A stretch of 64,000 nucleotides of DNA from Octopus vulgaris (lineage: Eukaryota): positions 20,088,001 to 20,152,000 of the forward strand of contig OX597833.1 in the NCBI GenBank assembly GCA_951406725.2, written 5' to 3'. Every line of letters starts with the position of its first letter. Position 1 is the first letter of the stretch. The notes under the pieces were generated by a model. The model ran no database searches, had not been told where the DNA came from, and worked only from the letters and a program-made list of their open reading frames with translations. Positions 1-64,000 of this stretch are shown here, one piece after another. Both the position numbers and the translations under genes were made by a program.

Positions 1-964
1 TCTTGATGAGAAATATTGCACTCTAAGCAACAAGATGCACACCACCAGCTATTTCGCTGACAGGCCACAAACATCTCACCAAGCCAGCTAGCTCCAACTC
101 TTCTAGATGCCAATAAAGAAACAAGGAAAGTAATTGACATATTTACCAATATCAGAACAGCAGGACTTCACAGATATTGAAAACAAATCACAATGGCGTG
201 ACTGTTTTCATTTCATTGTTAGTTTTACATAAGCTGAAGAAGGAACTAAATAAATGTTAATAATACGCAGGCTTTGAAGAGATGTTTCCTCTTTACCTAT
301 ATATTATCCAAGTGTTCAATGTCAGATCATGCTGAACCATTAGTTTATACAGGTTACCACTTCCTGAGATGATTCTAATCAGTGAAGTGGAGGCATGCCT
401 GTCAGTTTTGTTTTCTTGACCTGACTTTGCACTTTAGTTTGGTTACTAAGCTAAGTAAACACTGGATGTTTCCTGCTGATTTCATATTCCTGATATTAAT
501 CAGATTTCCTTGAAAGAAGGCGAAAGGTGGCTACAGCAATGACAGACAACTTCTGGTTCTTTTATGCTCTGAGTTCAAATCTTGCCTAACTACCTCACCA
601 CCACCACCACCATTACTTTGCTGAGGTTTAACCCCAGGTCAGCCCTGCTTCAGCAGAACTATGATCAAAGGTACTCCAACCATGACAATCCCACTTTTTA
701 TTCAAACATGCTCTTTTATGTTCTGAATTCAAATCCAACCAAGCTGCTGCTGCTGCTGTTGTTGTTGTTAAGCAACAAGATGGGTAAGGGTGCTTAGGTG
801 ATGGTCTAGGACCTAGGGGCAGGAGACCCCAGATCTTGGGAAAAAAAAAAATTTGGTCATCTTGTTGTAGTCGAGGGCTCTTCGTTGACGCCTGACACCA
901 CTGGGAGGTGGCCCGCGAAGTCGCTGGAAATGGAGATCTCCGGGTCCAAATTCTTGAACGGCTG

Positions 965-1003
<39 letters not shown>

Positions 1004-3336
1004 TTACTATGTCGTTGTTTAATCCCAGTACTCCAGCCATGACAACTCCACTTTTATTCAGACATAATCTATCTAAGATTACATTAACCAACATGTCCTT
1101 TCCTTTTTTCTTTTTTGTAATAAACACCAAATATAGTTTGAAGGATACTTGGTAGTTATTTCTAGCAGGATCAATGACTGTATAGATATTCCTTCATTGT
1201 AGTAGCAGTGATTACCATCATCATCATCATCATCATCATTATCATTGTTATTATTATTATTATTACTATTGTGATGATGAATCAATTATATTATATGGTA
1301 CATGACTGCTAGTATCCACACAACAGGCTGCAGCTTTCACTTTCTTAATACTCTGACTAAAGCCTCTCATTCTAATGGGTCGTGCGTTGTTGTCTAACCA
1401 CTCAATTTTACATGACAGACAAACTATTGATAGTAAAACCTAAAGTGAGCCGTCAGAGCTTAATCAATTGTTAATGCTATATTGCAGTGTGCACTGACAG
1501 TAGACTCTTTAACCCACATTCTAGACAGTAACTTCTATATATTAATAACATGCTCAAATATACTTCTGCTACACAAGGACATACACAATAGCAACAAGAC
1601 ATACAATCGCTAGACAGAAAAAAGAAAAAAAGAGCTTTGCAACAGGAGACAAGGATGCTTGTATGCCTGAGGTGGAGAAATTTTGCTTGTATAGGTGTAA
1701 GCATGGCTGTGTGGACAAGAAGCTTGCTTCTCGACCATGTGGTCTTGGGTTCAATCCCACTGTGTGACACCTTGGGTAAATGTCTCCTGTTATATCCTCA
1801 GGCTGGGGAAAGGCTTCTGAGTGAATTTCATAGTGGGAAAATGAAAGAAGTGTGTGTGTGTGTGTGTGTAAAATTAAATCTGATTATGTGAGCCCATCTG
1901 CAATTTCTTTGTGACTCAGGGAAAATTTGCAAATAACAAGTGTGTCTTACATCACACTATAGCTCATATATTTAGAACATTTTAGACAGCGTCATATAAT
2001 AAACAAAAATTTTAAGCTAGCCATTTCATTGGCAAAGTCTCCAGTAACTAGCTCACAAGAGCATTGTTTCTTCATCCTGGCCCATCTACAGCAATTTCTG
2101 CTCTTCTAAATTAGCTGAGTACTTTATTTTTCTAAACCCACCTAATACACCCCAGCTTTTCTACCCACTTTTCTTTGTTTATCATATTTGATGATATAAA
2201 AGAAGGATTTACTTTCCAAAAACAAGTCTCCATAAAATTACCCTGGGTTCTTATATGTTAAGATGGGCTTCCCATAAGCTTGAATGCACTTCAAACATTT
2301 TTCATAAATATTCACTGCTGAAACATCAAATATGGATAGTTGATTCATCAAAAAAAAAAAAAAGAGGGCTTAGTATGTGCTCATAATGAAGATGTGTAAA
2401 TTCTTAAGCACATGGGAGCTCAGATTACAAATCATACCTAAACTCTTTTCTTACAACATGCCTTCTTATACTGAGGGTATTTTGTCAGGGCAGCCATTTT
2501 ATTATGAGAATGATTGTACACTTGGTACAACTTTGCAATCTTTGATAAAACAATACACAAAAGATTTGACAGTTAATTTCACTTAAGTGACTTACTGTTG
2601 AATAGAATACTTTCTTCTCAAGTACAGATAATGTTTAGCAATGTTCCTTTCCCAACAGAATAAGCTGTTAGGCTTTCAATAAATCATTTCTAAACTAGTT
2701 GTCCTTTACTTCAACTATAGCGTCAGCGTAGTTCCTTTTCTGCTTTAATCATATGTCTACAGAGAAAATACAATTCTTCTAGTTCCTGTATATTGTATTA
2801 AAAACAAATAGTTTCTTGCAAGTACATCCACTATTTAATGTTAGCAAATTGTTCCATGATTTTCCATGAGTCACAAAAGAAATTGTAAATGGGCCCGCAC
2901 AATCAGATCTAATTCCACATACACACACTTGCACACACACACACACACATACATACGCACGCACACGCGCACACACATTTTTTTTTTCCAGACGAAAATA
3001 CTTCTTCCGTTTGGGGCATTATTTCCTAAGTTTCCATGTTTTTTTTTATCATACTTTATTTAAGGGATTCCTTTTATTTCCATATATGTATATATAAAAA
3101 TCATTGGAAGAATCAATTTACTAGACTGAGTCCAATAAATGTCATCAAATAAATGGAACAGGTAATATGGATTATTTATTTAATTTGACCAGGCAGCACT
3201 TTCTGTCGCAAAAGACCATATTTCAGGTATGCAATTGAAAAATATGTATTTCAACAAAAGTAATACACATTATTATATTAAGTCATCTGGAACTCATCAG
3301 TGGATAATAATTAAATATTTTAATATTTAAAGTTAG

Positions 3337-3873
3337 TACTGTGAAATGGGGTTAGTTTGAACACCAGGGTAACTTTGAGCAAAATATAATATTTTGTTTT
3401 CTCTTTATATCACAGCTCAAGGTTGCACAATAATGCAATTTAAAAATAATTTTCCTTCAGCTGAATGGGCTAATTAATTTTTAAAGTGAAACAAATCCCA
3501 ATTAGTATCACACCTGTACCAAAATATCAAAAGATCCAGAGCATGTTTAAGTGCTACAGAAGTATCCTTGTATGTCCAGCACTTACAAGTGACTCTTACA
3601 GTTGATGGAAAACTTATCCCTCCAAATAACATATTCAACTTTTGAACAAAAATTTTAAAAAACATTACTGCTCAAAGTAACCCCAAATCAGGGGTTACTT
3701 TGAACAGTGACAATTATATAAAAAAGGTAATCAAATATTGACTGCAACTTATTTTTATTTCATATATCAGTTTACCTATTTAGTGCCCCTAACATAGTCA
3801 AATTTAGTTAAGATTGAAAAAGAAGTTATGAAATTATTGCAATAAGAAGTCAAAGTAACCCCATCTCATGGTA
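3337..3873. mobile_element. pogo/Tc1-mariner-type MITE
   Basis: Imperfect TIRs TACTGTGAAATGGGGTTAGTTTGA ... TCAAAGTAACCCCATCTCATGGTA with terminal TA; TIR-like GGGGTTACTTTGA motifs repeated internally; no ORF. Confidence 0.6.
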
Positions 3874-3893
3874 CCTTTATATATATATATATA

Positions 3894-4195
3894 TCATGCA
3901 CCATTCGAGTGTGATCATTACCAGCGTCGCCTTACTGGCACCTGTGCCGGTGGCATGTGTAAAAAGATTCAAGCGAGGTCGTTGCCAGTACCGCCTGACT
4001 GGCCCCCGTGCCAGTGGCATGTAAAGGCACCCACTACACTCTCGGAGTGGTTGGCATTAGGAAGGCCATCCAGCTGTAGAAACTCTGCTAAATCAAGATT
4101 GGTGCCTGGTGCAGCCATCTGGTTCACCAGCCCTCAGTCAAATTATCCAACCCATGCTAGCATGGAAAGCAGATGTTCAACAATGATGATGATGA
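3894..4195 (+). mobile_element. Family C short retroelement (RTE-like tail, (GAT)n end)
   Basis: CCCACTACACTCTCGGAGTGGTTGGCATTAGGAAGG...CCAACCCATGCTAGCATGGAAAG...GATGATGATG; over 10 related copies in the window. Confidence 0.8.
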
Positions 4196-4208
4196 TATAT
4201 ATATATAT

Positions 4209-4433
4209 ATGGCTGCACCAGGCTCCAATCTTGATCTGGCAGAGTTTTTACAGCTGGATGCCCTTCCTAACGCCAACCACTCCGAGAGTGTAGTGGGTAC
4301 CTTTACATGCCACCGGCATGAGGGCCAGTCGGGTGGTACTGGCAACGACCTCGCTCGAATCTTTTTACACATGCCACCGGCACAGGTGCCAGTAAGGCGA
4401 CGCTGGTAACGATCACGCTCAAATGCTGCGTGA
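4209..4433 (-). mobile_element. Family C element, inverted copy lacking its tail
   Basis: Reverse complement of 3894-4120 with high identity. Confidence 0.8.
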
Positions 4434-5738
4434 TATATATAAAGGTACTATGAGACAGATTTATATTTAATCTTTCTAGTATATGCAATTTTCTAGATGG
4501 TGTAATTTAATTTTTCATTTTGTGGGGTTTTTTTCTAATTTATATATATATATATATATTAGTCCAACCCATGCTAGCATGGAAAACGGACGTTAAATGA
4601 CAATGATGATATATGAATGAGTGAATTAATGAAAGAAAGTAGCACTCGATATATTTAGTAAGAGTTGTATGCATTTATGAATAACTTGACTCAATTCCAC
4701 ATTACTAAAAGCTTCTTCGGTGCTGAACATATCTGCATCACCAAAGACAGACAGATAGATTATAATTGTCTGAAAAACATATATTATCACAACTCATGTT
4801 AAAGAGATGATAATATGTTTAAATAACATATTAAATGTAATTTAACAGTTGAGTAATCAACATTCCAGTTAAGACCATCCCATCTTTGTATCTATCAAGG
4901 ACTATATTGTCCAATGTAGTCTTCTCTTTTGTGATAGCAGAATGTGATTTAAGGGTGATTTGGTTGCTGCCAAATAGACCAAGCAACTTAATAGAGGTTT
5001 CTAGTTAGCTTACATAATTTAAAAGCTTATGTTAAAATTCTGATACAGTTATGCATGAGCTAGATCATGACTGAAGACACTTCAATCATGAGTGAAATAG
5101 CTTCACAGTGACTAATGAACATCATCAGCATTTAATATTCACTTTTCCATGATTTGCATGGGTTAGACAGAATTGTTGAGGTAGATTTTTTTGTGGCCAG
5201 ATGCCATGCCCTTCTTGTTGATAACCCTCACCTGTTTCCAAGCAAGGTAATATTTTTCATGGAAGACTGTAAACAAACAACCTCACTTGTATGATGGTGA
5301 TGTTCATTTACAACTACCATGTGATGTCTAGAAAAGGGTGCACTCAAACACATACATACATACAAGATCCAAGAACCAAGGTGTAGGAAGAAAGTTAGCT
5401 TCAAGCAAATTGTAGAAAATATAAAAAACTTTCAGGAACAATAGTGGTTTATTGAGGTGGAATGTTGTGGATTTTTTCTGTATTGAAGTATGGTAAGCTG
5501 AAAAAAATGTTTTATATTTCCCGATAGGCAGGCAGGGTTACCAGGTATGCAAATAAAATACAAGAGTTAAGGAATGGAGTAGATAATATCCAGGCTATAC
5601 TGGATATTATCTACTGTATGTTTCAAAGTGAGCGGACCCTCAGCAGTAATAAATATCCAAGCGAGCTGATTGAATCATCTGTGTGTCGACATGTATCTCC
5701 TTTCAACAATGTAAACTTCATTTAATCAAGGTACCTTT

Positions 5739-5822
5739 GGCCTGAAGAGTAGCTTGTGGTATACACCTCACTTGGATATTTACTCCTTTCAAGGTTCCAC
5801 TCACTATGAAACATATGTAGCC
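5739..5822 (+). ncRNA. Candidate type I hammerhead ribozyme (Penelope-like LTR remnant)
   Basis: ggc-CTGAAGA(5742-48)-gtag...ctat-GAAA(5808-11)-C-ATAT-GTA-gcc: both core boxes, palindromic short stem III, GUA triplet, 3 bp stem I. Confidence 0.5.
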
Positions 5823-5885
5823 CGGATCTTATTTACTCCATTCCTTAACTTTTGCATATATACATATATATGAGTATATGAGTAT

Positions 5886-6057
5886 AGGTATGAGTGTGTG
5901 GTTAAGAAGCTTGCTTCCCAGCCACATGGTTCCAGGTTCAATACCTCTGCATGGCACCCTGGGCAAGTATTTTCTACACTATAGCCTGATGTTGACCAAA
6001 GCCTTGTAAGTGGATTTGGTAGATGGAAACTAAAAGAAGCCTCTAGTAAATGATGAT

Positions 6058-6089
<32 letters not shown>

Positions 6090-6282
6090 GGTGGTTGTCC
6101 CCACCACTTCACAACTAGTGTTGGTGTGTTTAAGTCCCCCATAACCTGGCAGTTCAGCAAAAGAGACTGCTAGAATAAGTACCAAACTTTAAAAAAGTAA
6201 GTAGTGGGGTTGATTCATAGGACTAAAAGTTCCTCAATGCAGTGCTCCAGCATAGTTGCAGCCTAATAACTGAAACAAGTAA
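5886..6282 (+). mobile_element. Family A tRNA-derived SINE (diverged)
   Basis: A/B-box head (GTGTGGTTAAG...GGTTCAAT), CORE-like CCTGGGCAAGT segment, central (GT)n, tail CTGAAACAAGTAAA. Confidence 0.8.
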
Positions 6283-6287
6283 ACAAT

Positions 6288-6319
<32 letters not shown>

Positions 6320-7197
6320 TACAATGGGCTTCTTTTCAGTTTCCATCTACCAAATTCACTCACAAGGTTTTGGTGGTCCCAGGGCTATTGTGGAAGGCTA
6401 TTGCCCAAGATGCCGCTCAGTAGAACTGTACCCAAGACCACATGGTTGGGAAGCAAGCTTCTTAACCACACAACCATGCCAAAACTATAATTTAATAGTA
6501 TTTGTATTTTATGTATCCATGTATGTGTTTGGTCATTTGGAATGATACTTGGTCTTTTTCACAGCTTGATACAACCATTTGTTCTAGTAGAGGCTACATT
6601 GGAGCAGGAGGTAAAACTCCTACCAAACTAAGTCTGTAAACTTGGCTGTAGTTGCTGCCACAGGTCCCCTTGGTAAGGTATAAATGTCATCATTTTCCCT
6701 GTTTCTTATGGTGGCCATACTCTATCTGGATAGAGTATAGCTTCCAGTCTTTGAATGGTAGTGATATAAAGTACTGTCTGGTATAAGCTGTCTACCTGTC
6801 AATTCTATCAGTGTTCAAACTGAGTGAGTTTTCCTATACTGAGGTAAATTAAGCTGTCACATTCCCTGCCACCCGAAGGTGCCCTTCCAGCAATTCCTTT
6901 AAGATTCTACTTTACTTTTCCCTTTTATCTTGGGATCAATAAAACTTATCACCTATTAATGGATACGTCTCTAGTTCTACATGGTCAAACAACTGATTGT
7001 TTATGACGCCAGCAAGTGGAATAAATAAATATCTATGATCACATTTAACTGTTCCAAACAGAATTCTGACAAATATAATAATAGGTGCAGGTGTGACTGC
7101 CTGAAAAGAGGTGAGGCTGGTGACATGAGGGGCATCTGGGCATAGAAAATCCACATCAACAAAATTCTGTTTGACCCATGGAAGCATGGAAAAAGTG

Positions 7198-7413
7198 GAG
7201 GAGGAGATGATGATGCTGCTGCTGCTGCTGGTGATGATGCTGATGCTGATGATGATGTTAATGCTGCTGCTGCTGCTGCTGCTGATGCTGATGATGATGC
7301 TGCTGCTGCTGCTGATGATGATGATGATGCTGATGATGATGCTGATGATGATGCTGATGATGCTGCTGCTGCTGCTGATGATGATGCTCTTGCTGCTGAT
7401 GATGATGATGATG
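7198..7413. repeat. Compound (GAT)/(GCT) trinucleotide microsatellite
   Basis: Interspersed GAT and GCT runs; source of the poly-S/A and poly-M/L ORFs. Confidence 0.95.
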
Positions 7414-7781
7414 ACAACTATGCAGAAAAGAAAGAGTATGACAGATGTATAATGATTAAAGTCGGTCTACTCAGGATTGAAATATCTTTATTGTCACTGC
7501 TGGACTCACATTTTCGCATTTTCTCGTTAACCAAGGTTATAGATCAAGGTCGAAATATTTATGAATACAATGATGTGCTAGAATTCGTTTTTCAAAGACT
7601 TCTAAGACAGAACAACTCATCCATGCAGCTTTAATAAACACTAATTGATTTAGATCTACTAGACATATCCGACATCATTAATAACCAAACAAAATACGAA
7701 GACACTGGTCTTTGAAAGAGATAAAACATAACAGTATTGGTTAAAAGAGAAACAGAGGAATTTATTACAAAAGATTCTTAT

Positions 7782-8198
7782 TGGCGCAAGAGTGGCTGTG
7801 TGGTAAGTAGCTTGCTTACGAACCACATGGTTCCGGGTACAGTCCCACTGCGTGGAACCTTGGGCAAGTGTCTTCTACTATAGCCCCGGGCTGACCAATG
7901 CCTTGTGAGTGGATTTGGTAGACGGAAACTGAAAGAAGCCTGTTGTATATATGTATATATATATAAGTGTGTGTGTATATGTTTGTGTGTCTGTGTTTGT
8001 CCCCCTAGCATTGCTTGACAACCGATGCTGGTGTATTTACGTCCCTGTCACTTAGCGGTTCAGCAAAAGAGACCGATAGAATAAGTACTGAGCTAACAAA
8101 GAATAAGTCCTGGGGTCGATTTGCTCGACTAAAGGCGGTGCTCCAGCATGGCCGCAGTCAAATGACTGAAACAAGTAAAAGAGTAAAGAGAGTAAAGA
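7782..8198 (+). mobile_element. Family A tRNA-derived CORE-like SINE, full length
   Basis: GGCGCAAGAGTGGCTGTGTGGTAAG (A box), B-box-like GGTACAGTCCC, CCTTGGGCAAGTGTCTT, TA/GT middle, AGTAAA(A)G repeat tail; about 25-30 related copies in the window. Confidence 0.9.
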
Positions 8199-8264
8199 AT
8201 AATATAGTATGATATGAAAATGACAGTAAAAGGTGTTTGATTATTGTTATTATTATCATTACTA

Positions 8265-8660
8265 TCTCTTTTACTTTTTTACTTGTTTCAGTCATTTGAC
8301 TGTGGCCATGCTGGAGCACCACCTTTAGTCGAGCAAATCAAACCCAGGACTTTTAAGCCTAGTCTCTATCAGTATCTTTTGCCGAACCACTAAATTACAG
8401 GAACGTTAACACACCAGCATCAGTTGTCAAGCAATGTTGGGAGGACAAACACAGACACACAAACATATACACACACACACATATATATACATATATACGA
8501 TGGACTTCTTTCAGTTTCCCTCTACCAAATTTACTCACAAGGCTTTGGTCAGCCCGAGGCTATTGTAGAAGACACTTGCCCAAGGTGCCAAACAGTTGGA
8601 ATGAACCTGGAACCATGTGGTTGGTAAGCAAGCTACTTACCACACAGCCACTCCTACACC
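8265..8660 (-). mobile_element. Family A SINE, tail-to-tail with 7782-8198
   Basis: Reverse complement of the family A consensus. Confidence 0.9.
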
Positions 8661-9256
8661 TATGTTTTATATCAGCTTCAAATTTTGACACACAGCCAGC
8701 AATTTGGGGGTGGAATAAAGTCGATTATATCAACCCCAATGCTCAGCTGGTACTTATTTTATTGACCCCCAAAAGCATGAAAGGTAAAGTGAACTTAGCG
8801 TATTTTGAACTCAGGATATAAAGACAAACAAAATGCCACTAAGCATTTTACTTGGTGTACACACAATTCTGCTAGCTTGCTACCAAGAATTAATATTATT
8901 GTCATCATCAATTTTACTTTCATTACAGTCTATGTAATAAAATGTCTTCATTCCCACCATTCCTTTCTAATTGTATGTATGAGGTTTTATAGGGTTAAAC
9001 CAAATAAATAAAAAAAAAAAATTAAGCAAAACACATTTTGCTTTCCACAGAAATAAGGAAAAATATAGTGTGTGTGGGATGTGCTAACTCTCAATTGACC
9101 CATTAAGATTCTTCAGTTATTTATTATTTAACATTTATTTAATAACATAATAAACATGAAAATATGGTGCCTACAGAAAACTCAGCTGGTACATCTTGAG
9201 ACAATTCCAAAACCAAAATAAATACACAAACATAGCAGTGTATTTTACTGTAATTG

Positions 9257-9301
<45 letters not shown>

Positions 9302-9537
9302 TAATCGTTTAACGTCCATATATATATATATTATTATTATTATTATTAATTATTATTAATTATCATTATTATTATTAATTATTATTATTATTAATTATTA
9401 CTATTATCATTATTATTATTAATTATTACTATTATCATTATTTATTATTAATTATTACTATTATCATTATTTATTATTAATTATTACTATTATCATTATT
9501 ATTAATTATTATTATTATTATCATTATTATTATTATT

Positions 9538-10092
9538 GAGTGAGAGAGCAGTGCATGCCATCAAAGTGACACTGGGGTAAAATATACGAAGCCCAGTATA
9601 CCCATCATGGCTACCCGTCTAATAAGGGTACACTAAGCACATGCATCACAACCATATGTGCGTGACATGGTGATCTCATATCAAGATAAACAGCACATGA
9701 CCTTGCAGGTGGGGCCCAGTTAGAATTATCTTCTGGTCGAATAACCCATCCTGCTCTAAAGGTCCCTGAATACGGGTTGTTTAAGGATGTTGAACGAACC
9801 ACCCGTGTTTCCAAAGGTGAATTATCCAAACCTCCAAGAATTCCTTTCAACACATGGCTATGATACTCCCCAACTACTTCTGCTCATGATCAGAGATGCA
9901 CGTATCGTCAACCACTAAGGGACATGGTCAACTGGTTATGGCCAAACAACTGATAAGCAAATCTGTGGTACTGAGCAGAATATTTGCTGTAGCCCATCTT
10001 TTATACCAAGACAAAACAATGTACATGATAACACTTCCAATCAGTTAAGATCAGAAGCCATGAGAGCCACAGCCTGGTACTGTATCAGGGCA

Positions 10093-10093
<1 letters not shown>
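9538..10093 (-). mobile_element. ~555 bp non-coding interspersed repeat embedded in (ATT)n
   Basis: Reverse-complement match to 12982-13526 over its full length with the same termini; ATT runs on both flanks. Strand is relative to the second copy. Confidence 0.8.
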
Positions 10094-10128
<35 letters not shown>

Positions 10129-10140
10129 TAAAGCAAAGGT

Positions 10141-10520
10141 GGAGGCACAATGGCCCAGTGGTTAGGGCAGCAGACTCGCGGTTGTAGGATCGTGGTTCCG
10201 ATTCCCAGACCGGGCGTTGTGAGTGTTTATTGAGCGAAAACACCTAAAGCTCCACGAGGCTCCGGCAGGGATGGTGGTGATCCCTGCTGTACTCTTTCAC
10301 CACAACTTTCTCTCACTCTTACTTCCTGTTTCTGTTGTACCTGTATTTCAAAGGGCCGGCCTTGTCACTCTCTGTGTCACGCTGAATATCCCTGCGAACT
10401 ACATTAAGGGTACACGTGTCTGTGGAGTGCTCAGCCACTTACACGTTAATTTCATGAGCAGGCTGTTCCGTTGATCGGATCAACCGGAAGCCTCATCGTC
10501 GTAACTGACGGAGTGCTTCC
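10141..10520 (+). mobile_element. Family D1 tRNA-derived SINE
   Basis: GGAGGCACAATGGCCCAGTGGTTAG (A box), GGTTCCGATTCCC (B box); 3' half from TGTACCTGTATTTCAAAGGGCCGG shared with 14881-15194. Confidence 0.8.
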
Positions 10521-10837
10521 ACCATTAAAGCAAAGGCTGGACAGCTTATTATATTTTTAATTCCATGCTACATGTGTTTCATTACAGTATAGGAAATATA
10601 TTATGAATATAAATGTTAATATTAATGATAATATTATAAATATAATAAATTCATAATAAGTATGTGGATGTAGAAAACCTGTATGGAATCTTCTATGCAG
10701 AATGCCTCAGGCAAAGAATTAAAATTAATACAACGTTACTTTGATGAAATTACAATTTATACTTCATAGAATTTACCTGGAGTATCTTAAGAGACAGATG
10801 GATAAAGAGGAGGTAAAATAATAAACTAGAGAGAGGG

Positions 10838-10840
10838 ATA

Positions 10841-10872
<32 letters not shown>

Positions 10873-10943
10873 CATATATAATAATATATACATACATATA
10901 TATACATATATATATACATATATATATATACATATATATATAC

Positions 10944-10996
<53 letters not shown>

Positions 10997-11026
10997 TATA
11001 TACATATATACATACATATACATATA

Positions 11027-11060
<34 letters not shown>

Positions 11061-11250
11061 CATATATATATACATATATACATACATATATATATATATA
11101 CATATATATATACATATATACATACATATATACATACATATATATATAATCATACATATATACATACATATATATATAATATACATATATATACATATAT
11201 ATATACATATATATATACATATATATATACATATATATACACATATATAT

Positions 11251-11287
<37 letters not shown>

Positions 11288-11474
11288 TATATACATATAT
11301 ATACACATATATATACACATATATATACATATATATACACATATATACACATATATATACATATATATACACAATATATATAATATATATATATATACAT
11401 ATATATACACATATATATATACATATATATACATATATATATACATATATATACATATATATATATATATGATA

Positions 11475-11505
<31 letters not shown>

Positions 11506-11524
11506 ATATATATATATATATATA
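10838..11524. repeat. ~690 bp (TA)n/(TACA)-type microsatellite with terminal (TG)n
   Basis: Degenerate ATATAC/ATAT repeats; explains the 250-260 aa Y/I/C/M ORFs. Confidence 0.95.
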
Positions 11525-12909
11525 AAGACATACATTGATGGGAGGAGAAATAGATAGAAGAGAAAGAATATTTAAGTTATAAAATATAAAACTAGGAGCA
11601 ACAATTATAATGAATGTATGTTAGACATATTCAAGTTTATTTGAAATTACAAGAACACTTCTACAATATATACTCATACATATATATAACCCCTTATATA
11701 CACTTTGCAGTGTGGGGCTATGATAGAAGACACTTGCTCAAACTACCACACAGTAGGACTGAACCCAGAATCATGTAGTTGGGAAGCAAACATCTTAACC
11801 ATACAGCCATGCCAGCACCTAAAATGTTAGTTACACTAATAAAATAAAGTAGTTTATGATGGCCCATTATGACACCCACTACCTTTGTTTTAGATAATTC
11901 CCAGGAGACCACCTTTGAAAGACTTAGGACAAACTATTAAAATAATTTAAATGGCATGCAAACCAAATTACAAAATAAATAATATTAAATTACTGCAGCT
12001 ATAAAGAGGGGAATGAAAAACAGAAATTAGTGTTGTTTTTTTGGGGTTTTTTTTGGGGTTTTTTTGCAATTAATAGAGTTTTGTTTACACTGCCAATTAT
12101 TTTACTTTGGTGCGTACAGATGAATCTCTCCGCCACCATCAGCACCACTGCAACTGCTGCTGCCACTGCCACCGCCACCACCACCACCATTACTACCACC
12201 ATCAACACCATGTACTACTATTAAATGGACAAAAATTAAACAAACCTATCCTAAAAAAAAAAAAGAAAAAACATCCATCCAATGATTAGTAGCAATATTT
12301 ATTCTCACTATCAGGCAGTCTTCAAATAATACTGATTAAAGCAGTTGAACACAGAGACATGCTTGCAAACACCACCACCACAGCTTCACACATCCCACCC
12401 AAACACCCAGCCACCCACACATACACACACATAACCCTCACGTATGCACACACAGAAAAGTTTCTAAATGAAACAAACTGCAATGTGTACTCTAACCAAA
12501 TCTACACGTACCCAGAAAAGCATATATTCTACCTGGCTGTCTTTATTGCCATCTTACTTACGTAGCTACTGTCTGAGATTAAGTCACTTCAAATATATTG
12601 TCTTTTGATGTCTGTCTGGTGCGTAGTTATTTAACGAGAGCAAATCAACAAGCCAGATGCCTCTTCCAATCTTCCCAAGTAATTTCTGTAATGGCCTTCT
12701 ACTATTTCATCCTGTCCTCACTATAAATATAATGTAATTTATACACACATACACACACATTAAAAAAAGAAGAAAATACTTCAAGAACATTCTCATAGAT
12801 AAAAGTAAGAGAGTATATATTTATCAAAATATGCAATGTGTATACATATATATATGTACACACACACACACACACAACGGAAAACAGTTTCCATCTGTAT
12901 TTAGCTAGC

Positions 12910-12962
<53 letters not shown>

Positions 12963-12981
12963 GTAATAATAATAATAATAA

Positions 12982-13526
12982 ATGCTCTGATGCAGTACCA
13001 GGCAAAAGCTCTCATGGCTTCTGATCTTAACTGATTGGAAGTGTTATCATGTACATTGTTTTGTCTTGGTATAAAAGATGGGCTACAGCAAATATTCTGC
13101 TCAATGCCACAGATTTACTTGTCAGTTGTTTGATCTTAACCATTTGTCCTTTGGTGGCTGATGAAATGTTCATCTCTGATCACGAGCAGAAGTAGTGGGA
13201 AAGCATCATAGCCATGTGTTGAAAGGAATTCTTTGGGGTTTTAATAATTCACCTCTGGTGAATAATTCATTCAACATCCTTTAACAACCCTTATTCAAGG
13301 ACCATTTAAGTAGGATGAGCTACTAGACCTGAAGAAAATTCTAACTGGGCCCCACCTGCAAGGTCATGTTCTGTTAATCTAGATTTGAGATCACCATGTT
13401 GCGTACATATGATTGTGATGCATGTGCCTGTTGTACCCTTATCAGACGGGTAATCATGATAGGTATACTGGGCTTTGTATATTTTACTCCAGTGTCACTT
13501 TGATAGCATGCTCTGCTCTCTCACTC
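12982..13526 (+). mobile_element. Second copy of the (TAA)n-embedded ~550 bp repeat
   Basis: Starts ATGCTCTGATGCAGTACCAGGC after (AAT)n; ends CTCTCTCACTC followed by (AAT)n. Confidence 0.8.
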
Positions 13527-13552
13527 AATAATAATAATAATAATAATAATAA

Positions 13553-13553
<1 letters not shown>

Positions 13554-13583
<30 letters not shown>

Positions 13584-13736
13584 AAGAAGAAGAAGAAGAA
13601 GAAGAAGAAGAAGAAGAAGAAGAAGAAGAAGAAGAAGAAGAAGAAGAAGAAGAAGAAGAAGAAGAAGAAGAAGAAGAAGAAGAAGAAGAAGAAGAAGAAG
13701 AAGAAGAAGAAGAAGAAGAAGAAGAAGAAGAAGAAG
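13554..13736. repeat. Pure (AAG)n tract, about 61 units
   Basis: Uninterrupted AAG run directly after (AAT)n. Confidence 0.97.
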
Positions 13737-13769
13737 AATAGATAAATACATAAATAAAATAATAGATAA

Positions 13770-13997
13770 ATAAAACATACAGACAAATATATAGCCAAAA
13801 CACCAGGACTTATATATAACATACAGAAAATAGCAATATTAGGCACTGCACACATCCTATGTAAAGCACTATACAATAAAAATAAACCACAGCACATACC
13901 CAAAGCACTCAGAACTGTGCTCTGTAGTACAGTGAAAGCACATGATAAGAATAAGCATGTGATAAGAATAAGACTATTGAGTAATGATAATAATAAT
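13770..13997 (+). mobile_element. 3' end of an R4/Dong-like non-LTR retrotransposon
   Basis: 13779-13871 translates TDKYIAKTPGLIYNIQKIAILGTAHILCKAL, matching the QKxxxLGTAHILR C-terminal motif of R4-clade REL elements; ends in TAA repeats. Confidence 0.75.
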
Positions 13998-14239
13998 CCT
14001 TTCTACTGTAGGCACAAGGCTTGAAATTTGGGGGGGAGGGAGACAGTTGGTTACATTGACTCCAATACTCAACTGGTACTTATTTTATCGATTCCAAAAA
14101 GATGAGAGGCAAAGATGACTATGGCAGAATTTGAACTCAGAAAATAGTGATGGGCGAAATACTGTTAAATGCCACAAAGAATTTTGTCCAGTGATGCTTA
14201 TACTGAGTCTGTGAAAACATTGCTCTTTTCCTAATAATC

Positions 14240-14600
14240 TTTTATCTTTTACTTGTTTCAGTCATTTGACTGTGGTCAGGCTGGGGCACCACCTTAAAGG
14301 ATTTAGTCAAGTGGATCAAACTCAGTACTTATTCTCTTTTTTTTTTAAAGCCTGGTGCTTATTCTATTGGTCTCTTTTGCTGAACTGCTAAGTTATGGGG
14401 ATGTAAACACACCAACATCGGTTGGACAACACAGACACGAAGACATACACGCACATATATGACAGCCTTCTTTCATCACAAGACTTTGGTCAGCCTGAGG
14501 CTATAGTAGAAGACACTTACCTAGGGTGCCACACAGTGGGACTGAACCCAAAACCATGTGGTTGGGAAGCTAACTTCTAACCACATAGCTTTGCCTGCAC
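14240..14600 (-). mobile_element. Family A SINE (diverged)
   Basis: Reverse complement of the family A head and tail. Confidence 0.8.
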
Positions 14601-14880
14601 CCAGCCACACCTGTGCCTACTTATTTTAAAATCTGGCACTCACTTATTCATTCGGTCTCTTTTGCTAAAATGCTAAGTTACATGGACATAAACAAACCAA
14701 CACCGGTAGTCAAATTATCAAACAGTGGTAGGAGACAAATACAAACACACATACACATACATATGATGGGCTTCCACACAGTTTCTATCCACAAAGTTCA
14801 CTCTCAAGGCATTGGTTGGCCCTTGAGCTCTAAGAGTAAACACTTGTCCAAGGTGCCTTGCAGTAGTACTGAACACCAGT

Positions 14881-15194
14881 GAAGGCACGTGGCTTAGTGG
14901 TTAGGGCATTTGGCTCACAATTGTAAGGTTGTGAGTTCAATTCCTGGCAACACGTGTCCTTGAGCAAGACACTTTATTTCACATTGTTCCAGTCCACTCA
15001 GCTGGCAAAAATGAGTTGTACCTGTATTTCAAAGGGCCGGCCTTGTCACACTGTATCATGCTGAATCTCCCTGAGAACTACATTAGGGGTACACATATCT
15101 GTGGATTGCTCACTTGCATGTTAATTTCATGAGCAAGCTATTCCATTGATCGTATCAGCTGGGACCCTCGTCGTCATAACCGACGGAGTGCTCC
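14881..15194 (+). mobile_element. Family D2 tRNA-derived SINE
   Basis: GAAGGCACGTGGCTTAGTGGTTAG, GAGTTCAATTCC, GTGTCCTTGAGCAAGACACTT; tail shared with 10141-10520. Confidence 0.8.
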
Positions 15195-15759
15195 TTCTGA
15201 ACACCAAACAAGGTGATTGCAAAACAAACTTTCTTAACCACACAGCCATGTCTATGCAATGATGATAATAAATTAAAAAAGAAGAAAAAAAATCGACTAA
15301 CCTTTGATTTAAAATTGCCAACATTAGAAAATTATTTGGTTAGAAAAAAAAAACAATTTCAGCATCTTTTAGCAAGCAAGCAGCATTAATTAAAACATCC
15401 TAGAAATGCGTCGAGTCAACATCGAAATACAGGAGAAAGAGTAGTGGAGAGAATGAGCTGACCATTCCAAATGAAGCAACTATAAGATATTCTATGTAAA
15501 CTAAGTCAGTGCTAATTAGGAAAGAAACTAGAAACATAATAGCTGAGACAAACAATGTCTTCAATAAGAAGAACCATTGTCCAAAAGTAAGTCATTTGGG
15601 CATTGTTAGCAAAATTAAATTTGATAACATGGTATTTGTGATGTCATTAACTGATATATGGTGTACGTTTTTAACTGGTTGACTGATTAGGTAGGTGGGT
15701 GGGTGGAGGAATAATAAAATAAAAACAAAAAGAAAACAAAATTCTAATTTTTTTATATA

Positions 15760-17125
15760 CAGGGTGCGACGGGTAAATTGTCACTAATTTATTTATTTAA
15801 TTTCACACCTGTGCATTGTTTGTTTTTGATTTTATTAAATACACAGTATAGTAGGGTCAGTTGGGCACTGTCTGTGAGAAAAACAGCACCATGATGCAAT
15901 TTACTCAGCCAGAAATTTGGAAACGACATGCTGTACTGCTTGGCAGTCGCACCGGAAGTTCCAATATAAACATTTCAGAGTGTTTGGGTGTCAATCTGAG
16001 GACAGTGCAATCTGAGGACATGTACTGAGAGTGATAAAGATCAAACATCTAGTCAGCTTCATGGTGTTTGGAATGATCATGAGTGATGGTGACATTATTC
16101 CACCATTCATCTTCCCACACAGTCTCAGACTCAACACGGAGGCCTACATCAAGTGCCTGGAGGAGGTAGTGCTGCCCTGGGTCAAGAGGGTAGCTGCTGA
16201 AAGACTATATCTGGCAATAGGACCCTGCACCATGGCACTCAAGCAGGAGAACCCAGTCATGGCTGTCAGACAATTTCTGTGACCACATCACCCTAATATC
16301 TGGCCACCTGACTCTCTAAACTCCAACCCCATGGGTTATTAAATGTAGAGCACAGTTGAACAAGAGACCAACAGAATTCCTTGTAACACCAAAGATGATC
16401 TGAAGGCAAGGATTATGACAGCATTCACCAACATAAACAAGGAGGCTGTCCAGAAGAGTTGCAGGAGATTCCAAAGTTGTTTGGAAGCCATGGTTGAAGC
16501 CAATGGCGAATTTAAGGAATAAATTTACTCTTTAGTATTTCAAGATATTTTTTATGAAAGTTTGGTAAATTGAAATCAAATTCGATGAATGGCATCTGTG
16601 CTAATGGAGCGCTAAGAGTACCATCCGAGCATGATCGTTGCCAGAGCAACAAACTGGCTTCTGTGCTGGTGGTACATAAAAAGCACCATTCAAGCATGAT
16701 TGTTATCTGCATCGCCTTACTGGCACTAGTGCCGGTGGCACGTGAAAAAACATTCAAGCGAGGTTGTTGCTAGTGCTGCTGGACTGGATCCTGTGCAGGT
16801 GGCACATAAAAAACACCATTTGAGTGTGGCCGCTGCCAGTACCACCTGACTGGTTCTCGTGCCGGTGTCATGTAAAAGCACCCACTACACTCTTGGAGTG
16901 GTTGGTGTTAGGAAGGGCATCCAGCTGTAGAACTCTGCCAGATCAGATTGGAGCCTGGTGCAGCCATCTGGTTCGTCAGACCTCAGTCAAATCATCCAAC
17001 CCATGCTAGCATGGAAAGTGGACGTTAAACAATGATGATGATGATGATGATGATGATGAAAATGATATGTCAGTGTTATTTTCATTTTTGCGTAACTTAG
17101 ACACCAGTTTATTCACAGCACCCTG
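15760..17125 (+). mobile_element. Decayed, internally deleted Tc1/mariner (maT/DD37D-like) transposon interrupted by a family C element
   Basis: TA-CAGGGTG ... CACCCTG-TA termini; peptide MVFGMIMSDG..PPFIFP..LRLNTEAYIKCLEEVVLPW, then frameshifted W-x-x-D-x-AP and WPP-x-S motif remnants. Confidence 0.8.
16585..17058 (+). mobile_element. Family C element with internal ~65 bp tandem repeats
   Basis: Several AAAAGCACCATTCxAGC units, then the conserved GTGGTTGG..TTAGGAAGGGCATCCAG tail and (GAT)n. Confidence 0.85.
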
Positions 17126-17150
17126 TATAACTGATTTTAATACTTATACA

Positions 17151-17372
17151 TATGAGGGGGTGATGGAAAGTTCCTGGTTTTAAGGGTATCACAAAAGGCC
17201 TAGATGGAGGCCCAACATTCCAAGTTCTTTTTACAGGGCTTAGTAAAACTGAAGGACAACTGCAATAAGTATGTGAAACTCAAAGGGGAATGTGTCGAAT
17301 AAAATCATAATTAACTGATCCTCCTGTATTTTCTTTTATCCAAAGCCAGGAACTTTTCAGCACACCCTTATA
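17151..17372 (+). mobile_element. Mariner-derived MITE
   Basis: TIRs TATGAGGGGGTGATGGAAAGTTCCTGG / CCAGGAACTTTTCAGCACACCCTTATA; interior encodes the mariner C-terminal remnant NKYVKLKGECVE*. Confidence 0.7.
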
Positions 17373-17757
17373 AATATACATATATATATATATATTTGCA
17401 TAAATACACACACACACACATAGTTGTGTGGTTAAGAAGCGCACTTTGCAAACATGTGGTTTCAGGTTCAGTCCCATGGCACAGCAGCTTGGGAAAGCGT
17501 CTTCTACAGTAGCTCAGGCCGACCGATGTTTTATGAGTTTATTTGGCAGATAGAAACTGTGTGGAAGCTTGTCATATACATATATACATACATACATATA
17601 TACATATGTACATGTGTATGTATGGCTGTATGTATGTGTCTTTGTGTCCGTGTTTCTCCCTCCCCTATCACTCGGCAACTGATGTTGGTTTGTTTACATC
17701 CCCATAACTTAGCAGTTTGGCAAAAGAGATGAATAGAATAAGTTCCAGACTTATTCT

Positions 17758-17990
17758 AAGGCGGCGAGCTGGCAGAAACGTTAGCACACCAGGTGACATG
17801 CTTAGCGGAATTTCGCCATTCTTTACGTTCTGAGTTCAAATTCCGCTGAGGTCGACTTTGCCTATCATCCTTTTGGGGTCGATAAATTAAGTACCAGTTA
17901 CACACTGGGATCGATGTAATCGACTTAATCCCTTTGTCTGTCCTTGTTTGTCCCCTCTATGTTTAGCCCCTTTTGGGTAATAAACAAATA
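17758..17990 (+). mobile_element. Family B tRNA-derived SINE (monomer)
   Basis: AAGGCGGCGAGCTGGCAGAA head, GAGTTCAAATTCC B box, GGTCGACTTTGCCT..CATCCTTT.GGGGTCGATAAATTAAGTACCAG central domain. Confidence 0.9.
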
Positions 17991-18435
17991 AAATTAAGTA
18001 TCAGACAGGTGTAAAGAAATAAAAATGTTCTTGAGTCAATTTACTTGACTTAAACCCTTCAAAATGATGCCTCAGCATAGCTACAGACCAATAAGTGCTC
18101 ACCTGGCACTTATTTTATTGCCACTCCTGTAAGGATGAAAGGCAAAGGTAGCTTCAGTGGTATTTGAACTCAGGATGTAATGAGTCAGTAAAAATTCCAC
18201 TAAGCATTTTTGAGGGAGATGGGGCAGCAGGAAATCATGATGGTAATGCTTTTCCCAAAGACATTAACAGATTAAGTGAAGGAAATAGCTTCAATAAGGA
18301 ATTGAAACTTGTTTTCACATATTCTCAGTTGAACAGAACTTCTACACTGCTAACCAGAGAAAGCATTTGGTACAGTAATCAGTAGTGATAAGAATACAAG
18401 ATCTAATGCTGTAAAACACACGCACATGCACACAC

Positions 18436-18490
<55 letters not shown>

Positions 18491-20293
18491 TTTTATTTTT
18501 ATTTATTTTGAATTGGATCCAACTGTAACAAACTAATGTTCTTTTCAGATAGGAAGAGTTGATTCTTTTGTATTTACAACTAATGAAATATCTTTATTAA
18601 GATATCTGAGATTCTTCTAAAGGAGATGCTAATTTGATACTAAATCTTTTCAATCTCACCAATTTGGGAATGTACACTTATTCTCCGTTTCCTCTCATTC
18701 ATTCATGCACATATTGTACGAAATCCCACAACCCAATTAACTGACAGAGCACTCACATCTACTAATCCATTGACATGCCATCATTTCCTTCTCTTTCTTA
18801 TATCATTACTTTAATGGATCTGTTCTGTGCATCCCCCAGTTTTACATCACTCCCACTTAAACCCACTTGATGTAAGTGCCTCTCCCTCCCCTTCTTATCA
18901 GTCTTACTGTGTCCCCTGTCTCAGATCTTACACTAAAGTCTTCATGTAGTCTATCACCTCCAGAATTACATTTAACTATAACTTATCTACTCATATTTCT
19001 GTTCCCATCGCCACAAGTTCAAACTGAATGACCTGTCTGTATCAACCTTTAAAGCTCAAACTAATGAAGGGAGTCTCTAGGTGGTTGATCAACCTGCTAG
19101 AAACAGTTGCCAAATTTCCTTCAAATCACATCCTATCATCTTACAAAATGAAGTAAACACTAGAATTTGCAGACCTGTATTTACCACAACCATCATCATC
19201 ATCATCATTTAATATCCCTTCTTCTATGCTGTATATGTTGGATGGTTCAACATGAACTGATGAGCCAGAGGGCTGCACCGGGCTTCAGTGTCAGCTCTGA
19301 CAGGGTTCCTAAGGCTGGATACCCTTCCTAATGCCAACCACTTCACAGAGTGTACCGAGGGCCTTTTCATGTGGCACCAGCACCAGTGAGGTCACCAACT
19401 ACTTGCAAGACAAGAGCCTCCCCCCCACCTCAACTGAGTGGTGGAATAGTATTAAAGGATATGAAAGAATGATAGAGGTACAACAGCAGGTGTCATGCTG
19501 AAGAGGTGAATACATTTCTGAGAGAAAACTAATTTTAGGGTGCTCATGATCTGAATACCTTTAATCACAGACCCTCTCAGTCAGAGCTGATCTGGGCTAA
19601 ACAACAACAACAACCACATCAAGCTATTCTGTCTCCTAATGTCATGGTTCTGGGTTCAGTCCCACTGCATGATGCCTGGGGCAAGTGTCTTCTGCTATAG
19701 CCTCAGGCCGACCAAAGCCTTGAGTGGAGTTGGCAGATGGAAACTGAAAGAAGCCTGTCATATGTATGTATGTATCATCATCATCATTTAACATCCTCCT
19801 TCCATGCTGACTTGGGTTAAATGGTTTGACAGGAGCTGGCCAGGTGGGAGCCTATACCATGCTTCTGTGTCTGTTTTGGCATGGTTTTAAGGCTGGATAC
19901 CCTTCCTAACACCAACCACTCCGTAGAGTGGCTTGAGTGCTTTTTATGTGGCATTTGCACAGGCAATGTCAGTTTTTGGCATGGTTTTTACAGCTGGATG
20001 CCCTTCCAAATGCCAACCACTTTACAGTGTGAACTGGGTATTTTTGAAGTGGCACCCTATCACCACCACCACTTGACAGCTGTTATTGGTGTGTTTACAT
20101 CACCATAACTTAGTGGTTTGGCAAAAAAGTCTGATAGAATAAGTACTAAGCCTAAAAAAATATGTCCTGGAGTCAATTTATTCAACTAAAACCCTTCAAG
20201 GCAGAGCCCCAGCATGGTTGCAGTCTAATGACTGAAACAAGTAGAAGATAAAAGATAACATTATGTAATACCGGATAAAATAAATATATAAAG

Positions 20294-21306
20294 CAGGGGT
20301 TCTCAACTACTTTTATCTATGGACCCCTTTGATTACTATTTTATTCTGGTGGAACCCCATAGCCATTCGGTCTCCCCTTCGTAAATATATATATAAGGAC
20401 ACAGGAAATGTGTCAAGGCTGACAGGAAGTGTTGATGCTTCCTAGGGTTAAACAGGGGTGGTGTAATTCCCTTACAGGAATGTCACATTAAGTTGACAGT
20501 ATACAACCACTCTATTGCTCCACCACCGTACATATCTCTATGAGATATTTAGAAATTTAATATGCCTAAAAGCTAGTTTTATAAATACTTCTTTCAAAAT
20601 TCCTGTTTTGTGTTTCACACATTCACTTGTATAAGTTTGCAACAGAACTTGCTGAGAGAACATGTTTCAGTTGTTGAGAACATGTAAAACTATGCAAAAC
20701 ATCAGAGAAAGAAACCTAGCTGTTTCGTATTGCTTTACTGCCCACAAGGGGCTAAACATAGAGGGGACAAACAAGGACAGACAAACGGATTAAGTCGATT
20801 ATATCGACCCCAGTGCATAACTGGTACTTAATTTATCGACCCCGAAAGGATGAAAGGCAAAGTCGACCTTGGCGGAATTTGAACTCAGAACGTAACAGCA
20901 GATGAAATATTTATTTCTTTACTACCCACAAGGGGCTAAACACAAAGAGGACAAACAAGGACAGACAAACGGATTAAGTCGATTATATCGACCCCAGTGC
21001 ATAACTGGTACTTAATTTATCGACCCCGAAAGAATGAAAGGCAAAGTCGACCTTGGCAGAATTTGAACCCAGAACGTAACAGCAGATGAAATACCACTAA
21101 GCATTTCGCCCAGCGTGCTAACGTTTCTGCCAGTTCGCCACCTTAAACCTAGCTGTTTCTAACAATAAACACATCTACAGCAAAATTTTCTTCGTGGCCC
21201 TTTAAAATACTAACATGGATCCCCAGTTTATTATTTTCTTGCATGGGCCCCAAAAATCTGATATTGATCCCCCAGTGTCTATATGGACCCTGGTTCAGAA
21301 CCACTG
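20294..21306 (+). mobile_element. hAT (Charlie-like) MITE with nested insertions
   Basis: TIRs CAGGGGTTCTCAAC / GTTCAGAACCACTG; 8 bp TSD ATATAAAG / ATATAGAG (7/8 match); related copy at 42728-43045. Confidence 0.75.
20727..21144 (-). mobile_element. Family B SINE head-to-tail dimer
   Basis: Two ~183 bp units; 15 bp TSD AAACCTAGCTGTTTC at 20712-26 and 21145-59. Confidence 0.9.
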
Positions 21307-22125
21307 ATATAGAGAGTATGATTATAGCTGAAACATTGATCATTGTTCTGCTTGCTTATCGTTGACCTGGGGCTAAACAACAACACCGCAACAACAACAT
21401 GAGAAACGTGCGTGTGCGTGGGCATGCATGCACACATATTTCTAATCAATGCTGATGAAAGGAGACAGGATATAAGACAACTGATAACAGTAAGTAATTG
21501 AAGTTGATAAAGACAAGATAAGACATTTATAGAGTTCCAACCACTTGTCAACTCTCCTTAATCTAGATTAAGAATGTTTTAAAAGAGGTGCAACAATACT
21601 TGTGTTGAAATGAGGAGAATGGAAAAATAAAAATACAAAAATACACACATACAAATAAATAAATATCAAACACACACACACACACACACTCAGCAGGGAG
21701 AAAGAGCAAGAGAGAGAGAGAAAATCAATGATAAAGATAACAATCTTATGTTATCTGATAGTCTAATCTGTTTGCATTGATATCTAAACATATTGAAAGT
21801 GAACAAGAGCTGAACAGTGGGAGCGAGGAGATGCCGGCTGCTACTGCTGAGTTTGGAGATATGGTGGTGTAAGAGTGAGGTTATAAGGGGGGCTGGGAGG
21901 GGGTGTGGTGGGGGAGAAAATGAGTCATAAGAATAATAATATAAACTGATAAAAAGATAAATAGGTAGTAAAGAAAAAAGTGTAAGATACAAAAGTAAAA
22001 CTATACAGGAAAAAGAAGAGGAAAAAACCCGAAGAAGAAACTACTGCACGTGTTGCAAATGTGAAAGTAATTGCATTACTGAAAGACAACAAAGTTCATA
22101 TATTGATTAACGAGAGAGTACTGTG

Positions 22126-22212
22126 AAGAGAGAGAGAGATAGTGCATAACAGAGAGAGAGAGAGATAGTGCATAACAGAGAGAGAGAGAGATAGTGCATA
22201 ACAGAGAGAGAG
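22126..22212. repeat. 24 bp minisatellite (GA)n-TAGTGCATAACA x3
   Basis: Three near-perfect GAGAGAGAGAGATAGTGCATAACA units. Confidence 0.9.
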
Positions 22213-22784
22213 ACAGTGTCATATGAGAGAGAGAGGCAGACAGACAGAGAGAAAGGGAGATTAAAGCTGAGTGGAGACAGACAGGAATGGAGGTGGTGGG
22301 TGGTGGGTGGAAGAAAGAGAAAGAGGAAACAAGCAGAGACACCTAACATATTTGAGGATCAATAGACTATCAAATAGTGTCTACTTCACCATATAGGATG
22401 ATGATGGCTTGTAAAGCTTTAAAAACAAGTCATCCAAAACTTGGTGGGTGTCGTCTTACAACTGTTGTGTAGCATTTGAATGCTGGTGGTGTGCTGCCCT
22501 ACTGACCCCAGTAGGTTTCAGATCTCTGTCTGACCACTGTCCCCATCATAGATAAGTTCCATGAACTTATCCCTGATGCTCCTTTACACAATACCTTACT
22601 GATTTCTGAAAGTTCACAGGTTATAGAAGTGTGTGTGTGTGTGTAGGGGTGGGGGGGTTAATGTCATAATTGATTTCATTGACTTCCAGAACTTAACTGG
22701 TACTTCATCACCCTTCCTCTCTTGAAGGATAAAAGACAAAGTTAAACCCAACATAACCATTTCATTTTTTGTTTTATACGTTAT

Positions 22785-23065
22785 GGGCCATTGCCAGCCT
22801 TGCCTGGCCCCCCGTGCTGGCGGCACATAAAAAGCACCATCCGTCCGTGGCCGTTTGCCAGCCCCGTCTGGCACCTGTGCGGGTGGCACGTAAAAAGCAC
22901 CCACTACACTCACGGAGTGGTTGGCGTTAGGAAGGGCATCCAGCCGTAGAAACACTGCCAGATCAGACTGGGCCTGGTGCAGCCTTCTAGCTTCCCAGAC
23001 CCCAGTTGAACCGTCCAACCCATGCTAGCATGGAAAGCAGACGCTAAATGATGATGATGATGATG
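22785..23065 (+). mobile_element. Family C element
   Basis: Conserved tail GGCGTTAGGAAGGGCATCCAGCCGTAG...CCCATGCTAGCATGG...(GAT)n. Confidence 0.85.
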
Positions 23066-23214
23066 TTAGTTTGGAGGGACAGAGCACATGACTTTTGCAG
23101 GCAGGTGCTGCTGGACTGGTGAGATTGATGCAGCTAATGTTTAGTCTGCTTACAGAGAAATCTAAAGCCAAAGAGGAACCTTACATCTGGTATGAATACT
23201 TGCAATTGAATGTA

Positions 23215-23970
23215 TTAACCCTTTAGCATTTAAATCACTCTGCTCAAATGTTATGCTGTCTTATTCACATTGCTTTGAATTAATCATGCTTTATCTCGTA
23301 ACTTCAAGATTTTAATTATGTGATTTTTTTATATTTAAGAATCACATTTGTAGGGTAGATGTGAGAGGTTAGATCTGGCCAGTTTGAACATGAAACAGGT
23401 AGAATATTTGGGCCAGATACAACTGGTCTAACCCTTTCTTTACTGTATTTATTTTGAAATGCTTTGTGTTTCTTTTGATTATTTTAAAATAAAACAAAGA
23501 ATTTAGTAAAATAACTTAGTTATCATTCAGCTAGTGTTAGGAACATAAATTGGGACTAAGGTTTGGTGGAAGATTTTAATTCAGAACTTATGGAAACAAG
23601 ACATTTGTACTCAGATCCAGAAGTGGTTTTAGCCAGGTTGGTAAAGAAAGGGTTAAACCATTCATATCCAGCCATATTCTATCAGTTTTATGTTCAAACT
23701 GGCCAGATCTCACCCCTCACACATACACCCTACATTATCATTCTAAAAATAAACAAAATGCTCTGTGTTTCTTTCAATTATTTTAAATATAACAAAGAAT
23801 TTAGTAAAATAACTTAGTTATCATTCAGCTAGTGTTAGGAACATAAATTGTGACTAAGGTTTGGTGGAAGATTTTAATTCAAAACTTATGAAAACAAGAC
23901 ATTTGTACTACAGAGCCAGAAGTGGTTTCAACTGGGTTGGTAACAAAAGGGTTAAATGATAAAGGGTTAA
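23215..23970. mobile_element. Nested piggyBac-type MITE cluster
   Basis: Outer TTAA-CCCTTTAGCATT ... TAAAGGGTTAA; inner ~230 bp MITE copies at 23429-23656 and 23757-23955 ending AAGGGTTAA, homologous to 55251-55481. Confidence 0.75.
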
Positions 23971-24179
23971 AGACACCAGATGGTAGTGTTTAAACTGGAT
24001 GGTATGCAAGGCATACCGTGAACTCAAAATATCAAGAGATATAAGTAAACAACACAAGACAGTTTGTAGTCTGCTCTACTGATTCTACCAAATCACTACC
24101 TCCTTTTATAGCTTTTCAAAAACTATCCACAACAACAGTAAGTATGACACTATGGAATACAGTGCCATACATTCAAATA

Positions 24180-24558
24180 CTCTTTTACTCTTTTACTTGT
24201 TTCAGTCATTTGACTGTGGCCATGCTGGAGCACTGCCTTTAGTTGAGCAAATCGACCCCGGGATTTATTCTTTGTAAGCCCAGTACTTATTCTATCGGTC
24301 TCTTTTGCCGAACCGCTAAGTGACGGGGACGTAAACACACACCAGCATCGGTTGTCAAGCAATGCTAGGGGGACAAACACACATACATATATACGACAGG
24401 CTTCTTTCAGTTTCCGTCTACCAAATCCACTCACAAGGCATTGGTCAGCCCGGGGCTATAGCAGAAGACACTTGCCCAAGATGCCACGCAGTGGGATTGA
24501 ACCCAGAACCATGTGGTTGGTTAGCAAGCTACTTACCACACAGCCACTCCTGCGCCTG
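24180..24558 (-). mobile_element. Family A SINE, full length and young
   Basis: Highly similar to 53435-53840; CpGs retained. Confidence 0.9.
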
Positions 24559-25056
24559 TAACAAATGTTACAGTTGATTACATAATTTATTCAAACTTTG
24601 CTTTATGATCATTTAATTGAATTTAATTTTGGAAAATTGATCAGCTGAATCAAATGACCGAAACAAAGTAAAAGAGTAAAAGTTTTGGTTACTATTTAGT
24701 TACTTATGGCAGAATTCTTCTTACAGATTTGAATATCATTATCATCATCATCATCATCATTTGACATCTGTTAAACGATGATGATGGCATTCAAATCTAA
24801 AGAGGAAATGTTGATTGTTATGTTTCACCATAAGAGAACAACTTCTCCTTTGCGGTGAGTGTGCGTTCTTATCGCACGATTCAATTCATTAGCACAAGGG
24901 ACTTGGGCATAGCTGATGTTTTGACATCGTTATGTCTCATCAGTCAGAAGCACCCCAGACTAATGAACGAAACAAAAAATTTGAAACTCTTGTTTACAAC
25001 TTCAGCAAACAAACTATTTGCTGATCTTTGTGATATCTGCCAACCATTGATAAACC

Positions 25057-25473
25057 TATTTCTTTACTACTCACAAGGGGCTAAACACAGAGAGGACAAA
25101 CAAGAACAGACAAACGGATTAAGTCAATTATATCGACCCCAGTGTGTAACTGGTACTTATTTAATCGACCCCGAAAGGATGAAAGGCAAAGTCGACCTTG
25201 GCGGAATTTGAACCCAGAACGTAACGGCAGACGAAATACCTATTTCTTTACTACCCACAGGGGGCTAAACACAGAGAGGATAAACAAGGACAGACAAACG
25301 GATTAAGTCAATTATATCGACCCCAGTGTGTAACTGGTACTTATTTAATCGACCCCGAAAGGATGAAAGGCAAAGTCGACCTTGGCGGAATTTGAACACA
25401 GAACGTAACGGCAGACGAAATACCACTAAGCATTTCGCCTGGCGTGCTAACGATTCTGCCAGCTCGCCGCCTT
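25057..25473 (-). mobile_element. Family B SINE head-to-tail dimer
   Basis: Two ~183 bp units; TSD-like CCATTGATAAACC / CCAATGATAAACC. Confidence 0.9.
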
Positions 25474-25798
25474 TTCCAATGATAAACCATCACATGCATG
25501 GTGAACAGGGAGAACATTTTTAACTAAGTCATCATTTTGATTCTCATTCCTCACCAGGAATATGATGGTTTATTATTATGAAAGGTAGATACGTAGATAG
25601 CAAGAGAAAGAGAGAGAGAAAGAAAGAATGAGAAAAAGAGATATTATATTGTGCAAACTAAATATCTTGAATTCTGAAGTAGTAGTTTCTTTTTAATCAA
25701 TAAAATAGTTATATAAATTTCATATTTTAAGAATGTAGCTAGAGATCTATGTAGATATAGAACTATAGAACAATAATCTAAAAAAAACACATTGCTAA

Positions 25799-26187
25799 TC
25801 TCTATATATATAAAGTTGAAGTTGTCTGTGTATGGCAGGTTTGGTAGTCTTCAACTAACACTATCTCCTCTGAGACCCTGCAGCGCAAGTTGACCAAAAT
25901 TGAGAGTATGATAGAAGAAGGCTTGCTCTCCCTTCCATAGAAGAAAAAATTCAAATCGGACCATAAGACCAAAAGTTATTTACATCAAAAAGGTGCTTTT
26001 TTTTCTATGAAAATCCCTATTTTTTATGACTTTTTTAATGCTGTGTTGCCATTTTTCGGTGTATTTCAACCAGAAAAATGTTCACTTAAAGAGAATAACA
26101 AGTGCATAATGCAAAATTTTTACTTTTCAAAAATTCCAATTCTAAAGGGTCGAAACAAACCCGAGCAACACCAGGCGATACTGCTAG
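25799..26187 (+). mobile_element. Non-autonomous Helitron
   Basis: A|TCTCTATATATATAAAG 5' end; 3' hairpin remnant CCCGAGCAACACCAGG followed by CGATACTG-CTAG|T. Confidence 0.85.
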
Positions 26188-26775
26188 TAGTTATAAAACT
26201 TTCATATTTTAAGACTTTAGCTAGAGATCTATGTAGATATAGAACAATGATATAAAAAATACATTCCTAATTTTAAGTAAAAATATTCATCAACGTATGG
26301 CAATTAGTTACAGTCTAATGATTGCGAATGACACTAGTCAACAAGTAAGAACATGTAATCCTTAATACAGATAATTTCTTTTTATGTTAAGCCATTATTA
26401 CTTTTTAATGGGCCATTATTATGTTAATACCAATACAATAACAAAAGACTAGCTAGTAAGAAACCTCTATATGGTTGCCAGACCTGTAAGAAATAGCTAC
26501 AAAATCACTCTCAAATCATTAACGTGTCTGAAAAAAGAAAAGACATCCCATGCATGTGTGTACACACACACGAATACACTATGCATTTATCTAGAAAAAA
26601 ATTGTGTTAGGGCTTGAGTGAATGTCTTTGAACATAGAATTGCTACCCTGTATGCAAATATATGTATACATACACATATACAAACATGTGTACTTACATA
26701 CAGAAAGAGACAGAGAGCTGACCTGGGACTAAAACAGCAACATAAAGAAATTACAAAACTATATTTTATCTCTTA

Positions 26776-27314
26776 CTAGCAGTATCGCCCGGCGTTGCTC
26801 GGGTTTGTAAGGGAAATAACTATATAAGCATTTTTAGAGAGTTACTTCCCTTATATAATAGCGAAAAAATGCATTAAAATGGAAAAAAAACGATGGTAAA
26901 TTTTTTTTTAAATCGTAGACTCATGTAGACGCTTTCTTAGCCATTTCTGTTTTGGTGTCTTCAAGCCATGAAGTCGTTGTTCTAAAAGAACGCTGGTCTC
27001 CTTGACAACGCATTACGACGTTGATTTCCTTACACTCCCTTCCCCACAGGTGCAGGTGTGAGCGTGGACGCCAACTCCGCCGCCATCGACACACGAAAAA
27101 TTATGCATTAAAATGGAATAAAAAAATGATGTTAAATTATTTTTTAAAATCGTAGACTCATCGTAGACGCGCGCTAATACTCAGACGGGCTCAATATGAA
27201 TCACGACTATAAGCTACCCGAATTAGGTTAAACTGCACCGCAAAATGTGGGAGTAGTTAGGAATCTAAATCGAAGGGGACAGACACTCACACAACTACAG
27301 TTTTTATATATAGA
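26776..27314 (-). mobile_element. Short non-autonomous Helitron module (3' module of the inner element)
   Basis: Minus strand A|TCTATATATAAAAAC...CCCGAGCAACGCCGGGCGATACTGCTAG|T; homologous to 29995-30390. Confidence 0.85.
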
Positions 27315-27324
27315 TATACATAGC

Positions 27325-27925
27325 GCAGTAGTGGTGAGATGTGACAGCAAAGAAAAGCATACATTCACTCTCTGCATGCAATTAGACTCGGAAAGTTCAT
27401 GAGGAACCCATTGACCCAATTTGCTGACTTTTCCGATAGCACACAGGTCTCAATGAATGGTTGAATGACCAAATCCAAGCTTCTCTGCTAGTTCCTCAAC
27501 AGTTACGATGAGATTTTGTTCCACCAGGGTTTTCAGGATGTCCTTGTCGAGTTCTACAGATCTTTCAGGATGAGGCTCGTCTTCTAGGCTGTAGTTTATG
27601 GCTCGGAATTTCTGGAACCACCATTGACACTGCCTTACGCTTATTGTCCAATCCCCATATACTGCATTAATATTTCTTGTACTTTCCGTTGCGTTGTTGT
27701 CTTTATTGAACTCATAAAGCAAAATATGCCAAATATGCTCCTTTGTTACTTCCAACATAGCTTTGAAAAAAATAGCTGTTAAAATCGAAATGCACTCTTC
27801 AAAACTTGCACTATGAATAAGGACAAGATAAAATTACTACCTGCTTTTATAGCAAGTTAATATAAGTAGTTTATCCCATTCCCCTCTGACTTTTAGTTCA
27901 AGCTGTTGAAAAAACCGCATTATTA
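27325..27925 (-). pseudogene. Mariner transposase N-terminal half (HTH domain plus WVPHEL), truncated
   Basis: KEHIWHILLYEF..NATESTRNINAVYG..WFQKFR..SLEDEP, then GQWVPHELS; TIR remnant AAAAAACCGCATTATT near 27910-25. Confidence 0.85.
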
Positions 27926-28177
27926 TATATATATACATACATACATACATACATATACACACACACTCTCTCTCTCACACACATGCACACATTTATATTC
28001 TGTTATTCTTTTATATGTTTCAGCCTTGAGGTTGTGGCCATGCTGGATCATGTGTGTGTGTGTGTGTGTCTATCTGTCTGTCTGTCTGTATGTATATATG
28101 TATATGTATGTGTGTGAACAATAATATTTTCAACAGATGTGTTGCAAATGTATCTGATTGTTCTCAAGCTTCAATAC

Positions 28178-28293
28178 TGTGTGTGTGTGTATGTGTGTGT
28201 GTGTGTATGTATGTATGTATATGTATGTATGTATGTATGTGTGTATGTATGTATGTGTGTATGTATGTATGTATGTGTGTATGTATGTATGTA

Positions 28294-28348
<55 letters not shown>

Positions 28349-28362
28349 ATGTATGTATGTAT
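28178..28362. repeat. (TATG)n/(TG)n compound microsatellite
   Basis: Direct inspection. Confidence 0.95.
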
Positions 28363-29216
28363 GAGTGTATGTTTACTTTATTACTAACACAAGCCACTAC
28401 GGTTATTTAGTGTAAAGTCTTCCTCAAATCACTATCTCTGGCTATTTACTCTCTTTCAAGAACATTTTCACTCACACTTATGTGTTAGCTTCCCATACAT
28501 TTTACTCATGGATCTATCAGCGTGATAGAGAGAAACAAATATTACATCTAGTTTCACTTTATTCGTTGCCCACTGTGTGTGTGCGTTTGCGTGTGGTGTA
28601 AACCAGACTAAGAAAAGCATTTGACACACACACCAGAATGTGAGTTTTCTGTAAATTTTGCTTAATTGGAGTTTAAATTTTAAAAACTGACCTGGCATGA
28701 CGTGATGCATTGTACTCTTAAAAATGATAGGTAAATTGTAATTGAAGAAATCCTATATTGTAGATTTGTATAACTCCCAAAGGGAGGCAGATAAAATCTG
28801 CCTTTTATAATAAGAGATTATAAAAGGCAGATTTTATCTGCCTCCCTTTGGGAGTTATACAAATCTACAATATAGGATTTTTTCAATTACAATTTACCTA
28901 TCATTTTTAAGAGTACAATGCATCGCGTCATGCCAGGTCCAGTTTTTAAAATTTAAACTCCAATTAAGCAAAATTTACAGAAAACTCACATTCTGGTGTG
29001 TGTGTCAAATGTTTTTCTTAATGTGGTTTACACCACACGCAAACGCACACATACACAAAGGGAGCGAATTGTTTCACTGACGCTATCACCCTTCTCCTCC
29101 TTTGTCTTTGCAAGTTGGCAGCTATTAAAGTGAAAACAGTGAATCCGACAGCGATTAAGAACACGAATTAGCACCTGAATGGAGTGAAAATTTAAAAACT
29201 GTTTCTTTCGGTGATT

Positions 29217-29460
29217 TTTCTGAAGAAACTGCACCAAGCCACAGACTTTCCCAGAAGAGAAAAGCCTTACACTATTTCTATTTACTTTTTCGAATGAGCC
29301 CATTTAAAATCATTACGGCAGAAACGAAACGTTACGCTAAATGTAAACAAAACGAAAGAAACGATAGTTTGTTATTTCCCACAACCTTAAATGAAATTAA
29401 GGCCTATTTTGCCATAAATATTATTATGGGTATCAGAAAGTTACCCAGAATAACAAATTC
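29217..29460 (+). pseudogene. piggyBac (PGBD/DDE_Tnp_1_7-like) transposase fragment
   Basis: FSEETAP..ALHYFYLLF..FKIITAETKRYA..FPTTLNEIKAYFAINIIMGIRKLPRI resembles the piggyBac ETNRYA..T..EIKA...I.MG..KLP region. Confidence 0.75.
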
Positions 29461-29665
29461 TATCGTAAAATTTTGTTGTATACCCAATTGAATATTAGCT
29501 AATAACCCATTTTCTATAGCGATGTTTGAACAAAATTTTAATAATTTTACAGAAAGTTACCCAGAATAACAAATTCTATCGTAAAATTTTGTTGTATACC
29601 CAATTGAATATTAGCTAATAACCCATTTTCTATAGCGATGTTTGAACAAAATTTTAATAATTTTA
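29434..29665. repeat. Perfect 116 bp tandem duplication
   Basis: CAGAAAGTTACCCAG...AATAATTTTA at 29434-29549 and 29550-29665. Confidence 0.95.
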
Positions 29666-29994
29666 TATATTGTTGAATTTACTTGTATCTACCTGCAATT
29701 AGAGTCACTTTGTGACAAAAATTATAGTATAGAATTGGTTGAGGACATTTCATTAAATTATCTTCCAAAAATCACATTAATATATTGATAAATAAAAAAG
29801 TTATAGTTGTTTAATGAAACCAGACTAAATTTATGATTACGTTAGAAATTAATTGAAACACAGAAATATAGTAACAAAAGGATTAAGAAAAACCAAAAAA
29901 TATTTTATTCTTTATAAATGTTGTATTCAAAATAACATTTTCTTTTAAGAATGCGTATATAACAAAGTATGTGTATATAACTACGTGGCTTATA

Positions 29995-30390
29995 TCTTTA
30001 TATATAAGAGTGAAGTTGTGTGTCTGTCTCCTACGATTTAGATTCCTAACTACTCCCACATTTTGCGGTGCAGTGTAACCAAAACCGGGTATCTTATAGT
30101 CGTGATTCATATCGAGCCCTTCTGGGTATTAGCGCGCATCTACGATGAGTCTACGATTTAAAAAAATTTACCATCATATTTTTCCATTTTAATGCATTTT
30201 TTCGCTATTATATAAGGGAAGTAACTCTCTAAAAATATCTATGATGTGTCAACGATTTAAAAAGAAATTTACCTTAATTTTTTTTCCATTTTTTATGCAT
30301 TTTTTTCCTATTTTTTGGCTATAACTCTCTAAAAATGCTTATATAGTTATTTCCCTTACAAACCCGAGCAACGCCGGGCGATACTGCTAG
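29995..30390 (+). mobile_element. Short non-autonomous Helitron module
   Basis: A|TCTTTATATATAAG ... hairpin ... CTAG|T. Confidence 0.85.
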
Positions 30391-30699
30391 TTATAAATAA
30401 AATTCAAAAACTTAAAATTTTTTTGCCAGTAGTTTCCAATTAGTCACTAAAAAAGCTATACAGGTTATATGTATCAAGGCTAGAGTTATGTAAACACAGA
30501 ACAATACTATACTGTACTATGAAATATATCAATAGATTATCAGCCAGCATTGTATGAATAGACAGAGGTAAATATTTTGTTTGTATATGTGTTATCTTCA
30601 TGGACAAAAGAAATATTAACCAGACCAGACCAGACTAGTTTCAATTTCAGTGACTGGATACACCTCTTTCACTGTCTAAGGTTATACAGTTTGACCTTC

Positions 30700-31437
30700 G
30701 AATAATGGGCCTTTCTCAGGCAATGACAAGTGACCGAAAGCTTTGGAGATATGCTGTACTTGAGAAGACCCAGAAAGCCAAGTGAGACCATAACCATAGC
30801 CTATGCCAGTGTTGCATAACCAGCCCATTTAAGAGTACCCTTCAAACATTGGGCAATAATCTCCACTTGCGAAGACCGGTTGAGGCAAGTGAAATTGTTG
30901 TCATGGCCAATGACAGTACTGCCTATCTGGCACCTGTGCCATTGGAACGCTAAAAGCACCATTTGAGCATGGTCATTGCCAGTGTCGCCTGACTGGCTCC
31001 TGTGCCAGTGACACGTAAAAACCACCATTCGAGCGTGATCATAGCCAGCGTTGCCTGGCTATGATCTGTTGAGGCAAGTGAAATTGTTGTCATGGCCAAT
31101 GACAGTACCGCCTACCTGGCACCTATGCCAGTGGAACGTTAAAAGCACCATTCGAGCGGGGTCGTTGCCAGCATTGCCTGACTGGCTCCTGTGCAGGTGA
31201 CACATAAAAAGAACCATTCGAGCGTGGTTGATGCCAGTACCGCCTGACTGGCCCTCATGCCGGTGCTATGTTAAAGCACCCACTACATTATCAGGATGTT
31301 TGGCGTTAGGAAGGGCATCTAGCTGTAGAAACTTTGTTAGATCAGATTGGAACCTGGTGCAGCCTTCTGGCTTACCAGCCCTCAGTCAAATCGTCCAACT
31401 CATGCCAGCATGGAAAGCAGATGTTAAACGATGACAA

Positions 31438-31442
<5 letters not shown>
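30700..31442 (+). mobile_element. Long family C element with expanded internal repeats
   Basis: ~65 bp units arranged in a ~190 bp higher-order duplication (GTTGAGGCAAGTGAAATTGTTGTCATGGCC twice), then the family C tail. Confidence 0.8.
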
Positions 31443-31471
<29 letters not shown>

Positions 31472-31489
31472 TGTTTTTATTTTGTTTTA

Positions 31490-31760
31490 TTTTCCAAGAT
31501 ACATCTCACATATGCTGTGGGGTGCATTATCAGTGATGTTTCTGGGGTTTCATGGGACTTTGGGACATCAGACCTCCTCACCCAGTTGAGGTTGAGCAAG
31601 TCCCAGTTTCTATCCCAGCAACAAAACCTCCAGTCTGCCCACTCTATCCAAACCCATGTGGTGGCCTTCTCTGCAGCTTCTGTAATGGAATTTATGGTCC
31701 CCCTCTTTGTAGTATCACTAACTCCAAGCCTAGTAAAAGCTTTATAATGTTGGTAGTAAG
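31490..31760 (-). mobile_element. 3' end of a Hero-like (R2-group) non-LTR retrotransposon
   Basis: Minus strand YKAFTRLGVSDTTKRGTINSITEAAEKATTWVWI resembles the EAAEKASRWLW C-terminus, followed by a 3' UTR and A-rich tail. Confidence 0.65.
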
Positions 31761-32552
31761 ACTGATTAATAAACTGCTGGTATGTTAATAGTTTTTTGTT
31801 TCAATATTGTATTATACTACAAAATGAAAGGCACCCATGCCAGTGACACGTAAAAGACACCCAGTACACTCTATGGAGTGGTTGGCATTAGGAAAGGCAT
31901 CCAGCTGTAAAAATCAAGCCAAAACAGACTATAATACCTGGTGCAGTTCACCAGCTTACAAGTCAAACCATCTAACCCATGCCAGCATGGAAAACAGATG
32001 CTAAATGATGATGATGATGATGTATGTATAGACAGATGTAAGCACTGCAACAGCAGCAGCAACAGCAACAACAACAACAGCTACAGCAACAACAAAGCAC
32101 CTGTAATTTATTAATTGAATGAGGGTCCGGCAACATCTTGCCTTCTCTAAAAATGTGACCTATATCTCAGTCATACTTTTGGGCTTGAGTGAGGGATCTA
32201 GGTCTTAGGCAAGTTTCAGAAAAGTTTACAAATTTCCATCATGGAACATTTATTTTTTCGATAAAAAAGCAACGAGCTCCCCATTTTTTGAAGTATGTCC
32301 TTTACAATTTCTCTTTATGCTCCTGTAAAAATGGGTAGGCTCCATTTATAATTTCAAAAGACAACAATCACATAAATTCATATAACCGTTTGTTTCAAAT
32401 CTTGTAAAATATTGCTCCCAAAAGGCAAGGGCACATGATAACATGAGGGGATGAAGGTCGGCAGTACTGTAACGATGATTTCCATGAATTTGGTTTAACT
32501 CTTTAGTAAACTAATTATTCTGTCAAATGTCCTAGGACCCCCTAGGACATTA

Positions 32553-32843
32553 GAAAGTTACCCTCTCAGGCACACATCCGGGCAAGGTTGTTTATGGAAG
32601 ACCAGCAGTTGCCCATGCATACCGGCCTCTCCTCTCCATGCCACTAACCTTATCCAAGAGAAAGGCAAAGGGGCCGATACAGCTTGGCACCAGTGATGTC
32701 ACAACTCATTTCTACAGCTGAGTGAACTGAAGCAACATGAAATAAAGCGTCTTGCTCAACACAACATGCAGCCCATCCGGGATTCGAACTCACAGCCTCA
32801 CGATTGTAAGCTCGACGCTCTAACCACTGAGCCATGCACCTTC
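32553..32843 (-). mobile_element. Family D3 tRNA-derived SINE
   Basis: Minus strand GAAGGTGCATGGCTCAGTGGTTAGAGCG..GAGTTCGAATCCC; head related to 14881, different tail. Confidence 0.8.
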
Positions 32844-33555
32844 ACATGTCAAATGTAATGTTTATTTATTTATATTGTTTTGAATTAATCTGCATTATCT
32901 TGTAGTTTAGAGATTTCACTGATGTGATTGTTTAGTTTTAGAATGACATTGTAGGATTGAGGTGAGAAGCCAGATCTGGCCAGTTCTAACATAAAACAGG
33001 TTAAATATTTTGGCCAGATATGGCTAATTTGAATAAAATACTGCTAATGATTTGGATAAGAAATCAGTCTGTCTGTGCGTATCTATTAATTGTTGATACA
33101 TAGCGAAGTCAACCCTTGAATACCTTTTGACAGCACTTTTGTGAACTACAATAACTTGAAAACATCGTGATTTTGAAGATATAATTATTCTCTCAGTCAA
33201 CAATTTATTGATTTCAACTTTAATGAATTTGGAGTCTTCAAAAGAATGATTCCAGGTGGAGTACTGCTTCTGTAGAAATTTCTAAGGTTGAGTCAGTGAT
33301 TATTCAAAGTTTTGAAAATTTGTCAAATATGCTCTTAAATTTAGAATCAACACATGAAGTGGACACAGCTAAAGGCAGAAGTTTACTTTTAAATTCGAGC
33401 TGAAGTGACTGAAGTGGTGGTAATGTGGAAATACCCAAGATAACAGAATTAAATCTCTCACAGATAACAGAAATAAAATTTCAGTTAGCAAGTAGCAATT
33501 GGTTATTTCAGTGTTTACATTTGCCTTCAACTCTAAGTAGATTCTAGAAACCAGT

Positions 33556-34081
33556 TACCGTAAATCTTCGAGTATAGTCCGCCCTTGAGTATAATACACA
33601 GGGGATTTTTAGGGGGCTGTACTTCTGAAAAACCTAAACCTTGTGTATAATACACACCCCTTCTCTAACTTGAGTTATGCGTAATTAAGCCAGCAGTACC
33701 TAGTTGAGCAAACAATTCCGCACATGCGTAAAACAATAATGGTGATGTTCTTAACTGTTATATGGGAATGTAAATATGTTTGCAAATTGTTTTTGTTACA
33801 TGTTATTCTGTGTTCTGAATACTTTTATTTTAATAAATGTTGCTTACTGCAAGTTATGGAGGATTCTTTTATGACTTCATTGCTTTCAGGCTTAGCTTAA
33901 GGTATTTTCATGCCCGACATCACAAAATGCATCTGAATAAACATTGCCGGACAGCAAATAGAGACTTGAACATTGCTTAGAAAATATTTTTCATTTTTAA
34001 CCTCGTATATAGTATGCACTAGGGATTTTGACCTTTAAATTTTGGGAAAAAAGTGCGTATTATACTCGAGGATTTACGGTA
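33556..34081. mobile_element. Tc2/pogo-like MITE
   Basis: TIRs TACCGTAAATCTTCGAGTATA / TATACTCGAGGATTTACGGTA with TA ends. Confidence 0.8.
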
Positions 34082-34199
34082 ATAGTGAGTTCTTCTGCCT
34101 GGGCTGCAGAAACAGCATCCAACAACATAAAAGTTTTCCCAGCTTTATAAGGTAAGTCACAGCAATGGTAGACTGACTTTTGTTCAATGGTAAATATCA

Positions 34200-34418
34200 C
34201 TAACCCTTTAGCATTTAAACCACCCAAATCCAACCAAAATATCCTACTTGTTTTATGTTCAAATTAACCAGATCCAACCTTTCCAACATACCCTACAATT
34301 TCGTTCTAAGAATAAAACTATCACACCATCAAAATATCACAGCTATGAGGTAATGCATGGTTAATACAAAACAATATGAATGAATAAGCGTTACATTTAA
34401 CATAACCTGAATGCTTAA
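34200..34418. mobile_element. piggyBac-type MITE (CCCTTTAGCATT family), degraded
   Basis: TAACCCTTTAGCATTTAAAC start; related to copies at 23215 and 53323-53948. Confidence 0.6.
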
Positions 34419-34819
34419 CAATTTCTAATGTAGGCAGAAGGCTAAAATTTTTCCAGATAATAGTAAGTTAATTAAATCACTCACTCTCCTTGGTACTAGA
34501 CTGGTACATTATTTTATTGAACCTGGAACGATGAGAGTCAAAGTTGAACTTTGACCTCAGTGCATGCAGAGCCAGAACCACAAGGTATGACTTTTCCTAA
34601 TGCTCTAACTACCAATTCCACTGCCTTTCTCAAATAAAACAGGAAATTTACAATATTTTGAGATCTTTTATTTTTTACTTGTTATTGGACTATAGCCATG
34701 TGGAGGCACCAACTTGAAGGATCTATCTTTTATCTTTTACTTGTTTCAATCATTAGACTGCAGCCATGCTGGAGCACTGCCTTGAAGAATTCTTAGTCAA
34801 ATGTATTGACCCCAGTACT

Positions 34820-35157
34820 AAACCTCCTTCAGTCATGACACAGACCATGGGATTGCACCAAGAAAGTTACCCTTCCAGGCATAAGGCCGGGCAAAGTTGT
34901 CTATGGAAGACCAGCAGTTGCCCATGCATACCAGCTTCCCCTCTCCATGCCACCAGTGTTATCTAAGGGCCGATACAGCAACAGCAGATACAGCTTGGCA
35001 CCTGTGATGTTGCAACTCATTTCTACTGCTGGGTGAATTGGAGCAATGTGAAATAAAGTGTCTTGCTCAAGAACACAACACGTAGCCTGGTCCAGGATTC
35101 AAACTCACAACTTCACGATCGTAAGCTCGATGTTCTAACCACTGAGCCATGCACCTT
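34820..35157 (-). mobile_element. Family D3 SINE nested in a family A SINE
   Basis: Homologous to 32553-32843; family A sequence resumes on both sides. Confidence 0.8.
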
Positions 35158-35817
35158 TATTTTTATTTTAAGCCTGGTACTTATTCTATCAGTGTCTTTT
35201 GCTGAACAGCTAAGTTACAGGGACATGAACACACCAACAACAGTTGTTAAGTGGTGGAGGGAAGACAAGCAGAAACACACACACACATATAGATATATAC
35301 GATGGGCTTCTTTCAGTTTCCATCTACTACATCCTCTCACAAGGCTCTAGTTGGCCTGAGGCTATAGTAGAAGACATTTGTCTGAGGTGCCATGCAGTAG
35401 GACTGAACCTGGAGCCATGTGGTTGGGAAGCAAGCTTCTTGCCACATAGCCGTGCCTGCACCTTAGTCAATTTTTTTTAAAGTATGGTATTTATTCTATT
35501 GGTTCTTTTGCTGAACTTCTAAGTTACAGGGACATAAACAAACCAATACCTGTTCTCAAGAAGTGGTGGGAAGGGCAAATACAAAGACACATACATACAT
35601 ACATACATACATAATACATAATACATACATACAAACAGAGACACACAAATAGATAGATGATGGGCTTCTACAGTTTCTGTTTATCAAATTCACTCACAAA
35701 ACACTTGCTCAAGGTGCTGTGCAGTAGGACTGAACCTGAAACCATGTGGTTGCAAAGCAACTTTCTGAACCACACAACCATGCTTGCACCTATTTGTTTA
35801 ATAAAACTGTATATTAT

Positions 35818-36238
35818 AGGCACAGGAGTGGCTGTGTGGTAAGTAGCTTGCTTACCAACCACATGGTTCCAGGTTCAGTCCAACTGCATGGCACCTTGGG
35901 CAAGTGTCTTCTACTATAGCCTCAGGCTAACCAAAGCCTTGTGAGTGGATTTGGTAGACGGAAACTGAAAGAAGCCCATCGTATATATGTGTATATATAT
36001 ATATATGTATGTGCGTGTTTATGTGTTTGTGTTTGTCCCCCGCAACATCACTTGACAACCGATGGTGGTGTGTTTACATCCCCGTAACTTAGCGGTTTGG
36101 CATAAGAGACCAATAGAATAAGTACTAGGCTCACAAAGAATAAGTCCTGGGGTCGATTTGCTCGAATAAAAGGCAATGCTCCAGTATGGCCACAGTCAAA
36201 TGACTGAAACAAGTAAAAGAGTAAAGAGTAAAGAGAGT
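35818..36238 (+). mobile_element. Family A SINE, full length
   Basis: Matches the family A consensus from head to tail. Confidence 0.9.
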
Positions 36239-37144
36239 ATATTATTAACAGGCCATCCTGTTATGTCATCGCCATGAAAATAATTTTATTCATTCACTGA
36301 GTACATTTTTTATGCTAGTAAATTTAGATACACTGAAATTTCGAGCTCTTGAATAATACATTGTAATATCCCTTCAGCTTCTTTCCTCTTTCATAATTGC
36401 AGGCCACTCTATTTCATAGTAGTAACAACTGGTCGCAGTATCTCCCAGATTTAACAGAAACAAATACATTTAATCATTTCATTTGACTTCATAAGTTTAA
36501 GAATATCTTCTTAATTGGGTAATGAATTTATCAAAGACCTTCACAGAATTATCCTTTAACATAGGATGGTTGATTCTTATTGAAGACGTAGTTGATTATG
36601 GTAACTTCTCAAGTGTGAAAATTTCAATCCATAATTTCAAGGAGTTAATATCCAATTATAAACATATTTCACGCTTCAGAAGGTGTCGACTAATGAGGTT
36701 GCTTTTACAATAATCAACCACTAGTAATTAACATAATATAAGACAATAAATAGACTACCCCATACTATAGTACCTCCACTGAGCACAGAAACAATGAAAG
36801 ATAAATCCAATCTGAGGAGGATATGAATGATTATGTAGTTTGTCTAATGCCCTACAAATTTCTCCACCACCATGATATGCAAATCATTGTCTTTATTTTA
36901 ACGCCCACTTTTCTATGCTTGCATGGTTTGATGGTATTTTATTAATCAAGGTGTATTTTCTATGGCTGAATGTCCTTCCTTTCACCAATCCTCAATTGTT
37001 TTCAAGTGAGGTTAATAATGTCCCCATGATCAGAAAATGTTTTCACAGAAAATTGGAAATAAAAGACACCACTTACATGGCAACAACACTCAGTTACAAC
37101 TATCACATGAAGTCAAGGCAAAGAGACAGTAACACACACACACA

Positions 37145-37174
<30 letters not shown>

Positions 37175-37181
<7 letters not shown>

Positions 37182-38116
37182 TAAGTCAAAAATTGTAGGC
37201 ACTCTTCCTTCTGTAATTTATCAAAACAAAAGCAAGGTTGAACAATTACATCACTTTTTTGTCGGTGCTCCCTTGCTTTTCAATGCACTTATTCCAGTGG
37301 TCCACAACCTCGTTTATTCCTATTTCTTTACTGCCCACAAGGGGCTACACAAAGAGGGGACAAACAAGGACAGACAAATGGATTAAGTCGATTATATCAA
37401 CCCCAGTGCATAACTGGTACTTATTTAATTGACTCCCGAAAGGATGAAAGGCAAAGTTGACCTCGGCGGAATTTGAACTCAGGACGTAGCGGCAGATGAA
37501 ATACCGCTAAGCATTTCGCCCGGCATGCTAATGATTCTGCCAGCTCGCCACCTTTATTCCATCAGAGAAGGTTTTCATCACATTGCACAGCCATTTATGC
37601 ACCATATCCTGTACTTCTTCATCTGCAGCAAATTGATGACCTTGTAAAGAATGTTTGAACATGCCATCGATGGTCACTTGTCAGTTCACCAGAACCATCT
37701 CTCAAGTTTGTTGAATTTTCACTTCAGTGGTAGGGTTGAAGGGTGTCCTGTTCCTTCTACATGCTTCAGGCTTATCTGGCCATTTTTAAACTTCTCAGCT
37801 CACTCATACACACTTCTACAAAGTAGAGCAGTGTCCTCGTATTGTACTGAACACCTGCAATGAATTTCAGCTCCTGACATACTTTCAGACCAGAGAAATC
37901 AGATCACTGATTTCTGTTCTTCCTAAGAGCACACAGCCAGTGGAGCGGCCATGTTTACTCTGTAACACAAGAAAGAAAACTAGAGCAATGACAATCAAAC
38001 CTTAGTTATGTTAGCACAAAAGTGCCACCTTTTAGCATGCAAACACTGAAGTCAGAGCAACCAACCTAAAGAAAGTTTTGGTGAAAATTGTTAATGAGTT
38101 TTGACTTCCCCTAGTA
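37175..38116 (-). mobile_element. Internally deleted mariner transposon with a family B SINE insertion (37321-37552)
   Basis: TIRs CGAGGGTAAGTCAAAA / TTTTGACTTCCCCTAG; minus-strand remnants MAAPL..EEQKSVI*FLW..AEIH and VDHWNKCIEKQG; SINE TSD TTTATTCC. Confidence 0.75.
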
Positions 38117-38618
38117 TGTGTACGTATGTACACACACACACACACAACAAGCTTGTTTCAATTTTCCATCCATCAAATCCACTCATAAAGCTTTGGTCAG
38201 CCCTGAGCTAGACTAGAAAACACTTGGCCAAAGTACCACACAGTGGGACTGAACCTGAAACCATGTGCTTGGGAAGCAAACTTCTTACCACACAGCCATG
38301 CTTGCATAATATATATTTATTTGATTTCTAATAAAGGCACAAGAAGATCCCAAATTTTGGGGAGATGTATTGTTGATGTCACTGAGTTATTTTATCAACC
38401 AGGGATGGACAAAAGGTAAAAACTGATTTTGGTGCTATTTGAATGCAAAATGTAAAGAAACATAGATAAATACTGAAAGATCTTGCAGTATTTAGCTGTT
38501 TCTTTACCTCCACTGCTCTAATGAATTCTTCTCTCCACCCCATCTTTTCAATCAAATAGTTTCAAAATTGTTTTAGTAACAAGAGTGAGTTTATTTATGA
38601 CAGACAGACATAGATATT

Positions 38619-39500
38619 AGGCATTGGTATGGCTATGTGGTTAGGCAACTCAATTCACAATCGTATGATTTTGAGTTCAGTTCCACTGAACAGTAGCTTG
38701 GGTAAGTGTCTCCTACTATATCTCTGGGCCAACCAATGCCTTGCGAGTTAATTTGGTAGATGGAAAATGTGTGGAAGCCCATTGTATTATATATATATGT
38801 GTGTGCATGTATGTATGTATGTATGTATGTCACTCATCTGTCTCGTTTTATGACTACGAAGATGACTCATGAGTCCAGCTTTACTGAGGCAGGGTCTTGC
38901 ACAGACATTGCATGTCAGAATCAAAGGCAGACCCTTCCCTTCTGGAAGTGTAACAGTGATGCCCTTCCTGACATCCCTCCTTACTGGCCACTGGTGGTGG
39001 TGTAACACACCATACTAATCATATCTGTCGGGCATGTGGAAGAGAGTGTAATTCGGCAGGAGGACTTAAACGACATGCAAAGGTACATGAAGCCCAGTTA
39101 CAACTACAGCCGGCTATTACCACTAAAGGTTTTAGCTGCCAATTTTGTACAAGACATTGTAGATCTTTAGCTGGGCAAAAAAGTCACATTCGATCACAGC
39201 ACCAGTAACAGTTAAGCTTCGTGCAATGGCCATACTCGATAATGAGGGGGCAGCCATAATGTATGTATGTATGTATGTATGTGCACGTCTGTTTTTATGC
39301 TTGACTCCTGTTATCACTCGACAACTGGTGTTAGTTTATTTACTTCCTCACAACTTGGCATTTTGGCAAGAGATATGAATAGAATAAGGAGCAGACTTAA
39401 AAGAAATACTGGCATTGATTCGTTTGACAAAAACCCTTCAAGGCAATGACTCAGGATGGCCACAGTTGCATGAATGAAACAAGTGAAATGTAAAATGAAG
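38619..39500 (+). mobile_element. Family A SINE interrupted in its (TATG)n by a LINE fragment
   Basis: Head at 38619-38830, tail at 39280-39500. Confidence 0.8.
38831..39280 (+). mobile_element. RTE-type LINE 3' end with inverted 5' segment; C2H2 zinc-finger coding remnants
   Basis: Minus 38990-38831: CNVCARPCLSKAGLMSHLRSH; plus 39014-39208: CRACGRECNSAGGLKRHAKVH...CQFCTRHCRSLAGQKSHIRSQH*; short 3' UTR and (ATGT)n tail. Confidence 0.75.
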
Positions 39501-39719
39501 AAAAGAATATATACAGCAAAAGAGAAAGAGAGAGAACAAGAAAGGGAAAAAGAGAGATATTATGTAAATAAAAAAGAGAAAAAGCAAGAAAATCATGAAT
39601 TCTTTGGTTATAATTTCCATTTTGTCAAGAAAATAGTTGTATAAATTACGTTTCATTACCATTTAGATCTATGTAGATATAAAACAACAACAACAACAAC
39701 AACAATAATGAAAATAATA

Positions 39720-40114
39720 ATGATTTCAAATTTTGGCACAAGGCCAGCATGTTTGGGGTAGAGGTAAGTCAATTACATCGATCCCAGTAACTCATATTTA
39801 TTTTATTGATTTTGAAAGAATGAAAGGCAAAGTCAACCACAGCAGAATTTGAACTCAGAACATAAAGATAGATGAAATACCTATTTCTTTACTACCCACA
39901 AGGGGCTAAACACAGAGGGGACAAACAAGGACAGGCAAATGGATTAAGTCGATTATATCAACTCCAGTGCGTAACTGGTACTTATTTAATCGACCCTGAA
40001 AGGATGAAAGGCAAAGTCGACCTCGGCAGAATTTGAACTCGGAACGTAGCGGCAGATGAAATACCACTAAGCATTTTGCTCAGTATGCTGACGTTTCTGC
40101 CAGCTCACTGCCTT
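39720..40114 (-). mobile_element. Family B SINE dimer-like copy
   Basis: Junction GATGAAATAC-CTATTTCTTT near 39871-90, as in the other dimers. Confidence 0.8.
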
Positions 40115-40129
40115 AATAATGATAATAAT

Positions 40130-40347
40130 AAAGGCAGCGAGCTGGCAGAAACATTAGCATGCCGGGTGAAATGCTTAGTTACATTCTGAATTCAAACTTC
40201 ACCAAGGTCGACTTTGCCTTTTATCCTTTCGGGGCCGATTAAATAAGTACCAGTTATGCACTGGGGTCGATGTAATCAACTTAATCCCTTTGTCTGTCCT
40301 TGTTTGTCCCCTCTATGTTTAGCCCCCTGTGGGTAATAAAGAAACAA
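40130..40347 (+). mobile_element. Family B SINE, head-to-head with 39720-40114
   Basis: AAGGCAGCGAGCTGGCAGAA head. Confidence 0.85.
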
Positions 40348-40521
40348 ATAATGATAATAACAACGTTTTCTACGAAAGGCACAAGGCCTGAAATTTTAGG
40401 GGAGGGGACTAATTGATTACTTACACACCTAGTATGTAACTGGTACTTATTTCATAGACCCTGAAAGGATCTATGAAGCATTTTGCCCGGCACGCTAAGG
40501 ATTCTGCCAGCTCACTGCCTT

Positions 40522-40740
40522 GAGGAGGAGGAGGAGGCGGAGGAGGGGGAGAGAGGATAAGGATGAGGAGGAGGAGGAAGATGAGGAGGCGGAGGAGGAG
40601 GGGGAGAGGGGATAAGGATGATGATGAGGAGGAAGATGAGGAGGCGGAGGAGGAGGAGGAAGAGGAAAATGATGAGGAGGAGGAGGGGAGGAAGAGGAAG
40701 ATGATGATGATGATGAGGAGGAGGACAGCAGCAGTAGTAA
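40522..40740. repeat. Purine-rich (GAG)/(GAT) low-complexity tract
   Basis: Direct inspection; explains the poly-S/P/E ORFs. Confidence 0.9.
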
Positions 40741-41074
40741 CATTGCTAGTTTTAAATAAAAGTATCTAGATTCATAACGAGATGCAGACTAATGACTGAT
40801 GACAATACCTGTCAACAAGTAGAAACATGTCATTCTTAATGCAGTTAATAGATCCAATGCCAGTATTTCTTTTCGCTTTTACTTCTTTCTTTTTTTTTTT
40901 TTTCAGTATTAAGCCATTATGAATTTTTAATGATCCATTAATTATGATAACATTAAACACAGCAACAAAAAAAGACAAGTCAGTGAAGCAACCTCTCTAT
41001 ATAGTTGCTTGACCTACTAAAAAAAAACACCAAATAAACACTCAAATCACACCTGGCCGTCTTAAAAATAACAC

Positions 41075-41111
<37 letters not shown>

Positions 41112-42436
41112 ATATTATTTTCTTTTATTCTTTTACTTGTTTCAGTTAGTTGACTGCGGCCATGCTGGAGCACCACCTTTTAGTCAAAGAAATTGATCCC
41201 TGGACTTATTCTTTGTAAGCCTGGTGCTTATTCTGTCAGACTCTTCTGCCAAACCACTAAGCTATGGGGACGCAAACACACCAAAATTGGTTGTCAAATG
41301 ATGGTGTGGTGAGGGGCAAACACAGACATAAACACACACACATATATACACATGTATATACATATCTATATATACACATATATAAATAGATAGAGACATG
41401 TATACATATATAACAGGCATGGCTGTGTGGTAGGAAGCTCGCTTCCCAATCACATGGTTCTGCGTTCAGTCCCACCTTGGGCAAGTGTCTTCTACTATAG
41501 CCTCAGGCTGATCAAAGCCTTGTGAGTGGATTTGGTAGGGGGTCGATCAGTTAAGTACCAGTGAAACACTGGGGTCAATGTGATTGACTAGTGCCATCCC
41601 ACCAAATTTCAGCCCTTCTGCCTATAGTAGAAAGGATTATTATTATTGCTGTTATTATTACCATTTAATGTCTGTGGTGTTTGTGGTGTTATGGGCTGTG
41701 ATGAGCTATGTGGTGTTGGTGGAGAGGATTGCAGACGAAGTAAACAGACGTGAAGACTGCAGGGGCCGGCGGAAGAGCCACGGGTGCATGCGTGGGCAAA
41801 AAGCACATGCAGACAGTCGATGAGAGACGACAGCGTGGAAGGACGTGTTTTTTCTTGACAGTGATCGCTCATCTCACCTAGGTCAACAGATAAGGTCTCT
41901 GTATTTCTTTCTCCCTTTTGCTTCTTTTTCTGTTGTCTTTTTCCTCCATCACACCACAATGTTTACTTTTCCATGTTTGCATGAGTTTATTGAGGCAGAT
42001 TTTCTATGACCAGATGCCCTTCCTATCGCCAGCTCTCACCTGTACCCACCAAGTAAGGTAATGCTTCCCTATGAACAAACATGTTTTCCAAGAATACTGG
42101 AAATGAATGCCACTGCTGGTATGACAGTGATACTTATTTACAAGTGTCATGTGATGTCAAGACAAGGCAATACACACACACGCGCGCGCACGGTGGGCTC
42201 CTTTCAGTTTCCAGCTACCAAATCCACTCAGCAAAGCTTTGGTCAATCCAGGGTTACAGTAGAAGATCACCCAAAGTGCTGTGCAGTGAGACTGAACCTA
42301 AAACCACATGGTTGGGAAGCAAACTTCTTAACCACACAGCCATGGCTGCACATATAATGCCTTCTGGGTAGCTAGCATAATTGATAACTTAGCAGTGGGT
42401 TCATGATTTTTTTGTTTCAATGTTATGCTGTACTAC

Positions 42437-42660
42437 ATCATCATCATCATCGTTTAACGTCCACTTTCCATGCTAGCATGGGTTGGACGATTTGACTGAG
42501 GACTGGCGAACCAGATGGCTGCACCAGGCTCCAATCTTGATCTGGCAGAGTTTCTACAGCTGGATGTCCTTCCTAACACCAACCACTCCGAGAGTGTAGT
42601 GGGTGCTTTTACATGCTACTGGCATGGGGGCCAGTCAGGCGGTACTGGTGACGGCCACGA
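42437..42660 (-). mobile_element. Family C element
   Basis: (CAT)n-CGTTTAACGTCC...CCATGCTAGCATGGGTTGG. Confidence 0.85.
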
Positions 42661-42727
42661 AAAAATCGTGTTTTTTTTTTTACAGGATATATCAATAGAT
42701 ATACCAATTTTTAACCAACCCTGTGTT

Positions 42728-43045
42728 TAGTGGTTCTCAACTGGGGTCCATATAAGATTTTGAGGTGGTCCACAAACAAAATAATAAATTGGGGCCACAG
42801 TAGTATTTTTGGGCCCATGAAAATCTTTTGCTTTAGATGTATCTATTGCATGAAACAGCTTGATTTCTTTCTCTGGCATTTTACATAATTCAACCTACAC
42901 AAGGGAATGTACAATAAACAAAATAGGAATTTTGAAAGAAGTATCTATAAAACTAGGTTTTAAACATTGAATAGCTATGGGGGCCCACCAGAATAAAAGA
43001 GTAATCAAAAGGGATCCATAGATAAAAATGGCTGATAATCACTGA
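42728..43045 (-). mobile_element. hAT-type MITE, same family as 20294-21306
   Basis: TAGTGGTTCTCAAC ... GATAATCACTG; interior is the reverse complement of the first copy. Confidence 0.65.
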
Positions 43046-43249
43046 TGTACATCATCATCTGGTCAGGTGACTTGCTTGGACCAATGCAACTCTTCCATAC
43101 CAGCTGTCCCAATTAAGCGATGCTTTAAACAAGCAGAAATACCTCATCCGTGCACACCACAAGAACAGATAATAGCAGTTGTTCACAAACTGAACTAGTT
43201 TATTTAGCCATTGACAGTTTGTTGCTTGTTTGTCTGCTCAGCATCTACT

Positions 43250-43467
43250 CTCTTTTTACTCTTTTACTTGTTTCAGTCATTTGACTGTGGCCATGCTGGA
43301 GCACCGCCTTTAGTCGAGCAAATCGACCCCAGGACTTATTCTTTTGTAAGCCTAGTACTTATTCTATCGGTCTCTTTTGCCAAACCACTAAGTTACAGGG
43401 ACATAAACACACCAGCATTGATTGTCAAGCAGTGTTGGGGGGACAAACACAGACACACAAACATATT

Positions 43468-43515
<48 letters not shown>

Positions 43516-43672
43516 TACGACAGGCTTCTTTCAGTTTCCATCTACCAAATCCTCTCACAAGGCTTTGGTTGGCCTGAGGCTATAGTAGAAGACACTTGCC
43601 CAAGGTGCCACGCAGTGAGACTGAACCCGGAACCATGTGGTTGGTAAGCAAGTTACTTACCACACAGCCACT
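43250..43672 (-). mobile_element. Family A SINE
   Basis: Reverse complement of the consensus. Confidence 0.9.
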
Positions 43673-44150
43673 AAATATTTATCATTGATTCAATAACTTC
43701 ATTTGCCAAAATAGTTCACATCTACCATGCTGCATCCTGTGCCCTGCCTTGTATGTTACATGCTAGTTAACTTGTAGCTGGGACCCTGACAGGTGCTACT
43801 ACTCAGAGCTAGATTAAACCTGGGAACAATAGCTGCTAAGAGGTGGTTCCACACTCCTCAAAATCGTGGAACTCCAGAACCAGGACCCTACCACCAGATG
43901 CAGTTTAAACAAAAACTAGTAATATATTAAAACAATGCACCAGTATTAATTGAAGCAGCTGCTAAAAATGTATTACATGTGCAAATCGGTCAAGTCATGT
44001 TACTCAAGCATTTGATAATGGACCCAAATTTTTTTTACAAGACCTGCAATTTTGGAGGAGGGGCTAGTCAATTACATTGATCCCAGTGTTCAACTGGTAC
44101 TTATTTTATCAACTCCAAAAGGATGAAAGCAAAGTTGACCTTGGTGGAAT

Positions 44151-44686
44151 CATCATCATCATCATCCAATGTTTGAAATCCAGGTTTTCTTCCTTGTGGC
44201 CAGATCTACCTCAAGGCCATAGCAACTGCCCTAACACCATCTTACCCTGTTTTGGGCATTCTCTTTTCTCAAGCCAACTATCCCAATTTCCTCCACATTT
44301 TCCTCAGTCTACCTCGCTTTCACAGTCCATTTACCTCAAACTTAAGCACCCTCCTCAGCACATACCCATATCACCACACTCCATTCACCCTTGCCAGCCG
44401 TTCCACAGATTCATCAAACCCCAACATCCCCATCAAGTCCTCAGTCCTCTTCTTATCAAACGGCTTCACACCACACATTTCTCTCACTATTGCTCTCTCA
44501 GTCCTTCTCAAATTTGCCATCTCTCTCTCCCTCAGACACCATGTCTCACTCCCACACAACTATAGACCTTACCTTTCATCTTCAATGAGAACCTTTTCCC
44601 ATATAACAATGCTCCACATTCCCTGAACTTCACCCAGCCAAGTCTCACTCTTGCCATCACAGCTGCTTCACATCCACCCTATCTCC
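44151..44686 (-). mobile_element. RTE-clade LINE 3' fragment nested in a family B SINE
   Basis: GSETWCLREREMANLRRTERAIVREMCGV...WYGYVLRR, typical of the RTE post-RT region; (GAT)n tail. Confidence 0.8.
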
Positions 44687-45236
44687 CAAACAAATGCTGC
44701 TAAGCATTTTGCCTGGCATGCTAATGACTGCCAAAACACCATCTTACTGAGGCACTTAATTATAGTAGCTTTAAAAGCAATACTTTTACTAACAGTTATA
44801 AAGACATCTCAGTCATTGATGAAAAGCAGGATTCAAACTAGTCCAACTGACTTCTTTTTCTGTCTGCCAATGTATTCTATATTAACAGATAATGCATTTA
44901 CAACTGTCTAATTATACAGTGATGGTTGATATTCCACAGATAAATTCTGCAATGCATCAGTTATTTGGTATTGAACAATAATCTAAAAATACATTGCTAG
45001 TTTTAAATAAAAGTATTCATTTAGGTATGCAATTAACTACACACTAATGACTGCTAATGTCAACAAATAAAATCATATGATTTTCAATGTGGTTGATTAT
45101 ATCTTTTCCAGTGTTATGTCTTTATTAATTTTGATGATCCAATACTATTTAAGTGCTGACAATGACAACAAAATTGACAACTCAGTGAGGAATTCTATAC
45201 ATGGTTGTTTGAACTAATAGAAATAGCATCCAAATT

Positions 45237-45490
45237 CATCATCATCATCATCGTTTAACGTCCGTTTTCCATGCTAGCATGGGTTGGACGGTTCGACCGG
45301 GGTCTGGGAAGCCAGGAGGCTGCACCAGGCTCCAGTCTGATCTGGCAGTGTTTCTACAGCTGGATGCCCTTCCTAACGCCAACCACTCCGTGAGTGTAGT
45401 GGGTGCTTATTACGTGCCACCGGCACAGGTGCCAGGGGAGGCTGGCAACGGCCACAATCAGTTGGTGCTTTTTACGTGTCACCGGTACGG
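45237..45490 (-). mobile_element. Family C element
   Basis: Reverse complement of the 22785-23065 type. Confidence 0.85.
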
Positions 45491-45541
45491 GAAGAACACA
45501 TAGAGTGTGTGTTTGTGTGTGTGTGTTACATGAGTAAAATG

Positions 45542-46776
45542 TAAGGCTGAGTAAAATGTAAGCAACATTTGGAAACATAAAATCCATCACAATACATTTC
45601 AACAATGCAGAAAGTTTATTCTTCATAGTAAGAACCATTGCAATCAACGTATTTTTGCCAATGAGTTAGAAGTTTGTTTATTCCGGTAACATAAAAATCT
45701 GGAGTTCTGGAGCTGATGAACTCTTTGAATGCACTTTCAGCATCAGCTTGATTTTTGAACTCCTCTCACAGGAAATCATCAAGATGCTTGAAAAAGTGGC
45801 AGTTGGTAGGAGAAAGGTCTGGAGAATAAGCTGGGAGGGGAAGAACTTGGTAGCCAATTTCCCTTAACTTCTGGAGTGTCATTAGTGAAACGTGTGGTCG
45901 AGCATTGTCATGAAGAATGATTGGCCCTCTTTTGTTGACCAGTCTGGTACAGAGAAGTAACAGTTTTTTGTTCATTTTGGCAATTTCATGGCAATATGTT
46001 TCTGCAGTAATGGTCTTTCCAGGTTTTAAGAAGTTATAGTGGATGAAGCTAGCAGTGCACCACTAAACAGTCACCATAACCTTTTTGAAGCACTCAGGTT
46101 TAGGGAAGGTTTCTGGTGCTTCATTTTGGTCCAACCACTGCGAAGAACACTTTTATTATTGTACAGAGACCACTTTTCAATGCAAGTTACAATATGGTCG
46201 AAAAATGGATCGGTCTGGTTACGGAAAAGAAGTGACAAGCAAATTTCATATCTGCAAATTTTTTGATTTTCTGATCACATGCAAATGGTTGCAGGCAGTT
46301 TTCTGTCTAACTTGAAGTTCTTTTGCCAGTTCTCAAGTGGTTTTACGTGGATCTTTCTCAATGACAGTCCTTAATTGACAGTCATTGATGACAGATGGGC
46401 GTCCACTACACTCACAATCTTCAAGGATCAGGTCTCCACTGCAAAATCATTTAAACCATTTTCAAGCAGACCACTCACTGGTAATTTTCTCACCAAATGT
46501 TTCGTTGATATCACGAACAGCTTCAGCTGCTTTATGTCTTTTTTTGAAGTTGAATAGCAAAATTGCCTGAATATCGCACTTTGACAGTTCAACTTCAGAT
46601 TATTGTAACAACAGTAAAAAATATCAATGTTAAATTATTGATGCATTTGGGCACATTTGTGTCAGTATCATCAGACAATTGCAAAAAAATGAATTTAAAA
46701 AATTCACAACTCTGCAAAAATCTGGTACAAATTCTTCATAGTTCAAGATGCTGCTTACTTTTTACTCAACCTGATA
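45542..46776 (-). mobile_element. Near full-length decayed mariner transposon
   Basis: TIRs TAAGGCTGAGTAAAATGTAAGCA / TGCTTACTTTTTACTCAACCTGA; ILHDNARPH and AYSPDLSP motifs; multiple stops and frameshifts. Confidence 0.85.
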
Positions 46777-47220
46777 TATAAGACAAGGTATAAATAAAGG
46801 TCATTACATATTTTTCCTTTACCAGAACAGATTTGGCTTAGCTCTGATGAAAGTAGCATTAATTCTTTTAGATCATTCAATTTTTCTGAACTGATCAATA
46901 GGGCAATTGAGTAAACCTATCAGTAACGTACCTATAATGACTACTGGAAACAGGTGTAAGCCAAATTTGCTATAATAAAGAAAAAATATGTAATGACTAT
47001 TATATATACCTTTTCTTATCATCCGTGTAAAAACCAGTTTGTCTGGAGCCCAACCATGGATTTATAACATAGAATTATGATGAACCATAACCTTCGGGTC
47101 TTGCCATAAGAATACTTGAAGTTCTTCACTAATCTAAACAATATTGTTAGCCTGGTGTACCAACAGAGAGCTTATGAAGTATTGATAATCCTTCGCTATT
47201 AGTTCTGTTAAATATATAGA

Positions 47221-47400
47221 CATATATATATATATAAAGGATTACAAAAAATGGGACAAGAATGCAAAACATCCAGACAGATGATACAAAAAAGGGACAA
47301 GAAAAATCAAGGACAGTTTTTCTGGTCCCTTTTTTGTATCATCTGTCTGGATGTTTTGCGTTCTTGTCCCATCTTTTGTATACCTTTTTATATACATATG
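47221..47400. repeat. Long inverted repeat (~60 bp core arms, ~10 nt loop)
   Basis: TACAAAAAATGGGACAAGAATGCAAAACATCCAGACAGATGATACAAAAAAGGGAC followed by its reverse complement. Confidence 0.9.
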
Positions 47401-48459
47401 GCAGCATACATATACTTTGGTCTCATATGTAAGTACATATATACACACATACACACACACATATTCCAGGATATGATAAGTTCAAAGAAGTTATGCCTGG
47501 TCACTTAGAATAAAGGACTCAAAGATAAGTCTGGGTGAATAAAAATTTTATCTGTAATTGCTAGTTTGACAAAATATATTTTGTCAAACTAAGGTTTATG
47601 GATAAAATGTACATATGTATGTGTATCTATATGTACACACACACACACACAGAGGACTACAGGAGTCAAAATTTTAAAAGAGAAGGAATGGTCAAGGTTT
47701 GATTGGATGCCTATGTTATAGGCCCACTTCTATGTGTACATGGTTTATAATATATAGGATTATCTTTGTTTACTGAAATAGTTTGTCCTGCTTCACACAC
47801 TGATAAAAATTTACCAAAAACCTCTGCTTCAAAATACATATAATGAGACTAGTATATGAAAGGTAGGACGGAAAGCACAACTTAAGGATTATTTTCATAT
47901 CAGACACCAAGTCCAAATATCTGCAACAGAGTGGACTCTCCTAAAGACTTCCAAAAGGCCAAGTGGTGGTGTTAAAATGTGTGACAGATTATTGTATTTG
48001 ATAGCATAAAAACACGTGCCAGGCATGCATATTCAGGGATAAGTTTTTAGTTCATTAAAGATTATAGGAGGTCAAACTGTATATAGGACCTAGGATGGTC
48101 ACAGGCCCTAAGCACTTAAAAGATTTCAGTGCCTCTATATATATGTGAGTCAAAGTATAAACAATAATAAACCATAAAATAATTTTTTTTATTTTTCAAA
48201 ATGGAACAAATCTAACAGTAAGATAGAAAAAATAAAGTTTATTTTTCTCTACTTCCACTTTATTTATATTTCCAAAGTTTTCTCCTATGTTTTTGATAGC
48301 AAAAATCTTTGATTAGATCCTTACTATGGCACCATGAACACTTTGAAATTATATTTCTGATCGTATAAACCACTGCAAATACTATTTTGGCAAGTTTAAA
48401 ATGATTTCTTTAGTGCCATTAACCATTTACTATTTCTGTGGTGCCCCAAGCACGTGCTT

Positions 48460-48511
48460 CATCATCATCATCTGGTTAACGTACCTGGTGCCTTAGACCA
48501 CTTGGCCATTC
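48460..48511 (-). pseudogene. tRNA-Leu 5' fragment retrocopy with (GAT)n tail, inside a tiny MITE (48411-48544)
   Basis: Minus strand GAATGGCCAAGTGGTCTAAGGCACCAGG-TACGTTAACCA-(GAT)4; TGCTT direct repeats at 48455-59 and 48512-16. Confidence 0.55.
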
Positions 48512-49369
48512 TGCTTATTTTGCTTAATGGTTAATCCAGCACTGAACGGACATCAAATACATTAAATCTTTGACACAGTCCAGCTGACAAATTTCTACAG
48601 TTTCCCACAATGAAATACACAAGGTCTGGGTTGGAAATACTAGGTATGTAAGTGAATGTGAAAGATGTGAATGACAAAACACTCACGTGTGCATGTGCGT
48701 GTGCATGTGTGTGTGTGTTGATTTGGGGATTTTTTCCCTACTTTTAGATGCTTTATTTGATCACCAACTTCTCCTCTTCTTAACAATTAGCATAACAAAA
48801 ATAAACATCTCCTGATCATACAACCCACACTTGTCAATACAAAAAGGAAGGGCTGAACATCTAAATATCTAATAATCTCTCATGTATTTAACCTAAAAAC
48901 TGTAATGAAGATCTGAACTTCAATTACGTGTCTATATACTACATATATACATTCTCACAGACAGACACACACGTGCTGAAATCTATTTAGACACAAGATT
49001 GTTTTCAAATAAATCAAATCTTGATAGTTTTAGCTAGTCGCGCTAAGCCATTGTTAGCCCATTAGTGTATCAGAGAGTCATACATGGCTAGCTTGCGTAG
49101 AAAAGCACCACAAGAGAATTCGAAATAGCAAACACACATAGATGGAGTGTTGTGTCGAACCTCAGACTAATCAATAACAATCGCCACTGACGTGTGTAAG
49201 TGAATTTAGACTGGAATCATAGCTTGGTGAAAACTACAAATTAACTGACAAGACAATAATACAAGTAAAATAGACATTATAACTTGTCTTGTTTCAGATC
49301 TTACATACTGACATCAATACACATGCACAAACACACACACACATACGTACATGCATATACATATATACA

Positions 49370-49391
49370 TATACATGCACAAACATATCTA

Positions 49392-49422
<31 letters not shown>

Positions 49423-49670
49423 TTATATATACATACATATATACATATATATATACATACATATATGCACACGTATATATAGACATATACACCCATATAT
49501 ATATGCATATATATCTATGCACAAACATATTTATCTATCTATCTCTCTCTCTATATATGTATATATATTTATATATACATACACATATACATATATATAT
49601 ACATACATATACGCACACGTACATATAGACATATACACCCATATATATATGCATATATATATGTATGCAT
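49370..49670. repeat. ~150 bp tandem duplication of an AT/CT/AC microsatellite mosaic
   Basis: CATATAGACATATACACCCATATATATATGCATATAT-type block occurs twice. Confidence 0.8.
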
Positions 49671-50274
49671 GAATGTGATTAGGTGTGTGTATATAAATAT
49701 AAACACACACACAAACACACATTATATACATATAGATAGAATCACTCCTTCACACATACATACACGCATATATACACGCACATTTCCATGCACACATTAG
49801 TATAAGTAAGTTCAAAGTATAAGTGCAAATGGCCTACCATTTTGGCAGACATGAATAAACTAAGTGCATCTCACCTACAGGAATAAACGGTCAGCTGATG
49901 ACCTAAAACATCAATGATACCCTGCTTCAGCTGCTGTGTAACAGTACAGACTATCACTTGAGTACAGGCTCTTAATAAAAAGGAAACATTATATAATGTA
50001 ATCTTAAATACATTATGTCTAAATGAATGATTGGATGGTCATGGCTGAAATGTCTTTGATCATAGGTTCACACAATCACATTAGACCTGGGAATAAGCTA
50101 CAGCAACTATAGACACACAGGTGCACGTATAGAGTTATGGAAGGATTTGTCTGTATTGTAAGCATGGATGACTACAACATAGAAATGCAACACAAGCACT
50201 GTGTGTTTAAACTCTTGGTTGATGCAATTCATGATAGTGTTACTCAGAAAAGCAGAATAGCTTGATTTCTAAAA

Positions 50275-51024
50275 TATTGGGTTGTCTGGAAAGTCATTGC
50301 TGATTTATAGCAGCTTACCTTTCGACTTATTTTAGAACATGGTTGGGTCCATAAAATAGGATTTGACTACACCTCCATTTAGAGCACAGTTTAAGTTATC
50401 TTTTCGTGGAAGAAGATTTATGTTCCTATAACCTGAATAGCTTGATTTCTAAAATATTGGGTTGTCTGGAAAGTCATTGCCAATTTATAGCAGCTTATCT
50501 TTCGACTTATTTTAGAACATGGTTGAGTCCATAAAATAGGATTTGACTACGCCTCCATTTAGAGCACAGTTTAAACTATCTTTTCGTGGAAGAAGATTTA
50601 TGTTCCTATAACCTGTGTTAATTCTGTAACCCTTTAAAATGGAAGATAAGAAAGTTCATTTTCGGCACTTGATGCTTTGGGAACCAGACAAAAATTGCTG
50701 CAACTTGGCTGGGATGTGTTACTCCACTCTCCATATTCACCAGATATTGCTCCTTCGGATTTCCACTTATTCAAGTCTCTGCAGAATAGTGTTAATGGTA
50801 AAAATTTCAATTCCTTGGATGACATAAAAAGATACCTTGATGAATTCTTTGCCATGAAACCACCTCAATTGTGGGAAGAGGGTATTTTCAAGTTAAAGGA
50901 AAGATGGAAACGCATTGTGCAACAAAATGGTTCATATTTGGTTGATTAAAAATGTAATGACAAGTATTTATCAATCTTTTTCTTTCCTTTAAAAATTGGC
51001 ACGAACTTTCCGGACAACCCAATA
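50275..51024 (+). mobile_element. Internally deleted mariner with a duplicated left end
   Basis: TA-TTGGGTTGTCTGGAAAG ... CTTTCCGGACAACCCAA-TA; MEDKKVHFRHLML joined to LGWDVLLHSPYSPDIAPSDFHLF...NGSYLVD*; 180 bp tandem repeat at 50255-50614. Confidence 0.9.
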
Positions 51025-51158
51025 GATTTTTCATATCTTTCATGATAAAGATAATTTGGAGCTAGGGATAACTAGGTAAACATTTATTTCAGTGTTAGCT
51101 GTCCTTGTTGGCTTGGAGTCAAGATCAGGTTAACTGATTGGGTCCAAGGTATACTAGA

Positions 51159-51796
51159 TACCATATTTGATGATATATAAGACACATTTTTTTGCTCCCA
51201 AAAATTGTCTCAAGAATTCACGCCAGCTGCTACATGCAAAATTGAGCCTTCCATAAGCTCATTTTGTCAATTTTGTCCCTGTCACTCATTACTAGTTTCA
51301 GGCTAGTTTTAATCCAGATAGTCTTTTCTAGCCTGATTTCATAATAATGATATTTACTTAAACATTATTATTACTACTTGTGCTGTAAAAGGAATTATCA
51401 TAACAATGGAATGGCTGAAGTACTTTTGTAACGTTTTGTAAGGTACTGTTAGATCACTTTAAATATTGGTTTCAAATTTTGGCACAAGGCCAGCAATTTC
51501 AGGAGAGGGGGGCTAATGTCGATTAGGTCAACCCCAGTACTCAAAGGGCACTTACTTTATAAACTCTGAGAGGATGAAAGACAAAGTCGACCTCAGCAGA
51601 ATTTGAACAAAGAATGTAAAGACAGACAAAATGCTGCAAAACATTTTGCCTGGTGTGCTAACAATTCTGCCACCTTATAGATTCCTTAAATATTCAATGC
51701 TTTAATGCACTAAAAAACATTTCCCCCATATATGTGCTGTTGAAATTGGGGTGTATATAATGTTCCCATGGGTCTTTTATGCCATCAAATATGATA
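51159..51796. mobile_element. Old Tc2/pogo-like MITE containing a family B SINE (51465-51675)
   Basis: TACCATATTTGATGATATATAAGAC / GTCTTTTATGCCATCAAATATGATA. Confidence 0.55.
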
Positions 51797-52510
51797 TTTA
51801 GTTATTTTAAAAGAAATGGATGGGTGAGGAAATGAAAATGAAGTCTGTATTTTCAACTAATGTTTATATTATTCATTACAAATATTCTCTTTGCTTTAAT
51901 GAACATTTTATTTTTCAGCATAATATTGAAGAAAATACTTAGTCTAAAAGCACTTTCGACACCTAGGAGATAATGTAAGTTTTGAATGTTGCTGAAGTTA
52001 ACATCACTTTTTATCCTTCTGAAGTCAAATTCTGACATTGATTTCATCAACCAAACTTTCCCCAAAAATGTAAGGCTTTGTGCATATTTCACAAATCAAT
52101 AAATTCTCCAAATACCCTAGTATACTGGGTTCTGAATGTTATATTATGCATAAAAAATCTCCACAGATTAAAAAAAATAAATATATAAAGGTGAAACTAA
52201 ATTGTGGCTAGATCTGGAAATATGTTATATATTTGATATTCCAACTCTGCAAATCTTCAAATAACATGTGACATTGTGTGTGTGTATGTTTACATGCACA
52301 TATAGGTACTGATGTGACCATCATTGTCTTCAGTAAAACTCATATGTATCTGTTCATTAATGGTGGCTGTTTCATACTCGAGTTAAAATGTTCATCAGTT
52401 AATTTGATAGCTGAGAAAACTTCTGTGACTGTTTCTTGAAATCCTCTTTTTCATTAGGGGAGGAATATAACTGAACAGAATGTATAACTGGTACTCATTT
52501 GGACAAATGT

Positions 52511-52921
52511 AGGCGTAGGAGTGGCTGTGTGGTAAGTAGCTTGCTTACCAACCACATGGCTCCGGGTTCAGTCCCACTGCATGGCACCTTGGGCAAGTGT
52601 CTTCTACTATAACCTCAGGTTGACCAAAGCCTTGTGAGTGGATTTGGTAGACGGAAACTGAAAGACGCCTGTTATATGTATGTATATATATATGTGTGTG
52701 TGTGTATATGTTTGTGTGTCTGAGTTTGTCCCCCCAACATCGCTTGACAACCGATGCTGGTGTGTTTCCGTCACTGTAACTTAGCAGTTCGGCAAAAGAG
52801 ACCAATAGAATAAGTACTAGGCTTACAAAGAATAAGTCCTGGTGTCGATTTGCTCGACTTAAGGCAGTGCTCCAGCATGGTCATAGTCAAATGACTGAAA
52901 CAAGTAAAAGAGTAAAAGAGT
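52511..52921 (+). mobile_element. Family A SINE, full length
   Basis: Matches the consensus. Confidence 0.9.
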
Positions 52922-53434
52922 GTGATGTTGAGTGGACATAGATTGTAGAATTGACAATATGCAAGTGTCTAAAGAGGTGTTGAGTGAAATGTGTTGGATA
53001 AGCAATATCAACTTATATGAAGTGTAGAGCACAAGAGCATTCAGCTGGACATTAAAAAGTAACAATGAATATGTTTAAACAAATCTAACATGGACATGAA
53101 ACAAATGGACAATACTTGCTGAATGAAAAAAGATTCCTTCTGATGCTAATCGAAGGTATCCACATCATATAAAAGCCGACATAGAGTTGTAAAGAAGTGA
53201 TGAGGCTGGTTTCGGGATTATTATTGTTACAATGAGGATGACAAAGGATTGATGTGTCAGGGATGCTATATCAAATGGCGAGCAGGTCTGTCCAACCAAT
53301 GCTGACATAGAATAATGGATGTTTAACCCTTTAGCATTTAAATCGGTCATATATGTCCCAAATATTCTACATGGTTTGTGTTCAAACCAGCCTTTCACAA
53401 CTATCCTACAATGCCATTCTAAACATAAACATAT

Positions 53435-53606
53435 AGGCGCAGGAGTGGCTGTGTGGTAAGTAGCTTGCTAACCAACCACATGATTCCGGGTTCAGTCCCA
53501 CTGCGCGGCATCTTGGGCAAGTGTCTTCTGCTATAGCCCCGGGCCGACCAATGCCTTGTGAGTGGATTTGGTAGACGGAAACTGAAAGAAGCCTGTCGTA
53601 TATATG

Positions 53607-53637
<31 letters not shown>

Positions 53638-53840
53638 CTGTGTTTGTCTCCCTAGCATTGCTTGACAACCGATGCTGGTGTGTTTACATCCCCGTCACTT
53701 AGCAGTTCGGCAAAAGAGACCGATAGAATAAGTACTGGGCTTACAAAGAATAAGTCCCGGGGTCAATTTGCTCGACTAAAGGCGGTGCTCCAGCATGGCC
53801 GCAGTCAAATGATTGAAACAAGTAAAAGAGTAAAAGAGTA
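53435..53840 (+). mobile_element. Family A SINE, young, inside a piggyBac-type MITE (53323-53948)
   Basis: Matches the consensus with CpGs intact; MITE sequence resumes after the tail. Confidence 0.9.
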
Positions 53841-55250
53841 TTCACATCATCAAAATCTCGAAGCTGCAAGATAATGCATGATTAATTCAAAACAATGTGA
53901 ATAAACAAATGTTACATTTGACAGTGTTATCTGAACGTTAAAGAGTTGGCTGTTGGTCAAGGTGACTTTACTGACATTTTGATTTCTTTTCTTTCTGTGT
54001 GCTTAATATTATCAACCCAGAGACAAGCTAACAGAACTGTTAGAAAAACCAGGCAAAATGCTTAGCAGCATTTTGTCCTTCTTTACATTCTGGGTTCAAA
54101 TTCTGCCAAGGTCAACTTTGTCTTTCATCCTTTCAGGGTCAATAAAATAAGTACCAGTTGAACACTGGGGAGGGGGGGGGTCGATGTAATCGATTTATCG
54201 CCTCCTCCAATATTGCTGGCCTTGTGCCAGAATTTGAAATCAATATTATCAATCCAGAGTTTACAGTACATGGATCAAGGTTTATCCAGAGAACTGGAGT
54301 GAAGTTTACCATCTGGTTTCAGATATGTTGCAATTTCACTGATGTTGCTAACCCTTAGGAAAGGACCTAAACCTCCCAATCATTCACTTCTCATTTCCTC
54401 TAAAAACTCAAAATCCTACAGCTATACCAAGTAATCAATACAATCAATGCTATCAGTCAAGAGTATATAACTAGTTCATATTTATTCTAAAAAGGTATTC
54501 CCACTTACCATTTTAATTCCAGTATTAAATTAAGAAGAGCAAGTAAAATTCTCCAGTAATGAATGGAAACCACTATGAACTACTCCCCATCCATCCTTGC
54601 TCTCTCATTCTCAAAGATTTTTGTTATAATGTGTTTTTTTTTTCTTCTGGCATTTATACTTACATCAGTGCTAACATTGGACTTAACGAACTAAATTTAC
54701 CTCCCTATAGTCAAAATAATATCATGTGATTGACTGACATTCCAATCTATTCCCCATCACCATCACCACTACATCAAATTTTTAGATATTTATGTTGCAC
54801 AGGAATTTCATGACATTATTTTTGGTTATTCTTTACATTAATAACAATACGAACGCTTTATCTATAATTCACTTAGACAAACGTGTGATCAGATATGAGA
54901 GGTGAAATATATTTGCATTCAGTTGTTTTTGTCTTGTTTCTTTTTCAATATTTTCCAATTTATATTTTTCATCGTAATTAATTATTAAAATAGATTACGG
55001 TATTACATATTACAAAACAGTTAAATTAGAGTGAAAATTACTTTAATGAAAATATGACAGCTTTTACAATTCTTCCTACAATGGAACATGAATCAAGCCG
55101 AGTGAACAATGTGGGTCAAAATGGCAACCATGAAATCTGGAACGGCAAGATGAGAGAGTCCAGATAACAGCAGATCGTCGTAGCTGTAGTCATGGTAGTA
55201 GTGATAGTCATGGTGATAGTTGTAGTAGAGTTAAATTCAGGGAAATTGAG

Positions 55251-55481
55251 TTAACCCTTTCGTTACCAACCCGGCTAAAACCGCCTCTGGCTCCGAGTAC
55301 AAATGTCTTGTTTTCATAAGTCTTGGATTAAAATCTTTCATTAAACCTTAGTCACAATTTATGTTCCTAACACTAGCTGAATGATAACTAAGTTATTTTA
55401 CTAAATTCTTTGTTTTATTTAAAGTAATAATTGAAAGAAACACAAAGCATCTCAAAATAAATACAGTAACGAAAGGGTTAA
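55251..55481. mobile_element. Intact piggyBac-type MITE
   Basis: TTAA-CCCTTTCGTTAC ... GTAACGAAAGGG-TTAA: perfect 12 bp TIR and TTAA TSD. Confidence 0.9.
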
Positions 55482-57098
55482 AGTTATTCCTACAGACAGT
55501 GGCAGATTGGCCAGGTTGCCAGCTTGCCTGTTGGCAAGTGGGTCCCTTAGACATTAGAGTCTTTATGCGGGGAGCCATGCTAGTATGTAAGGGACCTATG
55601 AAAAAAAACTTTGGTTTCAAAGAAAATATCTGAAGTCTCAGAGAAAGAATAAAAATTTTAAAAAAACAAATGAAACAATTAAGCAAAGCAGTTTGTCAAA
55701 GAATTCCCTAGGGAGTTAATAGAAATTAAAATATATGATACAGCAGACAGTTAGTCAGTGGTAATAAAATGTAACTAAATTTACATATGTACTAGATTAC
55801 CTATGACCCGTTGGGTCACTGGGAAAGTCTGAGTTTCCCAGCAATGGAGTTTTGTTTTGTGGGTATTTTTTTCTTTTCCAGGTTATTTCGCATGCTTTCA
55901 ATGAATGAGACATCAAAATCACACATAAACAGCTCCTTTCCCCAGAAAAGGAAAGATTTGGCTACTATTTCTTGCATGCTCTGCTATCACGTAACAGGTA
56001 TTTCAGGTCCTTTATTGCAAATAGCTGTTAAGTGGTAGCAGGACGTGCTAGAAATAGCAACCAAATCATTGGAGGTAAGATATGTTGAATGTACTTGAAA
56101 ATAAACCTATGGAAAAAATTACTTCACATTGAGGTTATGAATGGGTCTTTTATGAAATATTTACCATATTTTTAAAGTCGTTTTCACTTTAAAATATTTA
56201 TTGAATATGCCAAAAAAAATTTTTGTAATGGTATTCACTTGAAAATAATTTTTAAAAAAACATTAAAATGTTGTCTGTTTAAAGAAAGCTAAAATATAAA
56301 TACTAACTGTACAAATAACTTACATTTCTGAAATCACTTGAAAATATTTCTAAATGATTAAAATATTGTGCTTAACAAAAGTGAAAATAGAAACATTTAC
56401 TGTAAAAAACAACTTGTATTTTTCCATTGTCAAGTCACTGTGTCTAATCAAAAGATTAGTTTCTTCTCTTTGAGGGTTAAGTTATTTTCGGTGTATTTTC
56501 CCATTATGCACCATTTTAGGGTATTTATACCCTGAAAACCCCTAATAGCTCAACAACCAGTTGTCTGATTTACATGAAACTTGTTTTATTCAGCTCATAT
56601 TCAGGGGAAACTTAATTTGTAGTATTTTCTCATTATGCACCAGTTTGGCTGGGTAACATTGCAAGCAAGCAAGATTCAAGCTCACTTCTAATGTATTATA
56701 GATTAATGCATATATACATATATATATACATACATACATACATACACATGCACACATGCATACACACACACATATGTATATATAACAAAGTAAAATTGGA
56801 AGGTACTGCACAAGTGAAAATATATAGGCAAGAGGATTTGAAAATGTAGAGGTCTTTTAAAGATGTTTATTGACTTGACCGGTTTCACTTTTTTTTAAAA
56901 AAAGATTTTCAAAAGTAAAGTGCAAGGCTTTGTGTAGCCTTTGTGGTGTTAGAAATTAGTTAACACAGATGTATTGAAATACTGTGGTAGAGTCTTTGAC
57001 AATGATAAGAAAATGTTAAGAAATAGAATCTTTGACAATGATAAAAAAATGTTAAGAGAGGCTTTGTGTTTAAACAGTTTATGTAAGTATTGAAAATA

Positions 57099-57227
57099 GG
57101 CAGTGAAATAAGTTCATAATTGTTTATAAGCATATTGTTATATAACTATATTGTTATATTACATATTACTATATTGCTTATTAAGTATTATGATTTCTTA
57201 TAAACAATTATGAACTTATTTACTGCC
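57099..57227. repeat. Foldback: ~31 bp inverted arms around an AT-rich spacer
   Basis: GGCAGTGAAATAAGTTCATAATTGTTTATAAG / CTTATAAACAATTATGAACTTATTTACTGCC. Confidence 0.85.
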
Positions 57228-58759
57228 CAGGTTGATGGGGGGGAAGGTGTTAAAGTTCAAATTTTTTTCATTGCTTACATCCCAGCAATGTGCCACATGT
57301 GTGTTACTTCCGCATCACCATTCCATAGAATGTGCTTATGGGAAGAAAGTTACTGAAAAACGTCCATATATGTGACAGTGACAAAGAAACAAGGAAGGTG
57401 GTTGTAAAATGTGCTAGAAATAACAATCAAATCTCCCTTAAATCATACACCTTTTTGTTTGAAAATATTTGCAATTTTTTTTTACCAAAAAGGCTTCTCT
57501 CATGGTTATAAAAATTATATGATAGTATTGTAGTTGCAGGTGAGCCCCTACCTCAGTCTCCTGACAACCAACATTTTTAGACCCAGTCTGCAACTGCCTA
57601 CAGACGTCCATGTATACTTGACTAGGTACATACATGTGTGTATGTGTGTGTATACACACACACACTCATATGCAAACATACGCACATATATATGCAATTA
57701 CGTAGGTGTAGCATGGACTCACAGTTATGGATTAAGTGTGTGTGAGTAATTTGTTTTGCTTTATGTCTGTATTTTCCAGGTGAATATGGGTTAGACAAGA
57801 CTTGTTAAGGCAAATTTTCCAGTCAGAGGTTCTTCCCACTACCAAGCCTTACCCATTTCCATGTAAATTATTTTTCACTCCACAGGTTCTCATCCTTCAA
57901 AAGATATTTTTTTACTTACTGTAAAGAAACCATTTTCTTTCAACATCAATGAGAACACATGGAATGGCATCCACACACAAACACATACCTATGTATATAC
58001 ATACAGCTACATACACACAAACGTTTAGATATACATACATACCTACAGTCATATAATGAAAGCACTGGCTGGTGTCCAATCATTGAATCTAAGTAATGTC
58101 AAGCTCTGTTTGGAAAACTTGGAAAACCTAAAGGATGTAAGCATTATGTATTAGGTACAGGTATGGCTTTGTGGTTAAGAAGTTCTCTTCCCAACCATGG
58201 GCATGTGTTTTCTCCTATGTCCTTGGGCTAACCAAGGATATAGGAGAAAACAGAGCAGATTTGTTAGATGCAAACTGAAAGAAGATCCTCATATGTGTAT
58301 GTGTTCATGTGTTTGTGTGCATATATATATATATATATATATACATACATGTATGTATGTATCCAAGCAGAGGTAGTGTGATGGGTAAAATCCTAGCTAC
58401 ATATGGTTCTTAGCTAGCTGATCCTCTAATGTAATAATTACTCAATGAGAGGTACTCAACTCAGCTAATCATCAGGCCAAAAATATCTTAATTACATGAA
58501 GGTTACATTGTCACTTGGAATCTCCAGGTTAACTCGCTGCAGATGTGAGTCGAAATGAATAGTGAAGCTGCAAGAACAGAACAAATATTTAACTGGGATG
58601 GATAAGGATAGAGCTTAGCTGAGCCCAAGGTATCAAATTCTTAGTGGATAGTGCCAACTACTGACATACACGGATATATGAATATGCATTTACCCATACC
58701 CCACCACGCACATGCACACACACACTGAGACAAGAGACTACTTGGCTCTGCAACTTCTA

Positions 58760-59139
58760 TATCCAGTTACATCCAAAGAAGAGTGACAGAATGTCTTTAA
58801 AAATGTAGGGTTTTCCACCACATCCAAAGAAGTCAACCTTCTCAACATAACCTTAAATTTGGAAAATTCTACACACAAACAACTCATGAACCCATTGAAA
58901 AACTAAAATATATAAACAAATCCTCAAATCCCCATTGGCATATCATCAGAAATTTAACAGAAACAACTCACTCAAACACTCCCCTTTCTTCAAATGAAAA
59001 GACATGCTGCTAGCAGAAACCCTGTAAAAGTTCACTACCTTGAGACCACAATGTCAAACCAGACCAAAGAATGAAAAAGTCATCTAGTTCAATCCATCAT
59101 GCAACTTGCAACTATCTACTCTAATAGCTAAACTTTTCT
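58760..59139 (+). pseudogene. Penelope-like element reverse transcriptase/linker remnant
   Basis: Frameshifted KEVNLLNITLNLEN, EKLKYINKSSNP..IIRNL and KVI*FNPS..LSTLIAKLF resemble PLE motifs VNFLDVTLNL / YI...SNHP / IWFNPP. Confidence 0.65.
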
Positions 59140-59552
59140 TTTTTCTTTATTGCCCACAAGTAGCTAAACATAGAGGGGACAAAAAAGGACAAAGGGATTA
59201 AGTCAATTACATCGACCCCAGTGCATAACTGGTACTTAATTTATCGACCCAGAAAGGATGAAAGGCAAAGTTGACCTCAGTGGAATTTGAACTCAGAAAG
59301 TAACGGCAGACGAAATACCTATTTCTTTACTACCCACAAGGGGCTAAACACAGAGGGGACAAACAAGGACAGACAAATGGATTAAGTCGATTACATCGAC
59401 CCCAGTACATAACTGGTACTTATTTAATCGACCCCGAAAGGATGAAAGGCAAAGTCAACCTCGGCAGAATTTGAACTCAGAACATAGCAGCAGACGAAAT
59501 ACCGCTAAGCATTTTGCCCAACATGCTAACATTTCTGCCAGCTCGCTGCCTT
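59140..59552 (-). mobile_element. Family B SINE head-to-tail dimer
   Basis: Two units with junction GACGAAATAC-CTATTTCTTT. Confidence 0.9.
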
Positions 59553-59738
59553 CTTTCAAACCCAGTTTCTGTCTCATCACAGACACAGTAGAAGAATAAA
59601 TATGGAAAGTTAAATAAGCTCAATTGAATGAAGATTCTAATATCCATTGAAATGTTTCGTGATTGCATTTTATACACATACACAGCCAAAAGGCATGCAT
59701 GGCTACTCCAAAATTATTTGTTTATCATATTTACTTAT

Positions 59739-60151
59739 AGGCATAGGTGTGGCAATGTGGTAAGAAGCATGCTTCCCAACCACATGGTTCCAGGTTCAGT
59801 CCTATTGCATGGCACTTTGGGCAAGTGTCTTCTAGTACAGCCTAGGGCTGACCAAAACCTTGTGAGTGGATTTGGAAAATTGAAACTGAAAGAAGCCTAT
59901 CATATATCTATGTATATATCTATGTGTGGGGGTCTTTGTTTCTGTGCTTGTACTCTCACCATCACTTGGCAATCGATGTTGGTGTGTTTACGTCCCTGTA
60001 ACTTAGCAGTTCAGCAACAGAAACCAATAGACAAAGTACTAGGCTTACAAAGACTAAGTCCTGGGGTCGATTTCTTGGACTAAAACCCTTTAAGGCAGTG
60101 CTCCAGTATGGCTGCAGTCAAATGACTGAAACAAGTAAAAGAATAAAAGAA
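59739..60151 (+). mobile_element. Family A SINE abutting an inverted copy (60155-60390)
   Basis: Tail-to-tail with only a few nucleotides of spacer. Confidence 0.85.
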
Positions 60152-61499
60152 TATCTTTTATCTTTCTACTTGTTTCAGTCATTGGACTATGGCCATGCTG
60201 GAGCATCACCTTGAAGGATTTTAGTCAAACAGATCAACACCAAATACTTTCCTTTTTTTTTTTTTTTGAGGACTGTTACTTATTCTATCAGCCTCTTCTG
60301 CAGAGCTGCTAAGTTAGAGCGATGTAAACAAACTAACATTGGTATTCAGGTGGTGGGGAGGGATAACAAACACAGACATACACACATAGACATATATAAA
60401 ATTTAAAAAAAACATCCAGCACACTCTATAAAGTGGTTAGCTTTTGGAAGGTCATCCAGCTGTATAGACGAAACCAAATCTGACAGGAACCTGGTGCAGT
60501 TCTCCTGCTTGCCAGCTCTGGTCAAACTGTCCAATGCACACCAACATGGAAATGAATGTTAAATGATGATGATGATGAAGATAATAATGATTATACACAC
60601 ACACATATACACATATCAAACTTATACACAGTTTCCCCTTACCAAACTCACTCATAAGGCATTGGATAGGCCAGGGCTATAATAAAAGATACTTGCCCAA
60701 GATGCCGTACAGTGGGACTGAACCCAAAACCATGTGATCTTCTTAAACTATACATCTGTTCCTGCATCTTATATACAATAACATTACACACACACACAAA
60801 ACACACACACACACTATTCTTCCACCATCTTGGGTCAGTTCTTTTAGCTTTTTTCCACTTCATCTATTGATTATTTTCTTCAGCATTTTTCTCAAAATAG
60901 TTCCATTTTTTTTTCTCTATTTCTTTGATGGCTCTCCAGCTTCTGTAAAAGCTTCACATCTTAAATTTAACAGGACATTTCACTTTAATTTGAGGATTAT
61001 AAAGCTTAACCTTTCTTATCTACATTACTTTGAGAAACATATCTATTACATCCATTGATATTTGACATCAAAAGTAGAGAAACCAAACATTACATATTAC
61101 TTTGTAGTTTTTCACTCCATTTTAAATAGCTTCATATCATCTTTATCATGAACAACATAATAGCTGATTTTTTAAAGCCACACTGGCTTAGACGGGTTTC
61201 TTCATTCAACTATATTTATCATCCTATACTTCATACAAAAAAAAAATGACAGAAAAAATCCACAATTTTTCTTTTTCTTCCTACTACCATCTTTCAGATC
61301 TTTTCATTAGCTAACTAAATCCCTGTAATCTTCTCTGCAAACATCTTTCCCTCTCTGCTCTACATGATGTATATCTGAAATTTGCATACACTTCATTTTT
61401 AAATATTGATTTCTAGTAATAGGCACAAAGCTTCCAAAAGAATGGAAGTCAATGTAGACCTTGGTAGGATTTGTCTACTACTACTATTACTACTACTAC

Positions 61500-61530
<31 letters not shown>

Positions 61531-61813
61531 AATAATAATAATAAAAATGATGCTTTCAAATTTAGTCACAAGGCCAGCAATTGGGGATAGTGGGTGTAAG
61601 TTGACTACATCGACCCCCAGTGCTCAACTGGTATATATTTTATTAACCCCGAAAGGATGAAAAGTAAAACTGACCGCAGTAGAATTTTAACTCAGAACGT
61701 AAAGACAGACGAAATGCTGCTAAGCATTTTGCCCAGCATGTTAACAACTCTACCAGCTTACCACCTTAGCAATAGTAGAAGTAGTAGTAATAATAATAAT
61801 AATAATAATAATG

Positions 61814-61842
<29 letters not shown>

Positions 61843-61845
<3 letters not shown>

Positions 61846-62030
61846 CTTTTACCTGTTTCAGTCATTTGACTGCGGCCATGCAGGAGCACCACCTTTAGTT
61901 GAGTAAATTGAGCCCAGGACTTATTCTTTGTAAGCCTAGTACTTATTCTATCATTCTCTTTTGCCAAACTGCTAAGTTACAGGGACGCAAACACACCAGC
62001 ATCGGTTGTCAAGCAATATTGGGGGGACAA

Positions 62031-62063
<33 letters not shown>

Positions 62064-62215
62064 CGACAGGCTTCTTTCAGTTTCTGTCTACCAAATCCAC
62101 TCACAAGGCTTTGGTCAGCCCAAGACACTTGCCCAAGGTGCCATGCAGTGGGACTGAACCCGGAACCATGTGGTTGGTAGGCAAGCTACTTACCACACAG
62201 CTGCTCCTGCGCCTA
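61843..62215 (-). mobile_element. Family A SINE inserted in (AAT)n inside family B copies
   Basis: Reverse complement of the consensus; AAT runs on both flanks. Confidence 0.85.
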
Positions 62216-63289
62216 TAATAATAATAATAATAATAATAACAATAATAATAATAATCGACACCAGCACACAACTGGTACTTATTTTATCAACACCGAAAGG
62301 ACAAAAGGTAAAGTCGACCTCAGTGGAATTTGAAATTAGAACATTGCAACAGACAAAATGTTGCTAAGCATTATGCCCAGTGCAATAACGATTCTACCAG
62401 CTCGTTGCCTTAGTAATAATAAAAACAATAGTTATTAATAATGGCTGCCAGAAGGGCATGTGTCAATCACAACAACAACAACAACAGCAGCAGCAGCAGC
62501 AATAATAGTGGTCTCAAATTTTGGCACAAGGCCAGTAACGTCCAGTGACAGCATAAGTTGATTACACTGACCCCAGTGCTCAACAGAGACTTATTTTATT
62601 GACCCCAAAAGGATGAAAGGCAAAGTCAGCCTTGATAGACTTTGAACTCAGAATGTAAAGCCAAACAAAATACTGCTAAGCATTTTGTCCAGCATGGTAA
62701 CTGTTCTACCAGCTTGTTCTTGCTGCTGTTGTTGTTGTTGGTGGTGGTGGTGGTGATGAAACTGAATTTCTAATTTAGGTATAGGACCAGCAGATTTGAA
62801 GGGGAGGTTAATCTGTGCTATTAACCCAGTATTTGACTGGTATTCTATCTTGTTGACACTTGAAGCATGAAAAGTAAAGTTGACCCCAGTGAGATCTGGA
62901 CTCTAAAGACAAAAAGCTACTGATCAACATCCTACAATGTACTATCCTTTCCTTTGGAAAACATTGATGTTTTTTTGTTCAAGAAACCATACCAAATCAG
63001 ATTGGAACCTCAGTGTACCATTTTCAGTCAAACCATCCAACCCATGCCAGCATGGAAAACAGACATTAAATGATGATGATGATGATGATGATGATGACAA
63101 CGATGACAACATCACAACTGCTTCATCTTTTTATCTTTTTCTAACCAAATTTCACTGCTAGAAAGAATAACTGAAGGAAAATGAAGGGTGTGTAAAAAAT
63201 CAAATCACAAAAATGTTTCACTTCTGAAATAATGAAGGTAGCTAAATTTACAAGGAGATGGAATTTTTTGTAAAATGTGCAGGCGATTA

Positions 63290-63640
63290 AGTGGATGTGC
63301 GATTAAGAAACTTGCTTCTCTCCCACATGGCCTTGGGTTCAGTCCCACAGCATGGCAACTTGGGCAAGTGTCTTCTACTATAGCTTCAGGCAAACCAAAG
63401 CCTTGTGAGTGGATTTGGTTGCCGGAAACTGAAATGTGTATGTGTGTGTGTGTGTGTGTGCCTGCTTGAGTTTGTCCTTCACCGCAACTTGACAATTGGT
63501 GCTGGTTTGTTTACGTCCCCATAACTTAGCAGTTTGGTAAAAAAAAAAAAGATTGATAGAGAAAGTACCAGTACTAGGGTTTATTTTTTTTTCAACTAAA
63601 CCCTTTAAGGTAATCCAATAACTAATACAAGTAAAAAGAT
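63290..63640 (+). mobile_element. Family A SINE (diverged)
   Basis: GGGTTCAGTCCC, CTTGGGCAAGTGTCTTCTACTATAGC, (TG)n middle. Confidence 0.8.
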
Positions 63641-64000
63641 TTCAAAACAATGAACTTCTCTATACAGCTGGCTGACTTCTTTTTTTTTTTTTTTTTTTTA
63701 TCTAACAAGATTCAGTTGTATGAACATGATAGGTAGACTGCATCTTAGTATCTTAGTAGCACAATACAATGACTGCACATGGAAGCTTTAGAGTTTTACT
63801 TATCTTTTGTCATCTTTTCATTTCATTATTGAGGAAGATACAAAGAAGATTAAGATATAAGCTAAGGATCAGCATTACATCAGCATAATCGCTCAGCTTT
63901 CGCATCTAAGACTGAAGAAGAAAGTAAAACTGTTTATTGAACAATAGACATTCTGGTAATGATGTCAAAATGAATAAATAATTATAATGCAAGGCCACAT

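Follow-up and report, generated by a model that had tools for sequence, protein, structure and literature searches.

How did a Helitron on one strand come to stand 7 nt short of its own left end, with those nucleotides lying 2 kb away? The question is raised by positions 26769 to 30390 of the window, by which we mean the whole 64,000-nt stretch of Octopus vulgaris DNA analyzed here. A plus-strand arm begins at position 28818 with TTATAAAAGGCAG, and a sequence-only reading had proposed that its missing 7 nt lie between an A and a CTAG. They do, letter for letter: TCTCTTA occupies positions 26769 to 26775 (plus strand), preceded by the host A at 26768 and followed by CTAG at 26776 to 26779, the 3' end of a minus-strand element whose start, at 28817, reads TCTCTTATTATAAAAGGCAG. 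The same reading held that excision would rebuild an intact start and leave an A^T break (the caret marking the point of insertion), and both were verified: in silico removal of 26776 to 28817 restored the standard family start, of which the genome assembly holds 2,969 exact copies, and the inner Helitron sits in A^T after outer base 7, with no target duplication. The outer Helitron is likewise inserted in A^T (26768^30391). The locus (26769 to 30390, plus strand) is a nested pair, in which the outer copy (26769 to 26775 plus 28818 to 30390, 1,580 bp) is the older and a sister of a different subtype (26776 to 28817, minus strand, 2,042 bp, nonautonomous, TC...CTAG) then inserted into its opposite strand, at the A^T that follows base 7.

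Both elements have the modular build that had been read from the letters, namely, a common 5' module, differing cargo and a mini-Helitron as the 3' end. Over 276 nt, the left-end module of the inner element (28574 to 28817, minus strand) matches that of the RepHel element L227 with 97.8% identity, while the module of the outer element without its first 7 nt (28818 to 29055, plus strand) shows 96.2% identity to L227 and 97% to the inner module. The inner cargo includes an N-terminal fragment of a Mariner transposase (27603 to 27743, minus strand, within the frame 27450 to 27833; Pfam HTH_48, E 5e-20) and, at 27920 to 28375, microsatellites along with 56 nt from a host repeat (27995 to 28050), which are present in other inner-type copies. 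The outer cargo includes a transposase fragment (29264 to 29452, plus strand, within the frame 29159 to 29491; Pfam DDE_Tnp_1_7, E 2e-7, a family that we take to be piggyBac-type) and two exact 116-bp tandem units (29434 to 29665, plus strand), whose number differs between outer-type copies. Each element terminates in an internal mini-Helitron with its own A^TC start. In the inner element it spans 26776 to 27314 (minus strand; start at 27314, hairpin at 26788 to 26803, CTAG at 26776 to 26779), and similar minis exist standing alone; in the outer element it spans 29995 to 30390 (plus strand; hairpin at 30363 to 30378, CTAG at 30387 to 30390, then a host T). The terminal hairpin and CTAG are identical at the two 3' ends.

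The TC start and the CTAG (CTRR) end place both elements with Helitron1, as does a 16-nt 3' hairpin ending 12 nt before the element end (-4.5 kcal/mol), which is weak compared with shuffled sequences (z -0.6) yet retained in the ends of autonomous elements. An A precedes 95% of 65 starts, the remainder being CTAG or TTAG junctions, and a T follows 99% of 74 ends. Helitron2/Helentron, for which T^T insertion, a T-run start and subterminal inverted repeats at both ends are given as marks in the available part of PMC5148889, was ruled out by the A^T target and the TC start. As for an autonomous partner, the left-end module (77 to 97%) was found at 11 of the 20 PF14214 loci fetched, L225 encodes PF14214 and PIF1 within one frame, HUH and two-tyrosine motifs are present, and the last 28 nt are common to the right ends. 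Inner and outer elements are multicopy nonautonomous derivatives of a 7-kb RepHel Helitron, with which they have the left end in common.

The expectation that both elements should also occur as separate units was borne out: our sample held 16 other uninterrupted outer-type copies (the closest of them, whose start is intact, differing by 0.8%) and 47 other inner-type copies as units (the nearest 0.86% different). Recurrence of the split at +7, also among the checks proposed, was found at 12 loci beyond the window. The opposite-strand +7 split thus occurs at 13 loci, 12 detected by exact pattern and one (L171) from its far junction; 12 harbor a full inner element and one a 14-nt stub. All 12 exact-pattern rows lay at +7 on the opposite strand, and genome pattern counts for the same-strand +7, same-strand +10 and opposite-strand +10 splits were zero. 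At 12 of the 13 loci (the window and 11 others) the displaced 7 nt lay at the inner element's far end, and at the remaining one, L081, they lay next to the 14-nt inverted stub. Since the split recurs elsewhere together with the displaced 7 nt, the match in the window is not due to chance. Two further TCTCTTA^CTAG matches (L172 and L173) lacked the body of an outer element; we took them for ordinary host sites fitting the target motif and left them out.

We consider it extremely improbable that one nested event was copied as a composite, or that a chance match, an inversion or an assembly error created the pattern. The window, L065 and L066 do share one and the same outer and inner subtype pairing, L061 has a local inverted duplication, and raw reads leave the locus unconfirmed, three other runs giving 0 to 61 reads on the stretch, with contigs swamped by repeat copies and neither bridging nor empty-site reads. 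However, the +7 loci differ in flanks and subtype pairings, their inner copies bear different deletions, and the arms of the window are closer to solo copies than to L065 or L066, its outer element being 0.8% from an uninterrupted copy and 3.4% from the other outer-type +7 locus compared. Nor would any error or inversion bring precisely 7 nt to a CTAG^T boundary on twelve occasions.

Why base 7, and why the opposite strand? The family target is A^T-N5-6-(A/T)TAA, or ATATA at that spacing, which resembles the spacing of the family's own start. Of 68 target flanks, 27 had (A/T)TAA at +7/+8, versus 3.5% of background A^T sites; for this Helitron family alone the count was 18 of 49 flanks, or 37 of 49 once ATATA was added. 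Of all A^T sites that the long left end contains between 0 and +47, only +7 opposite (34/61 flanks) and 0 opposite (12/61) fit the motif, and within the first 50 bases +7 opposite is the sole internal A^T in register. Read on the opposite strand, this site is A^T-AAGAG-AT followed by the host flank, and it fits when the flank adds AA or A; the same-strand +7 site and both +10 sites are out of spacing and free of insertions. In line with this, a host flank TAA was present at 6 of 12 +7 loci versus 5 of 61 (P = 0.0017) and TAAA at 5 of 12 versus 1 of 61 (P = 0.0003), while half of the +7 loci had an ATATA, ATATG or ATACA flank, which was not enriched (TATA, 4/12 versus 26/61). Of the claim that the family targets its own AT-rich 5' end, self-targeting stood, but AT-richness as the draw did not: a spaced motif and its position matter, and other A^T sites are spared. 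Further in-register sites lie deeper in the module, at +53 (same strand) and at +153 and +163 (opposite strand); the genome-wide counts cover sites other than these three, and the excess may reach deeper into the module.

These observations bear on the possibility that sequence preference alone, through an extended motif, a liking for (TA)n or permissive chromatin and with no resident-bound protein, accounts for the pattern. The motif predicts both the flank bias and the choice among A^T sites close to the left end; left ends are inherently similar to the motif; and the available part of PMC5738225 reports the same spacing for barley Helitrons. Moreover, a start that is 2 nt shorter, and in register, had a sister CTAG directly before it in 5 of 17 rows, versus 2 of about 63 rows for the long start, i.e., it was struck about ten times more often. 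The long start was nevertheless struck at base 0 in 14 of the first 100 tail-to-head matches listed; since 0 of 61 long starts fit the spacing there, the motif does not explain this class. Two other accounts of the short starts were rejected. Insertion at +2 (C^T) into long starts, giving CTAG^short-start junctions, is at odds with the lack of a doubled TC before the upstream unit in L174 to L210 and with the solo occurrence of short starts, and a short-start subfamily with label switches on four subtype trees (8, 10, 7 and 5 switches for 8, 12, 9 and 9 short rows, counted without a shuffled control).

The rates weigh further against sequence preference. The hit rate at left ends, where unrelated sisters insert, exceeds that at generic motif sites 100- to 1,000-fold, and right ends are hardly struck. 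Generic motif sites received about 0.4 to 3 insertions per 10,000, a rate that takes motif density from the window plus 0.86 Mb of fetched DNA, whereas +7 sites received about 0.8% and short starts about 29%; a motif longer than ours could absorb part of the excess. We counted 40 head-to-head loci at left ends (0.03 expected by chance) and 349 tail-to-head matches (about 0.6 expected), but only 11 tail-to-tail loci (2 to 3 expected) for right ends, which number at least 26,715, share the chromatin and (TA)n tracts of left ends and are eight times more numerous than these. Tail-to-head insertion at base 0 outnumbers head-to-head insertion, the minor class, by about nine to one. Mini starts are also struck (254 junctions), the incoming element being a mini in 29 of 30 cases, but 0 of 49 family copies stood directly before a mini start, even though minis are far commoner. 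We therefore judge it unlikely that sequence preference suffices.

Tandem Helitron arrays are usually read as cis events (PMC5876387 and PMC11934779, as far as their available parts go), and rolling-circle concatemers, replication fold-back or reinsertion beside the own donor would be such events. Compatible with this are one regular ten-unit array on contig C2, the stub at L081, which could be a template switch, and two near-identical head-to-head pairs (L062 and L073, 0.2 to 0.3% apart), which is what cis reinsertion or gene conversion would give. For the window, cis origin is refuted by the different subtypes of its arms, and a rolling-circle concatemer also by their head-to-head orientation. 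Elsewhere, tail-to-head neighbors were of different subtypes in 29 of 36 pairs (the L179 row counting one junction twice via a duplicated module), and the 7 same-subtype pairs were unlike in length and module sequence. Head-to-head neighbors differed in 26 of 37 pairs, one of the 26 having an unassigned arm; this tally leaves out the minus-oriented or mutated +7 loci L063, L068, L069, L081 and L082, which were compared separately. Being mostly of different subtypes, the neighbors are not concatemers, and Helraiser is described without local hopping in the available part of PMC4778049. Cis events are thus a very improbable source of the pattern as a whole.

In IS608, the DNA of the transposon itself selects the targets. 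An analogous scheme, in which strand transfer is guided by pairing of the incoming end sequence with the left end of a resident, would agree with the joining of like to like, since 48 of 53 upstream units at direct junctions onto this left end start with the same module and minis insert onto minis, as well as with a stable hairpin at bases 15 to 33 of the left end (z -2.9). Age accounts equally well for like-with-like pairing, which we set aside as proof of sequence-specific homing because it is confounded by the greater age of standalone minis (nearest-neighbor identity of about 94.5% versus 98.8%). As most insertions are in unrelated host sites with the motif, and no pairing scheme was found, we regard target choice by base pairing as improbable.

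Our preferred explanation, held with moderate confidence, is that the family-wide pile-up arises because the transposase uses the left end of a sister as its target, the window being one case. What was measured is the excess; left-end homing by RepHel is its likely cause, with the qualification that the evidence consists of old insertions in one assembly, shaped by selection and age. RepHel would bind a resident left end and open or nick it. The incoming circle would then be joined at the resident's own nick site, at base 0 on the same strand, giving a tail-to-head pair, or else at the lone in-register A^T on the exposed opposite strand, +7, giving a head-to-head pair. More tentatively, with the chances slightly against it, the surface that positions the nick at the donor left end may also capture targets, so that resident left ends serve as docking sites (base 0 on their own strand, +7 on the other), mixed-subtype trains grow singly at the left end and most "tandem arrays" need no rolling-circle concatemer.

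The component pieces are already known. In the literature searched we found no precedent for the base-resolved, strand-specific pattern, although abutting Helitrons in Fig. S4 of PMC4778049, a paper available in part, may bear on its novelty. The following comparisons likewise refer to the available parts of the papers. FoHeli copies of Fusarium oxysporum enter or just precede the 5' ends of sisters, opposite-orientation nesting has been proposed for them and composites form, but they are Helitron2-like and are presented as single cases or a model figure, without a fixed base, strand bias or rate, in contrast to 13 octopus loci at one base and strand (PMC5148889, PMC13342296). In maize and Myotis, dissimilar Helitrons lying head to tail beside each other share the CTAG^TC junctions between different elements, which were interpreted as consecutive insertion at the A^T that the A of the host forms with the resident's first T; the maize example is one case of unresolved order, whereas the octopus offers hundreds of junctions, mixed-subtype arrays, an effect of a 2-nt change in register and a second site, on the opposite strand (PMC2267711, PMC4778049). 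Barley Helitrons have an asymmetric target with AAA 8 bp downstream of A-T, an A-rich motif at the same spacing, with no link drawn there to self-insertion or to the left end of the element itself (PMC5738225). In maize, Helitrons are described as inserting close to one another (Yang and Bennetzen 2009, as cited in PMC12477314), a similar but regional clustering, while the octopus pattern is base exact and left-end specific. The Helitron1 elements Helraiser and Helibat share TC...CTAG, a 3' hairpin, an A^T target without duplication and an AT-rich 3' flank; no self-targeting hot spot is described for Helraiser, whose de novo data come from cells without resident sisters beyond the donors (PMC4778049, PMC5876387). 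PMC13286980, PMC12001565 and PMC13282606 held nothing relevant to target choice in the parts available.

Helitron target choice, mutual clustering and the concatemer status of tandem copies are open points in the papers cited, and this family supplies base-resolved counts with built-in controls: strand, offset, the 2-nt start variant and right ends. If homing is true, the habit could be used for aiming Helitron vectors at a landing pad. Insertion at +7 strips the TC start from the body of the resident and thereby likely immobilizes it, a possible self-limiting effect, while base-0 insertions, by placing a new left end upstream of an older right end, offer a way for composites to form. The right ends of the inner and outer elements derive from a separate, older mini-Helitron family. 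The subtypes may have arisen when a left-end fragment read through its cargo to a preexisting mini-Helitron terminator. Such an origin would fit the 3'-end bypass by which Helitron1 gains new 3' ends from neighboring Helitrons (available parts of PMC4778049 and PMC5876387); a mini inserting into a deleted derivative would produce the same structure.

Re-reading of the nested pair agreed with the arrangement claimed by the sequence-only reading. A host A at 26768 directly precedes the displaced first seven nucleotides of the outer element, TCTCTTA (26769-26775), which run into the CTAG end of the minus-strand inner element; the latter starts at 28817, and the plus-strand outer arm resumes at 28818 with base 8 of the family start. 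The inner break lies at A|T, as claimed, and both insertions entered A|T without target duplication; the pair is a real, canonical Helitron1 nest. Both elements are real mobile units. The outer subtype has 17 members, the nearest 0.8% away with its start intact, and the inner subtype 48, the nearest 0.86% away, so that the uninterrupted outer relative and the inner-type copies to which that reading had pointed are both present. Cargo consisted of microsatellite and transposon debris (fragments of mariner HTH_48 and of DDE_Tnp_1_7). A third element, a mini-Helitron (a short Helitron of older type; 25799-26187, plus strand), sits at A|T 580 bp from the pair, flanked by near-duplicate host segments of 61-93 nt (25706-25789 and 26188-26263).

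Genome-wide counts were made in a single 2.8-Gb assembly, G000, whose contig C20 contains the window and which holds 2,969 exact copies of the family's 20-nt start. The 62 rows returned by a gapped pattern collapsed, by hand tally, to 40 distinct loci in head-to-head orientation within 30 nt; +7 accounted for 10 of these. With a tighter opposite-strand pattern all 12 rows fell at +7 and none at +10, and a search for same-strand insertions at +7 or +10 in G000 found none. One further locus was recovered via its far junction; the split expected to recur at +7 was thus found at 13 loci, on the opposite strand only. Flanks differed among these loci and inner and outer subtypes varied, indicating separate events. 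The displaced heptamer was present at the far end of the inner element in 12 of the 13. At L081 (C13, near 26268687), a 14-nt inverted left-end copy lies between displaced heptamer and body, perhaps left by an insertion that aborted, by subsequent deletion or by template switching. At L061 (1-3900; C1, near 156912000), an inverted duplication repeating the heptamer junction adjoins a +7 pair, either a palindrome-driven rearrangement or an assembly error.

Right-end flanks carried T, then (A/T)TAA from position 7 or 8, at 27 of 68 sites versus 3.5% of background A|T sites. For this family alone (A/T)TAA occurred in 18 of 49 flanks, and in 37 of 49 once ATATA was added. The spacing equals that of barley Helitron targets (PMC5738225, available portion), and Helraiser prefers AT-rich 3' flanks (PMC4778049, in part). 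When motif fit was scored for all A|T sites along the long left end (61 copies), the first 50 bases held only two in register, +7 opposite (34/61) and 0 opposite (12/61). Host sequence upstream of the resident supplies the rest of the +7 motif: TAA flanked 6 of 12 +7 loci versus 5 of 61 copies, and TAAA 5 of 12 versus 1 of 61, while TATA showed no enrichment in the same comparison. In a start variant 2 nt shorter, ATAA falls at position 8. This short start made up 17 of the first 100 starts listed and directly followed a sister's CTAG in 5 of 17 cases, versus 2 of ~63 long starts; it arose repeatedly, and (TA)4 or longer preceded it in 16 of a further 17 cases. Left-end variants L192, L197, L235, L277 and L288 carry short internal duplications or deletions that move the ATAA spacing, and some of them are hit at the inner A|T.

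Uniform chance predicts ~0.03 loci for the head-to-head, ~0.6 for the tail-to-head and 2-3 for the tail-to-tail arrangement; we found 349 tail-to-head matches, and 11 tail-to-tail loci in a set of 26,715 or more right ends. The first 100 tail-to-head rows, sorted by hand, comprised 54 direct junctions on short starts, 14 on long starts and 2 others, and 30 with a spacer, 10 of these in a single array. At a direct CTAG|TC junction the upstream copy inserted second, because all other starts have A before them. That motif and chromatin alone account for these hits is unlikely: a generic motif site has an expected rate for this family of ~0.4-3 per 10,000, a rough figure that takes motif density from fetched DNA (0.86 Mb) plus the window, versus ~0.8% (13/~1,650) at in-register +7 sites and ~29% at short starts. 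The motif is insufficient to explain the left-end excess.

Neighboring copies arose in trans. Head-to-head pairs were of unlike subtype in 26 of 37 cases (one with an unassigned arm), and two pairs were near-identical. We rejected concatemers as the origin of neighbors, since subtype differs in 29 of 36 complete tail-to-head pairs. Tandem Helitron arrays are usually read as rolling-circle replication (PMC5876387, PMC11934779, as far as their accessible text goes). Trains of three to four copies of mixed subtype, with CTAG|TC joins and mostly flanked by (TA)n (L175, L180, L189, L195, L203), appear to extend at the left end. An array with ten tail-to-head junctions (C2:206160147-206179830), with a regular ~2,182-bp period including a (TA)n spacer, is true tandem amplification.

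We observed nesting, its recurrence, a strand and offset bias, a target motif, a left-end excess and origin in trans. The account we hold probable, with some reserve, is that the transposase uses a resident sister's left end as its target; what weighs against it is the reliance on one assembly, sequencing reads that gave no support, hit counts restricted to the outermost part of the left end and a rough background rate. RepHel, the Helitron Rep-helicase transposase, by definition binds and nicks at a left end, and HUH enzymes cut single strands (PMC4778049, in part), so an engaged resident would offer base 0, at which it is itself nicked, together with an exposed opposite strand, on which +7 would be the sole in-register A|T. 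Target choice guided by pairing would fit the finding that the same module begins the upstream unit at 48 of 53 direct junctions, and that a mini lies upstream at 29 of 30 direct junctions onto mini starts (254 in all), with no family copy among 49 directly before a mini start; this like-with-like pattern is confounded by age, and we regard such guidance as improbable.

Helitron self-insertion and multiple 5' ends are known in Fusarium (PMC5148889, PMC13342296) and maize (PMC3288121); one head-to-tail pair of dissimilar Helitrons (PMC2267711) and clustering (cited in review PMC12477314) are described in maize, and abutting copies in Myotis (PMC4778049), all according to the portions available. 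In the literature searched, which mostly excluded subscription journals, we found neither a fixed-base, strand-specific left-end hot spot nor a link between an asymmetric target and the element's own start. The nested locus opens a view onto a measurable self-targeting habit.

A search of G000 for PF14214 gave 150 scored matches, and 11 of 20 fetched loci carried the same left-end module. These RepHel elements are ~7 kb long, start with TC and end in a hairpin and CTAG; their products contain PF14214 and PIF1 domains as well as HUH and two-tyrosine motifs. The fetched stretches, a sample enriched for clustered loci, held 208 left-end modules, 167 with a right end within reach, in six main subtypes. 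The match of non-autonomous subtypes to RepHel elements covers the initial 240-550 nt and, at the right end, no more than the final 28 nt; the last 400-550 nt of these subtypes are mini-Helitrons retaining their own A|TC start. The composites are therefore chimaeras, and the modular build claimed earlier holds, with a RepHel-derived left end and a mini-Helitron right end. Right ends were also sampled in genome order (30 in all): 2 belonged to composites and 28 did not, of which 27 matched minis and were older and 1 was unmatched. End bypass at the 3' end, demonstrated for Helraiser (PMC4778049, in part), is the likely route to composites; alternatively, a mini could insert into a deleted derivative. 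Autonomous-type RepHel copies are themselves hit at the left end, two tail-to-head and one head-to-head (L226 570-605, L237 105-140, L223 1854-2309). At least one further RepHel family (L231-L234) among the PF14214 matches has open frames of 1,549-1,744 aa, a related right end and another left end, and is possibly the partner of the minis.

Follow-up and report, generated by a model that had tools for sequence, protein, structure and literature searches.

The 64,000 nucleotides of Octopus vulgaris DNA analysed here (GCA_951406725.2, contig OX597833.1, positions 20,088,001 to 20,152,000 of the forward strand; below, the window) hold a 5'-truncated and 5'-inverted copy of an RTE-type LINE with a single open reading frame (ORF), which resides in the (ATGT)n microsatellite of a SINE-like repeat (Table 1). 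From the sequences of this copy and of its relatives, it most probably arose through twin priming within a single insertion event, an explanation to which we assign a probability of roughly 80%. The same mechanism had been proposed in an initial annotation of this DNA, and it is still the best account of the geometry of the copy, the microhomologies at its joints, the recurrence of such copies in the genome and the target duplications around sister copies.

Table 1. Features of the inverted RTE copy and its surroundings (positions in the window).
Feature	Position	Strand	Basis or remark
5' half of host SINE-like repeat	38621..38785 (approximate limits)	+	other copies carry it collinear with the right half across a TA/TG/TATG tract
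Left target tract, (ATGT)6	38807..38830	+	sequence; 3' end is the presumed second primer
Inverted LINE segment	38828..38985	-	tail-less; family positions 3782-3939 of 4218
C2H2 finger 1 coding stretch	38850..38912	-	translation
Inversion junction	38984..38985	.	2-nt microhomology CT; 2 nt of element missing between segments
Sense 3' LINE segment	38984..39260	+	family positions 3942-4218
C2H2 finger 2 coding stretch	39026..39088	+	translation; Pfam zf-C2H2 E 0.0006, below curated cut-off
C2H2 finger 3 coding stretch (H-x4-H)	39137..39202	+	translation; conserved in homologues
Stop codon after finger 3	39206-39208	+	protein end SQHQ*
3' UTR, ending in GCAGCCA and one TAA tail unit	39209..39259	+	3' ends of 30 copies, tail counts
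Right target tract, (ATGT)6	39259..39282	+	holds target-site duplication
3' half of host SINE-like repeat	39283..39495 (approximate limits)	+	collinear pairs

The DNA on either side of the copy belongs to a single abundant short repeat, whose two halves are separated at its internal TA/TG/TATG tract. Twenty-six collinear pairs of such halves were identified in the window and in the fetched loci (denoted L followed by a number), two of which are the window site itself. The original proposal that the element entered the microsatellite of a SINE-like repeat is supported; ARAGORN calls no tRNA gene in this host repeat. The inverted segment differs from the family majority at 3 of 158 nt and the sense segment at 4 of 277 nt and, judged by the total of 7 differences in 435 nt, the copy is young. 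The last three nucleotides of the left tract, TGT (38828-38830), also match the element, i.e., tract and element overlap by 3 nt. Because the tract is a pure repeat, the length of the target duplication of this particular copy is unreadable (up to 24 nt). The copy codes for nothing functional and carries no sign of a function; in the rest of the window, the sole further piece of the family is a weak 31-nt match. The junction found in the window is unseen among the listed contigs of runs from four other samples, where contigs report presence only, and the support for this copy is therefore that of the assembly. In runs X1 and X2, contigs at single-copy depth run from one half of the host repeat straight into the other and skip 38721-39314, with a short side of 23 letters; this joint, which was left out of the evidence, may represent an empty allele or another copy of the SINE.

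In sister copies the two halves of the element adjoin and are co-oriented, and in near-full-length copies a single frame runs through fingers 1-2-3. The outcome that the initial annotation had named as fatal to its reading, i.e., halves that stem from different LINE families or from a host gene, was looked for and is not what these copies contain. The majority sequence of the family, derived from near-full-length copies, comprises 4,218 nt with a 560-nt leader and one frame of 1,201 codons, which encodes an APE endonuclease, a reverse transcriptase (RT) and three C2H2 fingers; the Pfam domains Exo_endo_phos and RVT_1 are recognized on real copies and there is no ORF1. The protein is 47.6% identical over ~1,085 aa (1,045 bits) to a primer-tagged 1,109-aa frame of RTE-2_OV, while the matches of its RT to L1 ORF2p (E 4e-15) and R2 (1e-10) are far weaker. 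By these pairwise scores, with RTE-2_OV as the one named RTE reference, the family is placed in the RTE clade. Exact 3'-end patterns match 1,027 and 54 places (more than 1,000 3' ends in all), and the sampled copies have a median length of ~370 nt. No intact ORF of the focal family was found among the 82 RT matches scored, all of which are broken or partial (this count is a lower bound). Some RTE families harbor an HDV-like ribozyme at the 5' end; an Rfam scan of one copy of the non-autonomous derivative described below gave microsatellite-driven matches only.

Identity of the family with RTE-2_OV, described in PMC9115989, was considered and rejected, as each of six published primers has 6-7 mismatches to the focal family and the primer-tagged family is a separate one in the genome, where a published primer tags 122 sites and one tagged copy carries the published 1,109-aa frame. 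Both families, as far as the available text of PMC9115989 describes RTE-2_OV, have a single ORF with endonuclease, RT and C-terminal C2H2, and inverted copies are found in RTE-2_OV as well; it differs from the focal family in having one finger rather than three, another 3' end and insertion sites that are less bound to microsatellites. At the DNA level the two are 89% identical over positions 20-194 (L349, L148), compared with 48% for the proteins, which suggests exchange of the 5' UTR or strong constraint. Further versions of this shared 5' region, at 77-78% identity, are located at L193 and L200. Several RTE-2_OV copies (L338, L348, L349) harbor unbroken frames of ~1,109 codons; the short-read survey of 2022 (PMC9115989, available text) reports that no full-length genomic copies were found. 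A bipartite RTE-2_OV derivative, in which 1-433 is joined to 3881-3967, is present at L249.

The finger peptides are found where the initial annotation had put them, with finger 1 on the minus strand and fingers 2 and 3 on the plus strand; the protein end had been read one residue too early (see Table 1). Profile matches are weak on these short pieces: the best on the left piece is Pfam zf-met for finger 1 (E 0.0015, below the curated cut-off), and the right piece has a further match to Zn_SUZ12 (E 2e-6). The view that three fingers are unusual for an RTE element is contradicted by the best 120 of 817 full-length homologues (E ≤1e-50), where three C-terminal fingers are found in 50 proteins, two in 10, one in 53 and none in 7. 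In a tree, all 61 multi-finger proteins, including the focal one, group within a single, weakly supported branch (0.66) of 67 members, and RTE-2_OV lies outside. The nearest homologue, a non-octopus-annotated RT protein, aligns in register through the three fingers (52% identity over 288 aa). TGEKP-type linkers mark host tandem C2H2 (Kruppel-type) genes, and none is found between the fingers of the focal sequence; a homologue search with the finger region alone returned no match. Because of the finger counts in homologues, the single branch, the alignment in register and the absence of the linker, the three-finger C-terminus appears to be inherited within a wide RTE sub-lineage. Since three fingers are ordinary in this lineage, capture of a host zinc finger is not needed, and this candidate explanation was rejected on the same four grounds. 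The suggested link to the expansion of C2H2 genes in octopus is likewise not borne out, given the confinement of multi-finger proteins to one weakly supported branch and the missing TGEKP-type linker. Three fingers are the normal C-terminus of the family, and the zinc-finger aspect is an ordinary one; a single C-terminal finger in an octopus RTE element has already been published and is termed relatively rare (PMC9115989, in the text available).

Inverted copies, the counting of which had been suggested at the outset, are recurrent. Among copies sampled by their 3' end only, i.e., with inverted pieces shorter than ~16 nt missed and the window copy not counted, direct inversions were found in 11 of 99 distinct copies (first 100 matches listed, one 3'-end pattern), in 4 of 41 copies from 53 other matches (second 3'-end pattern) and in 3 of 61 copies of a held-out set of consecutive matches. 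The pooled rate is 18/201, or 9% (95% CI 5-14%), which corresponds to about one in eleven copies; at 5%, the held-out set falls below the 10-11% of the first samples. In RTE-2_OV, inversions are seen in 3 of 38 distinct copies (first 39 matches listed), and in the non-autonomous derivative in 1 of 30. These numbers exclude cases of internal self-similarity (L159, L137, L296 and the derivative's 87-110 and 3855-3872 matches), distant or weak cases (L034, L107, L279, L284, L326 among others), head-to-head neighbours (L069, L139, L311), inversions within a longer copy (L042, L081) and L123, where the inverted piece lies 27 nt upstream in the element and 1.2 kb away; the duplicates L085 and L340 were dropped, and L086-L088, which extend beyond the fetched flank, were scored as not inverted. 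An apparent wealth of inverted 5' pieces, drawn from 1,582 5'-end matches, was set aside, 26 of the 30 sampled being non-autonomous derivatives.

The (ATGT)n to the right of the copy had been taken for the tail of the element. This assignment has to be given up: GCAGCCA is followed by one TAA unit in 95 of 141 copies, by two in 27, by three to five in 16 and by more in 3, i.e., the family tail is mostly (TAA)1-5, and the right (ATGT)n is target DNA. The longer repeats beside the element are part of the target as well, and in 72 of 93 typed copies the repeat on the left is of the same type as that on the right, as compared to 54.5 expected (0 of 20,000 permutations reached this value); opposite-strand (TACA)n or (CA)n was found on the left flank of none of the typed copies. 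Where the flanks are interrupted repeats, target duplications of 9-18 bp with A as the first base are discernible (e.g., L048, L167, L008, L138). The available text of PMC6007223 describes for RTE elements a short microsatellite-like 3' tail and a target duplication of 7-15 bp that begins with A, a pattern which the tail and duplications of the focal family fit.

The joints were examined in 19 inverted copies, composed of the window copy, 3 from a similarity search and 15 from the samples. In most of them the inverted part borders on the left microsatellite, and neither a remnant of sense sequence nor an inverted microsatellite is present, in support of the 5'-inverted geometry first described for the window copy. 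Twelve of the 19 inversion junctions display microhomology of 1-5 nt, two are blunt and five contain 4-12 extra bases; the mean microhomology is 1.74 nt vs 0.67 nt for random joins (P 8e-5), and the chance of a 2-nt microhomology alone, as in the window, is 16%. For the 12 copies whose left repeat is regular (7 of 19 being excluded from this comparison), the overlap between left flank and element is 2.33 nt on average vs 0.63 nt by chance (0 of 3,000 simulations). The earlier suggestion to examine microhomology at both ends of the left part is thus answered by CT and TGT in the window copy and by an excess at both joints across the family. When three held-out copies are added, the inverted end is at most 60 nt away from the start of the sense part in 9 of 22 cases (P 5e-9 vs uniform placement), and in the others gaps of ~100 nt to 4 kb separate the two. 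The inverted copies L002, L010 and L136 and, in less repetitive DNA, the RTE-2_OV copies L261 and L267 each lie between target duplications of 11-12 bp; no clear target duplication was found at L122 and L160, which have non-repeat left flanks. Of the 18 sampled inversions, 15 have all or most of their inverted DNA upstream of the point where the sense part begins, so that it cannot be a copy of the retained cDNA; in the other three (L056, L092, L125) it lies wholly inside the sense range, which fits snap-back better. The inverted leader pieces of L010, L109, L064 and L319 begin at positions 242-256, a possible hot spot of priming. At L020 and L261, short words of the element occur several times over at the 5' junction, as would result from repeated slipping and re-priming.

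Applied to the window copy, twin priming would proceed as follows. The endonuclease of the element would nick the (ACAT)n strand, and the nicked end would pair with the RNA 3' end ...CCAUAAU and prime cDNA synthesis that extends back to position 3942. A second nick, staggered by ~9-18 nt in the family, would free a top-strand end, ...TATGT, which could pair with ACA at RNA positions 3937-3939, a site immediately in front of the first cDNA. From this second primer, 158 nt of opposite-strand cDNA would be made, and the two cDNAs would then be joined through CT. While the nicks, the priming and the joining are steps that we infer, the arrangement of segments, the microhomologies, the ~9% recurrence and the duplications around sister copies are observed directly.

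An inverted part could also be made by host end-joining, through polymerase-theta-like template switching or snap-back, with cDNA or another genomic copy rather than RNA as the template. Snap-back is known for R2 insertions (PMC11371274, in the portion available), and the three sampled inversions that fall inside the sense range, together with short extra or repeated bases at several junctions, are as expected from such repair. The inverted part of the window copy, however, is located entirely upstream of the sense start and is thus absent from the retained cDNA, and copying from another locus would not favour ends less than 60 nt from the breakpoint. Moreover, the inverted pieces of L037, L064 and L154 reach the 5' terminus of the element, as would be expected of an RT that runs off its RNA. 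Host snap-back or templated repair accounts for a minority of copies but not for a segment that is missing from the retained cDNA, and we consider it an unlikely origin of the window copy.

Inversion in place of an ordinary truncated copy after its insertion, during replication or repair, would be compatible with the unstable microsatellites on both flanks and has a parallel in L042, where an internal inversion is flanked by sense sequence on either side. The left breakpoint, though, coincides with the boundary between element and flank in the window copy and the majority of other cases, with neither a leftover sense piece nor a flipped (TACA)n, and the young age of the window copy also speaks against a later event, which we regard as highly improbable. 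Two opposite insertions into one microsatellite, followed by loss, or an artefact of the assembly would be consistent with the junction being unseen in the contigs listed for other runs, and independent head-to-head neighbours do occur (L069/L182, L311). These neighbours retain their own tails and intervening DNA. It is improbable that independent copies of a 4.2-kb element would leave a gap of 2 nt; in addition, the breakpoints differ from one inverted copy to the next and single target duplications enclose both parts. Such an origin is scarcely tenable, and twin priming is the reading followed below.

The inverted RTE copies resemble those of human L1 in having an inverted internal segment at the 5' flank, a tailed sense 3' segment, microhomology at the two joints, small gaps or overlaps along with a tail of large gaps, and a target duplication of more than 10 bp; similar junction features of human L1 are reported in the available parts of PMC2912911 and PMC12016303 (section 8). 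The inversion rate of human L1, ~10% of all copies and 18-31% of recent ones, is of the same order as the ~9% found here. In human L1, 46% of inverted ends are within 20 nt (PMC12016303, section 8, as available) compared with 5 of 22 in the present set. The focal element differs from L1 in having one ORF and no ORF1p, a short (TAA)n in place of poly(A), a microsatellite target and an invertebrate host. In the cell assays of PMC4245944, in the text available, 5' inversion was confined to L1 in human cells, with a single Nimb-2_DR insert as the exception, and the authors link inversion to long target overhangs of 10-20 bp. Nimb-2_DR and ZfL2-1 are non-L1 LINEs that were tested there for 5' inversion, and the overhangs of 10-20 bp fit the duplications of 9-18 bp seen here; unlike for these elements, inversion in the octopus RTE is a regular germline product of two families. 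No report of inverted or twin-primed RTE copies was found in the literature searched, of which coverage was partial, so that an earlier mention is possible. The mechanism itself is already known; the RTE clade, the microsatellite target and the one-protein setting appear to be new.

On balance, we lean towards the broader view that twin priming is a routine pathway of RTE LINEs that lack ORF1 (~8-9% of copies in two octopus families), favoured by pairing of microsatellite overhangs with short ACA/AUA/AUAC words and able to use two RNAs at one site (LINE and bipartite derivative, L064/L238). If this is correct, 5' inversion would be a general property of LINE RTs at long staggered breaks rather than a speciality of mammalian L1 and ORF1p. 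To date, twin priming has been inferred almost wholly from mammalian L1, and the cell assays (PMC4245944, in the available text) hinted at a need for L1 and human host factors. If RTE inversion is indeed twin priming, it would require no second helper protein. Thousands of young RTE copies, ~9% of them inverted, from a one-protein element constitute a natural data set on what twin priming needs, i.e., the length of the overhang, the pairing of primer and RNA, one or two RNA molecules and the absence of ORF1p. The targeting of microsatellites inside SINE-like repeats also bears on the growth of cephalopod repeat landscapes.

The second RNA would come from a 558-bp non-autonomous derivative, which is composed of the family's 5' 512 nt and 3' 45 nt and ends in CCACCAT (e.g., L183:1483-2040). 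It gives 1,440 exact 3'-end matches, mostly of full length and also located in TA/TGTA tracts (loci L174-L202, L215-L244). Its bipartite build is that of the non-autonomous RTE elements Bov-A, RTESINE and WALLSI3 (PMC5786205, as far as available); it differs from these in that it shares microsatellite targeting with its LINE and may act as the other template where inverted chimeras form. The five aligned autonomous copies all carry a T-rich insert in the leader, which is missing from 15 of 16 derivative loci with a pattern match. L064 combines a LINE-only 3' part with an inverted leader piece of the derivative type and, reciprocally, L238, the sole exception among the 16, combines a derivative 3' part with an inverted piece that carries the T-rich insert. 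These two cases, read against few autonomous references, provide a lead that inverted and sense parts may originate from different RNAs. We suspect a resemblance to the opposite-orientation snRNA/L1 chimeras of PMC4476161, in which two RNAs are primed from two target ends; in the text available from that study, L2 and RTE chimeras were found by template switching only.

A second type of derivative, with 1-602 joined to 4137-4218, is found at L144, L173 and L192. At L201:1467-1737, which is also the site of L081, a 5' piece without a tail (1-261) follows (TGTA)4 in antisense orientation within a LINE copy, between 7-bp repeats GATGGAA and with 3 nt in common at its 3' end; this piece has the appearance of an internally primed, 3'-truncated insertion. 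Internal deletions that keep the orientation are common in the family as well (L003, L009, L080, L087, L152, L155, L302, L327). Elsewhere in the window, exact two-copy tandem duplications are located at 20728-21093, 25054-25424 and 59142-59503 (184 bp), 50255-50615 (180 bp) and 29434-29665 (116 bp), where the three 184-bp duplications repeat one common unit of an abundant repeat.
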